DNA of 63,980 bases, counting the filler, from Diploschistes diacapsis (lineage: Eukaryota), in assembly GCA_023645945.1 (NCBI GenBank). It is 8 parts of 8 records of this genome, joined end to end, with 100 filler letters (N's around TTAATTAATTAA, not from the genome) between each part and the next. Parts side by side here need not be neighbours in the genome. Positions count along the whole stretch, not along the records: positions 43,656 to 48,819 come from JALAIB010001593.1; 7 more parts are not named here. The stretch is one strand, 5' to 3'. The translations under genes were made by a program, and so were the position numbers. This document shows positions 1 through 63,980 of this stretch, one piece after another. The notes below the pieces were generated by a model, which saw nothing but the letters and a program-made list of their open reading frames with translations, ran no database searches and had not been told where the DNA came from. Position 1 is the stretch's first letter; every line of letters begins with the position of its first letter.

Positions 1-44
1 AGTGTTCCGCTTCGTGGGGTGTTCCGTTTCGTGGTGAATCACGT
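1..44. mobile_element. Right terminal inverted repeat of a pogo/Fot1-like (Tc1/mariner superfamily) DNA transposon
   Basis: Two 17-nt direct repeats (GTGTTCCGCTTCGTGGG / GTGTTCCGTTTCGTGGT) followed by GAATCACGT and TA at 45-46. An ACGT end, internal direct repeats and a TA target site are the layout of Fot1/Tan1-type TIRs. The rest of the element lies outside the window. Confidence 0.6.
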
Positions 45-512
45 TAGAGGGTTGTTTCTTAGGACTTACAGCGCTGAGTTATTACATAAGCTGACTACTT
101 ATTCCCCCTGCAGATAAAGGCCAGTCTGTAAAAGGAAAGGCTTTGATTACCTCGCTTAAGACAGCGGCGATAACAGAGTGTGACTAAAAGCCGGCAGTAC
201 ACTGTCATGCGCCCTCCGGATTCAGATTCGGTCGTTGATGACCTGGATCCTCTGTGGTTGAACATTGTTGTCTGAGCTTTTGTTTCAAACACTCGAAGCT
301 TCAAATACCCAATTCTACTTTAAATCACAGATAAGACGCAATCTGAACCGCATTACCAACTTAAATGCCCTCCGCTATCGACTACCCGCAGTTAGCTTCA
401 GCTCTGCAACCTTTTTGGTGACTTGCACCATCAACGGGAAAACAGCTACTATCTTGAACTAAAGTCGGCTTGTATTGGCCCTCGGATGATCTTGCGCTCT
501 TAACCACTCATC

Positions 513-1938
513 ATGGCCCACTCGCCATCACCTGGGCCATCCACCATGGCCAACCTCGGCGCCACGAACCGTCGCCTTTCTCCTTCCCCTCCTCTTCCTC
601 AACTGCCCCTTTCGAAGCGAGATAAGAAGCGTTCGCAGATCGAAAACAAAGTCAAAGAGCTACTCGCAGCGCGCCACGCGAACCGGGATGCAAACCTTCG
701 GGCACAGCTCAACGCTCTGTCAAGAGATATACACTACATAAACCGAGCTGACCTCTACCAGAACCAGCCTCTGGGCGATGGACCGGACGACCTCATGGCC
801 GAAGTAGCAAGTGTGGCAGCTTTTGGCACAGGCGAAGCAGAAATAACCAAAGTCCCTCTTGGAAAGAACGCAGCGCAGTTTGTAGACATGGTCAATGACG
901 CAATGGAAGAAAGGGACGCCAGTCTGACGAATGTTAATGTGAGTCTATCTGGCTGGATATCCATCTTCGGTTGTGTTCCTTTTGGCGCTAACCTTTCCGG
1001 TGCAGCTTCGGTTCAAGAAACAGCTCGAATACTTTAAGATGGAGCATGACTTCTCCCTCGAAGTAGCGGACGCCGAAGAACAGGCATTGAAAGAGGCGGC
1101 GCGAACCCGGTTGATGAACTCGGTGCAAGCCAAGAAAAGAGCTTTGCAAAAGGAAAAGGACAGCTTGGATTCTGCAGACTCGGTTGCGATATGGAATAGC
1201 TCTGGGTTCGCAATCACCCAACCAGCGAGTCCGGGTGGGGCGCACAGCAATCGCAAGACGCGGCACGGTCGACACTTGCGGCAAGATCAGGACAATCTCG
1301 AACCGGTTGAAGCGGGCAAGCGGAAGCGGAAGGCTGCGGCAGACATTGACCATGATTCCCCGGGACCCGGATCTCGAAGTCTGCTGGCAATCAATGGTAT
1401 CCCGTGGGACAAAAACAAGAGTATAATGGAAAACAACCTGGACGGCGAGGCCTCTGTGGAGAATTTCTTCTCTTCGCGAGAGTTAGCAGGCCACTGGAAG
1501 CAGGCCTACGCTGCTGTTGCAGAAGTTTGGGCCGGTAAGAGGCCGAAAGCGAACGGAAAGGCTCCCAACGGTGCAGCATCTCTGCCCAGTGGCGAACCTC
1601 GAGATCAAAATAAGCTCCAGCATCAAAGTGATGAAGAAGACGCTCAGGAGGAACCTACCGCTCTCATGGCGCCCGCGATGGACCGGACAGGAAGCCATGC
1701 CACTCGCTCGACACGAAATAATTTGATTGACATGACCTTACCCCGAGATAGTTATGACGGACTAAAAAATCCAGATCGGATATATGGACTGGCCGTTATG
1801 GATGCCCTGGGCATCAGATCGCAGAAACAGAGCAGCAACCGAGACCTCGAAGCACCCCTGACATCCTCACTCTCGACTCAAGAGATAACCGAAGACCGGG
1901 CGTACTTTGAACAAATGCTCGCGGAAGATACATACTAG
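513..1938 (+). CDS. SDS3: Sds3-like subunit of the Rpd3L/Sin3 histone deacetylase complex; exons 513-938, 1006-1938
   Basis: Intron 939-1005 (GTGAGT..GCTAAC..CAG) joins ORFs 513 and 973 in frame. LSKRDKKR...NRD..R.QL.AL..D...IN.AD and the following coiled coil resemble filamentous-fungal Sds3. Confidence 0.7.
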
Positions 1939-2551
1939 TGCATTGGACCCGGCGCAGTTTTAATTTTCGAGATACCCTTCTGTTTATGATGTGCAATGAT
2001 TGTTATGCGGCCTTACATTGATAGCTTTGATGGGATAAAGTGGCGCAAAGTGTTGCGCTCAATGCGAATCCCGGACCAATCGCGTGGATATAGGGAAGTA
2101 ACTTTGATCAAATCGTTTGGTCCTTGGGTTATGTTTCGATATAGCGATAAGACAAGCCAGGATCAGCTCATAAACTTGCTGATTTTTGTTCCAGCATGGC
2201 TTGGGAGGCTGTTTGGAGAAAGGCAGCAAGGGGTCGCAACGGGGCTGTTGCAAAATCTCGCTGCCTGTAGATACGCTATTCCATAAACAACGCTTTTCCG
2301 TTATGCCTTGGTAGGCAAAAACAGATTTTCCTGAGTGAAACATCGTCAGCATTGGTTCTGTTCGACAGCGATATACCGTTTGGTTTAGGGCAGATATGCA
2401 TTTTGCGTTGAAGCATAAATTGTACAACTTTGTGAAATTTTTATGCAGCTGCTTGGGACGCTCATCTATGATGGTAGATTCATAGATTCATCCATCTCAC
2501 CAGAGACTTGAAGTATTCGCTTTTGATCCTTAATCTAACATATACCTCAAC

Positions 2552-3802
2552 ATGGAAGGGCTTTTCTTCAACGTCTACGGCGGGTAGGAGCGCTTGTTCA
2601 GAAGTGCACGCTGTTTACTGACTTAGCTGCACAGCTACCTCGAGGGCATTGTCCGAGGTTACCGAAACACCTTGCTTACAGGCCAGAATTACAATAATCT
2701 TACGCAGTGCGAGACCATAGATGGTGAGCCATTCCCAGTACTTGAGAGACTAGGCCGCTCAAAGTTCACAGATGTCAAGACACAACTTGCGCCAGCTTAT
2801 GGCGACTTCCTTGCCTCGTTACCTCCGAATCCATCCACATCCTCCTTAGCCAACAAGACCACCGAGAAACTCGTCGCCGAATTCAGATACCTCCAAGCAC
2901 AAGCCACAGGCACCGCAGCAAAGTTCATGGACTATTTGACATACGCTTACATGATCGACAATGTCGCGCTGCTTATCACCGGGACACTACATGAGAGGGA
3001 CACCAGGGAATTGCTTGACAGGTGTCATCCCCTAGGCTGGTTCGAAACAATGCCCGTGCTCTGCGTCGCCACAAACATAGAAGAGCTGTACAATTCGGTG
3101 CTGGTGGAGACACCGTTAGCGCCGTACTTCAAGGGCTCCCTAAGCTATCAGGATTTGGACGAGCTCAACATTGAGATCATTCGGAACACGCTATACAAGA
3201 ACTATCTCGAGGATTTCTACAAGTTTGTGACAGAGCACCCGGAGCTCAAGGGCACACCAACGTCGGAAGTTATGTCGGAGATCCTAGAGTTTGAGGCAGA
3301 CCGTAGAGCGATCAACATCACACTTAACTCGTTCGGAACGGAGCTCTCAAAGGCCGAAAGGAAGAAGCTATACCCCGAGATCGGTCGGCTATACCCTGAA
3401 GGCATATTGATGCTGTCAAGAGCAGATGACGTTGACGGCGTTAGTGTAGCTGTCAGTGGCATCAGCGACTACAAGTCGTACTTTGATGCTGCTGGCTTGA
3501 ACCAGGGTGGCTTCGGAGCGGGCAACATGGCGGGTGGATCAGGAAGCGATGGCAGGAGTCTTGAGGATATGTTCTACCAGAAAGAGATGGAGATCTCGAA
3601 GTTGGCGTTCACAAGGCAATTCACCCACGCTGTGATTTATGCGTGGGTCAAGCTCAGAGAACAGGTAGGGCCTTCGCTTTTCTCTCTTAATGTGGCTTCA
3701 TTCTAATGTTCCAATCAGGAAATAAGGAACATTACCTGGATCGCGGAGTGTATTGCGCAAAATCAAAAAGACCGGATTGGCAACTACATCAGCGTTTTCT
3801 AA
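2552..3802 (+). CDS. VMA6: V-type ATPase V0 subunit d; exons 2552-2583, 2635-2723, 2772-3664, 3719-3802
   Basis: [57 protein letters not shown] and C-terminal [29 protein letters not shown]. Three canonical introns. Confidence 0.97.
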
Positions 3803-4423
3803 GGGGGAATGCAGGCACTTTTGCTGTTTGCTGTATAAATGACTTGTAGATTTTGATTCTTGCAATGCTAGGCGCTTGGGCCTTTCTGAGGGAGACTACG
3901 ACTATGAACGTCTTCAGCAGCAGTACGTTAGAAGATTGAGTACTGCTTTTCAGCTCCACAGTGAAAATCAATATGCAGATATGGCTGTGCGGGTTTTGTT
4001 GATAACGTTGTTCATGAAAGCTTTACTTGCGATTTTGTTGCCCCTTGCGACTCTTGCAGCTGATTGTTTAGTTGGTTGCTCTGTTTTGGTCTACCGAATT
4101 CTCTTACACGTGAGAACTTTACTTTGATTTTGGTATCAAACTACAGGTACCTGTTGTCCTTATTTGGTTGTTGCTGCATCAGTCACAAGTTGAAAAGGTG
4201 GACCCCGGCCTTTGCAGCAATGGCCACCACGGCATTAAAATGGTTCACCTGCGTGATCCATTCATATAGAACTATCCTAGCAGCCCCAATGAGCCTCTAG
4301 ACCTGCTATTTGAGCATCTCAGTTTCTGGCAAGACGCCTTGATAGACGAGAGAGACGAAGAGCTGCGTGATGAGGTTCTACAGGGAGCCGCAAGCGGACC
4401 CCGCGCCTCTATCAGATTGCCAC

Positions 4424-4951
4424 ACCAACGACCTTACCAATGGTGCTGTACACCCAGTCACGACCTATCTGGACAGTGGAGAGACCGGGATCAGCGGCCA
4501 TACGAATCGTCTTGACGGCACTGTCACAGTCAGTTCGTCCGGTGGAGAAACGTGCTGGGCCAACGACCTTGTCAATTGCCCCCTCAACATAGTCACGATC
4601 TATTTGGTCGTTGTAGTAACCTCGACCAACAACCTTGTCAGTGGTTCTGCTAGCGCAGGCTCGATCTACCTAGCCGTTGAAAGAACCCGGGACCAGCGAT
4701 CTTACCAATGGTCCTGTCCGCGCAATCGCGACTTGTCTGGTCATCCGAGGAACCTAGACAGAAGACTTGCCGTTATTCTCATCGACGCAGTCGCAACCGC
4801 TGCGGGCAAAAAGGGAACCCGGTAAATCTCTTTCCTCTGGACCTTGGACGCACTCACGACCTCCATGGCCTTCGAAAGATCCCGCACCCAAGACGTTATC
4901 AATGGCCTTGCTGACACAGTCACGACCTATTTGACCATTGGAGGAGCCCGC
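4424..4951 (+). repeat. Diverged tandem repeat, about 8 x 66 bp, inside a frameshifted ORF remnant (~4240-5182)
   Basis: Units translate as TNDLTNGAVHPVTTYLDSGETG / ANDLVNCPLNIVTIYLVVVVTS / TNNLVSGSASAGSIYLAVERTR / TSDLTNGPVRAIATCLVIRGT* / TQDVINGLADTVTTYLTIGGAR. The span is 528 nt = 8 x 66. Confidence 0.7.
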
Positions 4952-5599
4952 CAAGTCTGTCCCTTCCGACCTCTTGATGCACCAGGCTACAATTGCACAG
5001 AAGCGCAAAGTACTACAGAGCCTCTTCAAGATGACGACGAGAAACGGCCTGAAAAAAAGAAGAGGACAAGCGGAGCCATAAAAAGAGCAAGGGGCATGAC
5101 ATCTCTGGTGGTCAGGTTGGCTCTTTGTCGCAGAGAAAAGTCGCCCCATGAGAAGAAGCCCGCGCAACCGCTAAGTACCTAGCGTTGCCGTTTGAAGATT
5201 TCATAGCGAGTCTTAGTTTTCTATTTATAGAGAACTTCAGACTAGGAGACTTGATTTTGATAAGGACGCAAGGCTGTGGGAGAACGGAACGAGTACTCAG
5301 CTTTGGTTAAGTTACACTGGGTGCAAAAAATAGCTCGAAATTGCAAGGTAGTATAGATTTTTTAAATGGGCTTCAACCCGAAGTCGTCGAACATCCCCCC
5401 CTCAAAAAGATATGCATCATGTACAAATTAGTCTACTCCAGGCGCATACCCTACTCCAATCACGTGCTGTATTTCTTCATGCTCGGTTTTTAGCGGGTAA
5501 GCACTCAATGATTCAACCCGCTCAAGGTGAATTCATGTTGAAACCTCATTCACGCATTCCCTGAGGACTCGAAAAAGTATATAAACTTGGCCACCCCTC

Positions 5600-8500
5600 A
5601 CCTTCTTGCATATTTCCAATCCCACTCTTTCCAATTACATGGAATACCTATACAAACCCTGTCACTTTTCTTTTTATTGAACCTCACTTGTTTCAACCTA
5701 TCACAGCTCTTTCTTAGTATATGTATCCACATGTGAAGTATATCTTCTTCTTGTCTATCAGCACTTCACCGGAGAATCGACTAGTCTATATAAACTACCT
5801 CTATCGACTCCGGGACATCAAAACCATTATCCAATGGTATTGCGGGGATCCTTAGATTCAGTTGAGCCAAGAGCCAATCAGACTCGCGAAACAATCAACC
5901 AGGATGAGGCAGCTTAGATGTATACACTAACAAGCCCTGCGGTTGGGATCGCCTAGTACCTTTGACTGTGGAGTTCACCAGAGCCCATCAGGAATTTGTA
6001 CAGCTAAGAAATGAATTTGAGGGTAAGTCACAGCAAACACTCGGAATACTCGCAGCTCGCAAGGAGCGTCTTGGCCACTGAATTTTTTGCAAATATCAGC
6101 AGGTGAAATCTGTTGGGATTTTCGGAATTTAACCGCACGCGAAGATAGCCGATCTTGGTATAGTGATGCACGCTGCTTTTCTTAGAGATCCCAGCAATGA
6201 TTCGAAGATCATCTGCTGTTCCACTCACTATGGAGGGAATACAGCTGCTGCACCTGATAGTCTATGGCTGTACCTATACATCGAAGTCTCGAGATTTTCC
6301 TGACGCGACTACTCGCAGATAGACAAGTGCAGCCATACAGGCTGTCGAATCTATCAGCAAATTCTACAGATGATGTCTGCTGGAGGTGGTGTCAGATCGA
6401 ATACTACGGATATAAAATAGGGATTTCCTCTAATTGAAAATTTCAACCGCGGCTGACATCTACAATGATCTCGAAAGAGCAGGAGTCTCTAGGTATTTGT
6501 GAGAAGAACGTGGAGTGGTTGTAAGTAGAAGGAAAGAAGAGGCTGGACGGACTCGACGTAGTGAAGACTAAGAAATCCGACAGCATTATACATATATACG
6601 GTTATTTTTTTGGCACTCGATGGACTATGTCTCGATATCAGATTTCTAAGCAATAGCAACAACAGCAGGTTAATCCTTTATTAACTCAAACCCAATCTAT
6701 AATAGACATCCCCTCGATAGATGAAATATGTTTCTTCCCACAAACACTCACTCACATGGTACAAAGGCTCGGATCCAGAGTGCCAGACCGGACGCTTCAG
6801 GAGACCCATCCTCAGCCGGGCTTTTGGACCTCCGAATGCACCTATAGCCAGTACTTTTGGGGTTACAATAATAAAATACATACAGCAATATCCTCAGAGA
6901 GTTTCAGGGGACATTGAAGATAAGCAGATCGTTATGGGAGTCTTGGAGCCTATAGATATATCTATGTACAATAGACCCTGGTCCCGATAACACGACCCAG
7001 ACAGCTATGCATGACAGCTTGAGATTCAGCAACTGGAGAGTCTAGAAGCTTCTAGGTTTTATAGCTTCGCTTCTGACGAAGAATGCCAAAGCAGGAGTTT
7101 CCAGAGACCAAGTGTCTTTTTCATCATATCCTGATTCTAACAAAGTCACTTCTCGTTAAGGCTGAAATCAACCTCTTCCATCGATGCCACAGGAAGCCAT
7201 TAGGTCTCAAACCACGCATCTTCGGCAAAAACATAGACACTCAAACATTTCTTCTGAGCTACCAGGTCGAGCCTGATAAGCTGCCCGTACCTATACGAAC
7301 TGGTGAAGGCGTTTTCAGTCATGGCAGATGGTGGATTGGCTCGATAAAGGTCCTGAACAAGCACCTGATGAAGGATGGGGTAGTTCTACTGGAATCTCAA
7401 GAATGTGATTGGCTCTATCGGATTACTAGTCACGTTTCGCACAACAGCTGGAGCAAAGTCCACTTTATGTACCGCAACTAAATCCAAGGTTACCTCGCCT
7501 AGCTCGATTCCAACTTCCCTCCATGCATGATCCGCTTATCGTCAGAGGCGCCTGAGGCTGCAAAAATCTACGAGCATTATACCTTGAATCGCTAGTATCG
7601 GATACCCCTGGTCCAGGTTAGATTATTCTTCGACTTCGATCCATTACCAGCCTCAGGTCTCATTCTCGAGTAACTTGGTCTAGGAATCACCTACTTTCTG
7701 GCGCTACGAAACTTAGAATCCTAGTCCTATGGCAGTTATAATCTGCTACTAGGAGTAAGATCTAGGACATTCACGGCTTTATTTCGGTACCTATATGGAA
7801 TGCACCGTTACGGGGGCTTTTCTGCCACTATGGGGGCCACTCAAGATAATAGAGGTGAGAGATATCCAAGCAGACAATGAAGACTCGGAAGTGAAAAACA
7901 AAATGGAAGACAGAAGCGAAGAAATCCGAAGAAGGGAACAATGAGCCTGCATACCTAATCATGAAGCTCTCTTGTGCTTTGCTACTAAAGCGCCTTTCGT
8001 TCTCCTACAGATTTGATGCTGCTCTCCGCGCAAGCCAAGAACTGCACTACTATGTATAGTGGATCACCTCCAGACTTTCACGGACACGGCAGGATACAAG
8101 CTATTTTCCGCAATCTTTGAACCCGAGCCACTAATACTATGATTATTCATTGATCTTTTCATCTTCTTCAGCCCGAGCACAAGAGTGTTTATCTGGCACA
8201 CAGTCAATTTCGAAAAATTAACGCCAGGTTTTAGCACAACAAATTGCCTAATCAGCAGATACATCTCCTATCTTAAGAACTCGTCGATCTACTTAGTAGC
8301 CGCTAATCATTGCATGGTCTGAGACTACGTCACGTCTTACTTAGGAATCATTGACTCTTCTGCCTTCGATCTAGGTCTGACATAGCTATCATCTCAAATT
8401 CGTTTTTAGGTTGCTAAAAACGGTTGAGCGTATATATATAATCTATACCTCTTCTCACGACACGCTAAACGCAATAGAGGAGTGCGGATTGGGAACTTGC

Positions 8501-11500
8501 GCATCGTTGAAGGAAATTCCAGCACAGTAGCGAGGATGTCAACGATTGAGAATGCCTTGATATACCAGGGAGAGGATACTAGCCTATCTCGTTGATAACC
8601 AAAGGTCTTCTGGAACATGTATACCGGCTCACATTTGGATCATGATTGCGCAGGGGACAGAGCATGACAGTCGCTTGGGGCTCCAGTTTAAAGGCAAATT
8701 TGGCGGATCTTTCTGATCCGTGCGCCGAAGATGACGGCTGCAGGTCTCTTGGGAAACCCATAAGCTGGGATGACTAGCACTCAGACCTGATGGTAGCCTA
8801 AACAGACAGACGACACTCATAGGATGCCGCCTCCTCATCCAGAAAGCAGTAGCCTCCGCGGTCAGGGTCCGGGCGCGCTCCGGGGCCGTTGGCGCTCGTT
8901 CAGCTTTCATACTCAACTCTAACGCTGAAATTTAGACAAAAGGAACTTGTCAATACAAAGGAATGCTAGTGGATCTTTCAATCACGCAAGTCTGCATCAC
9001 ATAGTTTACCTGGTGTTACTATCACATAATGACAGATGTCTCCAATTCTAGGCATGTTTGATCGAGATCAAAACATCCTTTGTGGATTGAATTATAAGTC
9101 TTCTGTGTATCTGGCCTCCTTCACATAATGAAAATCTTCCGTGCAAGATCTTCAAGTCAGGGCTCTTCCCTGCTTAAATTAAAAGAATATCATGAGGAGA
9201 AAACTTCACGGCCGGGCTCTTCATGTGTGAGGTGGATCTACCGAAGCCTCTGAAGCGCCACTTCTTCAAACCAGGTTGAGTTATAAGAACTGGCAACGTT
9301 TCCCCGAGAAAACCTGGTACAATTTTGCTTATAAGTAGTACTTCGATTGCGTCTACAAGTACTCACACGCAACGTCTCTGCTAGTGCTGGCTTAATGGAT
9401 ACGCTTGAAATCAGTTTTAGAAGATATCAACATTGATAATAGGCTTGTGGAGCACAGCTCACGTGAGGAGAAATTCTTTAAGGCTCGATCAACTGCGAAT
9501 GATATCGAACATCTGGTCCCCTTCGCTCGAACACTACAGTTTGTCCTGGTATCATTTCGAGTTGAAGGTAGGTATGGGGCCTTTCTACCCAAGCCTGATC
9601 GAGCAACGGCCTTCGACTTTGAAGGTCTAATACTGGAAGATGGTCCCGTGTGCACACTATTGAGAATAGGACGTGGTCTGCAGATGATGAGAAGAGTAGT
9701 GGAATGAAGTTTGTTCCGCAGCCGTGCAAAAGAGGAGATGTACGAATTTCACGACCCAAGTTACCGCATGGGGCTACGAAGGCCAAAAATGTTAGACGTA
9801 CTATACTTCCCTGGTAGGTAGGGGTGCAAGCGGACCACCAAGGCCTGGATATCGGCGGGGGCTGGACTTGGGAACAGCTATCTTCCGCCCATCGAGATTT
9901 GATAAGACGGTCTCGAGCAAGCTATAAGAGACTACTGGGAGTTCGAGGACCCTCTAGAATTACCAAGCAGCGTCGTTCCTTTAGGACTAAAAGTAATCAG
10001 TCGCGCAGGGTTGACAATAATCAGTATGGATATCGACTCACTTGAGGCGAAAGGGAGACCGAAGCAACCCCTCCCTACCGCAGCCGGTTACCTTGCCCCA
10101 TTTTTGAGGGGACTGAATTGGGTAGTCAGAAAGTGTTATCTTATTGGTGATGCGTTCGCCCGTTACAATCCCCAGTTCTCAAGCTGGGGCTTTGCTGCCA
10201 AAAGTGCACACATATTGATAGGTCGATATATTAAAGTTCGTGGATTACACAATTACTACTACAATCGAAAAGTTGCATCTCGGTGCTATTCAGAAACCAA
10301 ACATCTTCTAGCCATATATGTCAGCATCAGTCAAGGTGCGGACCGCACTGCCTCCTGGGCTATTGATGACCCCGGAAGGCACTGGACTTAGGCAACCTGG
10401 GCCTGTCCATAGATCTGTATAGAATCAAAATGACAGCACAGCGGGTTTGTCGGCGCAACCCGGGTCTAATTAAAGTAGGTCTGCTGAGTCCGTTACTACA
10501 CACACCTACAGGCTTGTGCCGGGTGATATGCCTCTTCCAGCCATATACGAGACTGGATGATTACTTGGTTGAGTTTTCGGTGTGACAGTTGGGCCGTGAG
10601 ACTTCATCCGTACCATACGAAGATCATCCAAGAAGAAGGATATCAGTTACAAGCTAAATCTACGAGAGACAGGTTTGCTGCTTTTCTTGAGCGGGAACTA
10701 TAAACCTACGGTAGGCGACAGCTTTCACGAACGAAGCTTAGCTAGCTGAGTTGTTGCTGACAATACTTATACTTCATGATCTAGCAAAGGAAGAAGTGGA
10801 GGTGGGAGCGTGACTGGCCTATACACTCTTTAAGACAACCTTCTCAGAAAAATCATATCTGGGATGCGGATAAAGAATGAGTAGCCAACTTCTTAGATGG
10901 AAACTATATGCCACAACCTTACAAGAGAGGGAATATTGGAATCTTGCAAGCTAAACTTGCCCCCATGGAGTGATAAATCGAAGCTTTTACGCCTAGGTCA
11001 TCTTACCCTATTGTACAAGAACCTCAAAGAGGTTGCAGGTGGTACTATTTCTGTTTACCGGTTCTTATTAGGAATTGCGAGCACTTACCAAGATTTCAAA
11101 ACGGGAGTTTTACTTTCCGAAAAGCCTCCATAAGATTCCTTAGAACCGTCCGATACTGGTCCCCTCATCCTGTCCAAGTTTTCTGGACTGGAAACCATAA
11201 GAATTGTATTACCCCAGGTCTGGGTTTCTGACAATCCAGACTGTGGCACGTCGTTCAATCTCCTACAGGCATCTGGCTCTGGAAATGGCCACCTGGCAAT
11301 CGTCCTGGTAAATACAGGACAAACTCGGAGTACGGAGCGATGCGCCTAGAAACATGAAATAAACAAGGATTCTTATCCGCAAGCTTTGCAGCACATCACT
11401 ATATCCTCCATAATTGGACCTCAAAGTGCAGAGAGACCAAATGGACCTTCGAGGACGCCTTTATATTCTAGGGGGTGTCCGAAAGATTTTTTTCAGAATC

Positions 11501-14500
11501 GGGCTACTAAGTTGACATGACTGGAAAGAATACTAGATCTGCGATGTTGAGTGGAAAGAGCGATTGATCCTAGCCTTGCGGAAGATCAACAGGGTCAGGT
11601 TGGACATCGATCGATAGTAAAGCTCAATCTATACCGCGTCAGGTATGAGTTCCGTGGCGAAATTAATCGCTTACCAGAGACTTCTCCGGCTTCCTTATTC
11701 ACGCCTGAAATCCATCAAATCTGGTCGGTTAAGAGTAGAGGCTAGGTAGCACGGAGCCCAATCCAACATTTCCGCCTATTCCCTCTACGTCTACGACCAG
11801 TTGACACTCGCAGTTACTGGTACTTATCCGCCGCGTTCGAGGCCCCAGGTGCCACCAGAAATCGTCTAAATAAGGCTTCACGAGGCTTTTAAGTTACAGC
11901 ATGCGTCAGCGTTAAACAACCGAGATGGAGAAACTCTATTAAGTAGGATCTTTGAGTGGTTATAACTTAAATAAGCCGCAATTGCGAGAACCATTTAGTA
12001 CCTCAACCCACCATCACTGGTCCCAGCACCGGCTCGCGTTCGTCGAGGCCTGTCCCTCCAATGCCCGCTCATGTGGATGCTAGGTGTAGCGGGCCGAATA
12101 CCAAGCGCTGTTCCGTTGTGGGCAGGACAGATCTGCGGCGAGCAGACAATGGACTACGCGTATGGAATCAAATACGTGATCAAGAGCATCTTGTGCACAG
12201 ATCGCTCCAACGGCCCGGCAAAATAGCAACAAACCAAAACTGGAAGCGACAAAATCAGCGGCAATAAAAAGAACAGCCATTAAAAAACACCGCAGGCAGT
12301 TCATACTAGCGAGAGTGCCTATGGCTGGCGAAGGCCGCACATACCTAAGCGAAGCAGGTCGCTGGAACGCAGCAAGAAGGGTCATACAGGCAACCAACAC
12401 TGACATAGTGAGCAAGTATGACAGATACCAACTCCAAGACAGGTACCGATGCCTTCACAATATAATGCGAGATGGGACAGCTAGGATAGGCTGTAATGCT
12501 TAAGCCTAATCTTATCATATGACTACGGTTTGTGTCTCTTCCGTGTCTCTGGAGCGGACATGCATACTATAAGACTTCCCACTTAAATTTCAATAATTTA
12601 GGAAATCCCTACATGCGATCGTCTGAAGCAAGACTATAGATTGACGACGATGAAAATAAGAGGAGATCGACGGCCATGAGAACAACAGGCACGATTAGTC
12701 CGGGGCTATATCATGAGAGGCAGCGCGATGACACCAAGGCCGCAACTACCGTACCTCTTCTTATCCTTGCCCAACTGAGAATTGCCCTCATTGTAAAGAA
12801 GGGCTGGGTATATAGTTACCATGGAAAGACTAGTACAGGAACTACTACTTCCCAAACCCCAAAAAACCAGGAGCCAAAGGGCACAACTGATATACCTGTT
12901 GAAAACCAATAGCTAGTCTCCTATCCCTACTATACAAAGAGGAGGATGCCGGCGAGCAAACACACTTTCGCGCCATATCGATGCGAACATACGCCAGATG
13001 GATGAAAACAAGCGTGGCATGAATATCATCCGAGGTTCAATGCCAATCGTTAAGGAACAGAAAGACAATTAACCCGAAATTCCATTGGCATATATAAACT
13101 ACTCCCGCAGTAATAGGAAAAATCCAAAGGCCGGCAGATGAAGAGAATAGTTATTCTAAAGAATAGACCGGCATAAACATTCGGACAAGACAAGATAAAT
13201 CAGAAAGTGGACTCAAGTTCATGCTCCAGCCATGTGGGGTAAGTGATGTCCGAATCTCAGAACCAGAGCTTTCTCATGGCGCTATGAAAGTCGGGCGTTC
13301 TCGAAAGACTGCTTCCCTGCCTACGTTTCGCATTGTGAAGCAGGGACGGATGTCTAATAAATGTAAGCGAAGGGGACAGGAACCACTGCTCCCGAAACAG
13401 AGGGTGCAACTAGAGAAGGGCCTCAACTGCTCTGACTCGTACGTCCCGAGACCCGCTGCCTGTTCTTGTTGGGGGATGACAGACACCGTGAAAGAGTGAG
13501 CACCGGCTTGTCCGCAGGCGACGCTCGACAATTATGGAGCTCAAGTATGAGACGGGGCCTTTCTAAAGGATGATGTAATCCGGCGATAAATATAACGATC
13601 AAAGGAATTTTCTGAGTGTTACACAAAGGTGATAAGGGTATGGATGGCATTGAGAATGTATCAGCTCCTGGTCAGGTAAAGCAACGTTCAAAATATCGAC
13701 AGATAAGTACCCAACCAGGTGGGAAGCGGCGCAGGAAGTAGCAGAGAATAGGAGTTGCTATATATGACTGAGGGTCGTCGCCGTGTCGCCCGCGTTATTG
13801 GGCAAAGACGATATCCACAGGCACAGTATTCTCCGTGCTAACGGAAGGTCAGCTAGGATCAACGACAAATTCCATGGAAATAGATTGCAGCTTGCAGGGC
13901 GTCCACATCATGGAGGGCCGGACACGTGGCGAATGATAGGTAAACTCTTTACAAATCTGAGTAGAATTCGCTAACCAAAAGCGGTTACGCAATAAGAAAT
14001 GGCACAGGCTTTTGACCGACTATCTCGGTCTGGTAGCTCATAAAAGTCAAGATTCAAAATTACGCCTCAAGCGAAACAGAAAGGCAAGCATAAAGAGGTA
14101 CAGACGGAAGCGAGCTTGAACTGGTCTCGCCCCCGCGCTATAGGCAACGTGGATGTCATATAAGCTCTGCGTAAAGTATACAGATTCGATACAGGAGTAC
14201 AATCATGGGGCTCGAGTGAACCATGGCTTCACGAGGTCTCAAAGGTACAAAATGGTCCTACAGAGGAAACCGTCGATTACAGACCTACCTAAGCTCGCAG
14301 CTCTAGGACCGCTGCCCACACCTCGCTATATGAAATAGGAGTTGCTGTATGTACCACGTGGATATTATATTGACCCTGCACTCAACATAAAGCAAGAGCA
14401 GCCAAGGCTCTGGCGGGTGACAACTTCATCACCCCCCGTGGAACTGAAACAGGATTGGAGTGCCAGATGGCCGCTTACTATAAGTCCATTGGCAGTGCAG

Positions 14501-17500
14501 TTCGAGGTTCGCTGTCAATACCTCGCTATATAAGATAGAAGTCGCTGTATATACGATGTGGGTATCATGTGGATCCTTGCTGAGCCGACGAGAAGCCACT
14601 AGAGGCTCTGGTGAACAAAAAAACTCGTCGTCCAAAAGAATCGAAAGAGGAGCAGGGCTGAAATCACCATTGAGATCGAATCTGTCCGAATTGCAGTTCT
14701 AGGGCCTCTGTCGACACCTCGCTGTATGAGATAGGCTATATATACGAACGTGATATCATATGGGTTCTGCACAAACGATGAAAGCGAGCACAGGCCCTGG
14801 TACAGAACAACTTCATCGTCCCAAAAGAATCGAAGAAGGAGCAGGGCCGCACCATCACCGTTGATTAAAGATCCGTCGGAGCTCCTGCTTAAGGCCATGC
14901 GGATTGTGGCCGCGACATACCTGGACTCGAACAGGGGCTACAAAGCCATCTTGTGGGAATTCTTAAGGCATGCTTCAAATTCAAAGATTTAAAGATAGAA
15001 AAGGGGAAGCAACGGCCAGGGCCGAAGAAGGCGGCTGTCTTGCTGTACATATAGCGCGAGCGTCACATAGACTTTGAAAGGCTTTCGCCTCGCCCCAGCG
15101 AACATACCAGCGAGCAAAAGAGCAGGTGCTGGTTGCGCAACGATTTCGCAGCGAATTCATGATTCCTGTGGTAATAGTCCAAAGGATAGGCTACAGAAAT
15201 TACTCTTGATTACATACTTGTCGAATAAAAACAGTGCAACTTCCGCTGGATCGAAACAGAGGACAATGTACAAAAGCCATGCTCTACGGTATTCTGGAGC
15301 TCGCCATCTCAGACGTGGATATGAAAGGAGAAAGCAACGGGCTTTGGACTGGAAAGACGACCAAGTCGTTGCACATACGACGCACGTGTTTTCGGACTCT
15401 GCAAAAACCTCTATTCTCAAGCGCAAGGACGCCACGAATATCGGAGTGTGGGCTCTGATTAGCCACGACTTTAAGACGCTGAACAGAGGAAGAGTTGGCT
15501 TGTAAAGTAACCATTATTTATAGACCCGCCGAAATCGCAGTAGTGATTCATCAGTACTAAGCGCCAGACAAGGTCAGAACCCAGGACAGAGTGCAAAGCT
15601 GCCCTTTAGAGTATGTCGGAGGTCTCTGGTTTCGAACCTGAAGAACGAAAGGAGAAGCAAAAAACGATGGCCTAGAGCCGAGAAGGCAATTGACAAACTA
15701 TAATACAACACAGGGGGCAAACATCTTTCATTCTTGACGCATGGAGAAGAAGTGCCGATTCCGATTGGCCATAAGTTCAAAATAGGCTGAACGGAAAAAG
15801 GGGTTGGGCTGGAAGATCGACATTGTTTATATATCCGGCGGATTTCCAGCGGACATCTTCCAGGATTGAACGCAAGACAAGGTCAACACCCGGAACAGAG
15901 CGCAAAAGGCTCTGAAAATTTGAAACTCCTCTGCGTGGAATGCTGTGAGGAGAAGAGAAAAAGAAAGGATGTTCATAGACCTGAGGAGACACAACGCTAG
16001 CATCACGAAGATTGTGCAAAAGCGTTCGCTCTAGCGCACGAACAGGACTATAGGCTCTGGTGGGCAATGAGTATCGAAGAAGCAGAAAGCCGGACTAAAC
16101 CAACGTTTATGTTTGGACGAGGAGAGTGATAGGGCTATTCTCTAATAGCTTGGAGTGGCTAAGTTGCAATATATATAATCGCATGTTTTATTAGTCTTTG
16201 CAAAATCCTTTTACTGTAACCGCAAAGGATGAGTGAGACAGGAGTCTGGACTGGGATTGACCGCGGTTTCGATACGCTGAACGATAAACGGATTCGATAA
16301 AGACATCACGGTTGATCATAAATACGTCGGAAGTGAAGAGGTATGAGACGATGCTGACGACAGTGTGCAAAGCCATCCTCTAGTCTGAAGCTCCCCTTCT
16401 CAGCTATGGAGATCGAAAAGGAGAGATATCAACAGAGCCAGGTCTGAAAATACTGTTTATGCTATCGTAAAGGGCTGGGAAAGGTAAAGAAAGCCGGGCC
16501 AGGCAAAGTACTCTAAGCGGGAAGGCAGCGAAAGAAGTGAAGGAAGTAAAAGAAGTATCAAATGGCTAGTGGGAAGCAGAGCTAGCTGGATCAAATCAAC
16601 CAAGGGAGGGTTGCTTGGTACTGGTGTGATTCCAGATATCGCAACGTTGACATACAGGAAATAAGCGACTCTCAATAGATCTACAGATCGCGAATGAAGA
16701 TTAGGGAGACAAAGCAATGGCTAAGAACGGAACGGCAGAAGCAGAGAAGGCTACATAAGGTCCTGGTGCAGCTTCAGGCACCGTGGCATTGACAGAAGTT
16801 CCTGGTTTCGACAGCAGTTTGCGGAAGTCCGAAGAGGTCAGCAAGAGCTGGGAAGAAGGGGAAGCGCTCAAAGCACCCAAAGCACCCAGAGCCGCGAAGG
16901 CAGCACAAGAAGGCAAAGAAGCACAGCTAGAGATGTCTAGCAACACAGCAGGGACTGCCTGGTAGTGGGGCAATTTCAAGTATCGCAGCCTTGACAGAAT
17001 CGAGAAGGCGGCTAAGGTCAGTGAATGAAGCAAAAGAGGCTAGCAAAAGAGATAGGAAGCAGAGCCAGTGATGGTCGTATAATCGATGTGGATTGCATGG
17101 TACTGTAACGAATTCAGGTATCGCAGCCTTGTTGAATACTTGCGACTTCTATAGGTTCGTGGGAGATCGGAAGAGACTCAACGGAACCAAAAGAAGAACA
17201 TTAGGAAATATAGTATATAGAGTCTTCAATGTCTTCGTCAGTAACTCCGGCTTTAAGAGGTATTAGAATTCTCTGTTATGAATATGAGAAAATTCCCTCG
17301 TTCGGTCATCGAGCGTGCAGGATTACTCTTTGGAGCAGTTTGCTGTCCAGCATTATATTGCACAATTTCCATATCTTCAAAAGGCTTGAATAGGAAATAG
17401 TTCTCTTGTGCCACCTGCAAATAGTAGCAGCGACCTTATCTCCAAGTGACCCTTTGAAACTCTGCTTATCTTGACCACCTACACCGGTAGTAGATCCTGA

Positions 17501-18000
17501 TTTTAGGTAGTATAAATGAGTTTTAAGTAACCAATGAAATCCCACGATGCTGCTACAACTGGCTCTTTTGATGATGTTGTTGAAGTGACCCCTGGCCCCA
17601 GTCGTTATTCGGTCCCATAGACGGCAACAATGGCGTCGACGAGCTGTCTCTGTTCTTGTAGAACCTCAGGCAGATGTAAAAATGCATCTGGAGGTATGCG
17701 GAAGGTGCATCAATAAAGGCGATCTGACGCCTGGAGTACGAGGCCCTCTTCGCGGATCTCGGTTTCTGGTCTATTCATAAGCTCTTTCTGATAATGTCAT
17801 TGGATATATTGGGCTGCAGCATGCCCTGCCGCATCTGCGATAATATCTAGCAGCTTTTGTATCGTCGCTATCGTGATTTTGGGATGGACCCATACGTACA
17901 GAAGGCTTTCCTGCAAGAAAAACCCGCGGAGCCTGCTAACATAGTTCTACTTCAGTTTCTTCATATGTAATAACCTCTTTCTCTCAGGGCCGCATAGTAC
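5600..18000. pseudogene. Gene-poor tract with several unidentifiable decayed ORF remnants
   Basis: No intact gene of recognisable family. Protein-like frames are broken by stops, e.g. + frame ~9285-10391 linking ORFs 9405 and 10011, + 7083-7700, + 10897-11470, a hydrophobic minus frame ~12050-12900 and minus ~17450-17900. A splice donor GTAAGT occurs near 6023. Confidence 0.45.
14110..14884. repeat. Diverged tandem repeat, about 4 x 190-200 bp
   Basis: Units begin GCAGCTCTAGG (14297), GCAGTTCGAGG (14497), GCAGTTCTAGG (14693). They share ACCTCGCT(A/G)TAT..(G/A)ATAG, AGGC(T/C)CTGG and AACT(T)C(A/G)TC. A more degenerate unit lies at ~14110-14296. Confidence 0.75.
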
Positions 18001-18679
18001 ATAGAGGCCTGAATGTGTCAACGTGGACATGGATACACGCCGGCATTGTGTTTTAAATAGTAGCATGCGTTTGAAGAGGGAGATCATGTAGCGGAGTTTA
18101 GTTCCTCCGTGAAAGAGATGCTCTTTGGATGCGCGACACAATCAAACCTTGGAGAGAAGAATGCGCTGTTAGATATATCTGGACTGGGCCAAAGCTATCC
18201 TACATCTCTAATGCTCGCTGCCACACACTGACGCCTCTGGTTCTTGTTTGTCCCATTGAAGAGCTCCTACATTGCGAGCGGGAACTCAGCCGACGTGTGA
18301 ACTCAGCCGACCCGCACCTCTACTACTTTAATATGCCGTGCGCTATACCTCGATGCGATATGTGATCCTCGAGGATCCTACACTCCAGTTTTAGCAATGA
18401 GAATAGCTTGAATATACCCAAAACCTCGATTTGTCTTTGAAGAGTTTAGGTACATCAGCACTCTGTGTCTATGTCACCATTTGAGTCGCCGCCGCATCGA
18501 CCTCAGACATTCCATACAGATAAGCCCGTCATCGCCGCGCAACCTTCAGAAGCTTAGGTGAAACATAACTACGGCTCAATCTCCTTGCATACCTCAGAAG
18601 CTATCACTCCATGTCGACAATTCACGGATGAGGGACCTGACACACTGTTCCCTTGTCACAGAAGAGAAAGTACCATACC

Positions 18680-21600
18680 ATGGCGTATAACCAGGACGGA
18701 AGGACATACTCTGGGCAGCATGCGCCATATCATAGCTCGCCGGAGCCTCAAGATCCATATGGCGCATATATGCGTCGAGGCTCAATCCGTCACCCGTATC
18801 AGCGACAAAGGCAAAGCTTTGAAACAGGGGATGAAAGCGCTTCCTACCGTAATACCACAAGTCAGTCAAGCAACAGCGCCTATGACACTGGGCATATCCA
18901 AATGCCGAGTTCGGAACAGTTTATGCCATCCACAACAGCTGTCCCAGGAACCCATTCCGGCGGATACTCGACCGGCAGCGGATATCAGTATCGGAGCGCA
19001 GCCACACATTCGCCTCGCGCAGCATACAATCCTCAACAGTATGCACAAACAGACCATACATACACTCAAAACAGGTATCCGACTCCTAGCCCGCTCGTGA
19101 CAAATGTTCCGAACATGAATCACCAGCCTTACAATCCCGCGGCGTACTCAGCAACCACTGCCCAACCACCTACGAGCTTTGGATACCCAAGCTACGATAC
19201 ATCGCCTGCCGCTTACTCTAGTACCTCATCATATCAACGCTACGCCCAGGACCCTCCACCCGTCCCTCCCCGACCGCACGAGTATGGTTCTCATATCCCT
19301 CAAAGTCCTGGCTCTCAGCATCAAGCAAGTTTTGCTGATCGAGCGCAACGACACAATGCGTCTTTATCCTCACCACAAGCCGGTTCCCCGAATCCTTCCA
19401 CAAATCCCTCCTACGCTACAGCTTATACCCCTCCTGCACCGCCTCGGCCACCGCTTTCACCAAACCCGGAAACATCCACCGTTCAAGCACCAGCAGCACG
19501 TTCTTATCCTCATAACATACCTAACACATTGCCGTTGGAGCCCCTTCATTCATTTTCTGGCCCCGCCAGCTCTTACCAACGTCTTCCTCCCTTATCTCAC
19601 TATCAGGGCAGCGGTGACTATTCTACTCCATCCCCCGAGATGGTATATTCGTGCTCGCCCAACCCATCCTCTCACGTATCTGCATCTTCATCGCCCGGGC
19701 CTCCACCACCACTTCATTCGCCTCGAAGATCAGACACCTCAGGACGTCACCCTCACTCTCGACCGCTGCCTGGTCCACCTCCGTCTTCCTACGAAGAAGC
19801 AGAATATGACGCACAGGCAACGAACAACGGAGATTTTGGATACGATGAGATGCTAGACGAAGTTGAGGCGACTGTTTTGGGGAGGACATCCGGAACAGAA
19901 TCGCGAGCTGGACGGAGCCCAAGGATCGAGAGGCTGTCATTCGGAGAGCGTATAGATCATGGTGCGGAACCCAAACCTTTGTTTTCAAGAAACCAAGTGG
20001 CGATCTTTCCAGAGGATAGATGTTCTCAACCGAACGGTGCAAACGCAATAGGAGCTGGGATTGATGTTAACGATGATGCTTATAGTGATGACAGCGATGC
20101 CGAGGCAGCCGCAGGTCTTGCAGCGATGCAGATGGCCGAGGAGCAGGAAGCTGCAGATTTGGCACGAAGGTCGAACACGTTGCCATACCAGTCCTCTTCT
20201 CATCAGATGCCCCTGCTTCAGTCCCCAGCAGCTCACAATGTGCGTTTGAGTAGCAATAGTGATACCGCTGTGGATACGAAAGCTTATGGTGGGGGCACGT
20301 CAGGCGAGCTTGGTTACCAGTATGGCGAAGAGACACCGCAGCCTAGTGTTGTATCGCAATCAGAGGATTATATGTTCATGAATGAAGAGTCCATACATCC
20401 CTTCAAGGCCTTTGGTGCTCGTACTGACACTGGAGGTACCGGTGGCCTAGCAGAGCCTACCGAACATGCGCGGAGAATGAGCTTCGAGGACGGCGATGAA
20501 GCGACTCTGGTAGACCACTCTACCTCTAACGACTCGTCAAGCGCGCTCAGCACAGCGCAGAACTCTATCAGGTCTGCCACGTCTCCGCCTTCCAGGACTG
20601 GAAGCAGGCCAGGCACCCGTCCATTACCTCAAATACCGGGCTCTGAACATCCTACGTCTAAGAGGCAGAATTCTTACGGAAAGCTCGCTTATCCTCAGGC
20701 CCCTGATGAATATGATCAGGCATATGCTGCTAATGGCTCTTACGTGCACAAAGCCAACTCTATGGGAAGCCATAGTACTACTCCTTTTGTAGTGCCACCT
20801 GGCAGATCCATCACGGATGCTGAGCAACGCCGAAGAGCACATCTAAACGGTTTAAGGACGAGCGCCATTTACGACACCCTTTCGCCAGAGAGTGCTGCCA
20901 CAGGATCTACTAGACTGGGTGAGATAACGCTACCTACCTTACCTGCCGGTAGACGGAGAAAGTTCGACCCTGCCAAGCTTTCTACGGCGGAGTTCAAGCG
21001 TTGCTTGGAGCCTTGGGCCCAAAGCGCTATATTGGCCTGGATCAAAGAAATGACGGAGGGTGAAAATGATTTGAAGGAACATTCTATTATATTGGGTCTA
21101 GTCGCGCTTTTCACACACAAAGTTCCAACTATGAACACTGCTGATGCAGAGGTGCTCTCTGCTCGGCTCGTTGAGCAGATGTTTTCTCAAGGCGCACTGC
21201 TGAAAGAGGAGGAATGGGTAAAGTTTGGCTCTACACGAATGGTGGGTGTGATATTTCAACTAACTGGAACTGGCTGTTACTCCCCAAAAGTTCATGTTTC
21301 GGCTGCGCCTGGCCGTTGTTACGCTCACCATTGCATGCGTACACTAAAGAAAATAAATCTGCAGACACACGCGCTTGCTCCACAACGCAAAGCAGAAGAC
21401 TGGGCGACGTTCTACAAGATGAAGAAGGAGGACGTTGAAGGTGTTTTGAGGAAGGATATTGAGAGGCAAAACAATCTTCATGAGATCGTCACGTCAGAAG
21501 ATTATTTCATGGATCAGCTAGACGTGCTGAGAATCCTTTATCGAGACGGTCTCGTCCGCTCTCCACAGCCAATCATTGCCCCAAAGAAATTAGATGGATT

Positions 21601-23905
21601 CCTGCGAGATGTTTTTGGCAAGGTCGACGCTATTAAGCACGCCAATGAGGACCACCTTCTGGCGCAACTAAAGTACAGACAAGAAGAACAAGGGCCGTGG
21701 ATCAAAGGCTTTTCAGACATCTTCAGAGAATGGATAAGGAAAGCTAAGAACGCCTACATAGATTACGCAAGCAGCCTGCCAAAGGCTCTATTCTTGGTCA
21801 AGAAGGAGTCTGAGCGGAATGTACTCTTTAAACAGTTCCTTGACCAGGTACGAGAAAACGAGCGGTCAAGACGGCTTGGCTGGGACACTTACCTGAAGGC
21901 GCCGATTACTCGATTGCAACGTTATGGGCTCTTGTTGACAACCGTTCACAAGAATGTGGTGGGCGAGAACGAGGAAAAAGTCAACCTCGCTGTCGCTATA
22001 GAGGAAATCAAGGTAGTTACAATGGATTGCGATACAAGAGTTGCTGATCAATCCAAACGGGCAGACCTAGATGATCTTGCTTATAAATTGAAGCTAAGAC
22101 CGGGTATGGAGAAGGTGCAACTAAACCTGAATCACCTAGGCAGAGAGATTGTCCACCGAGGAGACCTTCAAAGGCGAGGCAAAGCGACTTGGCTCGACAT
22201 TCACGCCATTTTGTTTGATCATTACATGGTCCTTTCAAAGCCAATTCAGCAACGCGATGCGGCGGGTGGACTAAAGCACGAAGTCTATGATGTCTCAAAG
22301 CTCGTAAGTTAGTGGAAGGTGGTAAAGAACCCCTTGCTGACGACTTTGCAGCCCATCCCGATGGACTTATTGATCCTTGATAGTGTGAACGATGACCCTG
22401 TCGTCAAGTCGGTCAAAGGAATATCATCAGTGTCTACTCTGACGAAGCCGACAGTAACGACGCCTGGTGGCGGTACTGGAGGGCCTGGAACACTAGTTCA
22501 TACGAACACCAGCACCTCTGCCATATCAAATGGTAGCGGCGCTCGGTCACTAATTACCACCACAGTACTTGATTCGCCAAACGATAAAATCCTATACCCT
22601 TTCCGAGTGAAGCACCTTGGGAAGACCGAAGTCTACATACTGTACGCATCCTCAGCACAGAACCGCCAGGAGTGGTGTGATAAAATAATCGAAGCAAAGA
22701 CTAGGCATGCTTCGTCGCTCTTTGCGCAGAACGCTGAACCATTCAAGCTGCGTGTCCTGGCAGACACCGCATTCGCATACGATTCGCAGTCAGGCGGTCC
22801 GAAAGGCGTTATCATTAAAGGTACTCCTCTAGACCGCTCCATCGAAGAGTGCGAAAAGTCCTTTTACGGTACAGGACCGAAACCATCACCAGTGTGCCGG
22901 GCTCAAGTAAACTGTGCGACTACCTTCAACCAGCCGTTCGGCAAACGCATGATCGCTGTTGGGACGGATTTTGGTGTCTTCATCTCCGAGGATGGCAACG
23001 CGAGAGCATGGACGCGTGTGGTCAATGCCACGCATGTCACCCAGGTTGCTGTCATAGAAGATTTCTCTCTTTTCATCATCATTTCCGATAAATCCCTGAT
23101 AGCCTACCATTTGGAGACTGTATGTCCCGTCGGAGGAGCTGGAACTGCCGCCGACTCTCGGAAAGCACCGCAGAAGCTCTCCGGTAATCGTGACGTTGGT
23201 TTCTTTGCAGTAGGCCGGCAAAAAGATCGCACCCTGGTCTTCTACAAGAAGAAAGACGGAATATCTTCCACTTTCAAAGTCCTGGAGCCAGTCTACCAAA
23301 AATCCGCGACGTCGACGCGCAGCCGCTTTGCCATACGACGGGGCACAACTGATTTCTTTAGAGACTTTGACGACTTCTACATCCCTTCGGAAACATATGC
23401 AATCGATCTATTTCAGTCCAGTCTGGCAATCTCAACAGCAAGAGGTATTGAGATCCTTACGCTGGACAAGAAAGTCCCGATCAGTGTCCCTGATCTCAAG
23501 CCGCCCGAGGTCGCATCCATCGCACAACGAATACAAAATCAAAAGCCGCTAGGAATGTTCCGACTCTCGGATAATGAATTCTTGCTGGTCTTCGAAGAGG
23601 TCGGTATCTATGTGGACAAACATGGAGACGTCTCACGAGCGGTCGTGATGGAATTCGTGGGCAAGGCAAAACAAGCCTGTCTGATCGGAGGCATGTATCT
23701 CATCCTCGTCGATGCTGGGGCTGGTTTCGTGGAAGTACGAAACGCTGTCAACGGCCGACTCAGACAGGTAATCAGTGGCCGAGACGTGAAGCTCCTAGAT
23801 GCTGGTCAAACCAGCGGGACCGTCAAAATATGCATGCAGCATCCGGAACAGGAACGGAACCAGGTCGTCTTGGAAATGCTTGTGAATGAAGGTTCGAAAG
23901 AGTGA
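18680..23905 (+). CDS. rgf3: Rho GEF of the Rom2/Tus1/Rgf3 family (Pro-rich N-terminus, DH, PH, CNH), most like Rgf3/Tus1; exons 18680-22303, 22352-23905
   Basis: DH motifs ERQNNLHEIVTSE and YLKAPITRLQRYGLLL, PH motif LFDHYMVLSK, and a C-terminal CNH domain. The pre-DH segment LFTHKVPTMN...GCYSP..H..GRCY is typical of Rgf3-type proteins. Intron 22304-22351 (GTAAGT..GCTGAC..CAG). Confidence 0.88.
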
Positions 23906-24604
23906 TGGCGGAGACAAAAGATGTTGATCTCTAGGTTGTTGTTTTTTTTTCAGTGTTCAGCAGCGTTTCGCTATCGGCACCATTTGGTCGGAGCATCATG
24001 AAGTGCTATAATTCTAACGATCTCACTTTGGATCTCAACGCAGGTAGTGTCTCAAGCGAGGGGCTAGATTGAAAGAATACCGGGCGTGCTTGGGATAATA
24101 TGGATGATGAATCTATCTCAGATGAAGCTCTCTATATACTATCCGTTGGTCTTGAATAGGCTCAAGATTCATTGTCCTCAATGATACCAGACACTTTTAT
24201 TTGGTTTTGGGAGCCACTGGTGGTGCCCCTGATCGCGACTTCGCCTGGTCGCTGATCGGATTTAAGACCATTAACTACTGGTGGGGCCTTAAGCCCGATC
24301 AGGCACAATCTCAGATGAACATCCGAGTCCCCCACACTTCAAACTGCTGCTGCAACACAATTTTACCATCCTTGCCTCAGGTCCGAGTATACGATTCGAC
24401 ATCTTTGCTGAGATATAATACTTTGAAGATATCCCGGCATTTAAAATATCTGAACTCTCAAACTTGCTGAGAGAAGCCCTATAAAGCAATCACCCTGGTG
24501 GCCACTATCCTATATTCAAAAGCACCGCTTGTCCCTTCCCGCCCTACGGCAACTTGACATAACCCTAAAATACACGCATTCCATAACCCCTACCGTCAAA
24601 ACAG

Positions 24605-25016
24605 GTAAGATGTTGTGATGTCCTGTTCAGTTTATATAGTTTCGTGTTCTCAATATCCGCACGAGGATTGCCTCATTTGGAACAATTTATTCATGCACTC
24701 AGGCAGCCTGCATATAACTTTGCCGTGAATATCAGGCCTTCAAACTGGCTTCTTAGGTATAGCTAGACCTTTCAAGCTCTAATGCATGCAATTACATTTG
24801 TCGTCGTTGCCCTCTCAAAGATGGCTGTAGGGGTGGGTTTCCGCAATGCTTGGGCCCTGAGCCCCTGCTTCCGCTGCCGCCCTCTTGAAAGGGGCAAATC
24901 TTCAGCCAAGCCTTAGCAAGAGCGAAATGCATTGAATTGAGCTCACGTCTGGGTCTTCGAGCCTGATCCTTTTAAAGACTGTTGTTTCTATATGGCGAAG
25001 CTAACTTGACGTGCAG
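24605..25016 (+). other. Predicted 5'UTR intron of snd1 containing extensive nested stems (candidate structured ncRNA)
   Basis: CAG|GTAAGA donor at 24605, GCTAAC branch at 25000-25005, CAG acceptor at 25016, TATAAA near 24480 and ATG at 25069. Complementary pairs are listed in findings. Confidence 0.55.
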
Positions 25017-25068
25017 ATTTCAGTCTAATCTGTGAGCCTGCTTCTCTGCATCCCACCAGCCGGACACC

Positions 25069-27731
25069 ATGGCTCCCTCTGCGGTACAGCAAGCGAAGGT
25101 CAAAAGTGCTCTATCGGGAGACACACTCATTCTAACGAGTGTCTCTAACCCGAAGCAAGAAAGAACCTTGAGCTTGGCCTTAGTGAGTGCTCCGCGGATG
25201 CGAAGAGAGGGAGACGAGGTAAGTAGACAAAAGGTCCTATATCAGTGGCACGGGTAGCTAATCTTATATGTTTAGCCATTTGGGTTTGCTTCGCGAGACT
25301 TTCTGATAAAGAACCTCGTGGGAAAGGTAGTCCAGTTTCAGGTTCTTTACAATATCCCTTCAGGTGTAAATCGCGACTATGGCAAGGTCGTCCTTCAGAC
25401 AGGCATGACGTTTCCCGATGCTTCAGTTGCTGAGGGCTGGACCAAACTGAGGGACGATGCTGCCAAAAAAATGGACGAATCCGAACAGTCCCGATCGATG
25501 ATTGAGAAGCTGGAGCTGGAACAAGCCAAAGCACGGGCTGACTCGAAAGGACTCTGGTCCACAAGCGATGAGGGCCAAATCGAGACTCAACACGACCTGC
25601 CTGACGCTAAAGCTTTTGTAGAGGAGAACAAGGGGAAGAAACTTGACGGTGTTGTCGAGAGAGTACTGACAGGAGACCGAATTATTTTGAGGCTTTTGAT
25701 GTCGCCGAAGAAGCACGTACAAGTCATGGCTTTGATAGCAGGTATTCGTGCACCTACTACCAAACGAGTGAATCCCAGCGATAGGAAGGAGCAAGCGGCT
25801 GAACCCTTTGGAGAAGAAGCCACCCTCTTCCTCGAGAGCCGCATTCTTCAAAGAACACTCAATGTCCAGGTGGTCGGATCCACTCCCCAGGGTCAACTAG
25901 TATGCGCAGTTGCTCATCATCAGGGAGGTGACATGGCGGGTCATGTCTTAAGAGCAGGTCTCGCTCGTTGCCTAGACCATCATTCAACCATGCTTGGTGG
26001 AGAAATGACAAAACTGAGGCAAGCTGAGAAGGAGGCGAAAGAAAAAAAACTCAATATCTTCCGCGATCATGTACCCACCAAGAGAGGAGAAGGAGATATG
26101 GAGGTAACAGTAGTGAGAGTTCAGACAGCAGATACAATCTTCATCCGTAGCAGAACAGGGGCCGAGAAGAAGATCAATTTCTCTAGTATACGCCAACCAA
26201 AACCTACAGATCCAAAACAGTCGCCATTCCAAGCTGATGCAAAAGAGTTTTTGCGCAAGAAGCTGATTGGGAAACACGTAAAGGTCTCTATAGATGGCAA
26301 GAAAGCTGCCTCGGAAGGATACGAAGAGCGGGAAGTCGCGACCGTCACACAAGGAGGAAAGAACGTTGCGCTGCAGCTTGTCGAAGCTGGGTATGCGTCG
26401 GTAATAAGACATAGACGAGACGACACGGACAGATCTCCTCACTACGATGAACTCCTTACGGCAGAAGAAGCGGCGACGAAAGATGGCAAAGGCATGTGGT
26501 CAGGGAAGCCGTCTGCCGCGAAGAATTACGTCGACTATTCAGAAAGTTTGCAAAAGGCAAAAACACAAGCCTCAGTCTTACAGCGACAACGCAAGATCCC
26601 AGCAATCGTCGACTTCGTCAAAGGCCCCTCGAGATTCACCATCCTAATCCCACGCGAAAACGCTAAACTCACTCTCGTCCTATCCTGCATCCGAGCACCC
26701 AAATCCGCACGGAACCCCCAAGAAGCCTCGGAGCCCTTCGGCAACGAAGCCCAAGATTTTTCCAACCGCAAGTGCATGCAACGCGATGTCGAAGTCGACA
26801 TTGAAGGCACGGACAAAGTCGGCGGCTTTATCGGCACCCTGTACGTGAACCGCGAGAACTTTTCCAAGCTCCTCCTGGAAGAAGGCTACGCGAGCGTGCA
26901 CGCCTACAGCGCCGAGCAATCGCCCAACGGGGCCGAACTCTTCGCCGCCGAGAAGAAAGCGAAAGACGGCCGCCGCGGCATCTGGAAAGACTACGACCCT
27001 TCGCAGGACCCGGACGCCGAGGACCAAGGCGCCGCAGCACCATCCTCAACGACCGGCACAAACGGCGACGCCTCTGCCAGCACCTCGGTGACGCCCAGGG
27101 CGCTCGACTACAAAGAAGTCGCCGTCACCCACATCGACCCGACAACTCTCCACCTCAAGCTTCAGCTCGTGGGCACGGGCACCGGCGCCCTCGAAGACCT
27201 CATGTCCCGCTTCCGCACCTTCCACGTCTCCACCCCACCCCCACCCCTCCCCTCGCCGCCCAAAGTCGGCGATTTCGTCAGCGCCAAGTTCTCCGCCGAC
27301 AAGTCCTGGTACCGCGCGCGCGTGCGGCGCAACGACAAGGACGGCCAAGCCGCCGAAGTCGTCTACCTCGACTACGGCAACCAGGAAAAAGTGCCCTGGA
27401 AAGAACTCCGCACCCTGCCGGCCAACTTCGACGTGAAGGCGCTCCGCGCGCAGGCCCACGACGCGGTGCTGAGCTTCGTGCAATTCCCGAACCCAGAGAC
27501 GTCCCCGGACTACGTGGCGGACGCGCTGGACGTGCTGTACGGCATGCTGCCGGACGGCAAGGCGCTGATCGCGAACGTGGACCACACGGACGGGAAGGAC
27601 GGGACGCTGTACGTGACGCTGTTCGACAAGGATCTCGAGGTCAAGGAGACGGAGAGTTTGAATGCGCGGCTCGTGCAGGAGGGGGTGGCGGTTGTGCCGA
27701 AGAGGGGGAAGCTGAGGGCGTGGGAGAGGCA
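25069..27731 (+). CDS. snd1: Tudor staphylococcal nuclease (Tudor-SN/p100); exons 25069-25218, 25276-27731, 3' end cut by contig end
   Basis: Repeated SNase domains (VKSALSGDTL, VERVLTGDR, GIRAP..EPFGEEA, A..A.....G.W) and a Tudor domain (VSAKFSADKSWYRARV..YLDYGNQE). Intron 25219-25275. Confidence 0.95.
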
Positions 27732-27831
27732 NNNNNNNNNNNNNNNNNNNNNNNNNNNNNNNNNNNNNNNNNNNNTTAATTAATTAANNNNNNNNNNNNN
27801 NNNNNNNNNNNNNNNNNNNNNNNNNNNNNNN
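27732..27831. other. Artificial contig linker (44 N + TTAATTAATTAA + 44 N)
   Basis: Six-frame stop linker. Identical copies at 33009-33108, 38284-38383, 43556-43655, 48820-48919, 54074-54173 and 59326-59425. Confidence 0.97.
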
Positions 27832-28411
27832 GGGTTAAGGTAATTAGGAACATTAAAGTAGGGTTGGCGCTTGTACTATAGACAATTGACAAACGAGATC
27901 GAACATGAAGAATGGCTCTATTAAGAACGATGTGGAGTGATGAGCAGCACAAATTATTAACAGTAACTTATCCTATTATGCATTCATACCATGTGCAAGC
28001 CCAAAGCTGCTGAACCAGGTGGTGAAAGGCATTGTACAATAGCTTTAATCTCAGACTAGGAACCCACAGCTGCTGCGTGGGCTTGTGTGTATCTGTGTTC
28101 ATCAACTTCCACTGCAAAAAGGTCAGAGAATCATCTATACTCAGCCATCCCTATTTTGTTAGGTATTGTTTTTGTATACAGTTACTCGCTTTTGCATTTT
28201 CTTTCATTTCCAACTCAGGAAACTTCTCATGATCTTCAGAAATCAACTTCTGAGATTGCAATTCGCAAACATCACACCGTTATCACACTGAAGAGCAAGA
28301 GTCCTTCATCTACTTACGTTTGAGCTCATAATTGGACCTGCTATTACACCGTAAAGCAAGAATCCTTCACCTACCAACGTTAAGCTCGTTGTTTGACGCA
28401 TCAGTCTGATC

Positions 28412-30698
28412 ATGGCATCCAATATTGGCACCGCGGCTGTAAGTAAGCCTTCTCCTGCATTATCTTTCAATCTGTCATCGTCTCTTTCTCCGTTGGAGTC
28501 AGTCACGTCTCCTGCAGATGACAAGGACGCACCTGCCGCAGAGCCCACTCCCCGTAAGTCAGCACGCATTGCAAACAGGAAGACTTCAATGTCAGGTAGT
28601 AGCGAATCTCCACCGAACAAGGAAACTTCTGCCAACAAGAAAACGGCTTCGAAAAAATCATCCCCGAAAGGAAAAGTAAGTTCTGGTGGCAAAACTTCTC
28701 CAGTTGCATCAGCTGACAAAGGCAAGACTACAGCAGCAAAGCTAAATGCGAAGGGGAAGGCTACACTTAATGAACAGACTCCATCCAAAGGCAAGCAGAA
28801 CTCCAGCAAGGCAGCCCTGGTCAAATCGACCCCTCAGCAGAAAACTACCGCTCGATCCAATGAAGCCACCGATGACCAGTCCACTGACGAAGGCGAGATC
28901 CTTTCTGTAGTCAAGCCGCTGAAGATCAAACTTTGGCAAAAGCCTGTGAGTGGCGTAAATTCTGCAAATTTTGCCGAGTAATCTGTTAACAACAAGAAGG
29001 AGACGGATGGCACTGCAAAGAAGGCCGGCAAAGGCCCGGCAACTTCTAAGCCATGCATCAAAAAGACTGATAACAAGGATCTAACTGGCGCTTTTACCAG
29101 TCCGTCGACCGAGAAAGAAGGTAACACCCCGCCTGTTGAGCAACTTGAGATTACCACCACTCAGATCAGTAGCCTCGGCAAAGAATTCACTGGCGAGACT
29201 GACATCAAAGTTGCTTCTGCCGCGGCCAACCACGGGATTAAGAAAGCCCAAGATGTGCAGCGCATGCCCGCTCAGACTAGCAACACCGGCAAAGCAACCG
29301 CTGGCGAGACGGGTGTTAAGTATATCTCCTCTGTTGTTTCCGACCAGATTTCCGAGAAAGACGAAAACACTCGATCTGTAGAGCAGCTCGAGACCGCCGC
29401 CGCTCAGGCCAACAAAACTGGCAATGTGACCACTAGCGAGACTGATGTTGAAGATCTCTGCTCCGCTGCCACCGACCAAGCGACAGCTGGCGAGACTACT
29501 ATCCAGGATCTCTCCTCCACGGCCTCCGACAAGACTGCTCGCCCAATGCAAGATGCGCAAGTCGCAGGAAAGCCAAAAAATGGCAAAGCCAGGATTAAAC
29601 CCAAAACTCCCGCCAGTAAGATTGACGCAAAGAAAACTTCTGGGACAGCTAAGACGGCAGCCACTAAAAGTACTCGAAAGAGGAAGCTCTCTGATCAATC
29701 AGACGAGATCCCAAACACCTCCATGTCGAGCGCTTCTTTGACTGTTCCGGACGACAAGAAGTCTGATGATGAAGACGCAGATGAGCCGACCAAGAATGGT
29801 AAGAAACGCAAGACTTCACCTAAGACTGGCAAGGGCAAAGCGGCCGGAACCACCAGGACATCGCCCAAGGGAGCGGCAACCAAGAAGACATCTACTGCAG
29901 TTGTCGATAAGCCTGCTAAAGACGGTAAGAAGGCGACGAGCAACGGACGTAAGCCAGTCGTACCCTCCAAAACCTCACCAAAGTCAGACGGTAAGAAGCG
30001 TACTTCTGATGCTATTGATGGCAAAGTCACTACCGAGAGTAAGAGACGCAAGGTGTCTATTGAGTCTAGTACTAGCCAGGGGTCCTTGCAGACCCAGTCC
30101 TCGGCCAATGGCATCGCTACTGAAGGTGCTTATCCAAAATTCAATGGCGGAACTTACGTCGGCAAGAAATCGGCCAAGAAGGGCAAAACTTCCGCACGTG
30201 ATCCGCCTACACCCAGAGAGAAGAAGACGCCACCCCCGAGCAACAAAACGGACCCATGGGCTGGCATGACGGTGGAAGAAGCTCTTGCAGTCCCTATGAA
30301 TGGACATCTTTCCCGAACACGCTATCACCGTCCTCATGCAGACCGATACGATAGTGTCCTCGGCCGGCTCCCGTCCGAGCGTGAGACAAACTCAGCGGCC
30401 AAATTCATAAAGGAACGCGGTGTCGATACCGAGTTGTCGCTCCAGTGTAGAGAAGAGGTTCAAGCGGCGATGATGAGACATGATCGCGAGATTAAGGAGA
30501 TTCTCGTAAGTATAGCATACAGATGGGATCGTTGGTTGCCATTACTGACTGTTACTATAGAAGAACATCTTCAAGGCCGAGGCGGAGGAGGACGAAGAGG
30601 TCGGGGAGCAGCTGAAGCAGTTTGAGGAGGAGCTGAAGGCGAAGGAGCAGCAGGGGCCGGAGGGGCAGCAGGAGGAGGAGGTCGATGGAAGTCACTAG
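28412..30698 (+). CDS. Hypothetical Lys/Ser/Thr-rich, largely disordered protein with acidic tail; exons 28412-28945, ~28997-30505, 30561-30698
   Basis: ORFs 28412 and 29255 share a frame, and the stop between them lies in intron 28946-28996 (GTGAGT..GTTAAC..AAG). A second intron 30506-30560 (GTAAGT..ACTGAC..TAG) leads to KNIFKAEAEEDEE...VDGSH*. Confidence 0.75.
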
Positions 30699-31431
30699 GC
30701 CTCGGAGCTGAACTGTCGTAGGACGAGGTGTGGCTATGGAAAACAGCCTTCCGGAGCAAGACTAGCTATAGAGCTAGAGGGAGATTGGATTGATACTAAT
30801 GATTGAATTAGATCAGCATCGGGATGATGATACTGTGGAGCGAGTTGGATTGGATAGAGACTGGATTGTCACATTGGAATGGGTGTTAGACACATGTGAG
30901 TAGAAACGGGGCAGCAAGCATAACTGCTGTTATCGCAAGCTAGATGTACTCTAGATACCTACAACAGCTGAACTAGCAATGCGAGTACTGAAGTGCAGAG
31001 GCCATTCCCAAAGATTCTCCGAATCTGTGTTTTGGCCCCAAGGCATGTAGTCATCGTCATTCCAAAAGCCTCGCCATAGTTATTTCATCTCGAGTCATAA
31101 AGGGCGCTCTTCTTAGATCTGTTATGGTTCATTAGTATTGTAATACGATGTGAGTCAAAAAGATGGAAAATGATACAGATGCGAAGGACGTTGATGACTC
31201 TTAACCCTAGCGCCTTGTCGCTGCCCCTGTAGATCTTTGGCTTGGTGGGGTGGTTATGACTTGCATCATCTGGGAGCTCAAAAAGCCCGACGACTGCCTC
31301 TACTTTAAAGAGCACGCGATTCACGATCCACGCCCTGTCAAACACCTTCTTGAAAGCTTCACAGCTACCTTTCCTCCCTATAATCTCTGCCAGAACTCCA
31401 TAGAGGTAAACGGTACAGCTAAAGCGTAGTT

Positions 31432-32348
31432 ATGGCGGTCCGCGCACGGTTCGAGAACTCTAATGAGTAAGCTCTGCCCTGCCACAAGCTCAACTCTGTG
31501 CTATGACCGGAAGGCTGACTCCCTGCCTTCAGAGTCGGCGTCTTCTCTACCCTTACAAATTCCTACGCTATCGTCGCAATCGGCGCGTCAGAGAATTTCT
31601 ACAGCGTCTTCGAGGCGGAACTGCAAGATGTGATACCCATCTGTCATGCTACAATCAACGGCACAAGGATAGTTGGGAGGTTAACGGCAGGGTATGGCAC
31701 AAGAAACCTTTAGGCGTAAGCTTGACTGGAGGACTGATGAGTACACATCGCTAGAAACCGCAAAGGCCTTCTTGTTCCCACATCCACAACAGACCAAGAG
31801 CTCCAACACCTTCGTAACTCGTTACCGGATGCCGTGAAGATACAGAGGATCGAGGAGCGGCTATCGGCGCTAGGGAACGTGATATGTTGCAACGACCACG
31901 TGGCACTCGTGCATCCAGATATTGAGAGGGAGACGGAGGAAATGTGAGAAACACAGCTTGATTTATCTCACTCAGACTAATTGATCTGCTCAGAGTGGCA
32001 GATGTTCTCGGGGTTGAAGTTTTCCGGCAAACAATCGCCGATAACGTCCTCGTCGGCTCATACATGTCTCTTTCCAATCAAGGCGGTCTAGTGCATCCAA
32101 AAACCTCGATACAAGATCAGGACGAGTTGTCGAGTCTGCTCCAGGTACCGCTGGTGGCTGGTAGTGTGAATCGAGGCTCAGCAGTCGTTGGCGCCGGTAT
32201 GGTAGTCAACGATTGGCTTTCGGTAACCGGACTGGATACAACAGCGACGGAGCTCAGCGTCATTGAGAGCGTCTTCAGGCTAGGCGAAGGTATGGGGCCA
32301 AGTGGTATAACTGCCAACAAGGATTCTTTGGTAGAGTCGTTCTACTGA
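31432..32348 (+). CDS. TIF6: Eukaryotic initiation factor 6; exons 31432-31466, 31533-31691, 31755-31943, 31994-32348
   Basis: [70 protein letters not shown] and [16 protein letters not shown]. Three canonical introns. Confidence 0.97.
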
Positions 32349-32511
32349 GAGAACCTGGCTGGTAGCCATGTGGCGTTGTTGGCGGCTGTACTTGGGGCCC
32401 TGGGAGTCCAGATCGCATTCTCAGTCTTCGAAAAGGGATTCAAGGCATATGCGGGAAGCAGATGCTTTTTGAGGGGGGTTAGGTATATTCAAGCACAAGC
32501 TCGCATATGGT

Positions 32512-32898
32512 TCATCCCTGCAATGAGCTGTTCTGAGCAGACTATCAGTATCTATGCAGTCATTAAATAGCACAGAGAGCCACCTACAATGAACTGGTCC
32601 AGCCCAGCCTCAAAGCTCTCGCAATCGACTCCAATGCCTCCAGGGTGCTCAACCGGCGACAGCGGATTCTTGACAACTACCCATTGTCAGCTCGCTTGCC
32701 TTGTGAACGACTTCCATGTCTCTCGCTGGCTTCACAGTAACATCGAACTCACCATACTCCACAAAGAGCCCCACATATATCTGGTGCAGCACAATCCGCA
32801 GATTATTCATCTTCGTGTCCGTCAACATGACAAACTTTAGACTCGTCGGCGTCTCGTAGTAGTGCAGCTTGTAGTGCGCCGTGCGATACGACACGAAA
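32512..32898 (-). CDS. BET5: TRAPP complex subunit Bet5/TRAPPC1, 3' part; exons 32898-32753, 32676-32588, 32532-32512 (last exon less certain)
   Basis: FVSYRTAHYKLHYYETPTSLKFVMLTD...LHQIYVGLFVEY|VVKNPLSPVEHPGG. The 5' part is lost at the contig end. Confidence 0.9.
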
Positions 32899-33108
32899 CT
32901 ACATGCACCCCGATCCGTCAGCACAATGATCTCTGCAGGAGCCTAGAGCCTGAATCTCAATCCGCTCATCTTTCCACACCCTCCTCCCCTCGCACACACT
33001 CCCCCGATNNNNNNNNNNNNNNNNNNNNNNNNNNNNNNNNNNNNNNNNNNNNTTAATTAATTAANNNNNNNNNNNNNNNNNNNNNNNNNNNNNNNNNNNN
33101 NNNNNNNN

Positions 33109-33568
33109 ATATATTATAAACGCTACTAAAACGTTTTTAAAAAGTTTTGGCGTTTAGGTTCTCGATTATCCATTATATAATCTAGATTTGAACGTTATAG
33201 AGCATCTTTGGCTTAAATTAAAAGAGAAGGTATTTCGGTTTTATTTAAAGTTTAAAATAATACGTGGGAGTAAGGATAATAAGAAACAGGTTTTAAAAGC
33301 TGTTATTATCGAGGCATTTGGTCAAATTACGGTAGATAGGGAGTGGGATTTGCCTGCTCGATTAATCTACTCGATGCCTACGCGAATTCAGGCTGTATAC
33401 GACGCGTAGGGGTGGCAAACAAAGTATTAATAGATACTACGAATAAAGGGCATCAAAATCATCTAAAAAGCGCATTTGTAGGACATTATTTGGGTGCGCA
33501 TCGCATCTCCAAAGTTGGTGATGTCTACTATAATTTAGGTAGGGACCATTACTTTTGGCACGTGACTG
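33109..33568 (+). mobile_element. RIP-mutated 3' end of a Tc1/mariner (impala-like) transposon, copy 1
   Basis: YPLYNLDLNVIEHLW...SMPTRIQAVYDA*GWQTKY* is a degraded SPDLNPIEHLW...SMP.R..AV..A.G..TKY transposase C-terminus. It ends ...TTTTGGCACGTGACTG + TA (TIR begins CAGT). Confidence 0.88.
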
Positions 33569-33570
33569 TA

Positions 33571-34535
33571 GCATAACAGGAAACACCTACTGTGACATTC
33601 ACCGGCAACTGATGGTCTGCAATGACCGTATTTTTCTCCGATATCAAGCGGCGTCTGGGATCCGAAGCTGGAGGACACAGTCGTATCGTTTCCTGCAGTA
33701 TTGCAGTCAGGTAAATAAGCTTCTTGACCGAGGCTGTATTAATGTCGTGTTCAGCTGCAAAACTTTGCCTGATTTCTCGCGTCAGTTTTTCGTAGCGCTC
33801 TGAATCCTTAAGCAAGTGGTTCAGGGCCCCTTGTAAGGTCGTTGCCAGAGGGTCACTGCCATTAATGATCAGAATCGTGGAATTTGCTGCGATCTCGTCT
33901 TCAGTCAAAGCGAGCCTAGAATAGCTTTTGTTGTATTCGAATACGTGATGCATGAAGTCCCTATTACTTTGTATGGAGAGCCTTGTAGCTGAGTTCTTTT
34001 CATTAGTGGGCCTGATAAGTTGAAGTCCGGCGATTGCTGATTTTGGTGTTGATAACGAGACGAGCGAGGCCAGCGTTGGGTAGTTTTTTATGACTACCCC
34101 GTACAGAAGTGCCTTGTATTGCGTTGCCACCATAGTCCAAGGATGGAAAGACTTCGTTTCGAGGTAGTTGAAAGATGTTCCCCAGCCCAGCTCGCTGATA
34201 ATGTCGTAATCAGCGTAATTAATCCACTCGGTTAAATCAACTGTGGGTGTGGATTCTGAGTCCGACCTTTGTTGGGCAAAGGAATCCAATCTCTCAATTA
34301 GTAGGTTAATGTGAGACTGTACGATCGATTCCTGCATCCGTAGAGCTTTCTCCGAGAATGCAGGTAAAAGTGCCTTTCGAAATCGGGCGTGATCGAATGT
34401 ATCCCCGCTGATCAAATCAGAACGTCCTGTGGGCGGCTTTGGATGTTATTGTGGAGGCCTTTGGAACTTTCGCTTCGAATAGATGTCGGTCCACGCTTTG
34501 GGATCGCGTTTCATACCGTAACGAACAATAGGCCT
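33571..34535 (-). pseudogene. Cytochrome P450 (CYP65/TRI11-like) pseudogene interrupted by the Tc1 element
   Basis: GPIVRYG..DPKAWTDIY, an in-frame stop, PAFSEKALRMQE, I-helix-like LIINGSDPLAT and ETIRLCPP. The frame runs into the transposon TIR at VGVSCYA|, before the PERF and heme motifs. Confidence 0.85.
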
Positions 34536-34795
34536 AAGGAATTACCCAGCTCAATAATTGGGCCGTTGGGATTTCCATTCCCGGAAGGTTGTTCTTGGTT
34601 TATTTTTCTTCAAACGGACTATCAGTATGGTAGCTGCTGGCAGTTATATTCTTTCTCCAATCCAGAATCACGTGCAGCTGCTACTTTGGTCGGGGCGTTT
34701 TCGGACTTTCAACATCAAATACATTGTTAATCGCTACTTTTGAGTCGAGATTAATGTAGAGACTCAATAGATATCTTTTCCCCACTTTAAAGAGA

Positions 34796-36432
34796 TTATA
34801 ATCTCCTTTCGATGAGCTGGACATCGAAAGGTTCTTTTGGCATGAGGAACCAGCACTTCTGTTGGGCCCAATCAACGTTTCGCCCTCCCGGTGCAACCTC
34901 AAAGTCAAAATTCCAAACAAGCTTAGCTAATACTAGCCTCAGTTCTCCGTATGCTAGTTGTTTGCCAATACATGACCAGCTTCCTACCGAGAAGGCCTGG
35001 ACCCCTAAGAGCTGATCGTTATGGAAAGGAGACCCTGGATCTGTTCGAGTATCTGGTCCCCATTTTTCTGGAGGGAAATCATTCGGTCGATGAAACTTTG
35101 CCGGCGATTGGTTTAATGCCCACTGATGAACGAAGATATTGGTTTATCGTAAGGATTAGCAGATGAGACTGGCCGATAATGGAACATTTTACCCCTTCAG
35201 GCAACCAATGCGCACTGACCGTATCGTCTCCTGTAAAATCGATATGCTATAGACCCGAAGCACTTGGTGGGTATAGCCTTAAACCCTCTTCAATTACAGC
35301 GTTTAGATACGGGAGACTTGCAAGGGATTTGAAGGTCGAATGAATGGCGAATTTCATCGGCAAATTTTTGGTAGGTATTTGGGCTTTTGACCAGGTAATT
35401 GATAGTCCCGGATAGGACCGTTCTACAGGTCTCACTGCCTGCAACAACGAGAACGTTGTCATATTCTCGAGTTCTGGGATGGTCATATCAGTGCATTTTT
35501 TCTTACTATCAGCTGCAAGAATTATATGTTATGAAATCCTCTCTTTGAGTGTTAAGGTTTAGTCGACGGTGGACTCTGTCAACTCTTTATTGATAGTTAG
35601 CGTTCGAAAGCTCTATAGAACGCTTTGGTGCAATCTTTATTAGTATACTATCAATCGATCTGACGGTGTATAGCCTTAAGAGATCAATGGAAACAGCAAT
35701 CCGAAAATAATTGAAGATAGTTCCAATCCACGGATGGAGCGAGCTAGATTTAAGGTATTTGAAGGATTCTCCAAAGCCTAGATCATTTAGGATATTAAAG
35801 GTAAGAAACATGAACCAGTCGACGATATTGACGGTAGTTCTGTTAGAGTAACCCGTAACCCATTCTTTCCCGAAACTGCGAGATTATAAGGTTTATATGA
35901 TGCCCTATAGTCTTTTTCTGCCCTTTTAGAGCTTTGATAGAGAAGCAGTGTTGCAGAAGTCGCCGCATTCGCTCATGTGCATTCCAGTCCGGTGTACTCA
36001 CGATGGAAGGAGTGCGCCCTGGGTAGTCTCCCCACCAAATCCGGTTCTTGGGGAAGGGCTCGTGCCCAGGACGTGGGCAATATATGTCTTCCCATGCCTT
36101 CACGTCGATAAAAGACAGCTCGTTCGGTGCAACTCTGACTATATCTCCATACTTTTTGTGCATCCTGGCTATCTTTTGCATGCATTCGCCTTTCCAAAGA
36201 CTCAACGCGTAAGGAAATCGAAAAGCTCTCCATAGTAATGGTCCTGGGTACCGGGCTAGTGGATGCCAAAGCGTATTATAAAGCGCAATTAGAATTGGGG
36301 TCTACATAAAAGAGATCAGAAAACCATTTCACTTTTGGAAGACTGTCGTACCAGAGATAATGCGAACAAAGTAAAAGATACTTTTTGGAATCTCAAAGAG
36401 GCTGCTTGGGTGTTTTCTTCCTGAGTGTTCAT
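34796..36432 (-). pseudogene. Second CYP65-like cytochrome P450 pseudogene
   Basis: HPLARYPGP, YGDIVRVAPNELSF, LGFGESF, YLNAVIEEGLRLYPP and heme motif AFSVGSWSCIGKQLAYGELRL. Several stops, frameshifts and deletions. Confidence 0.88.
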
Positions 36433-37331
36433 CTTGGGCGAAATTGAACCATATCCCCGAGTAGGCTCGAAAGTCGAGTACGCTCCCTGCTACGAAGGAT
36501 TCGATTACGTGTCCGTGTCCGTTGCAAAGACTTTCTTCATATTGGCTGGCCTTGGTTGTTTCATTCCAATGATTAGTGCCGAGTAGCTTCAACCCAAGTT
36601 ACATCTTATTGCACGTGAGCGTGTTTGGCTGCATGTGGATGGGGTCGTGTATTATTTTGGATGGGTAAATCCTGCCAACACACCGCTCTGCATTGCTCTT
36701 GCCCAAGGAACAGATGCATCGAGACTCCAAGGTGGGAGACGACTTTTAGAAAGTGCAATCGCCTGCAGCTTGTTTTCGCTGAACCCCCTCCGCTACGATA
36801 CTACAAGGGAAGGTGGCACTTGCCAGATGCTGGCATGCCGATCCATAAAATCCAGCCACAAGCGAGACGAGCGAAACAAGGAAGTTGTATAGGCACAGCT
36901 GACCGTGTATGCCGAGTATTCGCTTGATCTCGTATGGATCTTCAAGTCGGAGGTGCTGTTCTGAAATGAAAAGGCTGCTCATATTGGTTAGAAAGGTAAA
37001 CAACTATGGGAGCAAAAGCTAGCATTCGTAGATATCCATCTAAGAGAAAGTGGTGTGGGCAAAACCAAGCTAATATACACCGTAACACGTGACTACGTAG
37101 CGTGACCGTACCTTCCTAACAATAATTTCAATAGTTTACACAGCACAGATGGTATCTTGAAACGGTTGAACCTTGAGCGTGATCGTTCATCGATCTTATC
37201 GGTCGTAACATACAGCTAACCCCCCTGAGTCTTGGCCAAATCCTTGAATCAAGAATGTTTAAATGCCAAATCACATTGCTTCTTCGTCTCAGTCCTGCAT
37301 CCAAGGCAGGCTCAAGGCTTTCCCGCCGTTC

Positions 37332-37619
37332 TTAGAATGGCGATTCCGACTTCTCCCGTTCTCGTACCAGAAGTTCCCCTTCGGGATTCGGAAAAATGAA
37401 CTCATGCGCCCTCAAATTCGTGGGCCTCTTCCCCCCAGGAACCAATTTGAAGTCGTAATTCATGATAAACCTGACCAGGATTATCTTAATCTCTAAGCTT
37501 GCAAAGAACCTTCCGGGGCAAGCAGCCTTCCCATGACCAAAATTTAGCTGCGTTCTTTCCGTCGTAGCAAATTGGTGCATGTGCGTCTCTCCTGATATTC
37601 TTGATTGCTCTCGTCTCAT
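37332..37619 (-). pseudogene. C-terminal fragment of an ent-kaurene oxidase-like P450 (CYP503/CYP68-like)
   Basis: HQFATT...LNFGHGKAACPGRFFASLEIKIIL...YDFKL...RP.N. Everything upstream of this is missing. Confidence 0.85.
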
Positions 37620-37632
37620 GCTGGAAGTGAGG

Positions 37633-38040
37633 ATGCCACTTCATGATTGTTCGTCTCCACAGGAGGTCATAAATTTCATTGCAAAAGCTGTACAACTTGA
37701 AGACCAAACTTACCGCTTTGGATATCTTTCTCCCTCTATATACGACGTGGCATGGGTTTCTATGATCCGGAAAGAGGTTAACAATCATCACGTTTGGCTT
37801 TTTCCAGAATGCTTTGACTACATACTTCGATCTCAACTTGAAGATGGGACCTGGGAATGCTATGCTTCCCCTGATGATGGAATACTGAATACTCTCGTCT
37901 CTCTTCTTACACTCCTGGTTCATGAGAGCGCGGACAAAGTGTGAGAAGGAGCAGGGGGACATGATTAGTCATACAGAATGTATATAATCCGCTTACAGAC
38001 ATCTCTTGTAAAGAATAATACAATCCTTTTTCTCTACTAA
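37633..38040 (+). pseudogene. N-terminal fragment of a fungal bifunctional diterpene cyclase (CPS/KS type)
   Basis: FGYLSPSIYDVAWVSMIRK..WLFPECFDYILRSQLEDGTW...DGILNTLVSLLTL matches the S.YDTAW / Q..DGSW / DGILNT motifs. Stop at 37942-37944, then AT-rich repeat DNA. Confidence 0.85.
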
Positions 38041-38046
38041 TATAAC

Positions 38047-38283
38047 TGACAGGTTATGAGCCCGGCGCTCTAGCCGTACTTTGCTTTTACTTTTGCTTTT
38101 TTATTAACATACTTTTGGGTACTAGATTTCCTTTTTAAAATAATTCTCTAAAATTATTAAATATCTTCTTCTCTATACCAGCATTCTAGTTCTTTTAAAA
38201 TTAACTTTTTGTCAGTCTTCTTTAAGAATTTAAAGATAATTTATAGTTACTTTTAATAAGCCTATCGAGGACAGGATATCTGT
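38047..38283. mobile_element. AT-rich RIP-like repeat truncating the cyclase, possibly an LTR start (TGACAGG...)
   Basis: Abrupt switch to TpA-rich sequence running to the contig end. The family cannot be determined. Confidence 0.35.
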
Positions 38284-38383
38284 NNNNNNNNNNNNNNNNN
38301 NNNNNNNNNNNNNNNNNNNNNNNNNNNTTAATTAATTAANNNNNNNNNNNNNNNNNNNNNNNNNNNNNNNNNNNNNNNNNNNN

Positions 38384-38623
38384 AATATAGATTGATCCCG
38401 AATAATAACTTAAGATATTTATAAAAATAAATACGCCTTTTTTCACGAAAATAAAGTCGTGTTTATATATAATTAACTCGCTCGCCGTTTATTATAAATT
38501 TAATAAACGGTATTTTCGAAGCTCGCCGTTTACGAAAATAAACGCGATTATCGAGCGATAACGAAAACTTACTCGCCGTTTATAAGAATAAACGCGAGTA
38601 ATGAGCGCATTACGTAACCCCTG
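38384..38623. mobile_element. Terminus of a RIP-mutated hAT-like element
   Basis: Three CTCGCCGTTTA subterminal repeats (AAACGGCGAG on the other strand) and a ...TACGTAACCCCTG end (CAGGGG terminus). Confidence 0.5.
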
Positions 38624-39558
38624 GTCCCGTGACTGATTTATATATAAAGCTGGGACGTGCCAAGTCTAGTACTTGGATCGTAACATAAACGAGACCAAAC
38701 CCACCTTGATCTATACCTTGTATCTACCTTATAGAGATAGAGATCATAACAATGATAGCATTATTGTAGAAATAATAGTAGGCATTTATTGTTTATTTAC
38801 ACCGAGTTAACCGAGGGACCATTATTTTTGGACTAGTACTGTAGCTTTGTATAATAATTGGCGACTTGCTCTCAAAATGACCTGATTTGTCTATTTCCCT
38901 CGACTTGAAGAGTGATTTAGAATAGCCATTCACCTGTGCACTTGCATTCAAGTACGCAATCCTCGCACGCTGCCACTGTTGTGGGAGATGGGAAATGATC
39001 ATTACAACTATCGTATTTGAAGTTCCAGACTAAGTAGTGGCCAGTCCAACATGATAGCTGGATAGGGATGAACAGGACGCTGTCAAGCATCTCATGTGGG
39101 AGAGGAGGGGGTTATTGGAAATTTGATTGGCTCGAAGTACACCTATCCTCACCCTAACCGACAAGTGCTCAGCACTTTTGCAACTAAATCTCATGTCCCT
39201 GGAGATATCTCCAAAAACCAGCCACTCCAAAATTGAGAAAACAGAAAGAAATGATGACTGTGGGAGGTGGTCGGCCTGCATCTTCCCCGCCAGCGATTAC
39301 AAGGTAAAATACACCGGTGATAATATTGTTCCAACTTCAAGTCCTCGGTCGTCTCGGCTGGATCGAATGCGTAGAATTTCGTCAAGCTCACACTTTGAAA
39401 GGCTGCGGGCCAGGAATATGTGCAAGAAAGTCCGCGGTTGACAAAGCGTTTCATCCAACTAATCCCAAATCTAAAGGCTCGTTGCATTCGTTCGATCTCG
39501 TTGATGATGGTACAAAGAAGAAGGTCGTGATCGGAAAATGCAAAAACACACCAAGTAC

Positions 39559-41582
39559 CTATTCTTCCCTCTTCCTCTTCTTTCCGAACTTGCTGTTGTA
39601 ACTCGATGGCGCAGGGCTTGTCTCGTGCACGGAGCCAGAGCTTGATGAGCTGCTCGAGGCGTTGGCGGCAGCATGCTGAGCAGCCTCGAAGAGAACAGCT
39701 CCAAAGCCCTCGTCGTCATTACCCAGCGTCTCGTCGCCTGCGGCCATCCCGCCATCTGCTAGAACGCCCATCACGATCGCACCACTGCCATGGGTACGTG
39801 CGTGTTGAGCGAGATTGTCGCTTCTGGAAAACTTCTTCCCACAGTCGGTGCACTCGAACGGCTTGTCTCCAGTGTGAAGAGAGCGGTAGTGACGCTTTAG
39901 GTGTTCTTGACGTCGGAAGCGGCGCGTGCAGAGATGGCAGACAAATGTCTTGGACGGATCGTCGGTAAGGGACTGCTTGCGACCGCGACGAGCGATAGGC
40001 TGCTGCTGAGAAAGGGCTGATGAAACCTCCTCCATGTCTTCGGCATTCATGGGTGTCGTGGGTGTCTCCGCTTGTTGCTCAGTCTTTGGAAGCTTAGTAT
40101 CAGACGCACTTTCCGACCGGGTCGTGTCCGGAAACGACTTAATAGGAGCTGGCGATTCGGCTTCTGAAACGGTGGAAATTTCGCGAGACTTCTTCGTCGT
40201 CCGCTTAGGCGAGGGCGACTTCGTTTTGGGCTTGTGAGCCGAAGCATCAGTCGGCGGCTTGGGCATCAACTCGCCGTCCATTGCTTCTTGCGACTCCTGT
40301 GATGCAGCAGCCTGGTCGACGTCGTCCAGTTCCTGAAAGCGGTCTTCGTCAAGAAAGCTTTCTTCTGAAAATGAAATCAAGTCAAGACATTGGCGCTTGC
40401 TTCCAAGATAGGCTGTGTTATCGGGCGAAAGCCTTGTAAGGTCGGTGACGAACTCCGACTCCGTGTCAAGATTCGAAAAGCTCTCGAATTTCGGAAGGCC
40501 GTGCAAGGTAATCTGACCAAGGGGATCGATGTTGTTGGTGAGTTGTACGGACTTGCTCAAGGACGGTTGCGCGCCCAGTAAGAAATTATGTTCCTCCTCA
40601 TTACCAGAGAAAAAAACTGGAAGTGTTGGAATTTCCAAGTGCGAATGAGGTGAAAGAGAGTTTGGTGAATCGACAAGTATGTCGCGTGGATCGCAGAAGT
40701 CGAAGTCGGAATCCGAAGTTACTGATCGTGGAATAGGAGAAGGGGAAGGAGAAAGCGAAGGACAGGAGACGGAAAGGAGGTCTGAGCCTTGGCTGGCCGT
40801 AACCGAAGGGGGGTGAATAAACACTAAAAAAAAACCCGCCAATTCACGTTAGCCGGGGGGTTTCCTCACTAGGCTGCTAAACTACAAATTTTGCGACAAA
40901 TTTGACGCCCAGGGTCGCCCAAACCTAAATGTGCAACTAAAGAGTTGTGCTTCGGGTTTCCATTGCAACAGACATCGAATCTGATGGTCTGCAACATGAA
41001 TTCCTTTGGAAAAAACTTACCTGGTGTCAAAGGGGGCGATCCAGCTCGTGCCCAATCCTCGCCAGCAAGGATTTCGTACTTGACCTCCCCTTCACAGCCC
41101 TGCTTCACACCTTCGATGTTTTCACCAAAGAAAACTGCGTTGGTAGGTGTGGGAAGGATTGCAGAGTGCATTGGCGGGCTGCTGATGGCACTCCCCGATA
41201 CGGACAGTGGTGGAGTTGCCGGATACACGTAGCCGTCGTTTTCGAAGCATTGTGTGTCCACTGCTAGCGGTCGTCCTTCGGCAAAAATGGTTGCAGGCTT
41301 GTGGTATATTGGTCGAGGAGAGATGATGGGGACAATGCTTGGTTGCATGTGTAATGCGGAAGGCATCAGTGTTTGTGAGCCGGCCGACAATGGCCTCTCG
41401 TTCAGCAGGGTCTGAGAAGCAAGAGCCTCTTGCCCGCACGTCTGTTGCCGTAGATGCTGCATATGGAGAGAAGGTAGAACTGTGCCGGGGTGTGGGGTGA
41501 AGAGAGCATGTTGTCGACTCTCTGCACTCATTTCTGGGTTGTAGCAGAAGAACGATGGCTGTGCCATGATTGGGGCGCTCAT
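39559..41582 (-). CDS. seb1: Msn2-like stress-response C2H2 transcription factor (Seb1/SebA/MsnA); exons 41582-41021, 40823-39559
   Basis: [67 protein letters not shown], plus [12 protein letters not shown] and SPPLTP|VFIHP. Intron 41020-40824. Confidence 0.93.
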
Positions 41583-44449
41583 TGTGTATTGCGGAATATA
41601 AAGTCTGTCGATTGGAATGTCAGAGAATGCTCCCACAACACAGATTGCAGAGGTATTCCAAACAAACCCTTTTGGTCTTCAAGGACTTGTCGGTTTGTAA
41701 ATTTTCAAGATTATTAGGTTGATATAGTTGTTACACCCCAGGCATTCGCTCGAGGGAAAGACAAGAGAGATGTCGAAGGAGTGGCAGGCGATAGATGACA
41801 GGTTCTATGCACCAACGGTATGATACAGGATACTATGCTTGTTCGTCTGATGACGGCAAGGCCTCCAGTTATGGATCGATCAAAAGCCGAGGAATTAGTC
41901 GTTTGGTAAGTGAGACGATAGGAGAGTAGAAAAGGAATGGCTGGAAGTAATCCGATGGGGTATTCTGTTAAGAACACAACACGATCAAATAAACATCCCA
42001 AGAAGAGGGCAAAAAGAAAAGAGATTAAAAAAAGTGACTACTACAACGGACAACGACGACAACAACAACGTCGACGAGGTCACGATAAGTCGATAAGGAA
42101 ATTCAAGAGAACGGGACGAGACGGATTCTGTCTACTGATATAATACGGCAAGGCATGCGCTGGAGAGGCAAGTAAGTAAGTAAGTAAGCAAGCAAGCCTT
42201 TCCAAAAGTAGGAAGGACAGTGCCACCAAAGATTTGGCACACACACCAAGAAAAAGCGAGGACCAGAGGAAATTGAGCATTTAGTAGGTATTAGTAGGTA
42301 TTACTAGGTATCGAATATCTATCGATTTGCATTATTGCATTAATTCTTGGTCCAGTCCGAGTTCTGCTATGAAATTTGTGAGCTAAAAGTTAGCCAAGGG
42401 CCTGTCTCTCTTTCAAACTTTTGTTTCCGCTTTGCTTTGATTTGCTTTGCTTTGATCAGTCTCACCCCAAATTACTCTCACTAATAATAACCTCATCGGT
42501 TACCACACCTTGTGCGAGGTGGTAGTGTTGGGTGGACGAGACATCTTTGGTGGGTGGGTGTAGAAGAGCAAAGCGATGCCAGTCAGTGCCCAGTCAGTGC
42601 CAGTGCCAGTGCCAGTGCCAAGTGCCCAACTACTAGTAACTAGTAAATTACTAGGTACAAGTGAGGGTGCAGCGGTGCCGCTAACAGTCACCGGGACTAG
42701 CATCCATCGTTCCAGCGAGTTGTATCATCACGCCCCAGCCGGGCTTCCCTAAATAAAGTGCACTGATTGAACGCTCGCACGGCACTCACTCGAGCCACAC
42801 TAAAACAGGCCACTAGTCCACTAGTCTACTAGTCCACTAGTCCAACTAATCCGACTAAGCCCCACATACACATACTCATTCCAACAGCCACCGTGACCCT
42901 TCAAAGAATCAACCCAACGGTCCCAATAATCAAGCATGAATCCTCGTCACTTCTCTACCTAGCCTAAAGGAAGTTGCCGATGGAACTGCTATCCACGAAA
43001 ACCCACCGGGTCCCCCCCCCCAGAAGGAATTGCCTCAAACGTATCCAAGATACACACCAAATTGTCAACTCTGGAGAAAACATCCCCGGTTGCAACACAA
43101 TAGTAAGTTGTAGTAGTTGTCTGATTATTGATCGCCATCACTAGAGTTCTTGTCTAGCAAAGGGCCCCCCCATCTCCGCCCTAACGGCGTCTCGTGTCTC
43201 GAATCCTTACCTGGGTGGGTGCTGCTGCACTGCTGCTTAATCGTAGATTCGTAACAAACCTTGATGGAGCCAGCATGCATCCAGGGTCGACACGACGCAG
43301 GCTAGAGCCGCTCTAGTTCCAGTTGCACGGGAAAAGGGCTGGCGAGTACGGGAGTCAGTGTGCAAAAGCAGCAAGGCTCTGCATTAAATTGCACAAATCA
43401 TCGCGGTGCACAAAAGTGAAAACAAAAGAGCATGGTCAAAGCAACCAGTAAAAGAGAAATGGGCCGAGGCCGGGAAATTGTGACCAGCGTTATCATCCCC
43501 ACCCTTCGTCACTCGCATTATTACTACTACTACTACTACTGCTACTACTACTACTNNNNNNNNNNNNNNNNNNNNNNNNNNNNNNNNNNNNNNNNNNNNT
43601 TAATTAATTAANNNNNNNNNNNNNNNNNNNNNNNNNNNNNNNNNNNNNNNNNNNNAATGAATACTCAATATATATTGAACGGTTATTAAATTTTAGAACA
43701 AGAATAATATTATAATAATAATCGCCTTTATAATAATAAATAAACGCGTCATATGGCGGTTTAAAGCTTTTTCCTTTCATATATTAGGTTATAAAATAAG
43801 AAATATTAAGTTTTTAGACAATATTCTTGAAAATATTGTCGTTGTAATGAGCGCCGAGAAGTTTAAAACGCTCGAACGGCTTTAAACAGCGTTGGAGAAA
43901 TATAATTATAACAAGAATTAATTATTTATTTATTACCGCTTATGGTAGATTTAATTATTTTTAATTTAATTAATTGATTAATTCCGACGTAACGTCGAAC
44001 CTTACATTTCAGAATAAATGAAACCGGACGCAAGATTACGTCGGAAAAGATAAAAAAAAAAAAAGAACGCGATAATAACGGCGTTAAAAAGATAAAACGA
44101 GATATTAACGTTAGAAGGAAGGAAGTATAAGTAGAAGAAACGGCGTAGAACGACGTGGTCTATAAATTATTAATCTGGTTCAGCAGAATAGCCTAAGAAC
44201 GGTAGAATTTGTCCGTATAGATAGAATGCGTTTTATGGATCTTTTAACTATTTATTCTATATTAATAATCATGAATATTATTAAGTTTATTAAAGGGTTA
44301 AATGGGTTAACGATATCTATCAAAATCTTTAAACTCATTTTTAATAGACACCCCCGCTAATCCAAAAAAGGCTAGGCTTGCCTAATAATATAAATACGAC
44401 AGCTTTTAATTTTTTATTTATATTTATTATTATTTTAAACAATCTAAGA

Positions 44450-47400
44450 TCTCTATCGTATTTTAAATCTTAAGCTCTTAAACAGCCATAAAAGAACAAA
44501 TAAACTCTATATAAAATACCGAAACGAGTAACTGACGTAAAAACAGCGCGTACTTATTTTTTATACTCTCGAAAAGGTCCTTTAGGAGGAGCGAACCGTT
44601 CTTTACGAATAGATCTCAAACTGGTTCAACCTTCATTTATAAACAACAGATATAAAAGCTTTAAACATTCCAAAATAGAAGGATATTACGTAAAACATCA
44701 CTCCTCCTTAAACCCTAACTGGCCCTATACGATACTTTATAGAAATATTAGAACCCAACGTTAGTTTATTATTGATATTAATAAACGGCGTTTATAAAAA
44801 TCTGTAAAGCCTTATAGATTGTAATATTACGTTTATTGAAAGCGGTATTAATTGTTTTATAATCGATTTACATCTTTAATATACTCCGCGCACGCCGCTA
44901 TATAAAGGGATATTATAGATCTAACAGTTTTTCATGCTATTTAGAGGCATTTTGAAGTTTAATTATCTTTAGGGCTCGCTAGCAAACCTCGCGGAAGTTA
45001 AACGTAGCTTCAATATATCTAATATGAAATCGCGGTTATTTTACGGTCTATACGAGGACTTAGAATAAGAATTCGAGGCGTTCCTAATAACGCTCGGAAA
45101 TAGCGAAATCAGCTAAAAATATCTTATTATAATAAGTTATTACGAGAAGATTCGATTAAATTTTAGGTTATCGTATCTCGATCTATCTCTTAAGAACCGT
45201 CTTTTAAAGGTAAGAAATCATATTTTTAGAATTATTTCGGGGTATTTTTATATAGCGACCGGTTCGATAGTGATAAAGATATATAAAAAGGATCACGAAT
45301 TGGATTCTAGAAACGTGAACCTAAAAGGTTGCGATAAGTTTTGGTTAATTATTAGTCCGTATTCTTTTATATCGTTTAAAGGATTTCTTATTTAGTATTT
45401 CTATTTTAAACCGCATTATTCTTAATTCGTACGTTATTTAAAAATTATTTGTTTTTCGTTTTTATTGCGACGATATAGTATAATCTTTAGAATTATTCGT
45501 TAACGGTCCGGTAAAGTCGTGAAGATATTATCGAAAGTATACTATGTCGTAATTAATATAAGAATATGTTTTATTAAAGTAAGCAATTATATTTCCGATG
45601 AATAAAATTTTTCGTCCTTTTACCGATTTTGCGATCGAAGATGTTCTAGTTTAACTTCGATTAAAGTTTACGACTTTAAATTAATCGGCGAATCAAGGAA
45701 TCTTGAAATTAACGACGGATAAAAATTAGATATTATGCCGTCAAGTTTAAGAAGCCGTATTTACGGGAACGAAAGTAAGAACGATTTTATTCGATAGTTT
45801 AAACGAAAACGTAAATTAAATTCTGAAATAAAGGAATCTAGAAATAAGAAAAACGCCCTTCGTCCTCGCAGAAATAAAGTATCGGTATTTAAGGTTCGAA
45901 CGAAAAGAGTTTCGCCCATCTTAACTGAACTCGATATTCAAACTGCAGGAAAGGAGATTGAAAATATATCTAAAAATAGCGAAGCTCGAGTTATCGGATT
46001 TGAAAAGGAAGATATAAACGAAATAGGAAACGGCTAACTTAAGAAAAAAGGTAAAAAACTTCGGTTCTAAGACGAAGTTAAGAAAGCCGGGTTCTAAATC
46101 GAAAGCGATAAAGATAAGACGGAAAACGAGTCGAAAGAAAACGGAATTAAAAAGAAAGTCGAGAAGATTGAATCTAGAATTGAAGTTAAGGACGAATTAA
46201 AAAATAATATTAAAAAATTTAGCATTAAATAAGATTAAATTGATAGAAATAGAACCGAAAGATTTAAAATTAAATAAATTAAACATAAAGATAACGTAAT
46301 TAAAAAAGATGATTCTATCAGCGAAATTAATAAAAAAAAAAATAAAATGTTTAAATATAATATCGTTTCTTTTTCGTCTGGCTCGGAATTACAAGATAAT
46401 ATTATCGGCTCGTCGACGCCGGAACAATTCGGTTATTCTTAACGCAATAGAAAATTCCCGTTGTTAACGATAACGAAACTGCCACCACCCGTTATTATTA
46501 AAAATGAAGCAGCTAGCAATTCAGACAGCGAAAAGAAAAAAGATCTAAAGATAGGCTATTTTTCATCAAAATTTAGTTAAAAGGACATTAAGGGCAACAC
46601 GTATCAACCAAAGTTATTAGATTGTTTTCAGCCTGAACATGATGTTCGAGACGATCTCATGCTTTATATTCAATAATACTTAATTAATGAAAATTAAAAA
46701 TTTAATATCTTTATATAGATCTCGAGTCGGGTAAAGATCTGTAAGATTCTTAATCGTTTTTTATCCTAATATCCGATTAAGAAATCCTGGCTCGATGATT
46801 ATATTATATTTATAATCTTGAATCGTATCTTCGGCGATTATACCGATATTTACGTTATTGATCCGATCCGAGTTTTAAAGGTTTACGAATATAAGGATTT
46901 TAAATCCTTAATCTGCGATCTGGGCGCTCGTCTTATTATTATTCCTTGTTGCGTTTTTTATTATTGGTTTCTTCTCGTTTCGGTTAAGGAAACTAAAATA
47001 TTGTTTATCTTCGATAACGAATTTACGAAAAGATCGTAAAAGGATTCGGTATAATAATTTCTAATAAAAGGTCTAAACGAGCGCGTTCGGAAAACAATAT
47101 ATTAAAAGGTTTATTATTAGGTTACTTTAACTAAATCCGGGTTAACTAAGATAGGTTCCCGAAATGGGCGATGGCTGGAATTACGGAATGTTTGTTTTAG
47201 CTTATGTAGAAACGTATCTACGTATCGCGTCTGTTTCCACGTCGTTCGATTTATTATAATTCCGTTTACGCTATTTTAGGCTTCTTACAGATCCTATAAT
47301 CTTATTTAAAAATGATTCGTTTAATAATTAGCGACGTAGCGACAAACGGCAACGTACGGAGCAGGGGTTATTTTTTAAACGCCTGCGAATTTCTGTCTAG

Positions 47401-47890
47401 ATTCTTAATGGCCACGGAAGGAAAGAAAGGATCGAAATCGACGAGGGAAAATTAAGCGCATTCGGTGAAGCCTGGGAGAAATTTTATTAAGATCGATTTA
47501 AATAGTATAAACCAGAAGACGTTTATCGGGGCCTTGTTATAGCTTCGATACCTGCTTGCGGCCTTATAATGGCTCAACTTGTAAAGCTTTTAAACGGTTA
47601 TTTTGTCGATTAAATATTTTCGGAATGTTTAATATCAATTTAGTTCTTTATAAAAGGAGCTACGTCTTCGGCATACGGAAAATTCCTATAAAGAATATTT
47701 GATATCGAAATATATAGGGACTTCCGCCGATTAAAATAAATAAAAAATGAAGAACTGAAAATGGCCTATCGCGCACGTAAAGTAAAGAGGAAATCGTGGA
47801 AAAGTATTAAAATTAAATCGCACCGGACGGCAACCGTATATATTATTAATAAATTTTTCCGTAAATACATGCAAGTGAACCCGAGGTAAG
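44450..47890 (+). pseudogene. RIP-inactivated gene encoding a KDM4-like JmjC domain (~45190-45645) fused to a Ulp1/C48 peptidase domain (~46785-47280)
   Basis: One frame from ~44520 to 47108 with only TAA/TAG stops. JmjC relic: IYKKDHELDSRNVNLKGCDKFWLIISP...YS*FVRYL...R*RSGKVVKILSKVYYVVINIRICFIKVSNY. Ulp1 relic: WLDDYII...IIIPCCVFYYWFLLV...FIFD, then after a probable intron (47109-47154) DGWNYGMFVLAYVE. Both gene ends are approximate. Confidence 0.8.
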
Positions 47891-47999
47891 AAGGCGTTGA
47901 ATAAGAAAGAACATCTGAAGGTAATAAAACTATTATTTAAAACGTTAAAAAAAAAGGCGAAGCGATATACCGGGTTAATAATTTACTACGGTTAAAACC

Positions 48000-48700
48000 T
48001 ACCCAAGGATTAGATTGCGTATGCTTATAATATCTTTTATTTTTATAAAAGATGCAATTTTTTTTAAACGAAAAGATTTATATCGGATGCGATAAGTATG
48101 TTTTTTTATCTTATATCAATTGATTTATCTGATGGTTCGATAGTTTTCTGAATTTTAAACCGCCGTTAAAAGATATCGTGAAACTTGTATTATACGAACT
48201 ACGGCCTCGGTTAAAATATTTGTCTTCTTCGGTTTCGATAATCAGCTAAATCCTTTATCAAAACAATAAGAACAGCAAAATTAATAATACGAATATTTAA
48301 TTGTAGTAGAAATTTCCGATAGAATTCATTAAAGAACTTTTAGATTTTTTTATATTTCTATCTTCTTTTGATATTAACACGAGTATTTGTCTTAAATGAT
48401 AGAAATGTTCGGCCGATTGTTATAAGATACGTAATTATTGAATCATCTATATCTCGAGCATTTCGTTTATCGTTCGATTTAGCAACGACCGTTATCTCTA
48501 TTGGTTCGGCTTGGCGTCAAGCTTTTGTCCGGTTAAATAACGGCGAAGGATTTGGCGAACTGCGTAAAGCAGCTTCGGGTTCGATCGAGATACTATTTTA
48601 TCTAATCGTAGGCCAATATTGAAAAGATTCTGGATTGTATCTAGGCACATCTTCTCGCTTCTTAAGGCCAGACTACAATAATTTAGAAAATTATTTGTAA
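48000..48700 (-). pseudogene. Second RIP-inactivated ORF relic, convergent with the JmjC-Ulp1 gene, family unknown
   Basis: The minus frame reads NLFNIGLRLDKIVSRSNPKLLYAVRQILRRYLTGQKLDAKPNQ*R*RSLLNRTINEMLEI*MIQ*LRIL, with TAA/TAG at plausible Gln positions. Confidence 0.45.
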
Positions 48701-49489
48701 GATGTGTTTCAGGTTTATTTTTAGTAATTTATATCTTTTATAACGATTCTTATTCAATCAATTAAATGCCTATATTTAATATATATAATAATATAAAAAA
48801 GACGTTATACTCGAATAATNNNNNNNNNNNNNNNNNNNNNNNNNNNNNNNNNNNNNNNNNNNNTTAATTAATTAANNNNNNNNNNNNNNNNNNNNNNNNN
48901 NNNNNNNNNNNNNNNNNNNGGGGAGATGAGGATGGAGGGGGTGGGCGATGGGAGAGACGAGAAACGGCAAGGAAAAAGAATAGAAATTGGACAAAATCAA
49001 AAAGGAGATGCGAATAGAGCTCTGAGGCAAGCTCGACTATTGTGATGCAATAGGGGACAGCGAGCAAAAATCTGTCTAGTTGGCCGGGCCAAGGTCACGT
49101 TAAACGAGCAGTATTGGGTTGCAACGTGCACATCAACTTTGAAAATCACCAGCATCGCAAACCGCTTCAGGTATCTCAAAACCGACAACCGATTATTCCG
49201 ATGCTAGAAAAGTGCAACCCGGATAGTATGCCTCCTAAATACAAGACTACGCCGCAGAGCAACCGCCACCGCATCGAGTGGAGCGCAGCATCTCGCCAGT
49301 TTCATAAAGGAACAATATCCAGACGGCTAACCAGATAATCCCACAAACGAAGTTATGCTGATCAAGAATCCATACCCCTTAAATCCCCCGTCAGCCCCCA
49401 AAGTAAAGACCGGTGCTCAAGAGTCAGATGCTGCTCCTTTGTACGCCATGCAAAGTCGTGAAGCCATACAAAAGCAATCGTTCAGAGTT

Positions 49490-50820
49490 CTACCGAGAGC
49501 CAGCCTCGAGCTCACCCGGCGTGGGGTTGGCGTCGATGCCGTACCCGTTGTGGCCGGAGGCGTTTTGGTTTCGGCGCAGAAAGGACAGGTTCGGCCTTCG
49601 TATCGAGGGACGAAAGCGAGTGGACCAATGTTGTTGCTCGCCGGTAGAAATCTCTGGGGCGGGCCCGTCCGCAGTCTGCGGTTGGCTCTGTCCACGTGGA
49701 AAGCGAGGCAGCCGGAAGAAGAACCTCGAAGCGCCGGTCGAAGCAGTTGTATCGGAAACAGCGTTGCGTCTGCTGTACCTTCCGCCGTAGTGGCCCGTTC
49801 TCGATCTCCCCTCGCGTCTACCGGTAAGAATTGAGAGACCAGGAGGAGCGCCCTGAAGATCTGTGCGGCCATTTGTAGTGCGACGTCCGACAGGTCTCTC
49901 GGCCTCTTGGCTCTGCTCGCCTTCCGGGCGGGGCTTGGGAACGTAGTAGTCGGCCTTGCAGAGAGGACAGCAGGCTCGTCTGCTGGTGAGCCAAGGATCG
50001 ACGCAGCTGGCGTGGAAGGCGTGCCCGCACGTCAAGGCTCGAACGTCGTCGTCGTCCTCGAGAGTATCGATGCAGATGGCACAGGTATCGCCGGGGTTGT
50101 TGAGCATCTCGGCGGGAACGGCAGCGTGGATGGGATCATCCTCGTCGACTTCTTCGTCGGGTATGACGGACTCGACGGGAAGCTGTACCGGTTGAGTTTC
50201 GGTCGTTTCGGTGGTTCCTTCGGTGACAGGGGCACCCTCGGCAGGCGCAGCCTTCTCTTCGTCCTTTGCTTTTGACGATGCAGCGGTAGTTTGTCTTCCG
50301 AGTTCTGGCGAAGGCACCGCAGGCTCTTCCGACGATTGCTCCGGCTCCTTTATACTCGCGGGCCTGCTCGAAGGTGCCGCAACGCCGCCGGCAGTCGGTA
50401 GCCCTTCCTCTGCTCGGCTCGAGACCCAAGCCTTGTATTTTGTGGTTGGAAAGCGGTCGTTGACCTCGTCGAGGGACATCAGTTTCTTCTCTCTCCTGCG
50501 GCGATGCTGTCTCGGCATGGCTGCCAGATCGATGGGATCCCCATTCTCGTCGTGCCGGGGTCGGTTGCGGGCATTGTACCTGAAGCAGTACTTGACACCA
50601 ACGATGATCCTTTCAAACGGAGTTAGGCCAGTCAGACGCATGGGCGTTTGCCAACATACCATAGATTAGTGAAGACGACGCCGAAGCCAAGAGCGACGAA
50701 GAAGAGGAGTGGCGAGCTTTGAGGGCCGCTTGATTGGTTGCCGCCCTGCGAGGAGGGCTGCGTGGATGTAGCAGAGGGGGCAGCCGTTGCCGTCGTACTC
50801 GGAGCGATGGAGGACGACAT
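49490..50820 (-). CDS. Single-pass membrane RING-H2 E3 ubiquitin ligase; exons 50820-50660, 50609-49490
   Basis: TM segment SSPLLFFVALGFGVVFTNLW|IIVGVKYCFRYN and RING-H2 CAICIDTLEDDDDVRALTCGHAFHASCVDPWLTSRRACCPLCK. Intron 50659-50610. Confidence 0.92.
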
Positions 50821-51149
50821 CGTGTCGAGTCACCTGTGAGAGGTCGAACAAGACACGATGAGTTTGGGATTATTTGCACTTGATCTCCAGCCCAGTGGAA
50901 GGGAAGGGGGTTGTCCTGGACAGTCGTGAATTGACAACAGAGTTAGTTAGGGTGCGACAAGTTGAGCGCCAAGGTTTGATGACCGGGGAGAGGGTTTCAG
51001 GAGCGGCAAATCAAAATCGAAATCAAAACTAACGGAAGGAAGCCCAGTGTGTTCTACTTAACATAAAGCAGACTCATAATTCATCCAAGACACCATCAAG
51101 ACGAAATTGAAATGCAAAAAGGATGGGATCACCTGGTAGAGTTGAGCAA

Positions 51150-51420
51150 AGGTGAAGGTGAAGGTGAAGGTGAAGGTGATGTAAGGTTGACGGGTGGGAG
51201 GAGAAGGCTGAGAAAAGTGGATAGGTGGATAGGTTGATAGGTGGATAGGTTGAAGGGGGTGAGTATCTAGTAGAAAGTAGTAGTGGTGGTGGTAGTGGCG
51301 GTGGTGGTGGTAGTAGTAGTAGTAGTAGCAGTAGTAGTAGTAGTAGTAGTAATAATAATAATAATAGTACTAGTAGTAATAGTAATAAATAGTAGTAATA
51401 ATAATTGTAATGATAGTAGT
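51150..51420. repeat. Compound microsatellite: (GGTGAA)n, (GGT[G/T]GATA)n, (GTG/GTA/ATA)n
   Basis: Directly visible upstream of the RING gene. A similar (CTA)n tract ends the contig at ~43518-43555. Confidence 0.9.
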
Positions 51421-53282
51421 GACTGAGGGATATATTACAAAGGGAGTATCTAACTGGTGGCCATGATCGAGAGTGATCAAATATTGGACATCGGGCGCTT
51501 GATCGTTTGTCAGCTTCCTACCAACCGTGTCTACCTACATTCCAATATCCACCGTCCTTCTCCATTCAGTCCACAATCAACATAGCAGCCAGACTTTCCT
51601 TTACCATCGTCGAAATGCCCGGGCAGCAGCGGCAGTGGCATGCTGAACTCATTAATGCGCAGTCCTAGTTACCACCGAACTGGCGACGCTGCAGTCACTG
51701 TCGCCTCAGGATACTTCCCTTTTCAGTCGCTCTCCAAGTAGCGTAAATAGACCGGTGATGCTCTGGATGGACGCCAGACCAAAATGGAAAATCGAAAGCT
51801 GCGAAAGCCTGGTCTGCATCCCGTGTGTCTCACTCAAAATCTATGGGTGACGCTTTCGTCCAAGGACGGACAGGCGTTCCACATCGGGTTAAAGTAAAGG
51901 TCTAGTTAGACCGTTGATCTCGGCCATTACCCAACGCTACCCGTTTGTGTGCTCTAGAAAGAGAAACGCGAGATTTGTCCTACTTGGTTCATATGTCGTT
52001 CCTATGTAGAGAAATCGCATTTGTAACGGCATAACCAGACTCCGGTCTCCAGCTACTAGTATCTAGTGAAGATCTTTTGGCGCAAATATCCTTCTACCAA
52101 ACGAGATATGGTCTCGTATGCCATCGTTTTTATACGAGTCCAGATATAATCATCACGATTGATTCCCACAGTGCGAAGCTTACTCCTTACGGTGTTGGAA
52201 TGGGCCCGTTGCAAATCTTCGACGTTTCGGGCATGAGCTTGGCCTTGAGCTTGTCCGCATCCATGCATGCATCCACAACTTCATCACATCATCGACTCTC
52301 GACTTCACCATCCGAACTTGCCAACAACCTGGTTCGTGCAGCCACTCGTAGAAAGCCGATCGATTCAAGGGGCACAAGCCCACCTACACACAGCCCGAAG
52401 CTTGGGTGGTGCATTTGTAGAGATCTGACATTTGAAGCCACAATAGAGCATACATTATAACATCATTGCTTTAAAGGTTCTTGCCACCAACTCATGTCTT
52501 TCCGTTGTCAGCTTGCGTGGTGTACTCCCTTTGTGAGAATCATGTTTATATTATACACAAAACAACTTTTGACCTAGCCTAGAGCATCTTGCATTTTCAA
52601 CAGTGTATTCGTCTGTCGCAGTAGTAGCTTTAGGCTTCAGCGATATGGTCAAGATACCCCCTGATTGCCTGATGAACGGGTTGTTATGGCAGGACCACCT
52701 ATAATTGTTACGTTGCTATAGCCCAAGCTAATAGGACAAAATGAATACACTCTTGAACTGCAATATGCTGGAAGCTTTGCTTCTTTTGTAGCCTACAATA
52801 TGCTTATAGTGAGCGCAGATTCACGTTGCAATGGCAATTCAGATTGCACAGAATAGTGGAGGCAAATCATACCTGAATATGGGCAAGAAAGGGGTCCACG
52901 AATTGGTTTGAATCAGAAGACGTGGTGGCTAGGTTTGAGGTATGCAAGAAGAATGTTCTTTGGAGGCGGACGCGGCCTCCGTGTCTGTCCTTATACTATA
53001 TCTCCAGATTCCGAAATACCATTAATTTCTGCTTCTCCCAAAGATAGCTAGAATCTTTGCTCTCTCCTGCTGAATGAGTGTTTTGACCCTTGAGAGTCGC
53101 TAAATTGAAATTGAGTTTAGGGCTGACGCTTCTCATGAGTTTGACCAACCCTTTGCTTCTTGGCAAGATCATCTTCTAAATGTGCTCCAAGAGGGATTCA
53201 ATCATACCGAATGCTGGTATTTCTTACAGACGTTGAACAAGCAAGCAATGGGCTTCGTTGCGCGTGAAATCATTCCCCCGTG

Positions 53283-54073
53283 ATGTCCTCTGGTCGGGAA
53301 AGAAACTCAAATGCCTTGTGTATGGCTTCGTCTCCGAAGAAGAACATCTGGCTAACTGTCCACAGCTGATTCGTGGTCTCATATCCCCTTGCACATCTTA
53401 CAGGAAGAGCTGCGGAGGAGACAAGATGAAGGCATACCGACGAAGCCCGAGTGCGGGACGAAGGGAGGCCGAGCGGGCTACAACACTCCAGCCCACATTT
53501 TTGCGCTCATCCTCATCCTCACCCTCAGCACATTCGGTAAGCCCCAGCGACTTTCTTCGATCCCCATAAGCTAATCAGGCTGCCAGCATGTTCGTTTCCC
53601 ATCATAGCCCGACGGTTCCCCAAACTGCCAATACCGCACCGATTCCTGTTTCTATCCCGGCATTTCGGCACCGGCGTCCTCATCGCAACAGCCTTCGTTC
53701 ACCTCCTCCCCACTGCTTTCGTCTCCCTCACAGACCCATGCCTTCCCTCCTTCTGGAACCAAGGCTACCCTGCCATGGCCGGCCTGATAGCCATGACATC
53801 CATGCTCGTCGTCGTAGGCCTAGAAATGTTCTTCGCAATCAGGGGGGCCGGTCATGTCCACGGCAGCGGCTTTGACACGCAGGACGGGGAAGAGGGGCAT
53901 ACTGCTCGCCACAAACGCGAGGAGCGCCCCAGCCTCTCCCTCCGCCGCTTCAGCCAGGGCCCTATCGGCCAGCAGACAGCGGTACCGAGCGGCGACCTCG
54001 GCCCTATCGGTAACAGCCAATCCGCATGGACCAAAGTCGCACAAGCCTCCCCTCCCTCCTCGCCCCTTCCCCC
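53283..54073 (+). CDS. ZIP-family zinc/iron transporter, 5' part (start uncertain, cut by contig end)
   Basis: KPECG...YNTPAHIFALILILTLSTF|ACSFP...SRHFGTGVLIATAFVHLLPTAFVSLTDPCLP...GAGHVHG. Intron 53537-53586. An earlier acceptor lies at 53365, with its donor uncertain. Confidence 0.88.
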
Positions 54074-54173
54074 NNNNNNNNNNNNNNNNNNNNNNNNNNN
54101 NNNNNNNNNNNNNNNNNTTAATTAATTAANNNNNNNNNNNNNNNNNNNNNNNNNNNNNNNNNNNNNNNNNNNN

Positions 54174-54817
54174 TTATTACGGTATCCGTGTTCGTATATT
54201 TATCGAAACATTTTAAATTATTTTTTTAATTTTAATAATTCTAGAATTATCACGCCTATTTCTTACGCTTTTATTTATATAAAAAAATTTCATTATAATA
54301 TTTCGATAGATTCACTGCAATATTTCGATAGATTTACGGAAATGCAGTATTCGTGTCAATATTAATATTTTAAAATTTTTAATTACAGTGTCCGTGTCCG
54401 TGCTTTTATTATAATATAGTGTCCGTGTCAGTATCCGTATCGAAAAAATTTTTATTGCGATGTCCGTGTCCGTGCATTCACCGAAACACTTTAAATTATT
54501 TTTTTAATTTTAATAATTCTGGAATTATCACGCCTATTCCTCACGCTTTTCTTTTTTTTAAAAAATTTCACCGTAGTGTTTCGGTGGATTCACCGTAATA
54601 TTTCGGTAGATTTACGGAAATATAATATCCGTATTAATATTAATGTTTTAAAATTTTTAATTGCAGTATCCGTGTTCGTGTTTTTATTATAATGTAGTAT
54701 CCGTGTCAGTATCCGTGTTTTAAATTTTTAGCTGTCGTGTCCGTGTTAGTGTCCGTGTTTTAAAAATTTTTGTTATAATGTCCGTGTTAGTGACCGTGGC
54801 ACGAAACGGCCAGCCTA
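54174..54817. mobile_element. Terminus of a hAT-like element with a ~277-bp internal tandem duplication, nested in a Tc1 copy
   Basis: Units start at 54174 and 54451 and differ almost only by C/T and G/A. There are many TCCGTG subterminal repeats. It ends ...GAAACGGCCAGCCTA, directly abutting Tc1 coding sequence. Confidence 0.55.
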
Positions 54818-55199
54818 ATTTGAACATTATAAAGCATCTTTGGCCTAAATTAAAAGAAAAGATATTTCGGTTTTATTTGGAGCTTAAAACAATGCGTGGA
54901 AATAAGGATAATAAGAAACAGATTTTAAAAACTGTTATTATCGAGGTATTCGCTTAAATTATAATAAATAGGGAATGGGATTTACCTGCTCGATTAATCT
55001 ATTTAATGTTTACGCGAATTTAAGCTGTATACGACGCGTAAGGGTGGCAAATAAAGTATTAATAGATATTACGAATAAAGAGCTTCAAAATAATCTAAAA
55101 AGCGCATTTATAGGACATTATTTGGGTGCGTATCGCATCTCTAAAGTTGGTGATGTCTACTGCAGTTTAGGTAGGACCATTACTTTTGGCACGTGACTG
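54818..55199 (+). mobile_element. RIP-mutated 3' end of the same Tc1/mariner transposon, copy 2
   Basis: Colinear with 33186-33568, same ...TTTTGGCACGTGACTG+TA end. Differences are nearly all transitions. Confidence 0.9.
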
Positions 55200-55504
55200 T
55201 ATGGCAGAGCAAAGTCCAATGAATCGGGGGGCATCCATGTAATCGATTCCGTACTAAAGGTTCTTCAGTTGCCAGTCTACTTCATATTATCTTCTCATAT
55301 TGTCCTCTAAAGCCTCAGCGACGACATACCGGATTCCAAGTTCTTTTCAGTTGTGTGCAGCTCCTATGTATGCTTTGTTTGTCTACAAGAATGTTCGGTT
55401 TTCCTCCCAAACCTCAGATTCTACACCCATTCCCAAAAAGAGATCTTTCAATCCAAAGTTTCGTATAGCATGCTGTGGTCCCTCAACTCGATTCAACCGC
55501 AATC

Positions 55505-58006
55505 ATGCCTTCTTCCACGTTGTCGTCTTCTCTCAATGTCATCGCCCTCATCTCTGGCGGTAAAGACTCCTTCCATTCTCTTCTACACTGCCTCAGTCAG
55601 GGCCACCAAGTCGTCGCGCTCGCCAACCTCCATCCACCTCCTTCGACCTCCCCTATCCATGGCCTATTAGACTTAAATAGTCACATGTATCAAACAGCCG
55701 GCCATGCCCTACTCCCTCTCTACCAAGACGCTCTCTCTATCCCACTCTATCGCAGCCCCATCACCGGTACTGCTATCTCCAAGGAAAAGGATTATGCTGG
55801 TCCTCCAGGACAGGATGCAGGAGGTGGTTCGGATGAAGCGACGAAGGACACGGCGGATGAAACGGAGGACCTCATTCCCTTGCTCCATCGCGTGATGTCC
55901 GAGCACCCCAAAGCCAACGCCCTTTCCTGTGGCGCCATACTATCTACCTACCAGCGCACGCGGGTCGAGTCTGTTTGCAGCCGTCTTGGACTTGTTCCGC
56001 TTGCATACTTGTGGCAGTACCCTATCCTTCCTTCCCCCAACGGGTCACCTACTACCTTGCTTGAGGACGGAGCAAATGTCGGACTCGATTCGCGTATAGT
56101 CAAGGTCGCTAGCGGTGGACTGGATGAGAGCTTCCTGTGGGGTAGCTTGGCTGATCGGAGATTTAGGGGTAAGGTGGAGAAGGCTGTCGCAAAGTTTGGA
56201 GGGAGTGCGCTGGGAGAGGGAGGAGAATTTGAGACACTTGTTATCGAAGGACCGAAGGGTTTGTGGAGAGGAAGAACTGAAGTGAAGGATGAGGAGAGAG
56301 AAGTAAGGACGGGGGAGGGAGGAGAGGCATGGCTGGAATTTGGGAGAGGTAAGGTTGTGGGCTTCGACGGAGGCGATGTTGACGAGAGTCAATGGAGGTG
56401 GAGACTGAGGATACCACCGTTATTGGATCCTATATTTGAAACTTTGTCGGGCGAGCCCCTGCCGCCTCGGCCGTTGTCGAACAACTTTGCGCATAAGCCA
56501 TGGGTACGCTCATGGGAGCCATCTTCGTACGCGCAGGACCATGGGTACATATCGTCCATCTTCAACCTTACTTCATTCGGCAGCGATCAAACCATCGAAG
56601 TTCAAATGAAGTCTCTTGCCGAAAGGTTCCAAGCCGCTCTCGAAGAGGCAGATGCTTCGGCATGTAATATCGTTTTTGTCACGATCCTGCTACGCTCAAT
56701 GTCGGATTTTCCTGCCATCAATGCCGTCTACGGCCAGCTTTTCTCCAACCCAAACCCTCCTGCCCGCGTGACAGTAGCGTGCGGAAGCCTCATGCCTAAA
56801 GGAAAGCATGTCATGCTCTCCGCTCTAGTGTGCAAGAAACTGAGAGGCGAGAAGAGGGGGCTGCACGTGCAATCTCGCTCGTACTGGGCTCCTGCCAACA
56901 TTGGACCGTACTCGCAGGCGATCAGCATTGTTGCTGGATCAGAAGCTGGTGAGGAGGCCAGCAGGCTTGTTTATATCGCAGGCCAGATTCCCCTTGTGCC
57001 CTCAAGCATGGCGGTCCGCGAAAGCCATGGGGATGAGAAGCAAGGGCTAAGGTTCAGGGACCAGGCTCTTTTGGCTTTACAGCACCTCTGGCGAATAGGT
57101 GTGGAGATGAATGTCACTTGGTGGACTGGAGGCGTTGCATTCCTTGCTGGCAAGGGTGTCACTGGCCCAGATGTCGTCGCTTCAAGAGCCCAGATAGCTT
57201 GGTATCTGTGGAAAAGCGTGCACAAGCTCCCTTTGGATGAAGATAATGACGATAATGGGCGTGAAGAGGATACAGGACTCGATGCATGGGATCTCAAGTA
57301 TGGTGGCATGGGCACTTTTGCAATTGCAGAAACACAAAGAAGACCATTACCCGACTTTGAGAGAGTCAGGCACAGAACCACAGGAATGGGATCACAGGCA
57401 TCAAACCCCAGCGAGGCACAACACCTTATACCCGGCTTCCTCGTGGTCGAAGTCGCAGAGCTGCCTCGAGCTTGCGATATCGAATGGCATGCAGCGGGAT
57501 ACTCGGGTAATGAGGTTGTGCTATTTGAAGACAGCCACAAACACTCTCAAGAAGCAAGCCTATGGAGCAAAACAGAGTCTATCCTTTCCGTCAAGGCCAC
57601 TGACTACGGTGTAAGCAGTGACATAGTTGAGGTGCTTGGAAGAGATGCTGCTGCCTTTAACGAACCCGCTCGGCTCTCTAAGAATTTTGAAGCTCTGGCC
57701 TCTGTGAGATTCATCTCCGTTCCAATGCAGGCCTTTTCACTCTTGGGTAACTATGACGATCAGAGCTCTGAAGAGTACGTTGTGGAGGGGATCCAAAGCA
57801 CTATCCGTGCTTTTCTTTACAATCGATCAAAGCAATCTACAACCGCACCTGCCGCCACGGTATACACCTCTTATCCGGCTGTTTTCGTCAATCTGCCAGT
57901 GCAGATTATCCCGTGCTCTCGCGTCTGGGGAGTCCAAGAAGAGAACATCCAGGAAATTGGTGCTGGACTAGTCATCCACTCATCGTACCAATCTGAGCTG
58001 GCTTGA
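55505..58006 (+). CDS. DPH6: Diphthine--ammonia ligase with C-terminal YjgF/RidA-like domains
   Basis: VIALISGGKDS, DLNSHMYQTAG, DETEDL, GAILSTYQRTRVESVCSRLGL, GEGGEFETLV, PPARVTV and LHVQSRSYWAPANIGPYSQA. Confidence 0.95.
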   Translation: MPSSTLSSSLNVIALISGGKDSFHSLLHCLSQGHQVVALANLHPPPSTSPIHGLLDLNSHMYQTAGHALLPLYQDALSIPLYRSPITGTAISKEKDYAGPPGQDAGGGSDEATKDTADETEDLIPLLHRVMSEHPKANALSCGAILSTYQRTRVESVCSRLGLVPLAYLWQYPILPSPNGSPTTLLEDGANVGLDSRIVKVASGGLDESFLWGSLADRRFRGKVEKAVAKFGGSALGEGGEFETLVIEGPKGLWRGRTEVKDEEREVRTGEGGEAWLEFGRGKVVGFDGGDVDESQWRWRLRIPPLLDPIFETLSGEPLPPRPLSNNFAHKPWVRSWEPSSYAQDHGYISSIFNLTSFGSDQTIEVQMKSLAERFQAALEEADASACNIVFVTILLRSMSDFPAINAVYGQLFSNPNPPARVTVACGSLMPKGKHVMLSALVCKKLRGEKRGLHVQSRSYWAPANIGPYSQAISIVAGSEAGEEASRLVYIAGQIPLVPSSMAVRESHGDEKQGLRFRDQALLALQHLWRIGVEMNVTWWTGGVAFLAGKGVTGPDVVASRAQIAWYLWKSVHKLPLDEDNDDNGREEDTGLDAWDLKYGGMGTFAIAETQRRPLPDFERVRHRTTGMGSQASNPSEAQHLIPGFLVVEVAELPRACDIEWHAAGYSGNEVVLFEDSHKHSQEASLWSKTESILSVKATDYGVSSDIVEVLGRDAAAFNEPARLSKNFEALASVRFISVPMQAFSLLGNYDDQSSEEYVVEGIQSTIRAFLYNRSKQSTTAPAATVYTSYPAVFVNLPVQIIPCSRVWGVQEENIQEIGAGLVIHSSYQSELA

Positions 58007-59425
58007 GGCCTCGAATGTTGTCAGACAAATCGACACAGCAGTAGAACGACTGGATGGCATCTTCAGGACGCGATCGTCTTATTCCTCTCCGCTAATTCAC
58101 TGCTGCCTATTTCTTCGGCAAGGATGCTTCCAGGCGCCTGTCTACCATAATGCTGGGCACTATACTCCTTTCAGACATCACCGTCACGAGGAACTCCGAG
58201 GGTTGAAGATCTTTAAGATAATTATCTATACCCCCGAAACACAGGCACAATGGCAGTTTTCTCCTTCCAGTACTTCAAGCCACCGTCCGCGCAGTCTGCA
58301 TCGGCCTTCTTTGAAAAGCAAGATGACCTCTATGGTCTTCGTTGCAGCTCATTTCAAAATATATGCTGCGAAGAAGCAAGCATCTACCAAGCTGTGACTA
58401 ACGACCCACTCAAGGGGATGATTTGTTATCAAGTTTATGCCCCTCTACCGAACGTATGTTACTGTACTTGGATCTTGGGGCAGACAAGAGCCGCACAAGT
58501 ACGCGATCGGAGATCGATCTTTCTTCCCTATGAAGCGTCGAAAAAAGACCACCTTCTAAGTACTCCCTGCTGGATATCGGGCTCTTAATATCGGGCTAGG
58601 TATTGTGAAGCACCTAGATCTAGAAAACTATACGAAGTCGGGCGCAATGATAGCACTCGCTTGCCACCAATAACCGTAAATAGGCTGTAAGGAAAAATTC
58701 CTTTCACTTTGGGCGGCGATGGCATGTCCTTCGCGCTTTTTACCATAGCACCGGCATTGAAGCTTTGCGATGTGGTACGAGCAGGTCTGAGAGGACTGTA
58801 CATATGACTTGATCTGGGTGAGTTCTCCAGCACATGAAGAAGGACCTAAAAACCGAGACTCCCGAGTTTATATAAAACCGCACATGCACAGCATATTCAC
58901 AACGTTAGGATTTCTCTCAAGTTTGCGAGATAACCTCAGCACGATGCAACTTTGACTTGTGTACTATGCTCTTGAAGTCATGCTTTCAGGCTTTCTTGCT
59001 TTCTATATATTCCACCTATACATACCCTAGTGCCGTAAATACAAGTATACTGCTTATCAGCCCCTTAAAGGCAAAAAGGTCCAACTCTGTTCCCCATCTC
59101 CCTCTTCCACTTTCTGCTTCCACGCCTAAGACCTGCTGGCACAAGCTCCTCTTTTACGCTTCTCAAAAAACAAAGGAACCATCGCACGCTCACCTTCCTT
59201 ATCCTCCACACAGCCGGCAAAATACATACATGCCTGCTGCACACTTCCCCCTGTCCAAAACAATCCACATAACCATTCACAACCGCCCACCCAACCCCCC
59301 ATTAGCATCCCGTGCTCTACTTTCGNNNNNNNNNNNNNNNNNNNNNNNNNNNNNNNNNNNNNNNNNNNNTTAATTAATTAANNNNNNNNNNNNNNNNNNN
59401 NNNNNNNNNNNNNNNNNNNNNNNNN

Positions 59426-59684
59426 GGGGCCGGGAGCGGCGGGCGGAGGCGGGCGGTGCGGCCCTAGGAGGGGGCCGTCAGGAGGAGTGCGATCGGAACG
59501 AGCGGGTTGTGCTTGAGGATGGAGAGCCCCCCGGCTTGGTTGTGAAGGGGTCGGATTGCGGGGGACTTACGCCGAGTAAGGGTATGCTCTCGAGGCGTTG
59601 GCGCGGGATCACGGTCACGAGCTCCATTTCGCAGAGGAAGGCGGTTTCGGCGGGACTGAGGCCTGGGGCGAGAGGGGCGGCCAT
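59426..59684 (-). CDS. PSF2: GINS complex subunit Psf2, 5' part; exons 59684-59571, 59463-59426 (cut by contig end)
   Basis: [47 protein letters not shown]. Intron 59570-59464. Confidence 0.9.
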
Positions 59685-60002
59685 TGCGGGATTGGGGTGA
59701 AGGCTGGGCTGGTTGGGGTTTGAGGTGAAGGAGACTTCATGCTGGAGGATGAATTCAGTGGCAACGAATGCGCGTTTGTAGGCGTTGAAGCTGCGGAAAA
59801 GTTACGCATGGTGCTACGGGTAAAAATACAGTGTTCATGAGGATTGGTGTTTCTATGTATATATTACAACAGTCAGCTCCCGCTTTTTTTATCCGACCAT
59901 TAAAACTCCATCTAGACTGTTAAAGCCTTCATTACTCTCCCTCGGACCATCTGTGTTGCTGTCAGATGAATCTTCCTCTGTCCACACCCTCAGAATCTAC
60001 CG

Positions 60003-60491
60003 TTACATGGATACACCGCGCAGCGCAGCGGTCACCATGGAAGCCTTGATCAGCACGTAGAATTTGATCCCCATTGTTCCCATCCAGATCAAGGACCTGA
60101 TGTAGGACTGTCCCCGCGACTTCGCCGTGATGTACGAGAGCGAGTATAGCACACGCATCACTATAATGGCCGCCGCCGCGATGTTGAGCGCCCTTTGATC
60201 CAAGTGCGCAAAGTTCCCTGCCAGCATTGCCGCAGCGAAGAGAGGAAGATTCTCGTTTCCGTTCGTATGCGCCGCTTTGGCCCTAGTGTAGGTCTCGTAG
60301 GTCGGCGGTCCTAGTGTTCTGCGAAGGGTCTCTGGTGAGGCATCGCGAGGGTTGCGGTTGTCGTAGACTTTCCTCTCCTTGTCGGCGCTGATGAGGAGAG
60401 AGGTGGCGTACAAGTGGCAGAGCAAGTTGATAAAACAGTATGCGGGGATTGCGGCGATGGAGACGTTGACGTTGCTCATGATTGGAGGCAT
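60003..60491 (-). CDS. MAPEG-family membrane protein
   Basis: YDNRNPR, RAKAAHTNGNENLPLFAAA, RVLYSLSY and YIRSLIW, with about four hydrophobic segments. Confidence 0.85.
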   Translation of the reverse strand: MPPIMSNVNVSIAAIPAYCFINLLCHLYATSLLISADKERKVYDNRNPRDASPETLRRTLGPPTYETYTRAKAAHTNGNENLPLFAAAMLAGNFAHLDQRALNIAAAAIIVMRVLYSLSYITAKSRGQSYIRSLIWMGTMGIKFYVLIKASMVTAALRGVSM

Positions 60492-60924
60492 TAATGCTAT
60501 TTTTGCGAAGTGACTGTTTGGGACAGGCTAAGAAGGATTGGTGGAAAGGGATAGATGTTACTGCAGTGTGTCTCTGAGAGCCGGACTTATATACTCTTCT
60601 CCGAACTGAAAGGATACATATACCTAGTCAGCAATTAGCTTTGATGCCGGCCCAACCGCAGGCTCCAGCATTTACTCTTCTTTCATTGAACAATCAGTTG
60701 GAAGCTATTTGGCATACTCTGACTCATCCGACCACTTCATGCTGAAAATCTGGCCAGGTAGAAAATGGCCGTACTTATCCAGAAAGCTCGAAGCGCTTGG
60801 CAAACAGGCCACTGGCACCACATCCAAGACGACAAGGCAAAACACGGCGCAGGGTTCGTGCTGCAACCGCTCGAGCCAGATCTTTCTTATGCTTTGAAGA
60901 TCCTGCCATTTCTGCCCTCAATAA

Positions 60925-62115
60925 ATGCTTCCTACTGAGTCTTTCCCCCAAGGGTGGGACGCGATGTCTTTTCTGTTCTGCAAGCTGCCATTTCCCAGAC
61001 AAGATACATTCGCTGCACAAGAGGCCGCTAGGCAATACCCACGAGGCGGCAATCTGTTCGCTTCGGTGAAGCAAATAGAATCTACATGTCACGATGCTCA
61101 GGCGGCGCTCCTATTCTTGAGTAAAAACCATCGATATCATGAGTCTTTATCATGGTTGCATGAGAAAGGCCCAGCTGTATTACACTTCGCTTTAAGGAGA
61201 TGTGCTCGGGAGGTTGGTACCCTGTTTGAGCACTGTTACCAAACAAAGGGTAAAGGAGTCTTTGACGGGAATGGTACTACTATATCTCGCCTGTCGTGGG
61301 TTTTTGTTGACAAAATCAGACTACACCTCCAGGGAATTTGAGATCATCAATGAGCTTTTAATTGGCTATGTTTTGAATCATTTGCGGAGGGCAAGTGGTG
61401 ATCTTGAAAACCACCTAAGTTTGCATTCGATGCACATCAAGGTCAACGCTGCACGCTTACGCGCAATCCAAGTCTTGAATAAGTTTGTCGGCGCGGATCA
61501 CAAGGGTAAATCGATATGGGACATGGAGATCACTGACACGCAACATGGCGACACGACACAGCAGAGCAACCCAGGGCAAAACGGTAACTCAACACAGCAG
61601 CGAACTGGCAAAAGTGCTTCGGCAACCGGACACTGGACCTCGGGAATCCGCCCGTTAGATGTGGATACCAGTGTAGTTCACAGGCAAGATACAGGTAGAG
61701 CGCTGCTTGAAAATTTCCCTGTTGCTACCTACATGCCGACGCGGCGTCCTAAGCCGACCATCCAAGAATCCGACGATCGCAATACCACACATCTTATGTC
61801 TCCAGATTTGCAGTCTGAGAAATCCGACCCTGGCTGTAATGATCAACTTGAATTCCCTAGGCTACCAAATGACATTTTACGACCTTGAAATACATATGCT
61901 TACCGTGCGGCAACCCGTGGCAGTGGTGCGAGGGTGCTTGTAGGCTCCGCGGTAATGCCTCTTTGTCCCCTCGAGATGTATCCAAAGACTGGAACGATGG
62001 TTCCTACTCCGTGTCGTGTCGGTACTGCTATAAAGTATGCTTTGACCCGGATGGGATGGGGACGCCGGACATATGCGCCTGTGGACGCATTGGTTCACGC
62101 ATCATGAACCGTTGA
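60925..62115 (+). CDS. Hypothetical protein or pseudogene in three overlapping frames with a Cys-rich end
   Basis: ORFs 60925, 61202 and 61885 overlap end to end. A 43-nt GT..AAG intron (61213-61255) could join the first two. No family recognised. Confidence 0.4.
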
Positions 62116-62559
62116 AAGGCTGTGGAGCGTGTTTGAAGGGTCAGCGCCTGCGTATTGCGCCCAAGCGCATATATGCCCCGACTACGAGTTATATTAAATG
62201 TCCAAGCTATGGTGGATCCTACCATGTAATGTCGTCAGCGTCAGGCGCGTAAAGACATATTGAGGAAGGTTAGGATCTCAGCATTGGCCAGCGCGAGACA
62301 TCACTCATGATTTTTATGTCATGAATCTGGAAAATAAATCAAATAAACCCTTTCGCACTGTCTCAAAACAATATTAGGGTGTATGTTGCATTCCGGTGAG
62401 CTTGATCGGTGCAGGGATCCTACCGCTTCAAACCAGCCGAGCCTCAGTATCACAGAAGTCGACCTAGTTCCTCGAAGTACTATAGGTACATAGAGGCCAC
62501 AACAGCGTCCTGTATAGGCCAGGTAGGAACTCTTACTCAAGGCTACTACTCCTCCAATA

Positions 62560-63980
62560 TCCGATCTCAATGGCAAGGATCTGCGGATCCTGCCCCTTGG
62601 AGGTAGACTTATCCTGCTGTTTCATATTGACAAGGCGACTAACGCTTAGGCAGATTCAATCACTTGGGCTATGGAAGCAGCGACTGGAACGGCTGTCGCG
62701 AATATCTACTAAACGAGCTAATCGGTAACAATGTCGAATACATCGGATCCGGCGTCACCGGCCAGATGGAGAAGAACGCCAACGAGGGACGACCCGGCGA
62801 GCGGATCAACCAAACCCTCAAGTTCAGCGCCGGGGCACTCCACCAACGACCCAACGTCATCCTCCTGAACGTCGGCAACAACGACTGCGTCTACCAAGAC
62901 GACGTCGCCGGCCCCTCCGCCCGCCTCACCAAGCTCCTGGACGCCATCTTCTCCACATGCTCCGATGCCACCGTCCTCCTCTCCACTCTCGGCCCCTCCT
63001 CGAACACCCACTATATCACCCGCTTCGCCACCATCGACGCCACTATGCCCGCCATCGCCCGCTCCCTCGTCCGCCGCGGCAAGCACGTCCTCGTTGCCAA
63101 CACTTCCGCCATCGCTCTCGACGCCGACATGTTCGACGACTTGCACACGAACGACGCCGGCTACGCCAAAATGGCCCACGCCTTCTACCTCGCCCTCGAC
63201 ACCGCCCACTCGCTCGGCTGGCTGTTCGCGCCCGTAGCCGTGCCCCGCAAGACCCTCGCCCTCGAAACTGCCTGCACCTCACCGCCCGCCTGGGAAAAGC
63301 TGCCCGGCGCCGCCCTCTTCGCCGGCTTCCGCGACACCCCAGCCAGCACGCGCTTCTTCTTCGGCGACCTCGACGGCGACGGCCGCAACGACCTGCTGGT
63401 CCTCGCCCCCGACGGCGCTGCGCAGCCGTACATCAATCTACCGAACCCGCTGCCGGATCTGGACAAGCTAGTTGAGTGGTGGCCAGCGGACGTGTTGCAC
63501 ATGCCGGCTACTTTCCCCTCTACCTCCATCTCCTCCTCCTCCTCCACCTCTGAACCCAACTCTGAACCCCTCTCATCTCCTGCCCCCTCGACCGCGTCCG
63601 CCGCCGACGACCACCCCTCCCCGCTCCTCCTCCTCGCCGACCTCACAGCCTCCACCTTCTCCTCCCTCCTCTACCTCTATCCGAACGGCAGCATCTACGC
63701 CGCGCAGAACACAGGCCCCGAACCCCCGTCTCGGCACCCTCGTCTTCTCCGCCCCAGTGCTCATCGCCGACGCTTCGAGACTCGAACCCCCGCTCCCCGT
63801 CGCGGGCGATTTGCCGGGATTACGATTCGCGGATATGGACGGGGACGGGCGCGCGGATTTGCTGTATTTGGACGAGGACGTGGACGAGAAAGGCGGGAGG
63901 GTCAGGGCGTGGTTGAACAGGGCGGATTTGGGAAGACATTCGAGGGGGACGGCGGAGCCGATGAGGGTGACTATCGAGTG
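62560..63980 (+). pseudogene. SGNH hydrolase (CE3-like) with FG-GAP/VCBS repeats, apparently disrupted; runs off the window
   Basis: LRILPLG|DSITW (intron 62603-62653), EGRPG, RPNVILLNVGNND, DDLHTNDAGYAKMA, GDLDGDGRNDLL and ADMDGDGRADLL. Frameshifts at ~62666 and ~63725, and TAG stops in the upstream frame. Confidence 0.8.

Follow-up and report, generated by a model that had tools for sequence, protein, structure and literature searches.

The window analysed here, a stretch of 63,980 nucleotides from Diploschistes diacapsis, consists of contigs strung together by linkers at seven places, and one of these contigs very probably carries a RIP-killed copy of a gene that joined a JmjC domain, a C48 protease and a conserved C-terminal domain in one protein. 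Because the locus forms its own contig between artificial linkers, the adjoining window sequences are not its physical neighbours; the other parts of the window showed no similarity to it, repeats within it were limited to low-complexity chance pairs, and no RNA datasets were listed for it. A single three-exon gene of about 1256 codons could be recognized on the + strand, from about 44511/44538 to 48399. Its start is uncertain, being either an ATA at 44511 or a position near 44538, where its closest relative (P0002) begins. The sole in-frame TGA of the gene, at 48397, coincides with the point where the homologues end and is therefore probably the native stop. The layout is as follows.

43556-43655 and 48820-48919: artificial linkers (N44-TTAATTAATTAA-N44) bounding the 5164-bp contig
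43656..48819, no strand: stand-alone contig of 5164 bp, AT-rich throughout, GC about 0.30 (composition, RIP indices)
44511..47108, + strand: exon 1, from the N-terminal region through the JmjC core and the charged linker to the His/Asp half of C48
44880..45720, + strand: KDM4-like catalytic core (JmjC and flanking conserved parts)
45801..45815, + strand: KRKRK basic patch, a putative NLS, which opens a K/R/E/S-rich linker reaching to about 46730
46429..46704, + strand: patch of low RIP signal, with CpA plus TpG at about 9.7 per 100 nt, compared with 2.6-4.3 on either side
46725..47108, + strand: N-terminal half of the C48 (Ulp1/SENP-like) domain, with the WLDD motif, His codon at 46962 and Asp codon at 47013
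47109..47154, + strand: intron 1, 46 nt, GT..AG, frame shift +1
47155..48095, + strand: exon 2, with the Cys half of C48 (VPEMGDGWNYG) and then the conserved helical C-terminal domain
48096..48143, + strand: intron 2, 48 nt, GTATGT..ATAG, deduced from splice motifs and an alignment of P0009 with L002
48144..48399, + strand: exon 3, with the end of the C-terminal domain and an ELRPRL motif

The preliminary description of this locus had both enzymatic domains right, but it missed the two introns, the C-terminal domain of about 330 residues and the end of the gene at 48399. The frame change from 47108 to 47155 is no lesion: it is the 46-nt intron 1, and the intact loci carry an intron at the same place.

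To identify the protein, the translation with its stops written as X was compared by phmmer with 1.84e9 representatives (E<=1e-3). This search returned 78 relatives, the best at E 7e-47. Pfam recognized no family in the raw three-frame translations of the window copy, which matches JmjC/KDM4 models only via its homologues. Among 40 of the 78 phmmer matches, Pfam found JmjC in 31 and Peptidase_C48 in 7 (E<=1e-3), the latter as a match to part of the model only; PF02902 exceeded its gathering score of 20.7 bits in P0009, P0018, P0020, P0040 and P0050, and slightly under it in P0011 and P0016. The homologue matches are colinear and lie in a single frame (JmjC 44541-45932, C48 46725-47099), and an exon 2 profile built from the homologues matched 47158-48129, also in a single frame (E 3e-21). 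When a profile of the intact relatives was compared with PDB sequences, it retrieved KDM4D (1e-33), KDM4A/B/C (1e-29 to 1e-31) and Rph1 (2.8e-24), as well as SENP1 (E 8e-8). Foldseek results obtained with the AF2 model (pLDDT 80.5) of P0001, the strongest match to the JmjC region of the window (33% identity), pointed in the same direction, the top matches being KDM4D/A/E cores over 270-312 columns (E 1e-15). Pfam gave no JmjN match even at E 5; there is, however, conserved sequence in the N-terminal region, and of KDM4 cores of about 330 residues the fold alignment takes in 270-312 columns.

The intact proteins keep the catalytic residues of both enzymes. The iron ligands His, Glu and His, together with an Asn, a Cys, a His and another Cys, are invariant in 30 homologues, and a Lys is nearly so. 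In the protease, the His is nearly invariant, the Asp is found in most sequences (Glu or Asn in three) and the Cys is present in all seven sequences that span that part. The oxyanion Gln, which had been reported as not evident, is absent from the window copy, L001 and P0009, and in the homologues it is not conserved: its spacing from the Cys varies where it occurs at all. This lowers our confidence in canonical catalysis and leaves confidence in the fold unaffected. As the earlier reading required, intact homologues carry JmjC and C48 fused in single genes with the catalytic residues kept. The intact protein, of about 1150-1300 aa, has four parts: a KDM4-type Fe(II)/2-oxoglutarate demethylase core, a charged linker with basic patches that is probably disordered, the His-Asp-Cys protease and the C-terminal domain. 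Both enzymatic domains belong to textbook families; their combination with each other and with a third conserved domain did not turn up in the searchable literature, and our literature searches returned no paper describing a JmjC-C48 protein, in agreement with the earlier remark that no characterised host gene of this architecture was known.

The window copy itself is a pseudogene only. Across about 1256 codons without a frameshift, 54 premature in-frame stops were counted, every one of them TAA or TAG. The long frame noted previously, put at some 860 codons, comprises 857 codons of exon 1 (frame 0, 44538-47108) with 36 stops (28 TAA, 8 TAG, 0 TGA) and no frameshift, whereas the remaining five frames over the same stretch hold 6-17 TGA apiece. 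Exon 2 adds 14 premature stops in 313 codons (10 TAA, 4 TAG), again without a frameshift, and exon 3 another four (2 TAA, 2 TAG). The direction of the changes was assessed at 88 columns with at least 80% conservation among homologues. The window retains the conserved residue at 53 of these and differs at 35; undoing C>T/G>A changes only restores 25 of the 35, whereas the reverse transitions restore none and the two transversion controls restore 2 and 2. The catalytic residues were hit in the same way. At the iron site the window reads TAT (45282), AAG (45288) and TAT (45543), that is, Tyr/Lys/Tyr for His/Glu/His, so this copy is dead; the zinc-site Cys and His have both become TAT (45417 and 45435). 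In the protease triad, His is replaced by Tyr (TAT 46962), Asp is intact (GAT 47013) and Cys is replaced by Tyr (TAC 47182). Comparison with the homologues bears out the proposal that the protease His and Cys each lie one RIP-type change from a catalytic residue, and every mutated catalytic codon is a single C>T or G>A away from the conserved one.

Observed/expected dinucleotide ratios were 0.44 for CpA, 0.48 for TpG and 2.4 for CpG, indicating depletion of CpA/TpG with retention of CpG. The changes are thus C>T/G>A in CpA context, free of indels, and accompanied by diverged copies in the same sample; their direction, their dinucleotide context and the absence of indels are classic RIP. The low GC along the whole contig and the failure of the raw translation to match Pfam could also be read as the long-term decay of a pseudogene in an AT-rich isochore, or as a chance resemblance to two domains. 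We find such readings scarcely credible: they have to accommodate a match of E 7e-47 to natural proteins, the lack of any frameshift in about 1256 codons, one-way changes (25 against 0) and a depletion that is specific to CpA while CpG stands at 2.4 times expectation. Taken together with the phmmer relatives, the Pfam results on homologues and the KDM4D and SENP1 profile matches, the direction test upholds the earlier identification of a RIP-inactivated fusion of a KDM4-like JmjC domain with an Ulp1/SENP-type C48 protease.

The preliminary description had also called the gene multicopy and probably mobile. The first part stands for the source sample. In run X1, the source lichen metagenome, contigs less than 90% identical to the window copy overlap the gene and differ from it by 301 transitions and 40 transversions, giving at least two diverged RIPed copies in one sample; as this is a metagenome, the sister copies may belong to another fungus. 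Depth in this run was 28-33.5 for the diverged contigs and 11.6-23 for identical pieces, Logan depth not being a copy number. One diverged sister contig has 184 unrelated letters in place of 46533-46704, and little RIP is seen in the patch that it lacks. Runs X2 and X3 contained next to nothing of the contig. The second part, mobility, found less backing: as previously stated, a search for transposase, TIR, LTR and TSD in the 5164-bp contig, which the assembly may have cut short, returned none, and a DUF3435 gene lies near only one of three full-length loci.

These loci came from a search with conserved stretches of 11 intact sequences as query, which yielded 16 (L001-L016). The intact fusion genes sit in normal-GC, non-RIP DNA of lichen-fungal contigs. 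L002 and L003 show purifying selection (dN/dS 0.37 overall, 0.24 for JmjC; coding-region indels in multiples of 3), L001 adjoins an ordinary EF-hand gene, and the neighbours of L001 and L007 are host-like (EF-hand, BCS1-type AAA, kinase). L004-L016, whose JmjC genes are short or distant, showed no mobile-element domains. Such surroundings, together with the lack of transposon hallmarks in the contig and at the L002/L003 borders, would suit an ordinary host family, a lineage-specific chromatin regulator of which one recent segmental duplicate was RIPed, with no mobile link and no counter-defence role. This account is possible, if somewhat doubtful, for it sits poorly with several observations. 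L002 and L003, 89.8% identical over 4110 bp, share the gene only, and their flanks are unalignable although dS is just 0.20; the synteny comparison that had been proposed thus shows the most similar intact pair not to be syntenic. A DUF3435 gene of the Starship-captain type (E 4e-54) lies 2.8 kb downstream of the fusion gene in L002 and is convergent with it, and L001 has a reverse-transcriptase fragment on its upstream side. Tblastn detected no DUF3435 in the window, nor in the sequence examined at the remaining 15 loci. Moreover, L001, L002 and L004 are deeply diverged paralogues within one assembly, and one sample contains at least two diverged RIPed copies. The members of the family are numerous and deeply diverged, two of them are nearly identical in unrelated contexts, one has a Starship-type recombinase gene beside it, and copies have been RIPed; in these respects the family is unlike a housekeeping gene.

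The L002/L003 comparison also bears on whether the gene moves by itself. The shared unit consists of the gene and about 0.4-0.65 kb upstream and ends no more than a few codons from the stop, and the C-terminal domain, conserved and all-helical over its approximately 330 residues, has neither a Pfam nor a fold match. One could therefore imagine a new autonomous mobile element in which this domain is a novel recombinase or transposase moving a unit of about 4.4 kb. We consider this very improbable: the borders are defined by two copies only, inspection of them by eye revealed no TSD/TIR, no transposase or LTR was found there, and no catalytic motif could be recognized in the domain. Its AF2 model is of low confidence (pLDDT 54.5), the best VIA Z of 4.3 against 48,161 chains is uninformative, and word-index searches returned P0009 itself as the sole hit.

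The reading that we favour, and think fairly likely to be right, is that the window holds a RIP-killed copy of a lichen-associated Pezizomycotina JmjC-C48 gene family whose products act as erasers and which has a link to mobile DNA. Our confidence in this whole is lower than in the RIP-killed fusion by itself because it includes an inferred function and the mobile-DNA link; the mobility and the anti-silencing role of the family are hypotheses. According to this reading, the gene would have been duplicated in the mycobiont genome, and this duplication would have led RIP to mutate it during the sexual cycle. The intact protein would be nuclear, would remove methylation from H3K9 and possibly K36, and would strip chromatin proteins of SUMO or a related modifier, which together would make it a heterochromatin eraser. 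The gene itself may relocate as cargo of mobile DNA, or beside it, without being a transposon. In Neurospora, RIPed DNA is marked by H3K9me3, and in several eukaryotes heterochromatin depends in part on SUMO; a protein removing both is therefore a natural candidate for an eraser, whether its user is the host or mobile DNA acting against the host. A stronger version, in which a selfish gene relocates as Starship-like or other mobile cargo, its product evades or postpones silencing by erasing H3K9 methylation and SUMO conjugates at once, and RIP is the answer of the host, seems to us unlikely. If it were true, the protein would be the first histone demethylase to be linked with a transposon and, for fungi, the first counter-silencing factor on record. 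Since intact natural genes exist (L001-L003, P0009 and P0016), the eraser question can be addressed by bench experiments.

Among known systems, the best sequence and fold matches are to KDM4/JMJD2 (human KDM4D/A/B/C and yeast Rph1), with which the family shares the HxE...H iron triad, the Asn/Lys contacts to 2-oxoglutarate and the Cys/His zinc-site positions. The profile alignment also shows an AEAIN stretch common to KDM4D and the family, which presumably tunes methyl-state preference. In contrast to KDM4, with which identity is about 20-23%, the family gives no Pfam JmjN match and lacks a PHD, Tudor or zinc-finger reader tail, having the C48 protease and the helical domain instead. The protease resembles Ulp1/SENP (Peptidase_C48; SENP1) in its WLND, HW..., D and NCG motifs, which follow the C48 order, and differs from it in that the oxyanion Gln is not conserved and in its fusion C-terminal to a demethylase.

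As regards function, in S. pombe the JmjC protein Epe1 counteracts H3K9me heterochromatin, and VANC, encoded by the VANDAL transposons of Arabidopsis, undoes silencing. The likeness of the fusion family to both would be one of functional analogy only: it has no homology to VANC, and Epe1 is not of the KDM4 type and has no protease. Ulp1 is a recurrent transposon passenger (PMC2836005). Ginger1 and the Mutator-like/KAONASHI elements resemble the family in placing a C48 domain in multicopy, relocating DNA, but there Ulp1 is fused to, or lies beside, a DDE transposase between TIRs, whereas the fusion gene has a JmjC partner and neither transposase nor TIRs. For lichen mycobionts, PMC13486527 describes DUF3435/tyrR captains and repeats affected by RIP; its main text contains no mention of JmjC, demethylase, Ulp1 or SUMO. 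Starship cargo lies within an element bounded by DR/TIR in which a DUF3435 captain is the first gene, while at L002 a candidate captain is present and borders were not seen. In a comparison with Starship cargo in lichen fungi (Tangerine), the DUF3435 gene at L002, 2.8 kb away, is oriented so that the fusion gene would fall inside an element.

The raw translation of the fusion gene gave no Pfam match. When its reading frame was searched with phmmer against 1.84 billion representative proteins, stops being read as X, 78 matches were obtained with E≤1e-3 (lowest 7e-47). Pfam scans of 40 of these 78 identified JmjC in 31/40 and Peptidase_C48 (E≤1e-3) in 7/40, five of the seven lying over the Pfam gathering score. 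Searched back on the whole window, the homologues matched nothing outside the fusion gene; within it they matched a single frame, with JmjC parts at 44541-45932 and C48 parts at 46725-47099, the order found within the homologous proteins. At least nine proteins matched both parts, in line with the preliminary description, which had placed JmjC and C48 in one gene. The named members of the family belong to Candelina submexicana (Candelariomycetes) and Endocarpon pusillum (Eurotiomycetes). In homologues P0006 and P0013 a JmjC core and a helical C-terminal domain are present but no C48 part can be aligned; either the domain has truly been lost or the gene models are wrong. Another, P0021 (1604 aa), has 15 Pfam matches to JmjC in tandem (E 1.5e-256) and may be a read-through tandem array or an assembly or gene-model artefact.

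The C-terminal part of a family profile, built from 11 intact homologues and searched against PDB sequences, matched SENP1 (8e-8). In the protease part of the family, the motifs WLND, HW, D and NCG succeed one another as in C48, and the catalytic Cys is present in 7/7 sequences spanning that site. The oxyanion Gln, previously remarked as not evident, is unconserved among the homologues. Downstream of the protease lies a conserved helical domain of ~330 residues that gave no match against the Pfam version used, which lacks PF28402; in one database this domain of homologue P0009 bears that label. Its model was poor (pLDDT 54.5), and a fold search with that model found no match (best Z 4.3).

The exon 1 frame of the window copy, read from 44538 to 47108, comprises 857 codons interrupted by 36 stops, 28 TAA, 8 TAG and no TGA, each of the five other frames containing 6-17 TGA. 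Two introns follow:

47109-47154, + strand, intron 1, with a frame change at the same place in L001-L003, intact full-length fusion genes on lichen-fungal contigs
48096-48143, + strand, predicted intron 2 (GTATGT..ATAG), placed by splice motifs and by aligning P0009 to L002

Damage as the cause of the frame change past 47108 is ruled out, since L001-L003 shift frame at the same position; the L002 intron at this site is 51 nt long (GTATGT...AG). An exon 2 profile from nine natural homologues matched 47158-48129 in one frame (E 3e-21). A further 18 premature stops, TAA and TAG only, fall in exons 2 and 3, and the sole in-frame TGA, at 48397 where homologues end, is probably the native stop. The entire gene thus holds 54 premature stops and no indel in ~1256 codons, a pattern of RIP and not of slow decay.

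The direction of change was assessed at 88 alignment columns with at least 80% agreement among 15 or more homologues. The conserved residue persists in the window at 53/88 columns; of the 35 that differ, 25 are accounted for by C>T/G>A alone, none by the reverse transitions, and 2/35 and 2/35 by transversion controls. The iron-ligand codons (TAT 45282, AAG 45288, TAT 45543), the protease His (TAT 46962) and Cys (TAC 47182) are each one C>T/G>A step from the conserved residue, and the protease Asp codon (47013) is unchanged. These results substantiate three earlier claims: a long frame without frameshift broken by TAA and TAG, inactivation by RIP, and a protease His and Cys one change from catalytic. 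The window feature is very probably a JmjC-C48-C-terminal-domain gene copy that RIP has killed.

The window is split by seven identical linkers (44 N, TTAATTAATTAA, 44 N) into pieces of 27.7 kb and then 5177, 5175, 5172, 5164, 5154 and 5152 bp; past 27.8 kb it is a series of ~5.15-5.18-kb contigs ordered from longest to shortest.

27732-27831, 33009-33108, 38284-38383, 43556-43655, 48820-48919, 54074-54173 and 59326-59425, artificial linkers
43656-48819, stand-alone contig of 5164 bp bearing the fusion gene

Synteny across pieces is spurious because separate contigs have been joined, and the flanking C2H2 and RING genes are not true neighbours since the fusion gene has its own contig. The genes on the remaining pieces are ordinary for an ascomycete, RhoGEF, Tudor-SN and diphthamide synthase among them. 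The 5164-bp contig is contained in a single public run, labelled lichen metagenome. GC is ~0.30 along its entire length and RIP indices are strong (TpA/ApT 1.0-1.3; (CpA+TpG)/(ApC+GpT) 0.33-0.62), with observed/expected ratios of 0.44 for CpA, 0.48 for TpG and 2.4 for CpG. AT-rich ends of other window contigs also pass RIP-type index thresholds (33109-33500, 38001-38283, 38384-39000, 54174-55000), which fits short-read assembly stopping at RIPed repeats; the fusion-gene contig showed no similarity to these ends.

In X1, a run of the source lichen metagenome, 18 Logan pieces aligned to the contig, 7 at least 99% alike and 11 below 95%. Identical pieces had a depth of 11.6-23 and those below 90% identity a depth of 28-33.5. 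Differences comprised 301 transitions versus 40 transversions, in both directions, as expected of independently RIPed sister copies. Within the RIPed gene, a patch at 46429-46704 (~276 nt; 46429-46532 plus 46533-46704) retains a normal CpA/TpG density, ~9.7 CpA+TpG per 100 nt versus 2.6-4.3 in the flanks, and overlaps 46533-46704, where a sister contig has 184 unrelated letters instead. This fits RIP leaving unduplicated sequence alone. The proposed multicopy nature therefore gains good sequence support from the diverged copies, but not conclusive support, because contig depth is no copy number and a metagenome may hold more than one fungus.

The intact genes L002 and L003, from two assemblies, share 89.8% identity over 4110 bp, the extent of the gene, and also match in a ~100-bp upstream patch; nothing further aligned in their 10-kb flanks, though dS is only 0.20. 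Substitutions are unbiased (245 transitions versus 106 transversions), coding-region indels are multiples of three and dN/dS stands at 0.37 overall and at 0.24 across the JmjC part, so both genes appear functional. The common unit stops within a few codons of the gene's stop. A near-palindromic stretch of 38 nt (TGACCCGGTTTACG...CGAAACGGGTCA; L002 9899-9936, L003 9900-9937), ~70-100 nt upstream of the ATG, opens the continuous homology and may serve as a hairpin with a regulatory role or as a site of recombination. The neighbours, within 20.9 kb examined for L002, are:

L002 16777-19484, - strand, DUF3435 gene (tyrosine-recombinase, Starship-captain-type; E 4e-54)
L001, reverse-transcriptase fragment, EF-hand gene and DUF3716 gene
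L003, DUF7924 gene

The DUF3435 gene lies 2.8 kb downstream of the JmjC-C48 gene on the opposite strand, convergent; if it is a Starship captain, its orientation places the fusion gene inside the element. The suggestion of a mobile gene draws on unrelated flanks and this DUF3435 gene, but the L002/L003 homology borders showed neither TIR nor TSD, and no DUF3435 gene was found in the other available loci. A plausible reading is that the family relocates and is tied to mobile DNA, in contrast to an ordinary family of host genes.

KDM4 enzymes demethylate H3K9/K36 and SENP/Ulp1 enzymes strip off SUMO; RIPed DNA in Neurospora is marked by H3K9me3, and heterochromatin is supported by SUMO. From these roles, by analogy with other proteins, comes the idea that the fusion protein might act as an anti-silencing factor; the copy in the window is a pseudogene. 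No paper turned up in our literature search that deals with a JmjC-Ulp1 fusion, or with a histone demethylase carried by a transposon in fungi. According to PMC2836005, Ginger1 and Mutator transposons are known to carry Ulp1 domains as passengers. Parts of PMC13486527 describe both Starships and RIP in lichen-forming fungi; JmjC, demethylase, Ulp1 and SUMO are absent from its main text, supplement aside. A gene list in PMC6237848 includes a lineage-specific Aspergillus oryzae gene annotated as protein kinase plus Ulp1 protease, and other genes with DUF3435 and DUF3723. Fusion of Ulp1 with other enzymes may be more widespread in fungal accessory DNA. What makes the finding useful is that it points to an uncharacterised three-domain family with intact natural genes at hand for testing.

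The KDM4-like core proposed for the JmjC part was recovered by both profile and fold. Against PDB sequences the family profile matched KDM4D best (1e-33), followed by KDM4C, KDM4A and KDM4B (1e-29 to 1e-31), yeast Rph1 (2.8e-24) and KDM5 (about 1e-15). P0001 matched the JmjC region of the window most strongly; its AlphaFold model (mean pLDDT 80.5) aligned with the catalytic cores of KDM4D/A/E over 270-312 columns (E 1e-15). In 30 homologues the iron triad, one Asn and the Cys/His at the KDM4 zinc-site positions are invariant and one Lys nearly so, under what we take to be the correct assignment to KDM4 residue numbers. A Pfam search found no JmjN domain in the family.
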